64,000 nt of DNA from Sphagnum compactum. Its lineage: Eukaryota. Below, piece by piece: positions 1 through 64,000 of this stretch. The translations under genes were made by a program, and so were the position numbers. Numbering within the stretch: the stretch's first letter is position 1; every line of letters starts with the position of its first letter. Under the pieces are notes generated by a model, which saw only the letters and a list, made by a program, of their open reading frames with translations, searched no databases and had not been told where the DNA came from. The DNA lies in NCBI GenBank assembly GCA_965153455.1, contig OZ234493.1:30308213-30372212 (forward strand), read 5' to 3'.

Positions 1-2615
1 AGAGGCAACAACTGCCTCAGGAGAAGGAGAGTTTTGCGCATCATGTGCAATGGAAAGCAACATCATTGAAGGATACAAGTTGCCTTGTTGCCAACTGAAG
101 CTTCCCACTGTGTACTACTCCCATCCCCAAACACACATATGACACAACTTTCATCTTGTATTTCACCAATTTGGATCCACTTCATGAACATGTCTCCACA
201 GTAACACTTTGAAGGTAACCAGTATGTCAGTAAAAGAAAACAGGACACATATTAAGCACATCCATAACCTTGTGAGTGCCTCTCAAAAAGTTTCAGATGA
301 TCACCCAAGGAGGAATATTGGCAGGATTACACAGACAAAAGAATCCTAGACTTAGTTTTCAATGAAACAAAAAGTGGTGAGTACCTCAGGAAATGATCCT
401 TGTGTGGTCTCATGAACATGGTAGCACTGATCATGGTCATGTCCTGACAATACCATCACCTGTCCAGAGCCTACCAGAAAAATTATTGGATTGAAATGAC
501 CATGGTTTTTTTAATCTGTGAAACAAATCAAAACAGAAGAAAAACTGCAACAGTTTTCTTGTCAGTTTGATTTGTACAGACTTACAGGTTTTATGGCATC
601 TAGAAGCCTTGTAGATGATGGCTCTGTCAAGTAGTTCTGGTACCTGAGTTATGATCCAAGCACAAGATTAACATCAGGATGATTTTCTCCTGCCCAGCTT
701 CATGTAAGAGAAGCCATATAATGATAACTGCCCAGCTAGACAGAAGAGATTAACCCCAAAACTGAGATTTTGAATGGTTGTCAATTGTCATCAACAAGCA
801 ATGAGAGTAAGGATACAATTCCGGACTCACGAGATTTGGAATGGTTGAGATTGCATGCTTCGAACCCTCTGCACCCATCTCAAGCACAGAAAATTACTAA
901 GGATTGTTCTGTCTAGAGGCCAGTAACTCTGAGATGATTGATGAAGGTTTTTGTAAAATTAGAAAAGCACAGGTGTCATGATGACCTGGTTGATCACAGG
1001 AGAAGCCCGGTTGGCCCCACATGGAGTGTCATCAGGTCGATATAGTGGAATATGTGTCACAAGCACCCTTGGCAAAGGATTCTTCTCTGCACAAACATTG
1101 CAAAGATAAGCAACTCTTAACTGAGACATGGAAACCCATAGTCTGGATAGCTGCCTGAAGACTCAATGACCACATTTCCCCAAGCTCCTGTTCCCCAAAG
1201 TAGAGAGAGAGAATTACCTTTGCTGATTTCTTGGATGAAGCTCCAAGAGCTGTTGGCTACATCTGCAACTGCTGCTGCAAAAGCCAGTTGAGCTGGTTGC
1301 TATATTAATCAGAGAGTTCTCTGGATCTAGACTTTGATACATAAACTTCTTGCCAAGTATTAGAGCATGTGAAAACAGTTTGAAGGAATATGGAAGCAAA
1401 AACTACCATCACTGGGAAAGCAATTAAACACAACCAGAGAAATGGGGCAGGCTTCACCATCAAGGACTTGAGCGTCAACAAAAACAAACTCAACACCTCC
1501 GATTTTGATTCTGTAGTCTAATCCACCAAACACCTGTTTGTAACGTGCCACCACCTACACACAGCCCTGAGTTCATCCTGTCAACATCTTGACCTGATTT
1601 TGCATCAACTCAAATGGTAGTACACAAGCACCTTCCATTATGGGTGACAAGAGAAAATCCTTAACCTCAGGAATTTGGGTTTGCACAGCTTCATAGCCCA
1701 GATCATGGTTGCCAGGGAGTGTATGCATTGGAATCTCTTTCCGACCTCTGTCCTTGATTGCTCCTTGTGATTGATCAAATATATGTCTAAAGCGCTCCAA
1801 GGACTCTTGCCATCTGCAGTTAGAAGCAAAAAGAAAATCAACACAGAAAAGCAACAAGTCAAGCCTGGATATTTCTTTTCAAAACAAAAGCAGAAGCTCC
1901 AGCAAAAAACGACCACGCACTCTTTTGGAGAGAGGAAAGGGCCACCATCAAACAAGTCACCCAAAAACACAATCTGTTCTGGCTCCAAGCCCAACACTGA
2001 TGTTCGGAATGCACGGCGCATGTAAATGTCTGAATAGAATTGCGTCAGCCACAGAGCTAATGATCCAGGCTTCATCCCATATGAAGTCCGATCAGTTATC
2101 TGAGAAAACAGCAAACCAATGAGTCCAGAAATTAGGTCAAAACTGCAATTTGATCATTCTTTCCAATGCAATCTACCTGTAAGAACCATAACATCAGACC
2201 ACAAAATTTGAAAACAAAAACACCTACCTGGGGATCTGCAATCACCAGAACTCGGATGGGACTTTTAGGGGAATCTTGCACCTGGTTGGCATTCTGCAAT
2301 GAAATAACCAATTGAACCAAATCAACAGCATTCAGCTCTCGTTTACTTGGTACTAGCAATTGTAAACTCTCATCAAGGAGCAAGAGTCACCATAACCATG
2401 CATCTGATATTAGGGTTTCTTTTCTTTTTGTTTTGCTTCTTTTTTTTTGGGGTGCATTTCCAAAAACCTGACACACAAGATGTGAGGAAAAAGCTTACCA
2501 AAGAAGGCCAAGGACAAGTCCACACTGGAAGCCAATAAATGAAAACCTCGCCATACAAAAGAGATGCCACCCACATGCATCCCATCACTGCTGCTACTCG
2601 CCATCGCCCATTCAT
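1..2615 (-). CDS. Calcineurin-like metallophosphoesterase, Cdc1/MPPE1 (PGAP5)-like; multi-exon, 3' end runs off the window
   Basis: GT-AG exons: 2615-2499 (N-terminal TM, MNGRWRVAAVMGCMWVASLLYGE), 2293-2228 (VIADPQ), 2099-1921 (FLGDLFDGG), 1813-1666 (LPGNHDLG), 1554-1458, ~1275-1218, ~1088-986 (THIPLYRP), ~840-828 region, ~642-587 (YQNYL), ~459-385 (LSGHDHDQC), ~114-1 (TVGSFSWQQGN). The canonical metallophosphoesterase motifs are all present. Confidence 0.9.
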
Positions 2616-5600
2616 GTTCCTCAAACTCTTGTATCTCAGAACTGCATTTCCAAAAAAGAACTGCAATCACCCACTTCAAGTTTTATTGTCTTATTCTCTT
2701 TCTTGTCCTGTGTCCCTGTCCAGCTTTCTTCTTCTTCTAACATTGGTGATTGTTGAGCTTTCGCTTCATGTGGGTGCAGGAAAAAAGCACATCATCTCCA
2801 TCATACAAGTCCTTAGTCTAACATTTTTTCTGTTCAGCAGATGATCCTTGCAGCAAGTGCAATCGACAACACGGATTTCGCAGATGATCTTCGCACATCC
2901 TCGAACTCATGTGTGTCCCCTTCTTCTCTGCATCCATACCGGCTTCTTCGCTCGCGTGTTCGCAGTCGAGGTGCCAATCCAGATCTCGGATAGTATCACA
3001 TCTCATTCCAGATCCCGGATAGTATCACACCTCGTTCCAGATCCTGATAATATGTCGTGCACAGTGTTCTTATTGTTTTCAATTTTTTAATTTAATTTTC
3101 TGCTGGAAGGGCGGTAGCAAGAGGGATTTAGCCATAAATTGGCGACTTGTTAGTAGAACTTGTCAAAATTTAAAATTTTAAAAAATAGAATGGCTATTTA
3201 TAGCAACCAAGGAATAGACATCTAGGGAAACTAACCCAAAATATCTCTTTTTTGATGATTTGTTTTCAAAAAACAGAAAATCTTAAGACAAAATATTTCC
3301 TTTTTTTTTCAAAAAAGAAATTCCCCAAAAAAACGGTGGTGCATTACTAGATCAATAATGTCCAACATTGTCAAAACTAACAAAATCACACATAGGAAAA
3401 TAATAAAACAAAATGTAAACACAAGAATAAATAAATAAAAATCGCAACTTCATTTTCAACTAAGGTTTCCAATTGTAAATGTCATGTGTAACTAAATTAT
3501 AATTTAAATATATATGTTTTTATAATTGTCTATTAAGAAAAGTCAACGACTCCAAATAAGTTTAAACCAAACATATCCGTATAATTGAACATATTCTCAA
3601 CTACAATCAATTAATGTGAAATGAATGAATGAATGTCATCTGTTTATGTGACATATCATCCGTCCTCATGTTGTAGCATTAAATTGTTCAAATTAAGATG
3701 ATTCAATGGATCATAACTTGTCATACCATCGAAATCATGGGAAAATGAAATTATTTCATGTTGAAATGTCTTTTAAACTTGTTGAATTGGATTATGCCAC
3801 ATGGCTATGACACATGCATGATGCACATGTTGCAAATGTTTTACATGTCTAGGTTTGAATCAACTTGTTGATTTTAATGAATGGTTTAAAGTCAACAAGT
3901 CGATTCAAATGTGGTTAGTATAAACTATAAAACCCTTATGCAATGGCCTTGTACAAGTTACACTTTTTCATCACAAATCATTCCAAATTTGGCAAGCAAA
4001 AGAAAATCCAAACTCCCATTTTGTATAATCTACAATCTAACAACCTTCAAGCAAAAACATTGATCTCACCCAAAAAAAATTTAAAGCTTAATTAATCATG
4101 ATTTGTATAAGAATTTGTACCTTCAAAATTTGAATTGTGTTAGAATGATGTTTATCAAGAGTTGAAGACCCTTGGTTAAGTTCCAAATCGAATTTTGTTC
4201 AAGTAAGATTTTTGGAATTTGAGTCCCAACACAAATATTTTTTCAATTTTTGTAACCTTCAAGTAGGGTAACCAAGAAGCAAAATAAGAACTTGCATTAG
4301 AATCGATTGAAATTTTAAAATTGGGCAACATTTAATTTTAACTAATGTTTGCCAGGTATTTGATTTTGTCAATACACATTAATTTTGGTTTTTAATACCC
4401 TTAAAATTTTGTAGTTTTCATGAAAGAAAATACAAAAAATAGTTGTTTTTATAAAAAGTTTGTTTAATTTCTTTAAAATCGTGGTTATAATTAACAAACT
4501 TCCAAATGAGAACCCATGAGGGTTTAATGTGGTTTCCAATACATTCGACATTTGGTTTCAACCATTGTTATACCAATACATATATTTTGACTTTCCAAAT
4601 TGGTTTGAAACATTCAAGAATTAGAAAATTAGTTATTAAGCAAGTGTTGATATGGTGTTGAGGTTTTTTTAACCTTATCACTATGATAAGAATAGTTATT
4701 TTTAAAAACAATAATGAATGGCATGAGTATCATGATTTTGTGAAATGTCTTACCAAGAGAATATGCATATTGTTATGGTAAATGAAACTTTTTTGCATAT
4801 CAATACAAATGACAAAATATAATATAAAATTGTAATAACATCCTTGAAGTTTGAAAGACAAAATTGGTAGCAAAAAAGTGGTAAATCCAAGATATTACCG
4901 TTACTTTCACTTTCATGGTTGCCATTGAAGGCATGTGATGAACATTCAATGTGTAAGGAGCAACTTAAATCCTATAAACTATATGAAGATTCAAACTCCT
5001 ACTATGGACATATTTTTTTATACTGTAAAAGAAGGAAAATGCAATAGTAACATCAATAACTTGGATACAATGCAATGTGAAATTTAAAATATTATTTTAA
5101 AAAGTATATTAATTTTGAGCAAGGTGTGAAATTATTTTTGCCATCACTATTGGTGGTAAAACTAATTCACCTTGAGTTTGTGTGACAATGGTAGTTTCAA
5201 CATGCCTTGATTACCTATATCAATGTGACATCACACATGAAAGAATCACATTCATTGCATAATGACATTGCTCATTTTAGTAAACTCAAAATACAATCGT
5301 CATAAAAATTAATGGAACCATGTAATTAACACAATTGAGTAATTTGAATGCAAATTAAATTTTAATAAAAAAATAGAGACTATAACTAGGTTTCCAACTA
5401 ATACCCACAAATTGGTTTCAATTTCAAGTCAAATAATTGTATCCCCAATACATACATGGATGGAAAAAATAATCATATTCTCTTTAGAGTAAAACAAATT
5501 AACAAACACCTCCCTTGTGGGCAAGTCAGCAAATCTTATTTTCCCCAAAATGTAAGGCATAACAAACATTCCTCCTTTTTTTTTTGAAAACCAAAAAAAA

Positions 5601-6849
5601 AAAAGTGCAGAAGTAATGTGCCAAAACCCTATCTATAAATAGCTATCACATATTGAACTATTAATTCACTCAAAATAATTTTTAAAAAATTTCAGACCAT
5701 CAAATTTAATAATCCCATTACCAAAAATTGAAAATAATGATATTTTTTTACCATTTCCCTCAATCTTAATAAAATCTCCTCACCTACCTACCAAACTAGT
5801 GCATTCAAAATAAGTAAAGAAAAAAAATAAAACACCAAATCTAACAATTTCATTAGTTCTAACAATTTTTCTTCACACCTCACACAAACCTATTCAACAA
5901 CTTCTATATATTTGCATATTAATATTATAATCTTTGTCTACATATTAGGTTAAAAACTTTTTAGGAAGACACAAAAATAGATTATGTAACCTAGGACCCC
6001 TAACTAAGGAAAACCAACTCCTACATTGGTACCAATAACATTAAAAAAATAGTGGATGACCTTCAAAAAGTCATCCAATATACCTCCTTATATCACTTTT
6101 CACAATAACCTCCTAAATTTGCTTTCCTTATTTTAGTAATGCATATTTATCTTCGTTATATTTGTATTCTAATATGTCTATATTTATAGGTAGTTGAATA
6201 AAAGTTTAGTATTTTTATTTTCCTTCTCCTTGCTATTTAGCTTTAAACAAAACCCTTATGAAACAAATAAATACCACATCAAAACTTGAAAAACACAAAA
6301 CATTGTGATTACACACCAATGCATTCATGTAAGGCAAGAGATTTGGCACATATAGCATGCACATTCTATTCAAACTCCACCAAGGGAGTTGAAGTAGCAT
6401 TTGTTTCACAAAGTCATAAAGACACAAAATTCTTCCCACATTTGGTAGGATTTTGGGTAAGAGGCAAACAAAATAACCCCATATGACAACTTCACCTTAA
6501 CATTTCCATAAGTTTTGGAATTTTCTTATTAGATTGCACTACACAACAAGGGTGCCATTAGGTTGTGATAATGCACAAACATAAATCTCAAAGGTCTTTT
6601 GTTAAAAAAATCTCAAGGTTTTTATTCATGAGAGTTATTGTTTTCAACTTCAAGGTGCAAAGACTAGAGAGCAAAGACCTAGTTATTGAATTCATTGCCC
6701 ATGTTGTGTTTTCTTGTCAAATTCTAAAATGCATGCAACCTCCAAAAATAACTTCTATCAAAGAACATATTTATGCCATAACATTGAAACCTCCATATAT
6801 GCGCATGATGAAAAAAACAAATGACATTGAAACACAAAAACATATTTAG

Positions 6850-9800
6850 GAGGAACCCACAAGGGAAAGAGCCAAAAAACATGCCCAAAATTAACAAAAG
6901 AAAAGGTCAACAAGTCAAAGCTAGGTGATAGACTAGTAAAGGCCACTAGACCAAGCAATCAAAGGAAAGCCAAAAACAAAACAAAGAAAACCAGAATAAA
7001 ACAAGTCAAAGGCCAAAAAGACCCAATCAATGTCAAAGTCCAAAGAAAAAGGAAACCGATAGGTAAAAAAGAAGCCATCTAAATGACAAGATGAAAAAGT
7101 CTAGGAACAAGCAAGAAAAACAATACAAGTCTGGCAAGGCTTCAGTAAGAAATATCATGTGAAGAAAAAATCAAAGGAGGAACAAAATGCCACCAAACAG
7201 TGTTGGAGTTATCCATAAATATGCCATTATGACACCATTCCTTCTAGAAAGTGATCTCAAGTCATTGTTGTATGCATGGATCTTGACTCGTCGCCTTGTG
7301 TCAATGAAATGCAACCCAAGTCACCATGCCAATTTCAATAGTTATAGTCCATGCATTCATTAAAATCTTTTTAGTAAAGTAGATTCCTAAATGCAACAAG
7401 CATCTTTCAATCCAAAGAAAAAACATGATCATAGATTTGAATGTGTTGATGGCCTAGAATGGAAATGGATATCATGTTGGATGGTTCGAAAAGTCTTTCG
7501 ATGTCGGATGATTTTCATCATAAGCCAAGTCTCCAAGAATGAAATCAATTCAATATGTGTCTCTAATCAAGTTGACCTTCCCCACAACTTCCAAATGTCG
7601 TCAAAAGCTAGCCAAGGATGGTTTGCTACCCAACAACTCTTTAAACAATGTTTAAGAGTTTCAAGTGTTTCAAACCCACATACCTAACACCTAACTTCAA
7701 GACCCATTTGAACCAACTAAGACCAATAGGTAATCATTTATGCAATATAAACCAAGTTATTGTTGCGATCTTTTTGGGCTTAGAATGATGCCAAAGACAT
7801 TCAAGTACGGTGTTGCATTGTTGTTCCATCAAACCCCAATCTTTAAGTTCCTTGACAAAGGAACTCGAATCCTCTCAAGAAGCCCTACTAGTCCTATAAC
7901 CTCTATTTGTTGAATATCCAAAGAATGTCAACTCCTTTAGACCTTGGCCAACCTTCCAAATCCATTCACTAGGATCCCATGGTAGGCCAACAATAAATCC
8001 AGATTGGAATAACACAAATTCAAGAGCCTTAAAAATCCATTGGTCAATTCATCTAGGCTTGTTTGCTTTAAAGTTGGCTCAAAATAATGATTTGTTTCCT
8101 TCCTCACAAGGACTTTCACACAAGCAAGGCTTTGTGTTGCAATACAAAAAGGTTCACAAGGGATTATAGAAATATGACCTATGTCTTTGCATACATTAAA
8201 CTTTTGAGCCCTAATAGAATTAACCAAATTTTCTACAACCTTATACACCCAATCATGCCTAGCCATCTAATTCAACGGTAATGTCAAGTAATGTTCACCA
8301 ATCACCTTCTGTTGGATATGCAAACTCATTATTCAAGTTCCATGGGATGGATGCAATGAAATTTTTTCTAGCCATTATCAACATAATAGTCCTTCGAGGC
8401 ATTCGAATCTTAATCATACCAAATTTGTTCCAATTTCCACAACTAACATCCCAAAAGTTACTGATGCATGAACAACTAGTCGTGGCAATAGGCCTCTTCA
8501 TATGGGTTGTAGTTTGCTGCAAAGGATTTGGGATAAGAAGTGGGATGAGATTATTGTCAAATAATGGTTGTTGAAGCATTTCCTCCAAAAAGTTCGACTC
8601 TTTTTTGGTCAACCCAAGTCTCCATGCATCCATAATAAAATTCCAAAGAAATGAAGGGTATGCCTAAATTTTACAGCTCTAAACAACCGATTAATATATG
8701 GAAGCATTGTGAAGCAAGTTTTTCCTTGTGGTTGCAACAAGTTTGCACACCTCCGTAATAAAAATCTTTCCAAGGTTCTTCACCTAGCAATAGACCCCAA
8801 AACCATTAACTTCAGAAGAAGAACTTTTGCTTGGGTTTTGGATCAATAATGCTTAACCCCCTTGAAACACTAGTAATGTAATAACATCCCATCTTACCTT
8901 CACTCAATACATGTATACCTTACCCCCCATATGAAATTCTACATCAAATTTTTTATTTAAGCACACATGCGTAGATTAGGACTCCAACATGTTGCTATGT
9001 ACCATATAGATGCAAACAAAACTTAGTTCGCTATTAAAATTTGACCAACTAATGATATTTTGCATGTGACCCCATTAATCAATTTTGACTTGAAAACTAA
9101 CATTAATTTCCCAAAATTGGCTTTAACCAAGAAGTGGAAACCTATTTGAAGACCCAAGTATTTTACTCCTTGTCCCCAAGGAATCCAACATAACCCTTCT
9201 TTTCTACCCCAATCAAAATCCCTCTGGCTATCAAATGCTCAAATGGTTGATGATTTTCGTTAGTTAATTTTTTACCTATAGTAGTACAAAACAAAAAATT
9301 ACCCCACAAGCTCTTTCCAAATTTTTAGCCAAACATTCCAAATAAAGTGTAATGTCATTAGCAAATGATTGATTTCGAAGAATCCCACCATTGGGTAATT
9401 TCAAACCTCGCACCGCATAGCAAATATTAGAAAAAAATGTACCCAAGCACATCTATAATGAGGATGGAAAGGTACAGTGAGAGTGGACAACCTTGTTGCA
9501 CTGACCTCAAAAGAGAAAAAGGTAAGCCATTTTCACCATTCATCCAGATTGAAGATGTTATTGATTTGTAAAGTGCCGAAACCCATAAAACCCATCATTC
9601 ATTGAATCCCAAAACACAAAGAACTATGAATAGGAAATCCCAATTAATTTTGTTAAACATTTTTTCAAAATCAAGTAGAAGCAAGACTAGTTTTTGCTCA
9701 CTTTCCATTGCCCAATCCATTGCATCCCTTGCATCCCTTGCAAGGAAAAGATTATTTAGTATGTTTTAGTTAGCTACAAATCTAGTTTTATTAGGTTAGA

Positions 9801-11257
9801 TGATTTGAGGTAAATGGGCTTGTATACGCCTTGTTAGCAACTTGGTGACCATTTTGTAAACACTTCTCAAGAATGTTATGGGCCACTAGTTCCCAATTGA
9901 AGACCTATCTCCAAACTTTGGAATGAGCACAATCAAGCCTTTATTAAGAAACTTCAAAAGTTGACCTATCACTAACATGGTTTTAGTTGCTTCCAATACA
10001 CCCAGACTAGTTTCGTTTAGAATTTATTGAAAAAATTCCATTGGTAAACCATCAGGTCCAACTACCTTGCCCTTGGAGAGCGAGTTGATAATTGTTTTCA
10101 TCTCGTCCAATATGATGTTCTTGACTAGCTTACTTTAGTTCTTTTGACATTTTATGAGGGATTGAAGTAAAACATTATACCCTGATTGTCCTTATTGCAT
10201 CATCTTTTAGATCTACGAAATATAAATTTTGTAAAATTTTCGCACATATTGACTAAGTTTAGCTTAAGCAGTAAGAATCTTACCATCATCAATTAATTCT
10301 TTAATAAATATTTTTTTATGTTCGCATTTATGAAAATTGAAAGATGTTTTGGAGCAAGTATCCCTGAACCGGAACCAATGAGTTGTTATGTTGTGTATTC
10401 CTTGATTTAGGTTTACCTATAAACTTTAGTGAATTGAGCTTGAGATTTTGAGAGCATCTTTTAGGCACCTTCATTTGTTGGATCACCTTGTAATTGTATT
10501 TTAGTAAGTGTGACACGATTTGAGTACTTATGAATGTGTTCACATCATCGCTTCCATCGGATTTTGGATAAGATATCACCTCTAGCCACAACTTTTTGAA
10601 TGGCCTTTCCCAGCCATTTGGCCCCTTCAATCACTAAAATTGGTTTGTCATCACCATTTTTCCATGTATCAATGAGATTTGGCTTAAGGAATGAATCCTC
10701 CAATAGTTTTAAGTCAAAGACTCAGGAGTACCAAGATTTGACCCCACATGTGAAAGCCAAATCTAGAGGGATTTAGGAGAATGATTTGACACCTTTCTAA
10801 GAGATGTTAACACACCTATCCTGCCCCCTAGATCATTTAGCCTTGTTGACACATTAACACCTATCCAATCGTGAAACAATTGATTAAGCACTAGTTATTT
10901 GATTATTAAATGTGATGGATTTGGCTGAAGTTTTATGAAAGTTGTCGAAAGTCCATGCATATCTTAAGCCCCAACTTAGTGTCATATTGTGCCAAATGCA
11001 GCCTCTCGTCTCCTCATGAAGTGGTGTCCTACCGCATTTGTTTGATGCCCATCTTCAATCATATTGAAATTCCTAGCCATAACCCACTATGCGGCATTCA
11101 AATCATGGTCTACAATGGCCCTCCACATCAAAGCCCTTTCTTTGGAGGTTTGAGCTGCATATACATTAATGATCCTTACTGAATTTGCATAAAATATCTT
11201 TAGTACAATGTACTAGGCCCAACCTTCCATGATAATACCATGTTGAAGAATGGCAAG
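6850..11257 (-). mobile_element. Degenerate L1/Tx1-type LINE, 3' part (C-terminal half of endonuclease, reverse transcriptase, ORF2 C-terminus); split by the CACTA element
   Basis: Minus-strand fragments with stops and frameshifts: IINVYA..ER.LMW and W.MARNFNMIE (APE endonuclease, ~11050-11250), GPDGLPMEFF, GNxWPITFLRSVYKMVTKLL and VLLLLDFEKMFNKINWDF (RT, ~9600-10080). The 3' boundary is approximate. Confidence 0.8.
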
Positions 11258-11475
11258 CACTACAACAACAAGGGGCTATTTTGCGATCCAAATATCATCG
11301 CAAACAACAAAGAAAGAAATTTTCAAAAGCTCGTTGTTGTGAACCATAATTCCTCGCAAACTTTTAACCTTTTGCGATACCATAACATTCGCACCCGTAC
11401 CATTGCAAGTCCTTCACAACTCCCGAACTTGATAAAATCGCAAAACTTTCCCGATTATAACTGCTTCTATACATT

Positions 11476-12323
11476 GTTTGCGATTAACACTACATCAGAA
11501 ACTATTTGCAACAAACCCATCACCGCAACGACTTAGCGAATCGACTCAAAAGTCTATCGGTTTCTGATATAAGATCTGATGCAAACATTTCGAGATTCTC
11601 AAAATGCCGCTAAAAGTTTGCGATTAACATTACATCGGAAACTATTTGCAACAAACCCATCACCGCAACGACTTAGCGAATCGACTCAAAAGTCTATCTG
11701 TTTCCGATGTAAGATCTAATGCAAACATTTTGGGATTCTCAAAATGCCGCTAAAAGTTTGCGATTAACATTACATCGGAAACTATTTGCAACAAACCCAT
11801 CACCGCAACGACTTAGCGAATCGACTCAAAAGTCTATCGGTTTCCGATATAAGATCTGACGCAAACATTTCGGGATTCTCAAAATGACGCTAAAAGTTTG
11901 CGATTAACATTACATCGGAAACTATTTGCAACAAACCCATCACCGCAACGACTTAGCGAATCGACTCAAAAGTCTATCGGTTTCCGATATAAGATCTGAC
12001 GCAAACATTTCGGGATTCTCAAAATGGCGCTAAAAGTTTGTAATTAACATTACATCGGAAACTATTTGCAACAAACCCATCACCGCAACGACTTAGCGAA
12101 TCGACTCAAAAGTCTATCGGTTTCCGATATAAGATTTAACGCAAACATTTCAGGATTCTCAAAATGCCGCTAAAAGTTTGCGATTAACATTACATCGGAA
12201 ACTATTTGCAACAAACCCATCACCGCAACGACTTAGCGAATCGACTCAAAAGTCTATCTGTTTCCGATGTAAGATCTGACGCAAACATTTTGGGATTCTC
12301 AAAATGCCGCTAAAAGTTTGCGA
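11476..12323 (+). repeat. Tandem array of six ~140-bp units in the left subterminal region of the CACTA element
   Basis: GTTTGCGATTAACATTACATCGGAAACTATTTGCAACAAACCC...CTCAAAATGCCGCTAAAA recurs at 11476, 11616, 11756, 11896, 12036 and 12176 (exact period of 140), with only scattered substitutions. Confidence 0.97.
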
Positions 12324-12425
12324 AATCTATGATTTCACAAACCTATTCTGGAATGATTTTACCTGTAAGAGTGTAGCGATGTCTGTGACATGGTATATTT
12401 GGTCTTTTGGCTTTTGTAGTGTTGC

Positions 12426-12606
12426 GAAGAATTATGACTCGCAAATGGTTTTGAGATCCACTGTGTATCGCAAGAGCATGGCACTGTATTCTTATTTTGG
12501 AAGCAGGGTTTATATTCATTTGGAGTCACTTTGGAAGGCAAAAAAAAAAATCTATATCAAAATTTCAAAATTTACAATGTAAAAGGGTTTGCAACCCTTG
12601 GGTATC
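12426..12606 (+). repeat. 181-bp direct repeat, copy 1 (left flank of cargo)
   Basis: GAAGAATTATGAC...CCCTTGGGTATC matches 24949-25129 with 2 mismatches by eye. Confidence 0.95.
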
Positions 12607-14499
12607 GAGGAGGTGGCTCTGTGAAGTGTTGAATTACACAACTCTCAGATAATGTTACTAGATCCCCTACCTTCCCTTCCATAACACACCTATCATAACA
12701 TATCATGACAGACTTAAGTGTCTTGTAATATTCTTCTCTACCCTACAAAAAGCACCTAGCTTCAATGCAAGTGTTTAGACTTCTTTAATCTCCACTGTGT
12801 TTTACCCTGGAAGATTTCTGCACCATCAACTTGCAACCGCAACAAATGTGTAAACTATAAGTGTGGAGGTACACACTTGGCAACATCTGGAATTGATGTT
12901 TGAGATCCAGCTGTGTATGAACAACCTGCTCCATTCACCTCTACTTCAGCTTCCTTCTCTAGCTCTGCAGTACAGGATGTAGGACTGCACATTGACTGTA
13001 AAGCATCAGATTGGCTGCACTCTCTTCTGTACTTGAGTGTCATGTTTGAAAGTTCATAGTTTTCAAAAACTACAACTGGAACACTCTACAGCCAAAGCCA
13101 CATTTTGAATTAGCCTTGTGTCCACATTTCCTATTGACCAGCCAAACAATGAAACAAGTATCCTGCATGAGCATGGCACTTAGATAACAGAAAATAACAC
13201 CAAATCTCCCAAACATCAGGTAGAAAAGCATAATTACTCTTGAAGCCAAGTGCTCTCAAATATTGACCTGTCACACACCATCGGTCATCACAAACTGAAG
13301 TATGTATGTAAGTAATCAGTAAAAGAAACAAATATCTTTTATTTGACTTCTGAGAAAACAGGCTAAGAGAAGCTTACCTCCATCACCCATCCAACATATT
13401 TCACATTGTTGACATACTGATTCATGTCCAAATCACCACGTTTTGGCTGCAAAGAAAACTAGAACAAAGAAAAAAAAAACAAGCAGCGAACAATATGAAC
13501 AAACTAAAGATGTTTGAAACAAAGCAGGTGACTCCTGATTTGACAAAAAACCTGAACACTTTTTTTTTGTCCAAGGGCCAGAACCAATCTCATCTTTGGA
13601 CCTTGGACAAGTCGTGAAGATCACCAACTTTGTTGCACCCACCAAAAATGCCACAGTACACATACAGAACACACCAATGTCGATAGCAGAAGCAGCCAGG
13701 GTCTTTTTAAACGTAGCCACTCTGGCAGCATCTGTTGCTCTCCCACTGTACATGGCCATGAATTACCCACTGAGTCCCTTTGCTTGCAGTTACAAATGGG
13801 TAACTGGATGATTCCACTGAAGCCAACAAAGTCTCATCATTTGCATCACTTGCAATATCCTATTAAGTCACAAGGCATCACACCTGACTCATATTTCTGA
13901 GATTTGAAGAAAACTCCATAAGAATGATTCACAATTACAAGATGAGTCCAGTGATTACCTTTTGGGTGCTACTCACAAAGTATGAAATCATGAACGGAAA
14001 TCACTCCTTACTCACTACTTCTACCCTACAGCCACAATGGTAGGAGCTTTTGCAGCCTAGAAGGAGAATGAAGCTCAAAGGAAAAATGTCTTATTCTGCC
14101 CACAAGATACAGACACCCAAGCTAGGGACTCAGATCCTTTTAGACTGCGCTGCTCTAAGGAATAGCTGCCTTGTATGTTGCAAGCTGAGATGTCCAAAAA
14201 GGTTTCACAAATCTGTAGTGCCACTAAGGTGACAATCTTGGGTACATTTGACTTCAATCGGTTTAGCTCCTTCAACGACCAATATCACAAAAAATTCTAG
14301 GGTCCATACAGGTTTAATATGGACACTCGTTAAGCAGCTTTGTATCAAAAATTAGGGAGTTTAAAAAATCATGGTTCAAGTGGTTCCCATGATGGGAAAA
14401 ACCACCTTGCAATCTCTGCAACTGTCTTTGGATTTGCACCAAGGCGGCTGGGTTGTGTAGGCAAGGGAACTGATGAACTAGGTAGTACAATTTGGCATA

Positions 14500-16068
14500 C
14501 CTCTTTCAGCTCCAAGGTCATTGCATTCATCTTCTCCTCAAGCTCACATATTCGGGCTTCTAATGCGTTGTACTTTTCCGCCCAATTTTCACTACCTTTG
14601 TTCAGGATTGTAGTGTATTGTATAGGTGGTGGGTGGTTTACCTATCAAGACCAGCCCGAGTTAGATCACAGGTCTACTATTAAAGGCAAAATGTGCATAT
14701 AGTTTTACCCATATGGCATATTTGTCACAAAATATCAAGACTGAAAAACACCCACCTCTTCTTGAACAATTGCCTCTAACTTGTCCCAGTTAGTCCCGCA
14801 TTTTGTGTTACACCCAAGTTGCATCCAATGAATGTTCGTAGCTTTGACAAGTTTGATCTCCAACTTGGTTTTCAAGCAGGCATATTTACACTCTGCAGGG
14901 ATCACCTGCACAGTCAAGGTGTGGGAGTTAACCTAGTGAGCAGCCTAGGCACATTAGCAATGTGCTTATCCTTCTACTGTAACACAAATGGCTTATCCTT
15001 CTACTATAACACAAATGGCATAGTTATAATTAGTCACCTTGCCAAACAAGGGGAGTTGTAGCACGCACGGCAATGGCTCCCTGAGATTAATGACCAGGCC
15101 AAACTACCAACACACATTCCATCATTTGCTGCAAGTGACATTAAATCACAACATCCATCATTTTATATGACCTTTAATTAACTACATATTTTCACCACAC
15201 TTGTAATTCTCCAATGGAAACCGACTGTCCCTGCAGCAAGAAACAAGATGCTACTATGTCAGTGATTTTCCATTAGGCTGCTGTGATCACAGCACATTAT
15301 GTGTAACTGTGATCACAGCAGCCTAATGGAAAGAGACCCTAACACTGGCCCATCTATCACTGGGCCTTCAGAAACACACAGTGACCTGATAATAGAGGCC
15401 TGGAGCCATTCTTTTGGACAGTTCAATGCAGGGTGAAGAAACTGCTGTAAAAATTGTGCAGCTGATCTGGAAACACATATAAGTCATTAGAAGCCCAACT
15501 AACATACAACCAAACTATTTGAGAAACAAAATCAAGGTCTGGGAGTAGATAGAACTTGGAACATACAATGTGTTCACTGAAATGAACTTTCAGATCTTCT
15601 TCTTCAGCTGCCTTTGCCAAAATACAAACCACAACCAAACTGGTTGTTTGGTACCATTCATGCCTGCCACAGCCAAATAGATGCCTAACCACTAAAAGCA
15701 AAAACAGTCATAAAAGGAACTTTCTACTCCTACATTGTCCCCTACAGGTTATTCCATGTTTGATGGAGCATGGACTCCTGTTAGGAAAACCAAGAAACAA
15801 CCATTGTAACATAATGCAGCTAAATTGAGCCCACAACAACCATATGCAAGTTCGCCATATAAAAATCACCGAGCAACGGGCTTTGTTTTATACAACATTT
15901 GGATTCTACAAGAGCCCTTACTATAGATGTTTACTTGAATTTGGCCGGTGGAGCATATGGTGGTGGAGGGGACACCATGTCAACCACCTTGGTGTTTGAA
16001 TTGGCAGATGCAAATTGCAAATCCTTCTTAACCTTCAACTCCATCTCAACACCCATTCGTGTGTCCAT
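14500..16068 (-). CDS. SGT1-like: SGT1-derived gene or fragment in the cargo: complete CS domain plus start of SGS motif, joined to an unrelated coiled-coil exon
   Basis: In-frame GT-AG exons 16068-15935 (...PPPPYAPPAKFK), 15663-15567 (HEWYQTTSLVVVCILAK...VHFSEHI), 15103-15038 (...LPLFGK), 14905-14756 (VIPAECKY...KLEIKLVKA..IHW...NWDKLEA), then 14641-~14500 (KYNALEARICELEEKMN). The first four match SGT1 RHEFYQ / LFGKIIPEKC / WDKLEA motifs. Confidence 0.75.
15267..15332. repeat. 66-bp hairpin / micro-MITE with perfect 26-bp inverted arms
   Basis: TTTCCATTAGGCTGCTGTGATCACAG, a 14-nt loop, then CTGTGATCACAGCAGCCTAATGGAAA. Related copies at 40410-40474 and ~40745-40783. Confidence 0.85.
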
Positions 16069-19000
16069 CTCATTTTAGCAAGGATTAATAACTCTTAGGG
16101 TTTCTTCCAAGCTTGTCAGGTTTCTCTTCGAGCTTGAACGTCAATAGTGAATTTGGCCCGTGGTAAGGACCTTGCGAATTGTGACCAAGACCAAAACTCG
16201 CATCAACACTGCTTAATACCTGCAGAGTCCCTCATAGTCCCTCCATCAGCAACTAGGTTGTTAAAATCTACTGACCCACTGTGTGAACTTTAAGCAATCG
16301 TGCATTCTAAAAGAAACATCGCTAGTTTGTAAGATAAAAGTTGGAGGTAGTTGAAAGGGATCTAAAAATAGGGGAACAACTCTATATCACACCTAGAAAT
16401 TCACTTCTGTGAAGTTGAGCTTCTGAACAAACAACGACCTTTGTGTTGCTCGATCATTCACAAATCTTGGGATATGCTTGCATTTCAGTTTACCATGAAC
16501 ACCATACCAATCCAAACATATTTTGTGCCTTCTGAGATATACCGGATGCTCACGAGAACATCGACAACAAGCATCTAGATTACTTCTGAGATGCTCAATC
16601 CCTGAATCCTAGTGGTACCTCTGAACTAGCAACTTTACTGTGACATTGCTTGAAAGCACACTTAATGTAAGCAACAGTCTTTTCTTTGTCACATCCCCAT
16701 ACAGATTTCGTCATAATAGGTAGTCGTCATTTTCGTAAAGGGTTATTTAAAAGACTAGCCAGTACACTGAAATCAGGTGTTATCCGTGGGCAAATTTTTG
16801 TCAGGTTGAGGTGATAACGGAGGTGCATGTACATTTGGTACAAACTACACACTTACTCTGGACCCTAACGACTTGGCTCTTAAACCCTGAACCCTTCAAA
16901 CCCCAAATTGATCAACCCCCATATACCTCATAAAACACTGTTTTTTTGGGGAGTGAATTATCCCTTTCTTGTAAAAAAATCCAAGAAATTTTGGACAATG
17001 TTACTTTCTAATTTAATTTCAACCAATTTTGCTATTTTGAGGCAAATGTCGAGGAAATTATAACATCATATACATGGCACACTACTATGTTTCAAAACAA
17101 AACAATAATTTTTAGAGGGTGAATTTGCCTACCGTAAGTTAGAAATTGGAAATATATGAAGATAAATATGAAAAGACTGGAAATCCTTGGTTTGTCTATG
17201 TCAATTCTTGAAGATAAGAGCACCAAAAAGGAAGAAGCCAGAGTTTCTAGACTAGATCCCTGTGGTTAGGGAAAGAAGCTATGGATTAACCTAACTGTTT
17301 TAATACCAATCCAAGAATTCTTGTGTGAATTCAGCTAATTTTGTTAATGTCTTGAAAAAATCACCAAATTTTCAATATGACAATTTGAAGAAAAACATTA
17401 GTCATGCCATACCATTGTGCTCACATACTACATCTATTATAAGAATGCCCAATGCTAGAAGCTTAGGAAGATTATTAGTGTCTATGGTTTCCAATCTTGA
17501 GTTTATGAATTCTCTTCAATGTTGTTAATTGCTTTGAACATTGAAGGAAAAGGGTGCCAGAAAAACTAGGGAAATATTAACTCGTGGGAAATATTAACTC
17601 AGTTTAGGTTCATCCATAATTGAGTAATAATAGGCATAGAGTGGGTGGTATGCTGCTGGGTGCTGGTTCACTATGGCCTATTTTCAGATGCTTCGCCTTT
17701 GTAAAGAAATGGGTTGTAAAGAAATGGGTACATTGACAAATTTGGGCTTGGGAGGGTCCCAAAAATACACTAAGAAAAATTGGCCGGTTCTTTAGGCTTG
17801 TAAATGAAAAACCACCATTTCATCACATGGAGGTGGTATACTATATATGTCGTTTTTTAATAGTTAAATTGATTTCTAATGTATTATTCATGTATCCCCC
17901 TAAAGGCTTATACACTAAATCTAAATTAAAATGGAACTAGAAACTATGTATTTAATGCTTCAAAAAGTGTGAGGTTCCTTTCCTTATGGGTTCAGGGGCT
18001 TCCTTGAAGTTTTGCCAAGTTTTTTTCAAAGGCTTTTGTTGCTTGTCAGATTCCTTTGCATTCCAAATATGTATTAATGATTTCTTTTAAGGTTTGCACA
18101 CAATCATGGTTGTCCTTTGCACCAATGTCCCTTGGCTGAAGTGGCAATTATCCATAAAATGATTTAGTAGAATTTGGGTGAAAAAAAGTATGAAAGTAAG
18201 AAAAATTAGCCATCATTCTATTTTTTGGCTACCTATTGGAACCTAATATAAAATATGATGATTTTATATAGGAAAAATGAAATTAATTGATCAAAATTTG
18301 GTCTATAGAAAATTGTTTCAGCATAATTTTTTTTTAAGTGCAAATAATGAACTTGAAAAAGTGGCAGGATGACATAAACCAAATTTAACTTTATATATTT
18401 ATTTATTTATTTAGTTTACCTACTAGTGAATATTTTTTTAGCCAAATTTTACACTGTGTCTACAAAAAACATATATATAAAGTTGTAAATTTTTGGTTTT
18501 CTTGTGTAAGTTCAACATAAAGCAAGCCACAAGTTTTGAAACCATGAAATTGAGAAAGAAAAAAAATAGAAAAAGACATGGTTACCTGGTGGTATGTAAT
18601 GTATCGTATTTTGTTGCCTTCTGGCATTTTTGTGCCTCCCTAACACCTTTTGGCATGTTCCTGATTGCTGGTTGGTTGAACAACTTGTTTTTTTAATTTC
18701 ATATGGATGATAACCACTTCAGGAATTGATAAAAATTTTTCAAAAAAATCATGTCATAGTTTCCAACTTTGTAATGAACAAGTAAGGTGTTCCTTGGGGG
18801 TTGAATAGAAATAAGTGCCCTTGTTCTTGGAAGGGGGTATCAAGCCAAGTAAAAAACATCATGCATAATTGGACCACGAATAATATGTTCAACAAGAACA
18901 ATATGTCAAGCACTTCAGGTACTTGATAATTATTCAGGTTGTTCTAAATCGAATTGTCATAATAATCATGTATTATTGAAACAAAAATATTGTTTCATGC

Positions 19001-20304
19001 ACTTCAGGTGCATGATTATTATTTTTGTTTAAAAAGGTACCTACCTAAATAAGCAATTATAGCGCTCATGTGAAAAATAATAATGTCTAATGTCTCAATT
19101 ATTATTTATGTTGAAACATTGACAAAATTATGATGTTCTAAAAAACATTATGCATAATTGGATCATGAATAATATGTCAAACAAGAACAATATGTCAAGC
19201 ACTTCAGGTACTTGATAATTATTCATGTTGAATATAAACACGCGAAACAATTTCAAATATAAAAGAACTCACAAATTCATTTTCTTCAAATATATCGTTG
19301 AATAGATGACTCAATAAGCCTTCATCAAGTATACTAAAATTCGAGGAATCCATTTCACTTGAGCATCGATTTAGTGTGATTAAATTACATGCATTGAGGT
19401 CAGGAGAAGAGAGCTCGCTAACAAGTTCGGTGACCAATCAGCCGACCGAATTGTCAACGAGCACCGAGTAAAACCCAGCCCCCACAAACATTGCCTAACC
19501 AAACAACTAAAAAACAATGTTCATAGGGCCTCCCCTGATAACCTCAAAAATTATGCATGTAATTAAGCTTTTGTTGAAATGGATTTCAGGTGCATGATAA
19601 TTATTTTTGTTTAAAAGGTGCCTACCCCAAGAAATAACTTTGGTGCCCATGTGGAACACATACATGTTCACTCATGGCGATGATTTCTTCAGTTCCCGGC
19701 AATGGGTGGAGGTGCCTACCCCAAGAAATCGTCAATTTTTTGGCGTAGGGTCTAAGGGAGTTTAGAAAATAAGTTTCAACTTTGCCTGAGCTGCTTCAAA
19801 AGCAACAAGAACAGAAAACAAACAAAAAAAGGTTGGTACCTGATAGGGAAAACCATCATCACTTGTCATTACACTCAAGAAGACCATAACCAGATATAGG
19901 GGATATATACAAAAAATGGAAGGTTCTTTGAAAATCAAAATGAAATCTTCTGGTGAATGGAAGGTTTATGTGTAGTTGAAAGGGAAATTTTATGAGCAGT
20001 TGCAAAAACCAAACAGCAAGAATAAGGCGAACTACAACCCTAAAGAAAAGAGAAAACAAGACCACAAGACAGAAGTGAGGTGGGTTTGAACCCCAGCAAT
20101 GGTTGAAGAGGACACATGTTCAGGGACCCTTAGGGATGACCTTTCCATGACAAGATGTATGGCATTTGCCACTGACTTCATCAGTTCCCAGCAGATGGGT
20201 TGTAGGTTAATGCAGCAAATAAAACAACAAACTGAATTTGTGTCACAACCAACAAGCTTGAAGAGAGATTGAGAGTATGGGAGCTTGAGCACAGGAGAGA
20301 CTGA

Positions 20305-21685
20305 CCTGCAGTTTGGAGGTTGCTAGCATGCTGCTGCTGCTGCTGCAACTGAAGCTCATGCTGGTGCGGCTGTAGCTGAAGGGTACTTCGACTTTGGAGC
20401 TGATGATGTGAGTGTAGAAGCTCTTGTTGCTGCTGCTGTAGAAGGCGCTGCTGTTGTAGCAAGCTGTTGAATTGAGCACTGTTGATTTGTTGTGATTGCT
20501 GCTGCTGCTGCTGCTGTTGCCTCATGTGCATTTGGAGTTGCAACTCTTGTCTTTGAAGCTGAGGAGATAAACTAATTACAGTGTCAGGTCTCTGGACAGA
20601 ATGCTGAACCACCTGCTAAATACATATATCTCTATATGTACATATACTTGGGTGTATGTACAAGAAATGCACAAGAAACATGACAAAGAAAAGAGCCCAA
20701 AATTAGAAGGAAAATTAGGACAAAAAAACTCCTGGTTAAGATCCCGAGATTTCACATCACCATTGGCACCAACCTGATGAGCAATCGCATCTTCACTCTT
20801 CATTTCCCTTTTTGGAATCAGAAGCTGTTGTTGCTCAAGGTGATGTAACGTCGACTGATCTGTTAGCTGCTGTTGCTCTGGCTTTACCCTTACTAATGTC
20901 TGCTGTTGCTGTTGTGAACCTCCTAGAGCAACCACCTGTTGGGGTGGCGCAGTCGCACCTCCACCCAGCATTTGCTGACCTGTTCCCGCAGATTGTGGAC
21001 CATTTGTGATCAATTGGGCCACTGCCTGTTGTTGAGAAATCTAGGGCGCCTGATCTTGCTGCTGCTGTACTGACTGGGGGGCTTGTTGTTGTTGTTGCTG
21101 CTGCTGTTGCAAGAGCTGTGAGGCTGGTGCAACAGAGCCAGTCTGCTGAAGATGTTGATGCAGTTGCGTCTCCTGTGCCAACATTTCAACAAGAAAGGAT
21201 CAAGCTGACATTTTGTCGTTGAAAAGAATTCCAACCATGCCTTGCTCATTTGCTACAAGAAAAATTCAGATTTGTCACAACAGCTGTGTACTCCTGTACT
21301 CTTCCCCAACTTTTGTTTGTCATGGAGTATGTGTAGGGTGGTTTCAGGAATCAACTTGCTGCTTGAGTTGAGACAAATTAGGCAACCCTACTTGATGGCG
21401 GACAAGCGAACTAAGAGAGCCAATCGAGGAGAAGGACCTCGGTGAAGAAGCTGGCAACCCCAGTGGCATAGAACCCAGGCCAGGTGAAGGATGAGAGTCA
21501 GCAGCAGAGGTCAGCGCCATTATAGTACTCCTATTGCACTGTTGTAGACTCGTTACCCCCAAATGGCCTGGAATACTGCTGCTGCTGCGGTTGGGGAGCA
21601 ACTGGCCAGGTTGCGGAGCACCATCACATACCCCAACTGAGCTAGCTCCATTGACATTGAAGCCTTGGCTGATAGTTGCTGACAA
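20305..21685 (-). pseudogene. SEU-like: Truncated SEUSS/SEUSS-LIKE (Q-rich co-repressor) N-terminal exons in the cargo
   Basis: Peptides GASSVGVCDG, LPASSPRSFSS, VRVKPEQ...DQS and AQFNSLLQQQRLLQQQQQ resemble SEU/SLK N-termini. Introns include 20773-20613. In-frame TAG at 21043-21041. No LIM-binding (LDB) domain was seen downstream. Confidence 0.55.
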
Positions 21686-22989
21686 AATTACATTGAAACA
21701 GGTCTCCCCAATCCATCAAGCTTCTGCAGTAGTACAGCAGCTCATGTGCAGGAGCAGAGCTCTAGAGCTTGAAGCAGGATACAAAGCCCTAGAGCTTGAA
21801 GCCAGATCCAGACTTAAGTTGAGTTAGGAAGTTGGATGTGCAGGCAAACTGTTATCACATGAAGTACCAAATTTGAGAAGGATTAGCTGGAGGGAGGCTC
21901 CAGCCAGCTATTCCAAAAGCAGCAGATGAGAGACTTGATCAAGCTTCTTTACTACAATCACCTTATACATAACCTTGCTCGCTCCATGGATCATCGTCTT
22001 GACATTCTTTATTGCCATCCATCAATTGTTGAGTACCCAACTGATGCCACAGTATCAGGGTCATGAGGTTCTAGCTGGGAAGAAGAAGAGAAGCATCTTG
22101 TAATAAAACTAGCCAGAAGAAGCTGCTTGCATCTACTCCACACTTAGATATGCTATCAAATCCCCGAACAAACCAGTCTGCTTGCTTGCTAGCCCCAGCA
22201 ACTCATGGGTTGCACGTTCAACGGATGTGTGTGCTCAACTAGATTAGTTGTTGCTGCTGCTTCCCGAGCTTAAAGCCGTCCAAGAAGGTCTTTCTATTCT
22301 ATGTGTCCATCGCTGCCGTATGGTAATCGAAGAAAAAATAGGGTTATTTGGTGCCTGAAGACAATGCACTTCGTTTCTGAGCAAAAAACTTGTTGCAGGG
22401 GTGCTCCTCAAACTCCTCTTATGCATTCCCTCTAACGTGTATCTCTACTTCTTCCCCACACACACACACACACACTCGCTCTCTCTCTCTCTCTCGCTCG
22501 CTCTCCAAGGGCTGGCCCAATCTGCGAATTTGCGCCAGGACTGCGTCTATACTGGAAACTTTTTTTTCCAGGAAAGAAAAAACAGAAGACAGGCAAGAAG
22601 GTGGTGCATGTATTCTAGATCATATTCCACCGACCTCATGTGCTGCTGCACCCGGCAAGCAACACTCCCGCATCCAGAAGAGCTGCTGCTGAGGGCATGA
22701 GGAGATTGCAGAAGAAGCTAGGCGGCGGCAACAGCAGCATAATATTACTGGAAGGCTTCCGGCAGCTGCAGCAGCACTACCTAGTTGCTGCAACGTCAAC
22801 GATCTGGTTGAGAGAGATTGCTGAGAGAGGTAGGAGCTTTGGTTACAAGTCAAGTTGTTTTTTAGCTTTCACAGAAGAGAGAGACTGAGGACTAGAGGGA
22901 CGGCTTGTTGCTGTTGTTGTTACGAACGTCCTACGCACGAGATAGAAAGACGCGAGCGAGCGAGTGGCCATGCTTGATGGAATACTATG

Positions 22990-23842
22990 CTCTCCGTCCC
23001 GTCATCCATCCAAACAGAACAAATATATATTTTTAAAAGGGAAAAAACTAGAAAAAATTAAAAACAGAAAAACACTTTAACAATTAGAAACTTTTTGTAA
23101 ACACTTAAACATGAAACAAAAAAGGGAAATACAGTAAAATAATCTTTAAAAAAATAAAAAAATAGATGACAAAAAATAAGAAACAAAACAGAGAGCAAAA
23201 GAAAGAGAAAAAAAATCATACTTGAAAAAAAAATGAGGTTTGTCTTCTTTTTCCAAACTTCAAACCTGCATATAATCAAACAAAAAATTATTTTTATCAT
23301 AAAACATATTAGAAAAACTAGAATATTTTTTGGAAAAGAAAATAGAAACTAAATAAATAAATAAACGCATAATTTTTAAAAAAAATGAAGATAGACAAAA
23401 TAAGAATAGAAAAAATTAAAACATGAAACAAACATAAACAAAAAAGTAAAACACAAAAACTATAAAAAAGGAATGGAAACAAATGAAACAAGGAAAGGGA
23501 AATACTAGTAAAATCATTTTTTAAAAAAAAATACAAAAAAGAAGAAACCAAATAAAGAGTAGGAAATAAGAAAAAATAAAACTTATAATAATGAAGAAAA
23601 ACCCTACTTGAAAAAGAATGAGGTGTGTCTTCTTTCTCCAAACTTCAAACTTGCATCCAAATAAACAAAAATACAAAAGTGAAAAAAAAACACTTTATTT
23701 TTATTTTACAAAATAATAATAAAAACAGAAAACACATAAAAATAAAAAATAAAAAAGATAAAAGTTTTTTTAAAAAACTAAAACATGAACCAAACATTGT
23801 TGAAATAACACACTTGTGCATTAGGCACGGGGTTCAAACTAG
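22990..23842 (+). mobile_element. Non-autonomous Helitron-like element (A-rich filler) within the cargo
   Basis: 3' end GTGCATTAGGCACGGGGTTCAAACTAG|T (hairpin plus CTAG-T). The last ~60 bp are nearly identical to the element at 53244-53391. The 5' boundary is approximate. Confidence 0.6.
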
Positions 23843-24799
23843 TAGAAGATAATATATATATAACGTGTTTTTCAGGTATATATGTATTGAGTGAAGTTGG
23901 GGTTCAGATAGAGCTTCTTATTCTGAGATATTATTTGGGTAAGATGTATGGTGATGGTGCTGTTCGAAAACGACATTTTGTTTTAAGACACTCTGACTTC
24001 TCTCACAATGGTGTTCTTTCTTTCTATCCATTTGTGATTGTTATGGCTGAAACAGTGGAATCTGCCACTTGCAAGTAACGTGTTTTTCAGGTATATATTT
24101 GACTGGCATTATGAATATACCACCACTTGTAACCCTTTCCAAGGTTTGCATATTGTCTGGTTATGGTTATTAAGGGGGACAATAACATGTATTTTCATGT
24201 CTGGTTTCTGATGTGTGCTTTATTCACATGTCTACCCATCAAGACTATCAGGGCCGACTTTGGAACCAACTCATGCATTACATGGACTATAAGGTGTATA
24301 TGTGCCATGAGACCCTCACTTGTACTGGATAATTGTTGGAATAAAATAGATTATTTCCACATGTCAAACCCACATATTGTAATCTTGAGGGGATTAATTG
24401 GACCTTCTTGTTGAATACACATATACATTGTTTTGCTTCATCAAGTGATAAACTATTGTAAGTAAAATTGATATCTTCAATTGTCAATTGTCTTCTAGAT
24501 GTTTGTGGAGCAAGCTACTAAAAGTTGGGGATAGATACACTATTTTAGGTGTGGCAAAATAAATTAAGTTATTTTTCACCTATATCCTAAACCTTATCAA
24601 TGGGATTGTCATTTGTAGGCAGCCCTAATCCTAGACATGCCTACAAAAAATGTGTACCTAGCTTACCAAAAGACCATAGTTGGCATATTTTGGTTACACA
24701 TGCAACTATGAGTATATGCATATCAAATTTATACGATGATATATCAAATATATACGATGATATATCACAGAAATCATCCAAAGGTTGGGATGAAGGTGA

Positions 24800-24948
24800 T
24801 CATAGTTGCACCATAGTTGCATACACACCCAAAAAGGGGGCAAAAATCCATTGTAGTTGCATAAAATACCAAAGATAGTTGCATGCGACCGGCAGTTGCA
24901 TCCCAGTTGCAAACATGGTGGTTGCATATGACAGAATTTCTAGTAGTG
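24800..24948 (+). mobile_element. Orphan terminus of a second CACTA family
   Basis: Ends ...CATATGACAGAATTTCTAGTAGTG (reverse complement CACTACTAGAAATTCTGTC), preceded by multiple AGTTGCA/GTTGCA subterminal repeats. No matching partner end was found in the cargo. Confidence 0.75.
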
Positions 24949-25129
24949 GAAGAATTATGACCCGCAAATGGTTTTGAAATCCACTGTGTATCGCAAGAGC
25001 ATGGCACTGTATTCTTATTTTGGAAGCAGGGTTTATATTCATTTGGAGTCACTTTGGAAGGCAAAAAAAAAAATCTATATCAAAATTTCAAAATTTACAA
25101 TGTAAAAGGGTTTGCAACCCTTGGGTATC
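24949..25129 (+). repeat. 181-bp direct repeat, copy 2 (right flank of cargo; 3' of the TnpA-like gene)
   Basis: Near-identical to 12426-12606; begins immediately after the orphan TAGTAGTG end. Confidence 0.95.
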
Positions 25130-25144
25130 TAACACACTAGCTGT

Positions 25145-26909
25145 CTATCTAGACTTCCTTCCCCTCTTGGATTTCTTCCTTGAATTTTTCTTCCTAGTGT
25201 TCTCTGGTGGAGGCGGAGGCTGCTCATCCTCCTCCCTCTCTTCATCGTCCCCCTGCCCCTCGTCCTCGTCCTCGTCCTCCTCCTTATCCTCTTTATCTTT
25301 GCCCCCTGCAGAACCTGCATTTCGACTAGCAAATGAACTGGGTCCATTGCTAGTGGTAGCACTGGGAGTAGTGCTAGCGCCTCTCTCCTCCTCATCACTG
25401 CTGCCCTGGGAGCTCTCACTCTCACCCTTAAATGCCTGCATTTCAACATGCAAAGCTTAGTTAACACCATAAATGAAAATCTTGATTCAAATGAAAACAA
25501 TCTCAACACAAACAGAAATTGAATCCCAACCAAACCCACTCACCAATAGTGCATCAACATGTTCAAAAAGATGCTCCTTGCCATGCTCCTGGCCCATTGT
25601 CATTTCTGCAGCTGTGATCTTCCTCTTGTACCTCTTGTACTATCCCCATAATATAACAGGTCAATAAAAACGCATAAAGAATCTATTCAAGTCTCCGACC
25701 ACTTTTGCGAAGCGCAGACCTTCGCATATTGAAACTTGCGAAACAGTTTGCGAAACAAATCCCATCGTATCTTTGCGAAACAAACGCCATTTGACCTATA
25801 TTTGCGATGCAATTCGCATCGCAAAGGTATTGCAAACAGTCCTATTTAACTCCACAGAAACTCAACTTTATTCGAATCTTTGCAGGAAAGAAATGGAGGA
25901 GAGGGAGGGTACTTACAAATGCTACTTTGAGGCCGGGAATGCCACCTTGACCTAGCCTGTGGGTGGTGGGTGGAACCAGTTTCACTCGCTCTGCTGCCTT
26001 GAGGAACTTCAATGGTGGATCACCAACCTCGTCCACCACTGATTGGCATTCAGCAAGCTTCAGCTCCAGTGCCTTCAGGTCACGATTAGACCTCCCAAAC
26101 TCTCTTGCCTTCGAAGCCTTGGCTAGCTGCTCTGTGATCTCCTTCAGCTGCCTTGCTGCTTTCAGCTGCACCTCAGACTGGTAGAAGGCATTCCAGATGT
26201 CTTCTGAGAACTGAAGCGGCCTCTCCAAGTTCCTGTACACATTCAGGTTTCTCAGGTGAGCACGAATCTTCATCCTGTCATGGTATCTTGCTTGAGACAT
26301 TGAATTGGAGATCTTGTCTGCAATCCACTGTGAATCAAGCTCTCCTCCATTTCGAAATGCTCCCTTGACCTGATTTATCACTCTCTTCTGCTCTGCCTTT
26401 GAGAGAGTGCCCCACTCAACTCCTCGTGCAAAGTTGGTGGAGACAATGTGCCTAATGGTGCTCTTGGCCCCAGTGTATGCCAACTCGGTTGGAATTCCCT
26501 CCTCTGCCAATGTTATTAGAGGGAGCTTCTTCCTCTCCTCCTCCTTCTTCTTCAGGTCGAGCTTCTCCTTTCTGATGGCATCCCTCTCATCCTTCCTCCT
26601 TTTCTTCTCGAGAGTTTTAGGTGAAAGAGCTCCTGTTGTTGCTCCCTCATCTCTCTTTCTCTTCTTCTCTGCTGCCTTGGCTTCTGCAGCCTTCCTTGCC
26701 TCCTCCTCTCTTTGTGCTTCCCCAACAGTCAGCCCTGCTTGCAATGCTTGACCTAAGATGGCTGTCAAGGATGCCAGCCCTTCAGGTGTCCTAGTATCGA
26801 TTGCAAACAGCTCTGAAGCTTTCAAGTGATCAGCAACCATCTTCCTCAACCTTTCCTCATTGTTGTCACCTGCTCTAGACCCAAAACCCCCTCCACCAGT
26901 CCCAGCCAT
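25145..26909 (-). CDS. CACTA second ORF, TnpA/PTTA (Transposase_24)-like, 3 exons, ~459 aa, apparently intact
   Basis: Exons 26909-25917, 25639-25544 and 25435-25145, all phase-0 GT-AG. RPLQFSEDIWNAF and HRLGQGG motifs are typical of En/Spm PTTA proteins; acidic then basic C-terminal tail. Lies inside the CACTA element. Confidence 0.7.
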
Positions 26910-27434
26910 TGCAATCCGCAACCTCCTCTCTGCCCAAGCTTTCCTTCGACACTTCTCGAGTAATGCCGAGAATGAATTCAAATTCACTCGCCGTCCTACT
27001 CTAGTCTAGACCCCCAGAAAGATTACACTACACCTTCAAGGGATTCCGTTCCAGCTTAAGGACTTTCGGCAATTCAGGTCTTGCGATGTAATCCGCATTG
27101 CAACTTACGATACGCTATTTATCGCAAAGGAGTCTGGGTTTCAAAAATGACTAACGGATGCATTTCCGAAGGCCGTGCAATGCTGTTAGTTTCGCAAAGT
27201 TAGAGAGTTGCGAAGTCTGGGGCTTCGCTAATGTAGGAGGAAGTTAAAGGGTTTAGGGCTTTGGTTTAAGTAACGTATGCAGATGCGAAGAGGGATGCGA
27301 TGGTGGGGGGTTCGCAATGGGTTCGCAAAGTTTTAATTTATTCTGGCTTTATCATTTTGTTGTTTTTTTTGCATATGCCAAAGGGTTTCGAGCAACCAGT
27401 CCTATAGGCATTGTTGAGCCCACATTGGATGCAG
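26910..27434. promoter_or_regulatory. Putative bidirectional promoter / 5' region between the divergent TnpA-like and ZnF-SET/TnpD genes
   Basis: Head-to-head gene arrangement; CpG-containing TGCGA/TCGCA cluster at ~27080-27330; 5'UTR intron GTATGC...ACAG at 27435-27563 on the plus strand. Confidence 0.45.
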
Positions 27435-27568
27435 GTATGCATTTCTTTTTGGTTTAGGTAGTCTCAATTTACGAGTAGTCAAGGGTTTATATTGTTGTAT
27501 CACATGGTTTTTGAAAGTCTAATCTGGTCTTTGCCTTACGTTTGTGCCTTATTAATGTGACAGATGAT

Positions 27569-27799
27569 ATGTCTTCCTCCTCCGTTGTCTCCACTAGTGA
27601 CTCATCCTCCTCAAATGAAGGCACATCAGCTCATACGTAAGCAGAGGTGTCTCATTCTCCTCGTGGTCCACCTCGGCAGCTTTGCCAATGCACCAAGTGT
27701 GTTGGTCAGATTTCACAAAAGTCATATGTTTGTGCTCAACACATTCAGCGATTTGGGCGTCATCGTGGTCTTACCCCAGGAGCTTTTTCATCGCATGTG
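27569..27799 (+). CDS. First coding exon of the CACTA transposase: transposase-associated zinc finger (in-frame TAA at 27638-27640 in this copy)
   Basis: MSSSSVVSTS...AHT*AEVSHSPRGPPRQLCQCTKCVGQISQKSYVCAQHIQRFG fits the CxCxxC...H...G pattern of the CACTA Transpos_assoc domain. Phase-0 donor GTG|GTAAGT at 27799/27800. Confidence 0.7.
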
Positions 27800-27915
27800 G
27801 TAAGTGTCATTTTACCATTGTCATTTTTCCTCTTTGATACATGTTATTTTTCATGAAATCCTCTTTGAAACTATTTTCACTTCCATGGTTTGTTGTGGTT
27901 TTTTGAATGTAATAG

Positions 27916-28716
27916 GGTTCCCGTATGACACCACCACCCTATGTTCTATCACAAGGGGTTTTAGCTGCCATAGGAAATGCACTTTCACATGCATTTGCTG
28001 TAGGGATTGGTACCTCTCATGAGGCCAGTAAGCCACATCATGAGGAAAGGCCACTTGTGCCCTCCATTAGGCAGCGATCCAAAGCACAACGTCCAAGTGA
28101 GGGTCATGCTAGGACTATTGTTGAGGGCAGATGGGGTATGTGTGAGTTCACTGGCAAATGTGCTAATATTATCCAGTCATGGAACCCTGCAGTTCTTGGG
28201 TTGCTTAATAGTTTGCCCTATGATGAGGAGGTTGTGGTTTGGGGTAGACGATGGATTGTTAAGACCTCTACACTCGGAGAGAGACATGGCTATGGAATAT
28301 ATGCTTGTGAGGACATCATTGTAGAGGATTCAGCTAGTTGTCGTAGAGAGGGTCCTACTTTGTTCCCTTATGGTGGGCCTATCTATAAGAGAAAACATTG
28401 GAACATGATCCTCACACAACATCCTGAGTGGAAGACCTTTGCTCTTGAGATGGACACATTTGCTGGTAGCACTAGGAGGCATAGTGATGGGAGGGTGATA
28501 GATGGAGACCCCATACGTTCTGGAAACATTGCTGGTTTCATCAACAGTACGGTGGGGATTCAGCCTAAGCGTAGGGCTAATTGTGAGTGGGTTTTTGTTG
28601 AGGGACCTCCTCCAACACCATATGGCCAGACTTATCATGAAGACCATTGCCTGGTTATAGCTACTAGGACCATCAGATCAGGAGATGAGTTGTTTACACA
28701 CTATGAGTGGAATTAG
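27916..28716 (+). CDS. SET-domain (lysine methyltransferase-like) exon encoded within the CACTA element
   Basis: 263-aa uninterrupted ORF with SET motifs in order: HGYGIYACEDI, FPYGG, VIDGDPIRSGNIAGFINS, NCEW, IATRTIRSGDELFTHY. Phase-0 acceptor TAATAG|GGTTCC at 27915/27916. Confidence 0.85.
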   Translation, partial: GSRMTPPPYVLSQGVLAAIGNALSHAFAVGIGTSHEASKPHHEERPLVPSIRQRSKAQRPSEGHARTIVEGRWGMCEFTGKCANIIQSWNPAVLGLLNSLPYDEEVVVWGRRWIVKTSTLGERHGYGIYACEDIIVEDSASCRREGPTLFPYGGPIYKRKHWNMILTQHPEWKTFALEMDTFAGSTRRHSDGRVIDGDPIRSGNIAGFINSTVGIQPKRRANCEWVFVEGPPPTPYGQTYHEDHCLVIATRTIRSGDELFTHYEWN

Positions 28717-28862
28717 GATTCCACCATTTTTGAACTATGTATTTTGTTTAAGACATAACATACCATATCTATATACATGCATTTTGGCATTTTTTATTTA
28801 TAATGTAATATGTAACTATGCTTGGTATATAGTTAAGATCTTCTGGATTTGGTATTGCATAG

Positions 28863-31800
28863 AATATTCGGCCTTCTGAAGACATGCTGCCACGGAGGTT
28901 GAGAGCAACATATCGGGAAATGGGCATGCCACACAAATCAGACTCTTCATTAACTCATTCTTCATCAAATGACTTGTCTGCTCATGATGAAGGTGTCTCT
29001 CAACCAGTTCAGGAAGCACCACTGCCTGCAAACCAAGAACAAGCGATGGATGACTTCATGGTTGACTGGTTTGGACTTGACATAGTTGATGATATGTTTG
29101 GCAACCCACATGATGAAGGAGCCAATGCAGATGATCCACGTCATCAACATACTGCCCAGGGACAACGGCAGTGGCAAGAGGCGAAGGCACATGTTCAAAC
29201 ACCTATTTTTCAAGGTGCAAGGTTAAGCCGTTTAGCAGCCATACTGGGGTTGTTAAACATCCAAGCAAAACACAAGGCAAGCAATACTATGTTGTTAGAC
29301 ATTTTCCAGTATTGTCATAGCCTCTTGCTGCCTAAGGAAAATGTTTTGCCAGGATCTTGGAAGGAGGCTAAAAAGATCTTATTCTCCATAGGCATGGAGT
29401 ATCAAATTGTCCATGCATGTGTTAATGACTGCATGCTATTTCATGGGAATAATGCCCATTTAACGGAGTGCAGTACATGTGAAGAGGCTCGATATGATCC
29501 TCACATGCTTACAGAGAAGGTGCCCAGGAAATCAATAAGGTGGTTTCCCATTATTCCTCGCTTGTTGCACATGTATCGATGTACAGACTTGGCCAAGTTA
29601 ATGGTTTGGCATAAGAAACATCGATCAGAGCCTGGTGTTATGAGGTTACCGGTTGACTCTCCTGCTCACAAGCATGTGGAGTCAACATGGCCAGAGTTTG
29701 AGCGTGACCCTAGGCATGTGAGGTTGGGGTTAGCATCAGATGGTGTTAGTCCACATTCACTTGGAGGAAAGGGACGACCTACCTCTGTTTGGCCAGTTGT
29801 TGTCATGAATTACAACCTTCCTCCGTGGTTGTCTATGAAAAAAAGATTTTTGCTGCTTTCTCTTATTATCCCAGGGCCAAGTAAGGTGAAAAACCTAGAC
29901 ACCTACTTAGCACTAGTGGTCGATGAGCTCAAAACGCTGTGGGATGGAGTATGGGCATATGATGGGAGGAAGACCACTGGAGGAATACCACGTGTATTCA
30001 AGTTGAGGGCAATCTGCATGTGGACAATGCATGATTATCCTGGTAAGAAATCATGCACATGCCTCTATATATCTTTTTATTATTCTGTTTTGTGATTGTT
30101 TGTTGTTCTAATATTCAGTTCTTCTACAATCAGGGTTTGGTTTTGTAAGTGGGCTGCAAACTCAAGGCTACAATGCCTACTCTACATGTGGCCCAAGTTT
30201 GGAGGACATGGCTAAATACTCAAGCCATCTTCGCAAAATTGTTTACCTTGGCCATACAAAGTTTCTTCCACTGGGACATGATATGAGATCAGACCCACTT
30301 TTATTTTCATCTTTTGACATGCCTTATGGTGATGAGCGTGATATTCCAAAACCTACCACTTTTGCATATTGGAGGGATGTGGCCAATAGAGTTATTGACC
30401 CAAATGATTCTATGGTGTTTGAGGGTAGTGGATTGACAAGGTGGGGTATACTCAACAGCTTGCCCTACTGGGGTGAGTTGAAAATACGTCATCTCTTGGA
30501 CCCCATGCACATTGAGGGAAATGTGGGAAAGGCTATCATAAAACAGCTCTATGGAGAAAAGGACAGTAACTTTAGGGAGGCCTGTGAGGATTTTGAGAGG
30601 CATCCCGATGTGTGGATTATTGTTGATCCTAACACAAGTATTGAGCAGCGACCATCAGCTCCATGGACACTTACTACACAGGAAAGAAAAGACTTTCGAA
30701 ATCGTATAGGAGAGATGCGATTCCCTACAGGTTTGAACTTTGATGGCAAGGGTTGAATTTAGAAATACTCTGTTGCTTTTATTTATATTTAAATCTGTAT
30801 GCCTTATACTGGAAAAAGAGTTTGAAGTATAGAATGTTATCTGTTGGATGTCTAGAATACTTTTGTATAATTTTATGGATCCTTGTTGTAGGTTATGGAG
30901 TTAATCTTCAAAAAGCTTTTGGTAGGGACGATGACCACAAGTGGCCAAGGTATCTCAAGACACATGACTATCATCGTTTACTGCAGCACATATTGCCTGT
31001 GGCAATAATAGGCTTAGCCAGTGCAGAAGTACAAAATGCTCTTTGGTCACTGGGATATCTATTGAGATGGGTATGCTCAAAGGAGTTATTTATAGAGGAG
31101 ATTCCAAGAATGAGGGTAATAGCAGCAGAGGTGGTATGCAAGTTGGAAAAGGCCTTCCCTCCATCATTTTTTGATTGTCAGGTGCATGTACTAGTTCACC
31201 TTGTGGATGAAATAGCCATTGCTGGTCCTGTGCATTGTAGGTGGATGTATTGGCTTGAAAGATATATGGCAGTATTAAAGGGTTATGTCCGTAACCATGC
31301 ACGAGTGGAGGGAAGCATGGCAACAAGACACTTGGCAGCAGAGAGCATGTTTTATTGCACCAACATCTTGGCCACTATAGATCCATCATGTCCTCATGTC
31401 TGGATGGAGGAAAGAGAAGAGGAGGAAGACCGTTTGACTGGTGCCATCAAAACACGTATGTTATTACATACAGAGTTAATTCAGCTGACCACATTCATGT
31501 TGAATAATAGCAATGTCATGGAAGAGTGGAGGAACTTCTATGAGAATGCCAAAAGTATGAGTGGGAGATCAAGGATTTTTCTTACGTTTCATAAATACAT
31601 GAAAGAGAAGTTGGCTGAAGTGGATCAATTGTTGGCACAAGGAGAAAGTATAGCATGTTTTCCAGAGATCACAGATGATGTTTGCACCATTGTTCATGGA
31701 CCACTGAGAGTTGTGACAACACGTTCAGCAATGTGGACACAAGGAAGACATTTCAGGTATTTATTTTTTCTATTTCATTAGGCATATTAACTCATCTTCA

Positions 31801-32393
31801 CATTCCAGACAAGTTTTTTAGAATGTTCTAGGATGATTTTTATGGGCATGAAGTTTCTATTATCATATAAGTTGTTGACTCACAATGCCTAACACAATAT
31901 TAATTTCACGATTTCCAGTTTGGATGAAAAGAGGGGCCGCACCTTTGACTATGGAGTTCAAGGGCAATTCATTCAGGACTCTAGAAGCAGTTGGCATGAC
32001 AGGAATATTGTTCGAGATATTGTGCCACATTATGGAAAGCTGGAAGAGATCTTGGTGGTATCTTATGATGCACATTCAAAGTTTGAAGAGTATGTGTTTA
32101 AGTGCAAGTGGTTTAAAGTGAACCTTGCTGGTGCAAATTGCACTGTAGTTCAGGATGAGTGCGGACACACACGGTTAAAGACATCTGCCACCAGTTATCA
32201 GCCATCTCATTGGCAAACTTCAGAGCCATTTACTTTTCCCAGTCATGTAAAACAATGCTTTTATCTTCCTTATCCCCCAAACCCAGAGGAGTGGTCACTT
32301 GTTGTCACATATGTGCCACGGTCCCGTTCTATTCTAGGTGAGAAACCAGAGGTTGTGTTTACAACCTCTGAGGTGGATGATGACCACGTATAA
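28863..32393 (+). CDS. CACTA TnpD/Tnp2 transposase (Transposase_21, DUF4218 and DUF4216-like regions), catalytic exons
   Basis: Exons 28863-30042, 30134-30730, 30892-31756 and ~31919-32393, spliced in frame. Motifs HACVNDCMLF, RLGLASDGVSP, WPVVVMNYNLPPW, HDYPG, DPMHIEGN, LKTHDYH, FPPSFFD, GPVHCRWMYWLERY, FKCKWF, EPF.FPSHVKQCFY. Confidence 0.95.
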
Positions 32394-33154
32394 TGTACTA
32401 CTCATTATTTTTATGCAAATTGCCATTGAGGCTTGTGGTTCTATATTACTGCACAATGTTCATTGTGTTATTTTCTACCTATTCTGCTCCATTGTGTAAT
32501 TTTATTTTTAAGAATAGGAGCACTGCTATGCGTACTTTACTGATATTTTCACTTAGTTTGCCAAGGCAAAATAGATTATAATAATGGTTAAGTGGATTTA
32601 TAGCTTCCATTTGGTTTAAAAGATTTTTTATTTTTTTTATGGCATTTTGGGAATCAGATGACATTGCGAAACCTTTTGCGAAACTTCCTTCTCCAGTAAC
32701 CCTTTCACTAATTTGCGAGCTAACGCACATCGCAACTTGCGATACGTACACCATCGGAAAGTTTTGTAAAAATTTGTGATGAGGTTTGCGATACATATTC
32801 AAACGCAAAATGCGAGGCGCTGAATAACGCAAGCTTGCGATGTCTTGTGATTCTCAAAATTTGTAGCGATTTTTTGTGTATTGTAAAATGTGCGATGTTT
32901 TGAGTATGATTAAACGTTGCGAAGTGTGGAATATCGCTAGGGTGGACGGAGACTAAGCGGGTCGCAAAGTTTTGTTTGTGGTATATGTCGCAAAAGTGTT
33001 GCGATGAAATAAGGTACATTATAAATTAGCGATGGGTGGTGCTGCACAAGTTGCGATGCGTGTCGCATCGCAAATATGGCAGGTTGTTTTTGCTTCGCAA
33101 ACCCTTCAGGTTTTTTGTTTGGCCCTTCGCAAAAAGGCACAATATGTAGTAGTG

Positions 33155-36100
33155 AAGGGCGAGGTTAAGGCCCACTAAGATAGTCGTTCCTGCACACCAA
33201 CGTTGAAAATGTCCTAGTTGTAAACCTAGATTCCAAAAAACAACTCCATTCCATTTTTCAACTCCATTCCATTTTTCAACTCCACTCCCTTCTCATACCT
33301 ATCACATTGTGTTTCACTCAATTGATGCACTTGCAACAACACAATTTGAGGTGGCAATTCTAGATATTGGATCCAAGCTTTTATTTATTTTTGCTTCCTA
33401 ACACCATGACCTTTCCCCAAACCGCATAAATTCAATGTTACCATTGTTAGGGCCTTGTCGAGGGCGGTTATTAAACCGATCGACCCCCCTTCATTAATAA
33501 CTACCAACTTAACTTGCCTTTGCCTTCGATTAGATTGAGGTGAAGAAAAGCTGCCACTAGTAACTATTATTGCATCTTTATTTGATTGTATATCCACAAC
33601 AACTACCACCCCTCATTGGAAGTTACTATAGGAACTTAATTGTCCTACAACAAAACACCCATGACTGAATGCGAGCCGTTTCCTTCATTGATGTCTTCTT
33701 TTTCGTCCTACATTTAGATTTTTGAACCTTCCAATTAGTAAGATTAGTTGAACATAAGCTTGGGATTGTGAAGTAGTCTTCACCATTTGAGGTGGTTTGA
33801 GTTGTAATATCTTGAAGTGGAGGCTACTCCTCATTTGCCCACTTCACTAGACTTTTCCTTTTTTGAGTTACTAATAATATCAAATTTGGAGCATGTGTTT
33901 TTTTTGAGCTCCAACCTTTGTCAGCACCTAATTTTGAATGGCAACTATGGATGAAGTAGTGGTAGTCTTATTAATAGTTTGAGTATTGCCACTTGGGCCA
34001 CCACCTTAAAGTTGGTGATTCCCTCCATTGACCTGAGTTTGATGATTCCTTGTATTGACTGGCAAATCCCTGCATTAGTTGCTACTTAATTCTAGTACAA
34101 TAGTTGACAAAACCCTAGCACCCACATTATGCATAGGCAAAATCTGAGTGCCCCATTAGTTACATTAATCAAACCACCACCTTGAGGTTGATGATTCTCT
34201 AAATGATCTTGATTCTGTCTTGCTTTACTTGTTATATCATGTGTTTTTCCTATGTAGAAGTAACATGAAAAACCTACGCAATCCAAATAAGAGATGGCAA
34301 AACCCAAACACTTGCTTCATGAATAAGCAAAATTATAACACTTTTAATATGGGTTGACAAACGTGAACACCCACATGTGGTTGATCTTGTCGATTCTATT
34401 GTGTAACTAGTGTTTTGCCACCATTATGATCTGAAATCGACCCCCTCTTGAATCTTGCGACCTTATCATTCCAAGTTGGCAGTTGCGAAACATTTATGTT
34501 TGCCAATTCATGTAGCGACACTTTTTGAATTTGACAAGTTCTGGCAAAATGTCCAAACTTCCTACACTTTCAACACTAATCAGGCAGCCCCAAGTAAATG
34601 ATCTATTGAGAATATGTTGCATCAATTAGATCTTTAATATCCAAGGATGGCAAACGAATGCTCCCTGGATTGCTCCTTGGGAGTTGTGTGATATGAGACA
34701 CTTCTACTGTCACCATGGGCCATGTTTGCTACTTGATGTATGAATTTGGTTTTTCAACTTCAAGAACTTCCTCAATCATCCGAACAAGCAATGTCGAATT
34801 TTCAACGTTGCAAAATTGAAAATTGAGGTCAGGAAATTGAACCTTGATAACATGTGATAACATCTGTTTCACGCCTTGAGCCATAGTGTTGGAATGAGTT
34901 CGCCATTGTGATAAGCTAAATGTCATCCCATTTCATTCCAGCACGAATAATTTCCTAGTGATAATGGCCCTGACATCTTCTGTGAATGAAATATCAAAGA
35001 ATCCTTTTCTGAGCAATGTAATTAATTTGTATGAAACATGGAGATGTATTTGCATATAATCACGTATTGGCTTTTGAGATGATTTACACCCAATGCACCT
35101 ATCAAAAACTAGTTCGCAACCCCAATTTACTTTTGTTTCCTTGCTTGCATGAATACATAACTATGTGTACTTGTGCACAAGTTCCCATGCCAAATTAATT
35201 GGCGATGAACCTTGGAGATCCCTAGGTGACGAAGGTTTGAATCCTAGTTCTTTGCTTGTAGTTTCTTGGCCTGCTACATATGGTGTATTGGCAACATGAT
35301 CCTTGGTTCTTCTGCTTTGGCGAAGCTTGGTAGAGTAGTCACATGTGACCTTGTTGCATTATCCCCTTTAGGACGAGGTGTGGATATTTTGAAAGCTGCT
35401 CCTTCTCCACTAGTTAGGTTCGACATCACAGTGTCCTCTTTAGTCATAACCATGTTTAATTTTTGAATTTTTGAGCAAGAAAAGAGATGATGATTAAACA
35501 TAGTTGCCTTAGTCTTGTTGGAATTTTGATTAGATAATTCAAGAATATAAGGACTTGGCTGTTCCATAGATTAATACATCGTGGTAGCAATAATGTAAAA
35601 AGCTGGATCTTGATGCAATTGTGAAGGATTGACAATACAAGTGTTCCCTATCGTTAATGCATGTGAAGAATTTGCAATAGATCCAATCAAAGAAACATTT
35701 AGTACATTTACATCAACATTGACCTTCTTAGGAAAGGTAATTGGAGACAAAAACCCGTGAAATCACTACATATGCAAGATCCTAAGGCCTCCATTGCCTC
35801 CATGGATGCTACCCCTAGACTTTCCTAATCTTGTACACCCCCTCCCCCTTGAGAAAATGCTCTGAAGATCGATATCCCAACACCATTTTAGCCTTTACTT
35901 ACTAGGTTAGTGTGACTAATAAGATTCGCCATCCCAACGTTCCTGTTAGTTACACTCCTCATCTTGCTTTCTAGCAAGAAATATTTAACATTGGGATTTT
36001 CGCACATAATCAAAGTTAGAAAGAGATCTCGGATCCTCCATAGCCACACACAACAAATCAACAACTAAGAAACCTCATCGAAACACAAAAACACAAACCC
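33155..36100 (-). mobile_element. Degenerate LINE, 5' part (ORF1 with zinc knuckle and endonuclease N-terminus)
   Basis: GLPD*C*KCRKFGHFARTC (CCHC knuckle) at ~34530-34590; RWCAGTTILVGLNLAL at 33155-33200 continues in frame into 11254 and below. The 5' boundary is approximate. Confidence 0.7.
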
Positions 36101-36907
36101 TTGCCCCAATCGTGAAGCTCTAGCATCAAGGTATGCACTTTTCTCCATCCAATTTTGCAAATTTACAAAAAATACTTAGGACAAACAAAGAAAAGACGAT
36201 AGAGTTGGGTGTGGAAACTTTGCACTCATCAAGGGTTTGGAGCAAAGTTGTCTTGAAATAGTGATGTTGTAGCATCATCACATCAAAGTTGTTGTCAAGG
36301 CAAATTGTTGTGTGTGAAACTTGCTACGAATGTCAAATTTTCTATGGGTGTTGAAGAAGCTACATCATTATGTAAAACTTGCTACTAGAAATGAATGAAA
36401 CTTGATGTGTTGGCAATGGTGACAAGCATAAGGCCAATGGATCGATAGGAGCAAGAGTGAATTGGTGAGCTTACCCAATAGAACAATGAGCAATGACATT
36501 TGTAGTAATGGCAATGAGCAATGAGCAATAAACTTTAAATTTTGTTTCCCCATGCTACCGCCTGGGCTGGGGTATCACAAGAAAAATTAAAATAAAAATT
36601 ACCCTATAAATTTTCCCTTTTTCCTAAAGAGAAAACACTGAGGGCAGGGCAGGGCAGGGCAGGGCAAGCTTGAGGGGACATCATAGGTGTGGATGAACAG
36701 TTCTCATCCTCATCCACGAGCATCATCTTCTTCTTGCGGATCCTTCAGACATAACAAACGCTTTGGGTGTTTTAGGGTTTGAAGCTCTGGCTTTGGTTTT
36801 CGGTTTTGTGTTTTGTTTCTGGTGGTTTTGGGCGTGTTGTTAGTTTTCGCGAAGTGGGAGCGCACTCTGAGCTGTTTTGTCTGTAATTTTCAAGCTTTTC
36901 TTCTGCT

Positions 36908-36908
36908 T

Positions 36909-36943
<35 letters not shown>

Positions 36944-36960
36944 TCTTCTTCTTCTTCTTC
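36908..36960 (+). repeat. (CTA)n(CTT)n microsatellite in the 5' region of the SP1-like gene
   Basis: Direct reading of the sequence. Confidence 0.9.
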
Positions 36961-37674
36961 GTCTTCTGATTTTTTGGCTCAGCTTATTGTTGTTGTCTGT
37001 AGAGTAGCTTACCTATTAGGGTTGAAAGCCGAAGGCGTCGGATTTTGCGTAATATTGCATAGCAAACCATTTTCTGTTATTTGAAAATAAACTTGTGTTC
37101 TCCTCTCCGATTTCCGAATTGAAACAGGGATCACTTCTGAAAGAAAAAGGAGAGAGAGGGTTTGTTGTGTTTGGGGTTTCCTGTTGTTTTCTGTTTTGGA
37201 ATAGAGACCCCTTTTTTCTGAGTGGATCGGTCTTTTTTTCGAAATTCTGGTAGAAATCCGCACACCCTTTTCCAGGATTTGCTCAGACTTTTTCTTTGGA
37301 TTTCAGGTGGACACGAAGATCGGAACAGGCCTGGTGGAAATTGTCTCAGAAAAGGAGGAAGGAAAAGGAATGCAAACAGGGTTTTGTTTAAGATTGGTCT
37401 GGATACAGATCGTTCTTGGACCGATTTGGAGAAGGGAGGCCTACTTATGATGAGAAGGATTTTGCGGTTTACAATCCAAAGAGGTGAGAATTGGAACATG
37501 GAGATTGCTGTTGTTGATATGAAGAAGATTAGGGTTCTGGTGGAGCATTTGGAATTAGACGAGAATCAAGAGATAAGATCCTGAGGTATGTGAACAATTA
37601 GAGGTAGAAGAGATTTGGTTGCAGATTGAAAGGGGAGAGAGCGAGGTAGGGGGAAGAAATTAGAGCTCTAGGAG

Positions 37675-38721
37675 ATGCTGTCCTGGAGTGGTATCACACT
37701 CTGCCTCAGTGGAGCAGCACTCTACTATCTCAGTCGGAACACAGGCAGAGATGCCTTAACTTTAAAATCTGTGAAAAGGGTGAACCAGCTTCAAGACCTT
37801 GCTTTATTGCTACAGTCAGCATGCAAAGTTCTTCCGGTAGTGGTTACAGTTGTGGGTCGAGTAGGCTCAGATACGCCCATCACTTGCGAGCACAGCAGTT
37901 TGCGAGGAGTGATTCTTGAAGAAACTGCAGAGCAACACTTTCTGAAGCACAATGACACGGGCTCATGGATTCAGGATTCCGCTCTCATGCTCTCTGTCAG
38001 CAAAGAAGTTCCATGGTACTTGGAAGATGGAACAGGGCGGGCCTACATAGTAGGTGCCCGAAATGCCACTGGCATGGAGCTCACCATTGCCAGTGAGGTT
38101 TTTGAAGAATCTGGTCGGTCACTGGTTCGTGGCACTCTGGACTATTTGCAAGGTCTGAAAATGCTGGGAGTGAAGAGAGTTGAGAGGGTGCTTCCCACTG
38201 GCACTGCCCTTACAGTAGTGGGTGAAGTAGTTCAAGATGATCGAGGGTTGATCCGAATCCAGAAACCGCACAAGGGCCCATTTTATGTAACCCCAAAAAG
38301 CATAGAACAGCTGATCATGAACCTGGGCAAATGGTCAAGATGGTATAAGTACCTGTCAGTAGGTGTCACATGTGTTGGGTTGTACCTGGTTGTTTCATGT
38401 GCTGCCAAACATGTGATGGAGAAGCGGCGCCGAGCAGCCCTGCACAGAAGGGTGATGGAAGCAGCAGCGCAGAGGCTCAGACAGACAGCGATGGAGGGTG
38501 AGATGGCTGAAGGCCTAAATGAGCAGGATAATAAGGATGCAATCTTGATAAAGGAAGGTCATGCACCAAACTTGTGTGTGATTTGCTTGGAGCAAGATTA
38601 CAATTCAGTTTTTGTGCCATGTGGGCATATGTGTTGTTGTATGTCCTGCTCAGCCCAGCTCACAAATTGTCCTCTTTGTCGGCACCGCATTGACCAACTT
38701 GTGAGAGCATATCGGCACTAA
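37675..38721 (+). CDS. SP1: Organellar outer-membrane RING E3 ubiquitin ligase SP1/MUL1-like (TM-GIDE-TM-RING), intronless CDS, 348 aa
   Basis: GRVGSDTPITCEHSSLRGVILEETAEQHFLKHND.GSWIQDSALMLS.SKEVPWYL, FEESGRSLVRGTLDYLQGLKMLGVKR and a C-terminal C3HC4 RING (CVICLEQ.YN.VFVPCGHMCCC..C...L..CPLCR), closely matching plant SP1. Confidence 0.93.
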   Translation: MLSWSGITLCLSGAALYYLSRNTGRDALTLKSVKRVNQLQDLALLLQSACKVLPVVVTVVGRVGSDTPITCEHSSLRGVILEETAEQHFLKHNDTGSWIQDSALMLSVSKEVPWYLEDGTGRAYIVGARNATGMELTIASEVFEESGRSLVRGTLDYLQGLKMLGVKRVERVLPTGTALTVVGEVVQDDRGLIRIQKPHKGPFYVTPKSIEQLIMNLGKWSRWYKYLSVGVTCVGLYLVVSCAAKHVMEKRRRAALHRRVMEAAAQRLRQTAMEGEMAEGLNEQDNKDAILIKEGHAPNLCVICLEQDYNSVFVPCGHMCCCMSCSAQLTNCPLCRHRIDQLVRAYRH

Positions 38722-41030
38722 CTTTTTTTGCTCCCAAGCAAGTCTCAGATATGATTTGCAGAGTGAATGACTTTGTGATCTACTATTCCATGAGGAATTT
38801 TTTAGCAGTTTCCAATGCATGTTGATTAACCTGTCATTGACTTTTCGATGAACTGGAGGTTGTAGCAGTAATGCAACAAACTCCAAGATTGCTTGACTTT
38901 CTATGATTCTCTGGATATTGGTTCTGTTGTGATTTCTTTCACCTAAACTGATCAGGTTGGGGTGTGGAGTGCATGCATTGAGAGGCTAGCTAGTGCATGA
39001 GGAGTGTTTCCTTATTCAGGGTTAGTTTGATGCATTGACCAAGTTTCCTCAGTATTGATACTTGAAGTACTTGTTTATGATTTATCCACCACCTTTCAGA
39101 GATTTGATTGATGCAATTGATGTATTCAAAGGAGGTTTCTACTTGACAATGGAGAAGTTAAGGAAGAGGAAGTTTTCACTATGCTTATCAAGCTCTGATT
39201 TTCCAGTTTACATTTGCCCTAACAACTATTGTAAAATCTGTTAAAGAAGAGGGGAGAGCCTCTCAATGCCTAGGGTGTAGGATTTGAATTAACAATGTCT
39301 AACTGCAAGAGCTGGCATTGAACCTCTGTAGTAGGTTCCAGTGAGGACTAGGAGACAAAAGTTTGCTCATTGTTTTGTAGCCATTACAGGTAAGTATGAT
39401 GTGAAGTTCTGTCAATTCAATTCCTCACAGAAGTTGCCTGTTGAAGGTGCATGCCTAATGGATTGGAATGCTTGATGTTTTACAGACAAACCGAAGAAAA
39501 TTACATGCAAATCCAGGTGTCATCCCCTCTTTCTTTTTTTTTGCAACTTCCAAACTCCTTGTGTGCTAGCAATGTGCAAAGGTAGTAGAGATTTTGAATC
39601 CAGGTATCATCTCCTTTCTATTTAGCCCCTCCAGATTTCTTGTGTGCTGGCCAGTTGCAAGGATAGAGCTGTTGAATCTTGGTACCTATCATCTTGTTTT
39701 TTCTTGCTCCTCCATCTCCAAGTTTGCTCCTCCAAATTCCTTTGTGTGATTCAGAACTGGATAGAGCTGTTGAATCCAGGTATCTACCATCTTGTTCTCT
39801 TGCTTCTCCATCTCTTTGTCTGCTCTAAATTTCTGGCATGATAGCAACTTCCAAGGATAGAGCTTCTTGTCTATATGGACCTGAAAAGCATTGGGCTGTT
39901 CATGGCATTGCACTTTCCTTTTGGATTACCAATGTTTTGGGCATTGGCATGGGCTGTCTGGTCCTTGATACTCGCACCCTCTCTTTCCATTGCTTCCTTC
40001 TTGCTTTGTTGAATTTCGTTGGTGGGGGCGACATTGTATGTGTTTTTGGGAGACAGAAGAGGGGGAAGTCAAAGAACCATTGATAATGATCATCTTTATC
40101 TGCTTGGAGTTTGGTGCTTTCAAGGAGAGTGGATCAGGCAGGGTTGATCCAAGGATGTCAGGGTTTAGTTTTCCACTTTGCTTACAATATAAGGGACAAA
40201 ATGAGCATGAGCAATAATTCTAGGAATCTAGAAGGAGGAATCAAAGAATTAGACCAGCAGCAGCTGCCAATAATTGTGTGCAAAGCACAGTTGCAAGGTA
40301 ACGAAACTCCTCATTACCATCATGGACTTCATCCACATCATGATGGTGCTATTTATGTACAGCAGTTAGCTTTTTAGGAGCTTCAAGCAAAGCTGCTACT
40401 GTTAGTCTCTTTCCATTAGGCTACAACTGATGATAGTTACACACAGTGATGTGATCATAGCAGCCTAATGGAAAGCCACTGAAATGATATAGGGCCTTGT
40501 TTCTTGCTGTGGGAACATTTGTTTTCCATTGGAGAGTTGCAAGTGCATTGAAAATATGTAATTAATCATGTTAGGAACTCCGGGAACACATGTTCTGATG
40601 GAAAAAAGGACAGATGTCATTGTAAAGCGAGTCACAATTTGACGCTTGGCTCCTGCAATTGGCCAATGCTTGACCAGTAACATGACTTAGAGCTGTCAAC
40701 TTAGAGCTATGAGACGACTGTGAGCCCAGTTAGTTGGAAAAACATAATGGAAAGTTGCTGTGATCACAGCAGCCTAATGGAAAAGATGTCCTAATTGTGA
40801 ATCGTCTTCACTGTTCCAACAACAATCAAAGTGGGCCCCTCACCCTTTCCCCACCATTTGATACGTGGAATCACGTCATCATCAGCAGCAGCAGATCATG
40901 ATCATGAGCTGCTGCAGCAGCAACAACAGAGATTGGAAGATGGAATGTTCGGACATCACAGTACAGAGGTTGCTTGCATCGAGGTTGCATCAAACCCTGT
41001 AGGTGAAGAAGGGGTTTGTAAGCATTAAGG

Positions 41031-41065
<35 letters not shown>

Positions 41066-42149
41066 ACGAAGGGGCGGAGGACGCCTGAGGGTTTGGGTTG
41101 GTTAGGGATTTGATGGGTCCGAGGAAAACACGCCTCAAAAGCATGAGCAATGGCGGTTGAAGCCGTGGACCTTGAGGAAGAAGAATCTTCTCCTCTTTGA
41201 TCAAGGGTACTCGGTCCAAAAGAGCCATGTGGATCGCAGGTCTGGTTCTTCTCCTCGTCTTGACTCTTGTTGCGGCTTCCGAATCTTCGGCAGCTTTTGA
41301 TGTTCGCTGTGGAAGATCTCTCTCTGAACATGCTGCAGATCCCTGAGGAGGAGGACTGTAATCTCCTGAGTTTTGGAGGTTTTGGGATTTTGTTGTTGTC
41401 TTTCTTCTTCTCTAGGGTTGGGGTTTTTTGCCTCCTCTTGTTCCTGTTTGGTTATTTATGTTTCTTAGAACCAAGATCTCTACTGACTTATTATATCATC
41501 AGATCATCTCTGGATGCTAGTTCAGGTTGACTGCGATCGCGAATGCACGAAGAAGCAAGCTATCAGTACTTATAACTACTTTGGAAGAAGAGAGATTTCT
41601 TCTCTTTCATGTAGCTTCAAGCATCTGCAATGATCGAATACAATAAATGGGAACAGATTGCTGCAGTGGTTGATTTTAACTATGGCTTCTTGCAAGGTTT
41701 TGCTGGGAATCAGCCAAAGGTCTTCAATCTTTTCAGCAGACTGCGATATCCTCAGAGATTTTGATGTATGTCATGCTCCAGTGGGAACAGATTTACTGCG
41801 ATTCTTAGCCCATGGATTGCAAGATTGTTTTGTGAATCAAGCAGTGTTGTGAGATCTATGTGGGTCAGCAGAGACTGCGATCTATGCACTCAGAGATTTT
41901 GGCACTTGTGGGAGTTGAGTCCGGATGGTCCAGTTTCTTACACTTAGTATTTTCTCCAACAGGAATGCCATGGCTGTAGCATGATCATTATGTTAGAATG
42001 TCATGAATGGCCAGCTTCAAGAAGCAGTTAGCAGAATCCTAGAGGATTGCTGCAAGCATAAGGAACAGCATTGAGACAGGATTTGGAAACTAGGGTAAAG
42101 AGATAAGCCAGGCAGGCAGGCAAGCAAGCTTGGGTTCAGAAGCTCTCAA

Positions 42150-45100
42150 ATGGCATTGAATAAGGGACCACCCGGATCTGGGCATGGGTCATCATCGAGG
42201 CAGAGGTTGAAGCAGAGATTTGCATGCACATCGGGCATGCTTGTTGTCCATGAGGAGGATGAGCACCAAGCTAGTGTGGTTCATAACACTGCTTCAGCTA
42301 CTCGAAACTTCTTCAGCTCCCTATCAGGGTTCAGGCCACTTGTAGGCCAAAATAGGCAAAGGTCATGGCTTGTGCGAGATATGAGCTTGCCCAACTACTT
42401 GGATAGATTAGACACAGGTAGCAATGGCTCATCATCTTTCAGTGACTCCGTCAGTGCCTTTTCCAGTAATTTTGGGAGTGCACTTGACTTACCACAGTTG
42501 TTTGCAGTTGAAGATGCATGGTCAACTGGGGTGAAGCAGGTAGCACTGGAGAATCAGCAAGCTGTGGTGCAGCAGAGCCACTTGGAGGTGGGTCAAACTT
42601 CCTCCACATCTGGCCCAGGTGAGAACCAAGCTCTTCTCAAAGATCTGCCCATACACAGAAGTGAAGATGATTCCCATCTTCTTTTTGATGGAGAAGTAGG
42701 GAAGGATGAATTACGGGTGTGCGGTGACATAGAGGACCTTGATACACTCATTGTCCCTGCAGCTGCCAGTAGGTCCACTGAGGAGGAGGAGGAGCCATTC
42801 ATGGTTCTGGAACAGTCTCTTGATCCTCTTCAATCATCCAGAAATGGGTTTGCTTTGAGCAGGGACAATTTGCATGACATTTCAGAAGTTGCAAAAGAGA
42901 AAGCAAAGGATCCTGATGTCCAAAACAAAACCTCTCCTGAAACAGAGATACAGCAACATCAAAAGGCTGTCAGTGCAGTTATTTGTACTCAGGCCATGTA
43001 CCAATCTTCTAGTGCTCAGGCTGCTTTCAGATTGAAGCATGCTGCAGCTTTGAGGATCCAGAGCTTCTACAGAGGGTGGCTGGCCAGAAGAAATCAGAGA
43101 GTATGGATTGCAGGTTTGGTGAAGCTACAGGCTTGTGTTCGGAGGAACCAAGTATGCAAGCAGTACCACCAGCTACACAATGTAGTGCTCATGCTTCAGA
43201 GGAAATGGAGGTTTGCCAGAAGGAGGAATTTGCAACTGCAGCAGAGTGAAGTGCTCAAATGTGCAGCTATCAAAGTACAGAGTTCCTACAGAAGCTGGGT
43301 TGCAAGGAAAAATTTCAAGGTTGACCTTGAAAGAGTAGTGATGCTGCAGTCCCTTGTTCGAAGAAGGAATGTACAGAAGTGGTTCTGCCAGCTTCGTGAT
43401 GCAACTCTCACACTTCAGAGAATATGGAGGGCTTCTAAACTGCAACAATCACAACTGCAGAGTGAAGCAGAGGAGTGGGCAGCTGTCAGAATACAGAGCT
43501 CTTTTAGAGGTTGGGTTTCGAGAAAGAACTTCAAGGCAGACATTGGCAGAGTGGTGATGCTACAAGCGTGTGTTCGTAGGAATCAAGTCCAGAAGGAGTA
43601 CCAGCAGGTGTACAACGCAGTTATCATTCTCCAAGGAAGTTGGCAATCCTTCAAGAGGCAGCAACGAGTACAGGAAGAATGTCGGGGACATGCTGCTCTG
43701 AAGATTCAGAGTATTTACAGGGCTTGGTTAGTTCGGAGACACTATAGAATGTGTAGAGATGGAGTTCTGAAGATACAGGCATGGATAAGGATGAAGCAAG
43801 TCAGAAGAAAGTACCAACAGCAGTACAATGCAGTCCTCAAACTGCAAGAATTGTGGAGGGCAGCCAGATTACATCGTTTAGAATTGTGCAAATTGCATGA
43901 GTGTGCAACAGCTGTTGTGATCCAAAAATCATGGCGGGGTCATCATCAGCGGCAGCTCTATAGACTTGAGCTTCACTTGCAGCATCAATCTGCACAAAGA
44001 ATCCAAGTTAGTTGGCGAGGTTTTCGGTCCCTCCAACTCTTACGGGTGGAAAAGTGGGTCAGAGAAAGAGCTGCCATATGTCTGCAGGCTGTCATTCGAG
44101 GGCATCAGGTTAGGCAGGGTATATTGCAGCAGAAAACTGCTGCATCCATTCTTGAGCAGCACAGGCAGGTCCTTTGTGCTGTTGTAACAATCCAGTCAGT
44201 TTTTCGAGCTTTTAAATACCGAAGAGATTACCTCAACCTGCAGCAAAAGGTCTTGCTTATTCAGCGAATGTGGCGTACATCCCAGCAGAAATCACAACTT
44301 GTATCTGCACTACTGAAATCAAAAGCTGTTGATGTGACACAAATTGTTGGACACCCTGAAGCTGAGGAAGTTTCAGCAGTTGCTGTTGCTGAGGAGAGGT
44401 TTACTGAGCCTAAGCAACCAAAACACAGAGAAGAGGAAAGGCAAATTTTGACTTCCGATCCTGGTTTGCATATGGAATCTGTCGAGGCAGCTGTTTATCC
44501 AAAGACCACAGATGTGGAAAGTGGAGAACTGGAGCAGCCAACATTCTCAACTCTAAGACCCAATAGCTCATCTGTAGAAGACTGGAATAATCTGCAAGTA
44601 GATGAGCTTGATGAATGTTTGGACACCTTCTTGGCAGCTCTGCCTTTAGCTTCCCACTCTAGACGGCAGTCTATGTGTCTTGATATTGACCCAACACCAT
44701 CTGGTGCACTTTGTGTGGGAACCACAGTGTTTGGAAGAGCTGACAATATTTTCACTCCTGCAATATCCGACATGAACTCTTCAAATACAAATGAGGAGCA
44801 ACAGCGGCAGGATGTGCAATGTGCGAGTGCAAATGAGGTGTGTGCAACTGTGATGACCCAGGATCCACAACCCAGTCATAATGACAGGACATTGTCCCAT
44901 GCCAGTTATTCACAAGAAAGCATCAGTGATCAGGTATTGTACATCTGCAGGGTTTTCTTTTTACAATTGTATATATAATTGTTGTTTCAGATTCTTGTGG
45001 GACTGAATGTTGCTCCTTCATTTTCATGTCAGGGATCATCACCTCCAGTGAATGGCAAGGGTTGCTCAAAGCCTCTCAAGAGTTCAAACAGGGATGAGGA

Positions 45101-45704
45101 GCGATTACAACAGTTTGCACAGGTTTTTCTTACAATGCGCCAGATATCAATTCAGCAACAGCGGGCACAATCTGCTCCACCATTCCCACCTTCCTCCTCA
45201 ATTGCTCAACTCTCCTCAGAGGAGAGCTCTGTCTCTTCAAGTCCACAACAGGGTGAACTGAATCTGACCACTGGAGTCAGCACTATCCAGAATGGACACG
45301 TGTCTTTGGAAATTAGGGATTGTATTCAGACACCTGAGAATCATGATGAAAGAGGACTCTCACAGGTGTATAACACAGGTACTGCAAATGCTCAAGATGT
45401 GGTGCTGGATATGGTGGAGCTTTTGAAAATGATGGAGCAATACTGTGACAGAGAGGCAGATGCAGCTGCTGATGCAACAAGCTCTAAGTCTATTTCTGGA
45501 GGTGATGACATTGAGGGTGGAAGAGCTTGGAACCTGCAAAAGAATGGCTACAGACACACCTCCACAGCTGCACTTGGGATTAAGCATTTCAGACTACCAG
45601 ATGTTAATGTCGTTTTGATTGTGCTTGTTGCTATGGTAGTGTACACTAGGACTGTGTGCCGTGATGTTTTCTCCAGGACCCGCCGGTTGCATCGCAAACC
45701 GTAA
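42150..45704 (+). CDS. IQ-motif-rich (calmodulin-binding) protein with C-terminal transmembrane segment; 2 coding exons, ~1150 aa
   Basis: Exon 42150-44933 (donor CAG|GTATTG) and exon 45033-45704 (acceptor TGTCAG|GGA), phase 0. About 17 IQ-like motifs (e.g. AALRIQSFYRGWLARR). Hydrophobic VNVVLIVLVAMVVY near the C-terminus. Confidence 0.8.
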
Positions 45705-47344
45705 AAGTGCTGCTGAAGGCCTGGAGGGGTGGATTATAAACTTTGTGCTATGATTCCTTTCATGTTTGCTGCTTTCTATGAAGGTGCACACAATGTCATC
45801 CTCAAATGTTTAGCAACAGCAAATTTCATACCACTTGCTTTTCACTTTGTTCAGAAAGCATACCACCATTGTGTTTCTGATCAGACCCAAGTTTAGGGAC
45901 TTGTGCCAAACTGCAATAGCAGACACAATAGAGTCCTGTTGAGCCACTCTGATTGTATGGTAGAGGGACAGCCTGCCATTACACTTACATTCTCGAGTAC
46001 TGAAACAGCATGGTAGTGTAGATTCAGAGATAATTTATTTAGAAGCCCCCAGTTTGTCCTGCCACATTCACCACAGTACAGAAGGTGCTGAAGTGGTGAG
46101 TACTGTATACTGTCATATGGAGGCAACTGTGGTTGTCTCAATGAGGAACAAGTGTATCTGTATCAGCATAGAGAGTGGAGCAAAAAACATTCATTATTCA
46201 AAGTTTTGTTCAGTTTTTTTCATGTTTCACTCTCTCTTCTATGACCTTTCTTTCACTAAGTTGCTTGGAGTAAATAAAGAGATTGAACTGGTGGGTCTGC
46301 AATCACTAGTCCCAAAGAGTGCTGTTCACCACATCACAATGCACATTACATTTCTACCATAACATTCTCTGCACCAAGGTACACATCGAGTTGATTTAAT
46401 AACATGTGGATTTTCATGTCTTTCCTTTGTTGTGTTTAAATGAAGTATGTGATTTTTTAACAATGTGAGGTTTAAGGATCTTAGTTGAGGAAGATGACAA
46501 GTGATTTTTCAAATGAAAAACTGATATTTTTGCCTTTCAACTTTGAAGAGAATCTATCTATTAAGGGAGGCAGTTTGTTTATTTGTCATGTTGAGATCTC
46601 CCAAACCACAGTGCATCTTGTTGTGTTCTTGGTACCATTCGAAACCCTTACGAGTAGGGGTGCACAGAGGTGATTTAGTAGGTGGGCTGTAGAAGTTTTT
46701 CGAAATCTTGCTTTGTACTGGTAACCTCTATGAATGCCGTATCTAAATGTGGTGACTTCTCACAGTTTTCTCTCAAAATATGACAAATGTTGCAAAAATT
46801 TCCAAATTTTTTTTTGTCACCATAGTAGGAAAATTCACCAGAAAAAAACCAGAGCAGCACATGCCACACTATCTATCTATTAAAGAAGGTAGTTTACTTG
46901 TTTTGTTTATTTTGTTTTCCAGATCGAGATCTCCCAATACACAACATTGCCTCACTGTGATCTTGAAAACATTGGAAAACCCTCGATGAGTACAGGTGCA
47001 TTGAGGCGGTTTTATAATGTTCAAACTTATGGTGCAAGAGTTATTGAATATTGAGCAATTTTGTCATTGGAAATCCAACTAAATTACAAAAACTGGTTTT
47101 GGAAGGAGACAATTAGTTGGGTAACAAGTTTACGCTTGGGCCAACAGCACAGGCCACACTAGTCAGAATGTATTCAAAGTGTTGCAGACTAAATTGAAGT
47201 ATTTCTCGGCAATAGCAGTTGTAAATAGTTGTGTAGGGGGACTCAGGAGTGTGATCCATGCAAGAAAAAGATAAGGCAAAATGCCTCATTGAAACCCATA
47301 ACCCTAAATTATTGGCATGTAAGCTATTTGAGAGTGGGAGAGTT

Positions 47345-50037
47345 TTAATAGAGGAAACAATGTGTAGGTATATCCCCTACAGTCTCTGTCTGATCTCTAT
47401 TCAACTTTGGGATTTGCTGTTCAGAAAGAAGCCAATAAACAAGACCCCCAAGAAAAACCCCAACAAACCAAGAATTGCTGTAGATGACAGAAAACACTAG
47501 GGGAACTTCGCTTGTGATCCCAGCTGCAGCAAGAAAGCCAGGAACATTTGGCAGGATTCCAGCAACAAGAGCCACCAAAGCTGAGAGATTAAAGCCTTTT
47601 GTATACCAATATGGTCCTTTCTCATCACTTGAATAAAGCGCATTGATGTCAAGACTTCGATCCCGCACCCAAAAATAATCCACCAACATAATGCCACCAA
47701 CTGGACCCAGTAATGCGGAGTACCCAATTAGCCATGTGAAAATAAAGCCTTGACTTGACTGTATTAATCGCCATGGCGCAAGTAAGATCCCCAAAACAGC
47801 TGTGAAAATCGCTCCTCCTCTGAAAGAGAAGATTTGTGGGTTTAAGTTCACCAAAGAATTGGCTGTGCCAACCACGTTTGCAGCAATATTTGATGCCAAG
47901 ACAGCTAAGATAACCCCAATCAATGCTAAGAGAGTTGGAAACAAGCCACCAATTAAACTCATTACTTCAATCGGGTCTGAGATTGCACGTCCAAATATGG
48001 TAATAGTCGCTGATGTAACAGCCACACCTATGAAACTGAATGCGGCCATGAAGAGTGGGAGACCAATTGCTTGGCCTGCAACCTGATCTGCTTGGCTTTT
48101 TGAAAACCTTGTGAAATCTGCATGGGATTAGTGGATCAGGATTTGAACACACTTGACTGTTACAAAAAAATTGAGTTGCATGGTGAGGGGAAAAAAAAAC
48201 ACAAAGTGTCAGGTAAGGCACCCAACCCACATGAGGAGCCTCACAGTTTTGAGCCCTGTGAATGAGAGTGGGCAGTAGTCCCAAGTGAAGAATGGGGAGA
48301 TTCACTGGGCTCAAACATGTGATGCCCTCTGCACATGCATGGGTCCCTTACCCTTCATAAAGACTTTGAGATTTCTTGAGAAAAGAAGGGAGTTCACAGA
48401 GTGGTCAACCCACTCTCTCAGCCTGGCAAGTGTGTTACACTCTGGATGATGTGTGTGTGCTGACAGAGAGAGCTCCAGGCAGGTTCACATGGATCAATGA
48501 TAAGCACACTCAAAAATACAAAGGAATCTTTTTTCAAATTCTTTATGTAGAGCTGCTCCAACAACAACAATTGCAAGTCTTGAACATATGGATCTACATT
48601 TAAAGCAGGGAGCTCATAATATATATATATAATGAATGCATTCCACCTACCTGGAATGTTGAGAGTGAGAGAAACCCAACACCCGACATTGGCTGTCAAT
48701 GCAGGAAAAAACACCTGCCAAAATTGACCAGCTTTCGCACCTCCAGGCACAAACTGTGAGGGAGCAGATAATATGGGTCCAAATCCGCCTGCTTTGATGT
48801 ATGCCCAAGCAAGCAATGTGCATGACAAGACAATCAAAATTGGAGCACTGTATTTTTCCAACTGCTTGATGCTTGCAATTCCATTCCATATGATCCCTAC
48901 CTGCTTATAGTGCCACTTCAAACCCATGGTCAGTTTCAAAACCAAATGTAAGTCTTATACCAACAACCAAAGAGAAGCAAAACCCATTGCAGAAACGAAG
49001 GGGTTCAAGACATTGCAGTAGTAGAAGATTTGAAGCTTTGACCAACAGCCAGAATGAATTGCACATATAAATGGGATCAAAGATCCATTGATTCTGTAGC
49101 CCCTTTGTGATCAGGACTCTACAATGCAGAACTAGACAAGACAAAGCAGGTTTGATCAGAAAAGATTGTTGCAGTAAGGTTTAGAGTTTAGGGTTTATCA
49201 TCATCATCATCATCATCATCTTCATCATCACGTGCATCCCACCTGTAGCAACCAGAAGAGCATGAAGGAGGCAAATTCAGGAGCACTGATGCCAAGCCAT
49301 GGAATGACGGGCCATTCATGAGATGGAAGAGGAGCTGGAGCTACTGCATGATGGGCTGCAAGAAGAGTATTGAGTAGCTGGAAAATGGCCTGGCCACCAA
49401 TCCAAGTCTGAATTCCAAACCAGCCACAACCGATGAAAGCTCGCAACAGCGCAGGCACGTTGGCTCCCACGATGCCGAAGGGCGCTCTTGCAATCACGGG
49501 GAATGGGATGCCGAATTTGGTGCCGGCATGGCTACTCAGAACCATGGGGATGAGAACAATCACGTTGGCCAGAAACACTGTGATGATTCCTTGCCACCAT
49601 GCCATGCCCATCTCCACCAAGCTTCCTGCCAAGTAGTACGTGGGTACCCCCACCACTAGCATCACCCACAAGCTTGCCATGTCCTTGGCCGTCAGTATCC
49701 TCCCCTCGTCCATTATGGGTGCAAAATCCTGGTTGTACAACCACTTGTCCGGATTGATTGGAGCTCTTGGACAATTGGGTTCCAGCAACTTCCCCCAGAA
49801 AGTCTTCGTCCTTGACTCAGCTGCAGCTGGTTTTCCATCGGAACTTGACGATGAATTAGCATCTGAGCCTCCCAGCTCTGCTGAGTTGAGGAGAGAGCCG
49901 ATGATATTGGAGCTAGATGATGATGCATCCGTGACATCCAAATTAGCTGCTGCAGAAGAGCTAACAAGGAGCTTCTCTCTAGTAGTATCTACACCCTTGG
50001 ACATTCTCAGACTGCCAAGAAGCTCACGAATCGTCAT
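47345..50037 (-). CDS. NCS1: NCS1-family purine/uracil permease (PLUTO-like), 3 exons
   Basis: Exons 50037-49243, 48900-48651 and 48117-47345. Motifs VGVPTYYLAGSL, HAGTKFGIPFPV, GCGWFGIQTWIGG, LNIP|DFTRF, NIAANVV, PWRL and GYSALLGPVGG. Confidence 0.93.
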
Positions 50038-53000
50038 AGCTTCAAACTAGAGAACAGAGTCTCGACACTCTTAGCAAATCAATCTATGAAGCTGTTTCTG
50101 AATGGACTCTCCAACAACAAAATTTTCTTACGATTCTCTCAGGAATTTATAAAAGCGATGATGATGAGAGAAATTGCGAATCTCCTCTCCTCAGCTCTCG
50201 ATTCCCTCGCAGCGCTGCACAGGGAAGCAAGGCAGGAACTCCGGGTGGGAAGCCAGCCGGCGAGTACTCCGGGAAGGAAGCAAGCCGGCCCGGCGAGAAC
50301 TCCGGGTGAGCTTTTTCGCATCTTTGAAAAGCCAAAAGTGTTGGAAAGATTCATTCCGCCGCTGACGAGACTCTCTTTTCATCCACTAAAGTTAATCTCC
50401 ATTCTCTTGCTGCTGTGGCGGTGGGTTACTATTCATCCACTATATAACCCTTTTAGGATTCATCTACCTATTATGTTAATCACTTTTCTCATCCGTTAGA
50501 TTAACGTTTATTTTCTAGTTGTTCCTGCAGCGAGCAGCCTTTTTTTTTTTTTGGGCTGGCTATATATCGCCAAAAAGCGAAATGAAAAATTAAAAGTGCT
50601 AAAATCAAGTATTTTTTGAGACTTTTCATATCAAGAATTCAACCAAAATTTTTAAATTTTTGTCAGATTTCTATACATGGTTCAAGTAGGTAGCCAAAAA
50701 AAAATAGAAGGGAAGCTTTAATAAGAAATTTATTTTCATATTTATCTTGTAGCCAAATTTGACTAAAATCTTCCTATGAAAAGATCACCATTTTGATGAC
50801 ATTGCAAAATTGATCCCCCTAAATGTTAACCTAACTATCGGGTCTCAAGGGGATCTCAAATTCAAAAAACCGTTCTCCTAAACCCTAAACCCTGAACCAT
50901 TCTCCTAAACCCACAACCCTATTCTACTCAACATTGAAAATAATGATGTCTTTCTAGCATTTTTGTCAATTTTTTTAAAATTCTCACAAACCTACCAAAC
51001 CTTAATTACACATTTAATTGATAGTTCACTCAAGATAAACAAGAATAAATAAATAAAAATATTGGCCATTAAAAAAAATAAAAAATCTTCACCTACATAC
51101 AAGCCTATTAAGCACATACCCCTAATATTATACATCCATCCTGACAGAGAATTGTTATGAATTTTTTGTCCATGGTTGAAAAATGGGTTTTATATGAATA
51201 TTTTTCATTCATCTGTAATAAAGGTTTATGAACCTTTTCATCCACTCACATGAGGGTTATGGGACTGTAACCGTCGAGAGCAGGCCGGTTATGGGAAAAG
51301 TCTCGCCCGCTCATTTGGGATGAATGCCGTTGTCGCTGTTGCCATAACCTTCCTGCGTTGTCCATCTGGCCAACCCAATACACAGCGGATATGGATTGTA
51401 ACCTGTGAGCTCTCGAGCAATGGGGTGATGCCACATCACTGATTTCTCCGGAGGGACCGGTTATGAGGTCGCTTCCACACCTCTAACCACTAGGTAACCA
51501 AAGGTTAGGACGCTGGTTACTTAGTCCTTAATCACTCGCTTAAATCTTCCTTAATTCTAAAAATTACCCACAAAACTTAGGTTAAGGTTTAGTTTTGGTT
51601 GTTTAAACTCACTTGGCCGCCCAATCACTCTCTTAATCACTTTCCTTAACCCACAACAGCCGGCAGGTCAAGTAGAATCTGGGCTGCGGATTCTCTTCCA
51701 TCGCTTAGTTCTGTCAAAGCTTTGCTAGCGAGTGAAGTTCTTTCTCTGCTTTGCTTGATCCTTCTTCGTGGTCACGAGACCGCGCAGCAGAAGTCAAATC
51801 CCTTGCGCAAAAGCTCGGAGGTGGGGGGCGGTGACGGTGGAGGTGGGGTGACGACCGTGGGGACCGCCATCGCCCCAAGGTGACGGTGGAGAGACTTTGT
51901 GGGCAAGTAAGTAAGTAAGTAAGTAAGTTTGAGGTGAGAAAAGAATAAGAGAGTTTTTGTAAGGCAGAAAGTGTTAGGGCCCAGCCAAGCTCGCCATCGC
52001 CACAACGCGTAGGAGCTCGGCGGGAGTTGCGGTGACGGTGGCTGTGGGTGTGCCATCGCTCCCACACATCTCTTTCTCTCTCTCTCTACCGAGCCTCGGA
52101 GGACGGTAGCTTCGCAAGGTTCGGAAATGGCCTGGAAGTTCAGGAACGAGATTTGGCTTTTTCTTTTCCTTTTCTCCCGTTTTTCATCCAATTGGAGATT
52201 CTTTCATTCATAAATTGGGATGATGCTGAAAATTTTCATCCTTTTTTCCCGAATAACAATGTGAAGATTGAACAACACTTTGATCGGACAACTTGTCCTT
52301 GCAAATGTGGGATGGGTATTTGGTTGACAAACAAAACAATTGCATGTTTTTTATTTAAAAACTATATTAATGATTCAAGTTCTCAATATTTTTATTTTAT
52401 TATGAAAGCATGTGAAATAATTTGGAATGAACCTAATGAATATAAAATGTTCCAAAAACATTTTCAAATCATTGTCGTTAATATTTTTAATTATTTTTTT
52501 CACTTTTAAAATAATTAAAATATTTTCTAAATGGTATAATCATGTGCAATAATAATTATTCACATTTTTATATACCAATATATTTTTATCATAATTTTTT
52601 TTATTGTAAAAATCATGAATTTTTAATTCATCACCTTTTACAACCAATCACAATTTATCACATCATCATGACAAGGCAACCAATGTTTTTAAATCGTCAT
52701 TTAAATACAACCTTCTTTCACTACATGTTACAAAATGTTGTTCAATTACACTAAGAAATTTTTGGGAATTCATTTGAATTTTCAGCAGCAGAAATCACTT
52801 TTAAAAAATCAATATCTCCCACATTCTGAATCCAAATCTTGCCAAATAAAATTCCATTAAATTCCTGCTTGTCAAGATCTTTCCAATAACACCAAAGGCA
52901 CATTCCAATTCCTCCGAAATTTAGCTACGATTCAATTTAATTTTCAATAGAGAAATCATTCAATATTCAAGAACTTTTGCACCACAAGTCCAAACATCAT

Positions 53001-53243
53001 GGAACCAAGGCCATGTACCTCTTCTCGTTGAGAGCTTTCCGAAAACACCAAGAACATGAATGATTTGAAGCATCCTGGTTCAGTGGATCTCATAACTGCA
53101 AAACAAAACAAACTATCTACCTTCATAGATAGATGATAGATGTGACGTAGGAGCTATCTAAGTGTACATGCCAGGTACAACTTCACAAATTTAGGGTATG
53201 GTAGCATACACAAAGTAAAATATGCTTCTCTTTTCAACATTGA

Positions 53244-53391
53244 CTAGTTTGAACCCCGTGCCTAATGCACAGGTGTGTTATTTCAACAATGTTTGGTTCA
53301 TGTTTTTTTTTTTTTACGGGACAGATGACAGGATGGATGATGGACGGATGGATGGAAAGCTTCATCCTGACGTCCTTTAATATATGTAATA
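53244..53391 (-). mobile_element. ~150-bp miniature Helitron-like element
   Basis: Minus strand reads A|TATTACATATATTAAAGG...CACCTGTGCATTAGGCACGGGGTTCAAACTAG|T: inserted between A and T, no TSD, 3' hairpin plus CTAG. Shares its 3' end with 23780-23843. Confidence 0.65.
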
Positions 53392-55899
53392 TTGTACTTG
53401 CCACTAAGGTTCAGCAATAAATAATTCTCAAAAGAGAAAGTGAAAAATCAAAATCAAAAGTAGATTTGCTTTGGAGAACTAGATTATGTTCTTATTGTTA
53501 GGTAGAGTGTAAATTTTGGAATATTAAAAATGAGTATGTTGAAACTATTTTGTTGAAATTTAAAAACATATTTTGACAAAAATTGTGGATTATTATTAGT
53601 TGGTGGGTACAGAAGAAAGACATTGTAAAAGTATTTGCAAGCAACTTGCAACTTGCTTTTTAAAAAAAATTGTGATTAGGCAAAATATACACTATTGCAT
53701 GTCCTTCTAGGTTCAAACCAATGTTGGGTGTGTATGTGCATTTCAGCTTATCAGCTTGATATTGGTATTAAGGTTCTTTCAATTTGGAAATTGGGTATGA
53801 ACATGAGTATTCAAATCATTTTAAAATAAACATATCAAGGTGGGTATATATAAGAACCTACATGTTTTGGGGGGGGGGGATCCCCAGTATGAACATGATG
53901 AATAAACCATTACCTCATTCCAACTACAGATATGAGATATGTGACCGGGTATCAAAAATTTACATTAAGACAAAAAGAAAAAGGAAGATTAATCTTCCAT
54001 TTTATTAACACAAAATCCCAGCTTCGGGAAGTTTTCTAAACTTGAGATATACATACATAGAAACACAAAAAAAAACTTTTCACACACTATATGTGAATAC
54101 GAGTATCCTCAAAAGCAGAAAGCTTCGGATATGGGTAAGTGCAATGGTAAGGTTGGTGTAAGCAAATAGTGAACCCGGACATGTCCTGGGTTTTTCAGAA
54201 GTGATACCAGCTGGTTTCAGTTGTACATATCTGGGTGCATACCCAAGTACATACCCATCAAAATCCTATATATTAGACCAACACTGGTTCAAACCAGTGT
54301 TGTGCGGTTATCTGAATCTATCAACAACTACAGGTTCCAAAATAAATTAGAATCAAAGAACCCTACACTTATTCTGGTAGGACCCTCTTACTTAGGTCTT
54401 ACTTACCACATAAAATGAAAACAATTCAAATGTGCTAGGTCCCAAAGCTAATATTATTTTTGTGGATATATTTTGTCAGTAGATATTTATCACACACTAA
54501 AAATATGGATTATATATATGTGGGTGTGTGTAAAATAAATTATTCGTAAAGTCACCCTCTTTTTCACCCCCTATCCTCTCTTTCAGTGGTATTCACAAAG
54601 CAAGGAATTTTTTATTAAAATTCAGTATGAAATGCTGAAACTTAGCATCTAATGCACAAGGTTCGAGAGTAATTATGATAGTTGTACAGGTAGGAGCAGT
54701 GAAAATATATGTAACAGCAATGGAGGCGAACAGGAAAAGAAAGACAGGATGAAACTCAGTTTACCACCAAAATTGATGGAAAAACTAGTTTGCGTCCCAG
54801 TTATTTCATTTTGTAAAATTTTCATTCCCAGTTAAGCATTTGATGCCCTATTATGCCGAAACTAGCCTTTCTTGCCCCTTAATTACGTGACTTGACGGAT
54901 AACTCTAATGCATCCAAACAGAAACTCCAAGTCCTTGAATGTCTTGGAAGTTGGACTAGTGTTCAAATATCTGAAAGAGCTCACCTGAAGAAAATAGTCC
55001 AACCAAACCACCCTCCAAATGTCAAGCCCAGGCTGATCTTAACAGGGCACTTTCTTGAACATTATTGACACACACATCAGCAACCCCACATCCTTTAGAA
55101 TTCTCACTCACTGCAAAATCTTGTATCCCTGGAGTTCCCACTCAACTGAGTCTCTTACTACCCATGGATTCTCAAAATTCAGATGACCTAGACATTTGCA
55201 ATTCCCCCTCTGTTTCTTGGATGCCACTTGCAGATCAGCAATTTTTTTGTCCCCTATTATCTTTCATCATGTTCACTAGACATACTTCTTTTATGATGTA
55301 GTTCTTACATCTATTGTCCTGACACTCTAATGCACAGTGGAAAAGTTCTGGAGTTCAATACAACATAAGTACTTGAACACACACAAGTATCTATCACATA
55401 CAACATTTCTATCACAACTTCTACAGCAAACAACTTTGGTATTGAGCTTAGGAAATGCAGTTCGTTAAATAGGTTCTTCTGTGCTCCCACTCATCAATTC
55501 CATCAACAACCTCCCCTACTAAGCTAAACCATTGCCAAACTCCATCAAGAGAAATCAAACAAACCACTATTGTTGCAACCACCATGAAACAACTCACACC
55601 ACGCACCACCACCAATTTCAAATACACACAACCTTGCAACACTCAAGCAACCCAACTCACAACCACGAAGAAGAATATCATCATCAATTGTCTCTTCTTT
55701 TGTCCTTCTCAATTTCCAACGTTCCTCCTTTCCCTTTTCATTAGGTTTTCATTTCTTAGATTTAATTGTGTCTTCATAGCTCATGTCAATTACGCCTCAA
55801 GGTGATATATCTAAAGATCCCTTTTTGGACATTCCCATTGCTAGTCATCCTTTCTTTTTATAATGCACTTATGCCCACCATTTACATGCTCCACCTTTG

Positions 55900-58800
55900 C
55901 CTGTTCATCCACATATCCAACAAAAAGATTAAGGTCTTTCACAACTCCCCATTAATGATTTTTTCTTGTTTGGCTTTTTCATATTCACCAAATCAATGCC
56001 TGCATTGAAACAAGGAAAAACTTGTTTTCCCTTCTAGAATGCATAAGCCCTACACTGCTGCACTTGAACTTGTTCATTAAGAACCCCGACACCGACTTGT
56101 GCAACTTAGAAATTAATTGCAATTTTACAATCACTTGATTAGTTAATTTTTCAACACTCAAGTCTTTAGCAAAAGTATGCATAAGCATGTTAAGGTAATT
56201 GTCAGCTTTTAGCATGGGAATACATCCAATGAGTACCATAAAAGGGGAAAACTTGGTGCTTGCCCACACCCCACACTTGTATCCAAACAATACTTTAGGT
56301 AGTTAAATATCCCAAGATTTGACATTCTCCTGGAATGTAAACATAATAGTGATGTCATGTTTAATGGTTTTGATTAAACTTTCTACCATGCCATCACACC
56401 ATGGCCACTATGGCACTATGTACTAATGTTGAATACCATACACCTTGCACAAGTTGTCGGATTTTGCAGACCATTCACCCCCATTGTAAGTGAGAATGAA
56501 CTTGGGTACACCATACCAACAGATAATGTCCTCTTCCAAAAACCTAGCAATTGTTGCAATTATATGATCCTTGACTGTTTTTGCTTCAGACCATTTTGAG
56601 TAATGGTCTATTGCCACTAGTATGTATTTGTTGCCATCATTGGTTCCAGGCAACGGTTTAACAATGTTTAATGCTACCTTGTAAAATAAATCACACATTG
56701 GAATGCTTTTCAAATCCTCCACATCTGATTTCATACTCCCAATTCTTCTTATAAGCTAGCATTCCTTACATGCTTTCACCACTAAACACATTTGCACATT
56801 TTTGTTGTGCCAATAAAATCTTTTATAAATTATATTAAGGTTCGCTTCTCACTGAAATGACCAATCTTTTGATGCATTTCTTCAATAATGCTTCTCCTGT
56901 CTTCTAGTTTTGGAATAGTCAATCCCTTGAAGTACAATTGAGCATACTACCATACATAATTTTTGAACCTTCTTTTTTACCTTAATTGTTTTTTTTACAT
57001 TCTCATCCCATGGGAATTGCCTAGTTTGTAACAAGTGCAAGCAATCCTTATCCTCCCATATATTTACAATCTTCAAGTCACTCCCTTTATTGTTAAGGTC
57101 CTCTAAGTGATACTATCATCATCCAACTCAATCAATTCATTGTCCACCATTAATTGAGCTTCTGTTGCTACATCCCAACATACATTCATGTTAGCATCCA
57201 ACCTTTTCCTCTTGTGCAGCAGTGGGGATGTTGCCTTGTCTCCTTCAATCTCATCATTATGCACTTCATTCTCTGCATCCATCTCTACTTCATTGATATT
57301 TCTTCCAACTTTTTCCATGCATGGTTCTACCATGAACATGTTAGCGATGGTACTACAACGAATATTTTGCCTTCCAATCCATGTCTAGACCCCTAATTCT
57401 TTTAGCATTTTGATGTCCTAAATTTCTTTTGAAAAATCTTCATCATCTTTTGCCCAATTCACTAGGTTCTTGTTCAAAGCATCAACATTGGAATGTTTAG
57501 ACCGGATTGGTGTAATCGTTAAAATGAAATCATGTGGCATATCAATTTAATGACCCTTCCTTCCATAAACATTAGATTCTATGTCCAACCACTCTAGTGG
57601 TTTATGGTTAGTCTTCAATGTGAAATGGTTATGATGCAAAAATTGGCGAAAATGCATGATTTCCAAATTAGGGCATAACATTCCCCCTCCATTGGATGAA
57701 ATCGCTTTTGGATAGAGGACAAACCTTTATTGGCATAGGTAATTACATGTTCACATCTCCTATCTCTTTGTGACAGGATGACGCACTGCCAAACTCCTTA
57801 AAAAGACTCAAATGCAGATCCCAAATTGAAAACAATAGAAGAAGGAATTAGGGCACGTTCCCTAATTCGCAACATTTTTAGGGTAAAAAGGGCGCGCTAG
57901 AGCTCCGGGGTGGGGACTAAGACAAATGACAAGTGGGTCAATTATTCATATGGATCTACACAAACCAAACAATAAGTTGGTTAATGCATAATTGGAACAT
58001 TTTTGGTGCACGGACAAGCCACGAGCATACACAGACTCACAAGACTCACCACCGCCCAAATTTGCGGGGGGAAGCCACCACCTTCTCCCTTATATTATTT
58101 TTTATGACTGGCCATGGGGGTTGCACCCAAATGTCATTTTCCCCAAAACTCCTAATTCGGGAGTCCCAAAATTTTCGAAATTAGGATTCCCACCACTTTG
58201 GAAGCCCACAACTTCTTGTGCAAAATTCCAATTGAAACAAGGTCTAAATCAAAATTGTAGCCCTTGTTGAAAGCTTCCCAACAATATGTGACACATCACT
58301 TGCACGCACGTAATTCAGGGCGATTCCCAACTTTTAATGGTCAGAAGTCAAATTGACACTTTGATTTCCGACCCTTCTTTCAACCATAATTTGTGTTGTA
58401 AATACTCAAATGGATCATGCGAGCCCATTTTAAACATCTACGTTTTAAGAGCTTTTCAATGGTATAAAAAAGTTTTCAAAACAATGAATTTTGACCTTTC
58501 AAATCACTCTCTAAAAATTTGGGACTCCATAGGGACTCCAACTCCCAAAGTGAGAGTCCACTTGGGAATGTGTGAGCTAATTCCCTCACACTCTTTCGCC
58601 CTCCCAGGAGTATGAATGTGATTCATGGGTTGCACTTTTGGCCCGCACCTTTCCATGCCCTTGTTTTGGTCACGAGCCCATAATTAAGGTCGTGACACAA
58701 GATGACACCTACCCCCTTAACTGACTAATCAACATCAAGAATAAACACCTTATAAAAATCAAGTCTCACCAATACTAATGCAACACCAAAGTTTGTTTCA

Positions 58801-61800
58801 ATTGGTCAAAATCCTTTTAACAATTTGGACCCCATTGAAAAGGCACATCCTGTTCTGTCAACTCAAATAATGGCACAACAATGGGAGCATACTCATTAAC
58901 ATAATTGTGGTAATAGCCACTCAAACTCAAAAAGGCCTGCACATTAATAACTATCCTGGGAATTGGGAATTCCAGAATAGTTCTCACCTTCTTTGGATCA
59001 GGTATTGTTCTAAATCTTCCCACCACATGTCCTAATAACCTGATACTTTTAGCAACAAAAACACACTTGCTCATATTAAGCTTCAAATTCACTTCTCTCA
59101 AACATTGTAGCACCATTTGGATGTGCTGAAAATGTTCTTCCCATTTTATGTTATGGATGTTCAAGTCATCTATAAATACCTTCAAGAATTTTTGCATCCA
59201 TTCTGCAAATATTCCTACCATGGTTTGTGAAAACATACTGGTTACATTTTTCAGCCCAAATGGCATCACTAACCATTCATATAATCTGGATTTCGTGATC
59301 AATGCAATCTTTGTCACATCTTCTGGGTTCATTTTGATTTGCCAAAACCCATTCTATAAGTCCAATGTAGAGAACCCCTTTGCAACCCCTAGTCGTGTCA
59401 ACGCATCTTCAATTAGAAGCATTGGATTAGCATCCTTACGTGTTTGCATATTAACTGGGTGGTAGTTGCCACAAAATTGACTATTACCATCCTTTTTTTG
59501 TAGGCAATGTGACCTTGCAAGCATATTTAGATGTGTTGGGTCTCATTTTTTCCAAATGGACCAGTGTCTGATTTTGTTAATTTACCTCTGCTTCCTCCCA
59601 AAAAGACAACCTATTTTGCATCGTACGACAAGGTGGGAAGATTTGTGTATCTATGAAATGTTTTCCAACAATGCAACACTCCAACTCCCCCTTATTCCAT
59701 GCAAATACATCTACATATTCCTTCAGGAAACTCCATAATGTTTTTTTTTTCTTGCTACCCTAAATTAGGGTCTACTTTGATTAGGTTCTAGATCTCCTTC
59801 CATCACTCTTCCTTGAAAGCATTTGGTTCAACTATCATTAACTATTGGTTATCTCCAGTGACATCAACTGAAATAGTGATGACACGATAGATGTTTGTTC
59901 CTCTTTAAATTGCATCAAATTTTGTTGTTATTCATGGTCCACCCATTTTAACCAATCCTCATAATCATCTTCAAACAATTCATTAGTCATGAACCCTTCT
60001 ATTTTTTCTTTCACAACAAGGTTCATGAACTGTCTCGGTGCTTCCTATCTAATCAGCTCATTAAGTCCTTAATCATCAAGTTCAAAAGCATATCCTTGTT
60101 CCTTTGGCAAGACCAATCTTGATTAATCATCATTTGCATTCTCATTTGTAGGTTCATCATCATCCATATCGAATTCAAAGACAGAGTCATCATTAGAGTA
60201 TTGGTTATTAGTGGCATATTCCCACCATTCATCATGCTATCCATCTTCGTCTGCTAGATTGCTTTTAATTTGTAGTTGTGAACATTCGGTCTTAATTCCA
60301 CATTGAAATTGTCTTGCATCCTTCGTAACCATCTACAACATGTTGACCATGTTCATGCTAGGACTTGAACATTTGATCCCGGTCCCTATTTCACCTAAAT
60401 CAAACCGTGTTCCACATCAATTACAACTTCAATTTTAATCAAAAAATTGAGCCCAGGCAATACGTCATAGTTATCTATATCAATAATCATGAAGACCATA
60501 TTGCATTGAGTTTCTCCAACATAAATAGGTAGTCCTTCGTTTCTTCTCGATGCCTACATCACCATTCCAAAGGTAGTTTTATAGGATTCAGATCGAATCA
60601 CTAGGTGCATAATTCCTAGTCCTCTCACAACATTGGTAGCCATAACTGACATTGAAGCTCCCATATCCACCCATAATGTGGTTGTTGATCTCCACCAACA
60701 AATGGAATGTCTTATTCCTAGGATTTTTGTTGACACTAATTCTTCACACATCTGGAGTAGTTGTAGCTGTTGAGGCAACATTGGTGGTCGTATGCTTTTC
60801 ATTCTTTCACATCCTGGCCAATTTGATCAGACCTTCCAAGTATTCCAGTTCGCCTGGAATGGTTAGTATAATTTCCACTAGTGTTAAGGATATCTTCCCT
60901 TTGAGGAAATGCATCAGAATTGACCTAATCATTGTATTTTTCTCCAAACCAATTTGTATTTCTCTCTAATGCCCAAGGTCTTTTTCTGTGGGACTGGAAG
61001 CACCTACCCCATTTCTAGTAGCTTCAACTGGTACCTAACATCTTGGAATTCAAATATGATAAAATAGTTCATTATCACTTCCATAGATCTTGTTGAGATG
61101 CAACTTGGTTGCTTCTTCATCATCAATTAGTACCTCCAAATAGTTCGTGGCAAGGGCACCCATTTTTGGATTTTTTTTTCCCCAAACATTGCTCTTCTAT
61201 GTGTCCAAGACTCCCCACAGAAATTACACTTGAGCCCACAATTTTGTCTTATGTAGCCCTCCACATTTTTGACATTTTGGTCAAGAGGTCACATACTTTG
61301 GACAATTAATTGCCAAATGATCTTTTGCATGACAAATTTGACACCCATTGGAGTTGGTGGATGATCCCCTTGGTGATCTTGATTGAATCTAAAGGTTTGT
61401 ATGTCTTCTCAACAAACTGACTAATGACTCATTCAGCACTTGTACATGCTTATCAACAATGTTTTCTCCTGTTAACAAAAGTTCATCTTGTTCATCTTTC
61501 AGAAGTTCATAAACCATCTCCAACCTTTTAATCCAATCAATGTTTTCAAATTCCTTTCCCAAAACAACTCATCCATGCCCTTAGGGCTAGTCATTTTGAA
61601 CACCTAGATTTGACCAAGATCCCGCTTAATTCAATAAAAGTCTTGGACTTAGGAATAAACACAAAAATCTACATGGTCCTTGCCTTCTTCAATCCATATG
61701 TGCTCTTTGTCTACTCCAATCTCTAGTATCCAACTTATTAGCCTACATGTCACACTTGCATGTTCAACCTTCACAAGTCAATCTCTTGGCTTGAACCACT

Positions 61801-62200
61801 GTTCCATGCCCGAGGTGAAAATCTTGCCATACCTATTATGTTTTATATGCAATGTTAGAACCCAAATGTCCCCAACATATGGAGGTGGTTTTCCAATTTG
61901 TAAATTAAGAAACTCAAAAGGGTAGGAGTTAAAATGTTTATCTACAACCGGGTCTTTCCCTTTTGATTGGTAATTGCTTTCCATTCCATCCTGGTTGTAA
62001 GAATTTTTGCTTTAATTCTTAGATTTCTACAGAGTTCAATTCTGCGTTCTTCTTCCATTTCTATTGCAAGAACCCAGTTGTTTTCTATTTTATTGTTGAA
62101 TTCCATCTCATTAAAACCTGCATAAACCCAACTCAAGATCCTTTTTCCACTTTTGTGGAGCTTCTAGCTTAATACACAAGCATTAAATCCAAAAAACATT
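55900..62200 (-). mobile_element. Degenerate Ty3/Gypsy LTR retrotransposon internal region (gag knuckle, protease, RT, RNase H, integrase)
   Basis: Protease WVDMGASMSVM (~60650); RT YEWLVMPFGLKN...FIDDLNI (58817-59332); RNase H fragments at ~57500-57780 and ~58700; integrase GNKYILVAIDHYSKW...YGVPK (56423-56734). Order PR-RT-RH-INT indicates Gypsy. Many stops; boundaries approximate. Confidence 0.88.
57779..58697. mobile_element. Solo LTR (~919 bp) nested in the Gypsy RNase H region
   Basis: TG...CA termini (TGACGC...GTGACA); 5-bp TSD CAGGA (57774-57778) / CAAGA (58698-58702). Removing it restores GVGVILSQ on the minus strand. Confidence 0.8.
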
Positions 62201-62298
62201 ATTCTAATAATCGTATTTCTCTCTCTCAACTCACTATTATATTCAGGTTGAAGAATTTCACACATCCCCCAATAGTGGTGGATCCACAAACAATTAAA

Positions 62299-63413
62299 CA
62301 CTATGAAAAATTGCATTTGTCAAAACCACACTACCTTGTAACTAAAACTCAAAAAAATTCATATACAACTATTTTGCAACTATCTCTTAGATATTATAAT
62401 TAGTGTGCAACTATCCCCCTAAATATGATGTATTAATAAATAAATTGCCACGTCAAAAACTCAAATAATTATATTATAATTACAAGTGAATTAAAAATGG
62501 GTCTTTTATATGATAATTTATACATATCATACATACATATGTAGTCAACCATGTTTGACTTTTCATGAATAGCATTGTAGTTACAGTGGTAACTACTTTA
62601 GAATTATTGTAAACGTGTCACTAAAACAACAACTATGTTGCAACTAAGTACAATGTAAGTACATGCGATCATGCCACGTGTCCACATTTCCACCACCCAT
62701 TACAGAATACATTTGCAACTAGTTTTTTATTATGATTCCCATTGATATAATTAATATAACCACTAGTGCGCCACTACTAAAGTACTACTATTCAATTATG
62801 TTATGATTGTAATACAATTACTTATAACTTAATAAAATAACATATTCATTAGTTATTTATATCTTCATCATATGTGTTTCAATTTGAGTGATTTAAAATG
62901 TTATGGGAACACTACTTCAAGCTTTAGAAATCATTTTTGAAATGTAAAGGCAAAGGAGTAATGAAAAAATAACAAAAGAAATAAAATTTCCAACTTACAA
63001 AACACAATTTTTTCCTTTTTTTTTCTTTGGAGACTCTTACTTTCAAACCTCATAACTTTATGATTTCTTATTCATTTTAAATGATTTAAAGTGTTATAAA
63101 AAGTGCCACCTAAAGTTCTACAAATCATCTTGGAACTTTAATAACAACAAAACAACATAAAAATATTTTTTTAGGTGTTTGGAAACTAGCCTTTGTAGCA
63201 TTCGATGGTTTGTTTTTTTTGAGTTTTTGACCCCCTCTACTTTGATGGGCCATAACTTTCTCAATTATATTTTATTTTTGACAAATTTTAATGCCCCATA
63301 AGCGTTAATAGGAGGGGTTCAAATTTTGTTTGGACCTAAAAACAATCAAGCCCTCCCCTTGGATCTAGCTTGCCCTGAGCACATAAGTATTATAGTTGTA
63401 ACTCAATTACAAC
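62299..63413 (+). mobile_element. Possible decayed non-autonomous CACTA-like element
   Basis: Starts CACTATGAAAAATT and has repeated GCAACTA motifs (reverse complement of the TAGTTGC repeats at 24800-24930). No TSD or right end seen. Confidence 0.3.
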
Positions 63414-64000
63414 TAATGTGCCCCCAAACTTTTTAAGAGACCCAAATGTGGGTCCCAAAATGAAACAACAGGGAAAGCAATTAGGGCACGTTCCCTAGCT
63501 TGCAACACTTCAAGGGTACGAATGCATGTTGGAACTCTGGGATGGTACTAAGACGAATTCATAAGCAAGAATTCAAAGTAAAGTCAACATGCATAACTAA
63601 GAAAAGAATGCGGTTAATGCAAGTTGAACGCAAGTGGTGCAACATACTTAGTAGCCCGACGATTTCAGCACAAGTTTTACACGACCCACAACCTTTAGGA
63701 GGAAGCACCACTCCCCTCCCTATAGTATATTTTATGACTCTCTTTGGGGACTATATCTAAATGGCACTTTTTTTCAGGAGTCCCAAATGGGAGTCCCAAA
63801 ATTGGAACTCTTGTTGTCATAAAAGTTTGGACGCTCATATCTTCCTCAAATCCAGCCTTTCGGAGCATGCAAAGGCACTATCTTATAACCCTCAAAAAGA
63901 TCTTTCCAACAATGTATTGCACGCTTCAATCAAACATCATTTGACCCCTGCTCTAAGGGGATTTGTGGTCGAGAATCAAATTCCCAATTTGACTCCTACA
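63414..64000. mobile_element. Second copy of the same LTR family, running off the window
   Basis: CCAAACTTTTTAAGAGACCCAAATG...AATTAGGGCACGTTCCCTA and GGAGTCCCAAAATT align with 57779-58697. Confidence 0.75.

Follow-up and report, generated by a model that had tools for sequence, protein, structure and literature searches.

The window, a stretch of 64,000 nucleotides of Sphagnum compactum DNA, contains a defective copy of an abundant, high-copy CACTA/EnSpm DNA transposon (Table 1). The transposase encoded by this copy contains the Pfam domains Transposase_21 (PF02992, E = 1.5e-40), DUF4218 (7.8e-32) and DUF4216 (1.7e-07). It is divided into at least four exons (~28884-30042, 30134-30730, about 30890-31757 and about 31926-32393), with approximate limits read from GT/AG signals against tblastn alignments with Riccia and angiosperm CACTA transposases. 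CACTA-type ends occur in the window as CACTACAACAACA at 11258 and ...GTAGTAGTG at 33154; the two do not bound a single, contiguous and intact copy. The former is the left terminus of the family, found both at 11258 and in locus L055, with unrelated flanks in each. The right terminus was read from the sequence at 33140-33154, and contigs of different copies diverge directly after 33154-33158; the left limit at 24949 is the point where similarity to the sister copies, which were drawn from metagenome contigs, begins. In a check for a 3-bp TSD, AAG was found directly after the right end; the left end of the same copy is missing, leaving no pair to compare. The sequence CACTACACC at 27027 was considered as a left terminus and ruled out, as other copies continue through it with a variable patch.

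Table 1. Features of the CACTA/EnSpm copy (positions in the window)
Feature	Position	Strand	Remarks
CACTA/EnSpm transposon body	24949..33154	+	left side broken; right end ...CAATATGTAGTAGTG (reverse complement CACTACTACATATTG)
Lys/Glu-rich 387-codon ORF, no known family	25842..27005	-	opposite strand, divergent from the ZnF-SET gene
Interval between divergent ORFs	27006..27568	.	TCGCAAAG-type motifs; presumed promoter/leader of the ZnF-SET gene
Zinc-finger (ZnF) exon	27569..27799	+	Ser-rich N-terminus, then C-x-C-x2-C-x13-H...GRH; TAA at 27638-27640 disables the window copy
Intron 1	27800..27915	+	116 nt, GTAAGT...TAATAG, 71% A+T
SET-domain exon	27916..28716	+	266 codons + TAG; internal ATG 27925
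A+T-rich spacer	28717..28862	+	73% A+T; 146 nt in 17/21 sister copies
Transposase gene	28863..32393	+	first ATG 28884; Transposase_21, DUF4218, DUF4216; no Transpos_assoc domain
3' subterminal region and terminus	32660..33154	+	dense GCGA/TCGC motifs (read from sequence)

Repeats of the subterminal kind are present. The left arm carries a 140-bp unit repeated 6.1 times at 11476-12323, an inverted-repeat pair (I2) joins 25798-25824 with 33051-33077, and the TCGCAAAG motif has six occurrences in the window, where 1.03 would be expected, including the three at 27122, 27192 and 27323. In contigs of a probable DNA sequencing run, the whole element has a very high summed depth, and internally deleted copies are found among them. 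The ORF on the opposite strand is conserved upstream of the zinc finger in 45 of 55 ZnF-bearing sister loci; it had no match in Pfam and no usable match in the ESM Atlas.

The zinc-finger exon is delimited as the sequence-only reading proposed, with ATG 27569, the encoded segment ...CQCTKCVGQISQKSYVCAQHIQRFGRH..., an end at 27799 and a following GTAAGT in phase 0. What that reading overlooked is a TAA in frame at 27638-27640 of the window copy, after the ATG and ahead of the zinc finger. The 53 sister copies covering this codon have CAG (39), CAA (9), TAG (4) or CAT (1), and base 27638 is C in every contig of all four sequencing runs. Thus the window copy is unable to make either of the fusions proposed for this exon, to SET or to transposase, from ATG 27569; with this nonsense codon and the non-contiguous left arm, the copy is non-autonomous. 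The acceptor TAATAG, followed by G at 27916, does open a SET frame of 266 codons with its stop at 28714-28716.

Splicing of these two exons is reproduced with the exact junction in gene models of Sphagnum and of the liverwort Calypogeia, all of them predicted proteins among which the RNA support of individual models is indistinguishable. The spliced ZnF-bearing models examined come from S. jensenii, S. troendelagicum, S. balticum, S. tenellum, S. fallax and Calypogeia fissa, and all but one read SSSH(V/M) before and GS.. after the junction (P0002, P0007, P0008, P0010, P0039, P0179, P0190, which is S. fallax BDL97_02G129200, P0048 and P0028, and also P0040, P0060 and P0197 from Calypogeia). The exception, P0183, uses the same donor but enters another frame within the SET exon; Calypogeia P0015 has SSSRM followed by VSS at the equivalent point. 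In unspliced ORF calls from divergent families (P0085, P0095, P0106), SSSH(M/V) is followed by a Val codon, which fits a conserved GT donor there. Among 27 sister copies, the donor is GTAAGT in 25 and GTAAAT in 2, the acceptor is TAATAG in 23 and TAATAA in 4, and the intron measures 116, 117 or 118 nt (15, 10 and 2 copies, respectively), a variation in length that shows it to be non-coding. The intron is present in all 28 loci holding both exons, the gap between ZnF and SET being 101-118 nt. Based on the predicted models and on the deep conservation of ZnF with SET, junction 27799>27916 is supported as a probably real splice.

An improbable alternative is that the SET protein is made alone, as 263 amino acids from ATG 27925, in which case the zinc-finger exon would be a leader or a short ORF by itself and the ZnF-SET models would be artefacts of prediction. 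Models of exactly this kind exist in S. magellanicum, S. fallax and S. troendelagicum (those of the first two being JGI-type models that start at the ATG equivalent to 27925), this ATG is kept in 26 of 27 sister copies, and a Met is found at the same position in other subfamilies (P0013, P0217). However, mosses and liverworts alike conserve the zinc-finger exon as coding sequence, and as it runs into a conserved GT donor with no stop codon before it, it must splice to something. Moreover, the SET exon of P0015 lacks a Met near its beginning, P0058 holds finger and SET in a single unbroken ORF of 423 aa on a 2.1-kb assembly contig, and a 116-nt intron would be an unlikely promoter.

The SET assignment of the exon was obtained in several ways. 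Pfam recognizes the domain in 27916-28713 with 26.4 bits (cut-off 22.4; E = 1e-5), most relatives scoring 19-25 bits, just under the cut-off. The AlphaFold2 model of the SET core has a pLDDT of about 85-97, and a Foldseek search gave 312 matches in the PDB (E<=0.001), those at the top being LegAS4, SETD8, G9a, MLL1 and ATXR5; the SET fold is thus confirmed at the level of the structural model. Both glycines of the AdoMet motif GxG (G202, G204) are invariant, and at the C-terminus a GDELF..Y block can be aligned with EZH2. At the place of the canonical 'NH' motif the sequence reads I-N-S, the His being absent, and therefore catalysis by the SET protein is not assured.

This altered motif, together with a within-family dN/dS of 0.87, near neutral, and the small share of full-length SET copies free of stops or indels (5 of 18), is what one would expect if the SET exon were a passively captured, decaying fragment of a host gene in the Pack-CACTA style, functionless for the element. 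Such an origin seems very unlikely to us. SET is present in every transposase locus with position and strand unchanged, the transposase frame beginning 139-150 nt after the last SET sense codon (stop counted) in 24 of 24 loci; the Riccia models P0131, P0105 and P0143 imply the same order, ZnF-SET-transposase; and the SET signature blocks are invariant or nearly so over 36 sequences at about 30% identity. A search of 1.84 billion representatives yields no more than 115 relatives of the clade, and those with an organism name are all bryophyte, unlike what a recent copy of a host SET gene would give. For comparison within the element, the pairwise dN/dS of the zinc-finger exon is 0.60 (49 copies), equal to that of the transposase (0.58-0.59) and in keeping with coding constraint.

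The family is large in peat mosses, one S. jensenii protein cluster at 90% identity having 360 members, and extends to the liverwort Riccia sorocarpa, where ZnF-linker-SET proteins at 30-40% identity occur; P0053 (501 aa), P0075 (372 aa) and P0070 contain both domains. ZnF loci without a SET match were considered as autonomous variants lacking SET, and this candidate was rejected: the three that were mapped are broken or cut copies (L068 truncated, L055 internally deleted, L075 ending at the first bases of the SET exon), and by their coordinates most of the remaining ones end at a contig end.

Overall, we regard it as probable, at roughly 0.65, that the locus carries an accessory gene for ZnF-SET, conserved in a bryophyte CACTA lineage, with two coding exons and located upstream of the transposase. 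Exons 27569-27799 and 27916-28716 would be both coding exons of this gene, and intact copies would produce a protein of ~343 aa that has a Ser-rich N-terminus, continues with a CCCH-type zinc finger and then a linker, and ends in a divergent SET-domain lysine methyltransferase. The gene would lie directly upstream of the transposase on the same strand, a place apparently kept in moss and liverwort CACTA lineages, and the transposase would most simply be translated from its own ATG 28884. The finger may direct the SET enzyme to DNA of the element itself, or to a target that is chromatin or a protein; SET targeted in this way may alter the treatment of the element by the host. DNA targeting by the finger is something we purely infer, and the 'self-targeting chromatin writer' of the sequence-only reading is likewise a conjecture.

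The same reading proposed more: one promoter and one zinc-finger exon spliced alternatively to the SET terminal exon or to the transposase at 28863, giving both products a shared DNA-targeting module. We consider this full model unlikely, and equally doubtful is its extension, in which an element with such a shared exon writes a methyl mark at its own copies or transpososome by an arrangement that either predates the split of mosses and liverworts or was passed between them. Identification of the finger as the Transpos_assoc domain (PF13963), on which the model drew, did not hold in Pfam, where the window exon has no match at E<=10 and the domain is absent at E<=1 from all ten family proteins scanned (full-length ZnF-SET models or short ZnF-only ORFs); the finger also had no usable match in the ESM Atlas. 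The three Cys and the His are nevertheless kept throughout the alignment of the ZnF family, and their C-x-C-x2-C-x13-H-x4-G spacing is the same as in angiosperm Transpos_assoc domains. A comparison of 28 ZnF sequences with eight angiosperm N-termini by hhalign gave P = 0.002 over 29 columns in the CxCxxC...H register, against P = 0.11 for the reversed control, at a probability of only 13.7%.

At the transposase start, GCATAG followed by A at 28863 opens the frame as claimed, with the correction that the ATG occupies 28884-28886, 28886 being only its last base. This acceptor is the sole phase-0 AG before 29000 that opens the transposase frame, matching the phase-0 donor at 27799, and the seven codons ahead of the ATG are open in 18 of 21 sister copies. 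The transposase ORF itself has no N-terminal zinc finger, and the angiosperm CACTA transposase P0160 aligns with it from residue 99 only, just behind its own PF13963 domain. However, the transposase possesses an ATG of its own, and all 21 sister copies retain it. A direct ZnF-transposase join is found in none of 37 ZnF-bearing proteins of at least 94 aa, the longest of which is a 404-aa chimera of ZnF, part of SET and transposase, and among the ZnF matches in the 1.84 billion representatives long transposases lacking SET do not occur, nor do the 115 matches of that search include a direct ZnF-transposase architecture; these counts are to be read with the small number of transposase gene models, almost none being a full-length Sphagnum one. 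The alignment start of P0160, the shared Cys/His spacing and this scarcity of models leave junction 27799>28863 possible, with no positive support for it.

Conservation of both acceptors was to be expected under the full model, and it was observed, with TAATAG at 27916 in 23 of 27 and the 28863 acceptor in 20 of 21 sister copies. This observation does not discriminate in a young family: the copies are about 90-95% identical everywhere, spacer and intron being as conserved as the exons, and splice-site conservation is therefore uninformative. Both acceptors are in frame because they are the TAG stops bounding the ORFs upstream, as are the upstream bounds of 7 of the 18 ORFs of at least 150 codons in the window. 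On this question of chance, the first junction gains real support from independent gene models and the second none. The spacer would be read as the 3' UTR and poly(A) region of ZnF-SET, as the transposase promoter, or as the end of a long intron.

Contigs from three RNA-library runs and one probable DNA run were mapped to the window; the figures for runs X1 and X2 are the same, and the two probably represent a single data set. The sole RNA-library contig over the first junction (27664-27981, X1/X2) is unspliced, and another, 28693-29280, is continuous, with no gap, and unspliced over 28863, a point against the full model. RNA-library contigs cover 30 of 30 bins, introns and subterminal DNA included, and may be DNA carry-over, so that unspliced contigs are uninformative on splicing and transcription. 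Both 27799>27916 and 27799>28863 are absent among the 15 of 58 joints listed, an absence that is uninformative, the high-depth DNA run probably displacing low-depth RNA joints from these 15.

Few transposons carry chromatin enzymes of their own, and those that do illustrate the response of mobile DNA to silencing by the host. The peat-moss CACTA family described here has, as a fixed component present in many copies, a predicted SET-type methyltransferase that carries a zinc finger of its own; divergent versions exist in liverworts. As public databases label such proteins 'SET domain-containing' or leave them unnamed, counts of host chromatin genes in bryophytes can be inflated. If the finger binds the subterminal repeats, the family would offer a tractable case of a self-directed chromatin writer and a concrete test of the role of the N-terminal zinc finger in CACTA transposases. 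SET-carrying transposons are already known, and judging from sequence comparison and annotation the bryophyte CACTA with a ZnF-SET gene appears to be a new variant; our literature search found no description of a bryophyte CACTA element with a SET gene, and one might be held in Repbase Reports or in supplements, which lay outside this search.

Maize En/Spm, a CACTA element, produces TnpA and TnpD by alternative splicing, and this is the precedent for the full model. The family described here resembles it in the CACTA termini, the subterminal repeats, the Transposase_21-type transposase and the presence of more than one gene product on one strand. In contrast to En/Spm, the second gene precedes the transposase, and its product is a zinc finger with SET rather than TnpA/Transposase_24; the opposite strand bears a further conserved ORF, the third, and alternative splicing from a shared exon is only a candidate. 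In primates, fusion of a SET gene with the transposase of an Hsmar1 mariner element gave SETMAR (Metnase), which is domesticated and present as a host gene in a single copy. SETMAR and the bryophyte locus both have SET and transposase on the same strand, and splicing is the link that has been proposed; unlike SETMAR, the bryophyte family is multicopy and mobile, and its SET-transposase joins are only partial chimeric models that cut SET short (P0009, P0131, P0143). The finger is comparable to the angiosperm Transpos_assoc domain in its Cys/His spacing and in its place before the acidic linker of the transposase; it differs in escaping Pfam detection, in the absence of the N-terminal half and in being joined to SET in every model seen.

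SET genes have been described in HarbingerS, Phytophthora MuDR, Helitron captures, and PAG2 of the Plavaka elements (EnSpm/CACTA superfamily) of the red alga Bostrychia (PMC12730594; bioRxiv 10.1101/2025.02.11.637652). As far as these descriptions go, all are DNA transposons with a SET accessory gene beside the transposase, as in our family, which is set apart from them, by description rather than by sequence comparison, in its bryophyte host. Its SET is preceded by a CCCH zinc-finger exon, whereas that of PAG2 is described as fused to a DNA methylase domain. The same sources present the VANC proteins of VANDAL (MuDR) elements as anti-silencing factors. The VANC proteins are unrelated to ZnF-SET and have no SET domain; the likeness is that of a transposon-encoded factor which, by hypothesis in our case, would act on the epigenetic state of its own element.

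The element that carries the zinc-finger (ZnF), SET and transposase frames is CACTA/EnSpm because of its termini and the subterminal repeats found in it. Its coding part occurs as a single copy within the 64-kb window, and a scan of metagenome contigs provided 80 loci with sister copies. The right end of the family, ...CAATATGTAGTAGTG, lies at 33154, and contigs of different copies diverge beyond it; the left end, CACTACAACAACA, is present at window position 11258 and in the metagenome locus L055, with unrelated flanks. The order of parts is fixed in the sister loci: minus-strand ORF, ZnF exon, gap, SET ORF, transposase frame. The ZnF-to-SET gap measures 101-118 nt in all 28 loci holding both exons, the transposase frame begins 139-150 nt past the last sense codon of SET, stop codon counted, in 24 of 24 loci, and no transposase locus lacking SET was found among the sister loci. 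The minus-strand ORF had no match in Pfam and Atlas searches; it could be, purely as a candidate role, this family's counterpart of a TnpA-like DNA-binding protein. Motifs of the TTGCGA/TCGCAA type cluster in both orientations at 25690-25830, 27100-27330 and 32660-33130, where a 27-nt inverted pair joins 25798-25824 with 33051-33077, and TCGCAAAG occurs 6 times in the window versus 1.03 expected. These clusters are candidate binding sites of an element-encoded protein.

Features of the element in the window (^ marks a predicted splice boundary)
Feature	Position	Strand	Remarks
Left-arm fragment, same family	11258-12606		Separate; starts with the true terminus CACTACAACAACA
Conserved ORF, 387 codons, Lys/Glu-rich	25842-27005	-	Divergent from the ZnF-SET gene; upstream in 45/55 ZnF-bearing loci
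ZnF exon frame	ATG 27569 to 27799	+	Ser-rich stretch, then ...PPRQLCQCTKCVGQISQKSYVCAQHIQRFGRHRG...; GTAAGT donor after 27799, phase 0
SET frame	TAATAG^G at 27916 to TAG stop 28714-28716	+	266 codons
Transposase frame	GCATAG^A at 28863; first ATG 28884-28886	+

The window copy is defective. Its body begins only at 24949, where similarity to the sister copies starts; directly before this point lies what looks like another CACTA-type 3' end, CTAGTAGTG (24934-24948 reads ...TTTCTAGTAGTG), which suggests that nested or adjacent insertion of a second CACTA-type element may have removed the left arm. In the left-arm fragment upstream, a 140-bp unit is repeated 6.1 times at 11476-12323. This fragment and 24949-25129 of the main copy have about 180 bp of homologous sequence in common, so the fragment is not just a left end detached from that copy. 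A second defect, absent from the sequence-only reading, is an in-frame TAA (27638-27640) that follows the ATG and precedes the finger. Among the 53 sister copies covering this codon it is CAG in 39, CAA in 9, TAG in 4 and CAT in 1, and base 27638 is C in every contig from four sequencing runs; the TAA is thus a defect of the window copy at a former CAG, a CHG-type site. Because the left part is broken and a nonsense codon is present, the copy is not autonomous. The TAGs at the same codon in 4 of 53 sister copies arose independently, as expected if deamination of methylated cytosine drives the decay of copies. Elsewhere in the window, positions 57779-58592 are 72% identical to 598-1403 of L034, sequence into which a truncated SET-bearing metagenome locus continues; this points to a second repeat family that the window's genome has in common with those metagenomes.

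The sequence-only reading placed the splice sites, phases and frames correctly, and proposed that one ZnF exon is spliced alternatively to SET or to the transposase, a shared module that could direct a methyltransferase to the DNA or transpososome of the element. The splice-site geometry is by itself weak evidence. Both presumed acceptors are TAG stop codons bounding their ORFs upstream, and their match in phase with the phase-0 donor follows from the ORFs being defined by these stops; TAG is the upstream bound in 7 of the 18 window ORFs of at least 150 codons. Within 27801-29000, 19 AG sites would give at least 100 open codons after the donor: 17 lead into the SET frame (27916 itself plus 16 more within that frame), 28004 leads into a different one, and the remaining site is 28863.

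The ZnF-SET half of the proposal is supported by predicted gene models and by conservation. The predicted junction 27799>27916 is used exactly by all the finger-bearing spliced models examined except P0183, which starts from the same ZnF donor but continues in a different frame within the SET exon. It is found in P0002 (343 aa, 77+266), from a cluster of 360 members, and in P0007, P0008, P0010, P0039, P0179, P0048, P0028 and P0190 (S. fallax BDL97_02G129200); Calypogeia P0040, P0060 and P0197 likewise read SSSH(V/M)^GS.. across it, and Calypogeia P0015 has SSSRM^VSS at the equivalent point. Finger, linker and SET also stand together, at 30-40% identity, in the Riccia models P0053 (501 aa), P0075 (372 aa) and P0070, and P0058 (423 aa) encodes them without interruption in one ORF, on an assembly contig of 2.1 kb. 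In P0085, P0095 and P0106, unspliced ORF calls from divergent families, SSSH(M/V) runs into a Val codon, consistent with a GT donor at that position. In the alignment of the finger family, three Cys, one His and a subsequent G-R-H/Y are conserved. Of 27 sister copies, 25 carry GTAAGT as the donor and 2 carry GTAAAT; at the first acceptor, 23 of 27 have TAATAG and 4 have TAATAA. Intron 1 is 116, 117 or 118 nt long and, varying in this way, is not coding. Taken together, the predicted models and the conservation, as opposed to transcripts, make a ZnF-SET product the most likely reading, with a probability of about 0.65-0.75.

The middle ORF matches the Pfam SET family (E=1e-5; 26.4 bits, the cut-off being 22.4), and the ORFs downstream of it match Transposase_21, DUF4218 and DUF4216. 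A profile search of PDB sequences gave weak matches only, to EZH2, MLL and LegAS4 (E about 0.03). An AlphaFold2 model (mean pLDDT 76; SET core mostly 85-97, finger 63-78) retrieved 312 PDB chains in Foldseek at E<=0.001, headed by LegAS4, SETD8, G9a, MLL1 and ATXR5, and these results identify the fold as SET. The usual N-H motif of SET reads N-S here, so that methyltransferase activity is plausible but not assured. The ORF has 49 relatives in a large protein collection, the named ones coming from Sphagnum species (80-95% identity) and the liverworts Calypogeia fissa and Riccia sorocarpa; every organism-named relative whose source was looked up is a bryophyte. A search of 1.84 billion representatives yielded just 115 proteins at E<=0.001, a small clade. 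In a 36-sequence alignment the blocks WGRRWIVK.STLG..G.G.FA.EDI, LFPY.G..Y, IDGDP.R.GNIAGYINS and GDELF..Y are invariant or nearly so, and this long-range conservation of SET motifs argues against SET being a dead passenger.

Alternative splicing is known from En/Spm, and several observations would fit a finger shared with the transposase. No zinc-finger domain is present at the N-terminus of the transposase ORF; its alignment with P0160, an angiosperm CACTA transposase, begins only at residue 99 of P0160, immediately after the PF13963 domain of that protein; and the finger spacing C-x-C-x2-C-x13-H-x4-G is that of angiosperm PF13963 domains, a register in which hhalign also sets the two (P=0.002, probability 13.7%; reversed control P=0.11). 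The finger had been named Transpos_assoc, for which Pfam gave no match with the window exon at E<=10 or with ten relatives at E<=1. Against a shared exon, none of the 37 finger-bearing proteins of at least 94 aa joins finger and transposase directly, weak evidence in itself because the collection holds almost no full-length Sphagnum transposase models. The longest of them, P0009 (404 aa, S. jensenii), is a chimera of ZnF, a SET cut short and transposase; by sequence reading it exits the SET exon through an internal GTGAGT (28583-28588) and resumes in the transposase exon at an AG (28991-28993) in another phase. In Riccia P0131, P0105 and P0143, too, a partial SET is continued into the transposase, and chimeric models such as P0009, P0131 and P0143 may mislead surveys of domain architecture. 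Both acceptors are mostly kept in family copies, the second in 20 of 21; 18 of 21 copies have all seven codons ahead of the ATG open, and ATG 28884 is present in 21 of 21. However, the family is young and its 146-nt spacer is just as conserved throughout, so the conservation of 28863 carries no weight. We found no positive evidence for splicing of the finger onto the transposase and consider the shared-exon model unlikely.

Contigs from three metatranscriptome runs and one probable DNA run were compared with the window. Roughly half of the words sampled from 27500-30100 are present in metatranscriptome runs, and each of the 30 bins of 25600-33300 is covered by run contigs, which extend over introns and subterminal DNA as well. 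A 318-nt contig (27664-27981) is unspliced across the donor and first acceptor, and a 589-nt contig (28693-29280) across the SET stop, spacer and 28863, in libraries that may hold DNA; none of the 15 joints listed, of 58, is a splice-like joint at the predicted sites, though contigs cannot show absence. Two of the metatranscriptome runs, X1 and X2, from different studies and years, gave identical contigs and depths here and therefore count as one data set. Pairwise dN/dS among copies is 0.60 for the ZnF exon (49 copies), 0.87 for SET (18), and 0.59 and 0.58 for transposase parts 1 (7) and 2 (8). These values are blunt, because most differences in such a family reflect post-insertion decay; they do show that constraint on the ZnF exon is similar to that on the transposase and that SET is less constrained within Sphagnum.

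Overall, the original observation is real, but was made on a defective copy, and the locus is best described as a probable ZnF-SET accessory gene that is conserved in a bryophyte CACTA lineage. SETMAR is a known parallel. In the literature covered, a scope outside which Repbase Reports and supplementary files lie, no CACTA element bearing a SET gene is described from a bryophyte. SET genes were taken up by HarbingerS elements and Phytophthora MuDR families (PMC12730594), Helitrons captured SET genes, and Plavaka elements (EnSpm/CACTA superfamily) of the red alga Bostrychia carry an accessory gene that combines a DNA-methylase domain with a SET domain (both bioRxiv 10.1101/2025.02.11.637652); VANDAL elements encode their own anti-silencing factor (PMC12730594; bioRxiv 10.1101/2025.02.11.637652). 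SET accessory genes in DNA transposons are thus already known, and the ZnF-SET gene of bryophyte CACTA elements would be a variant of them.
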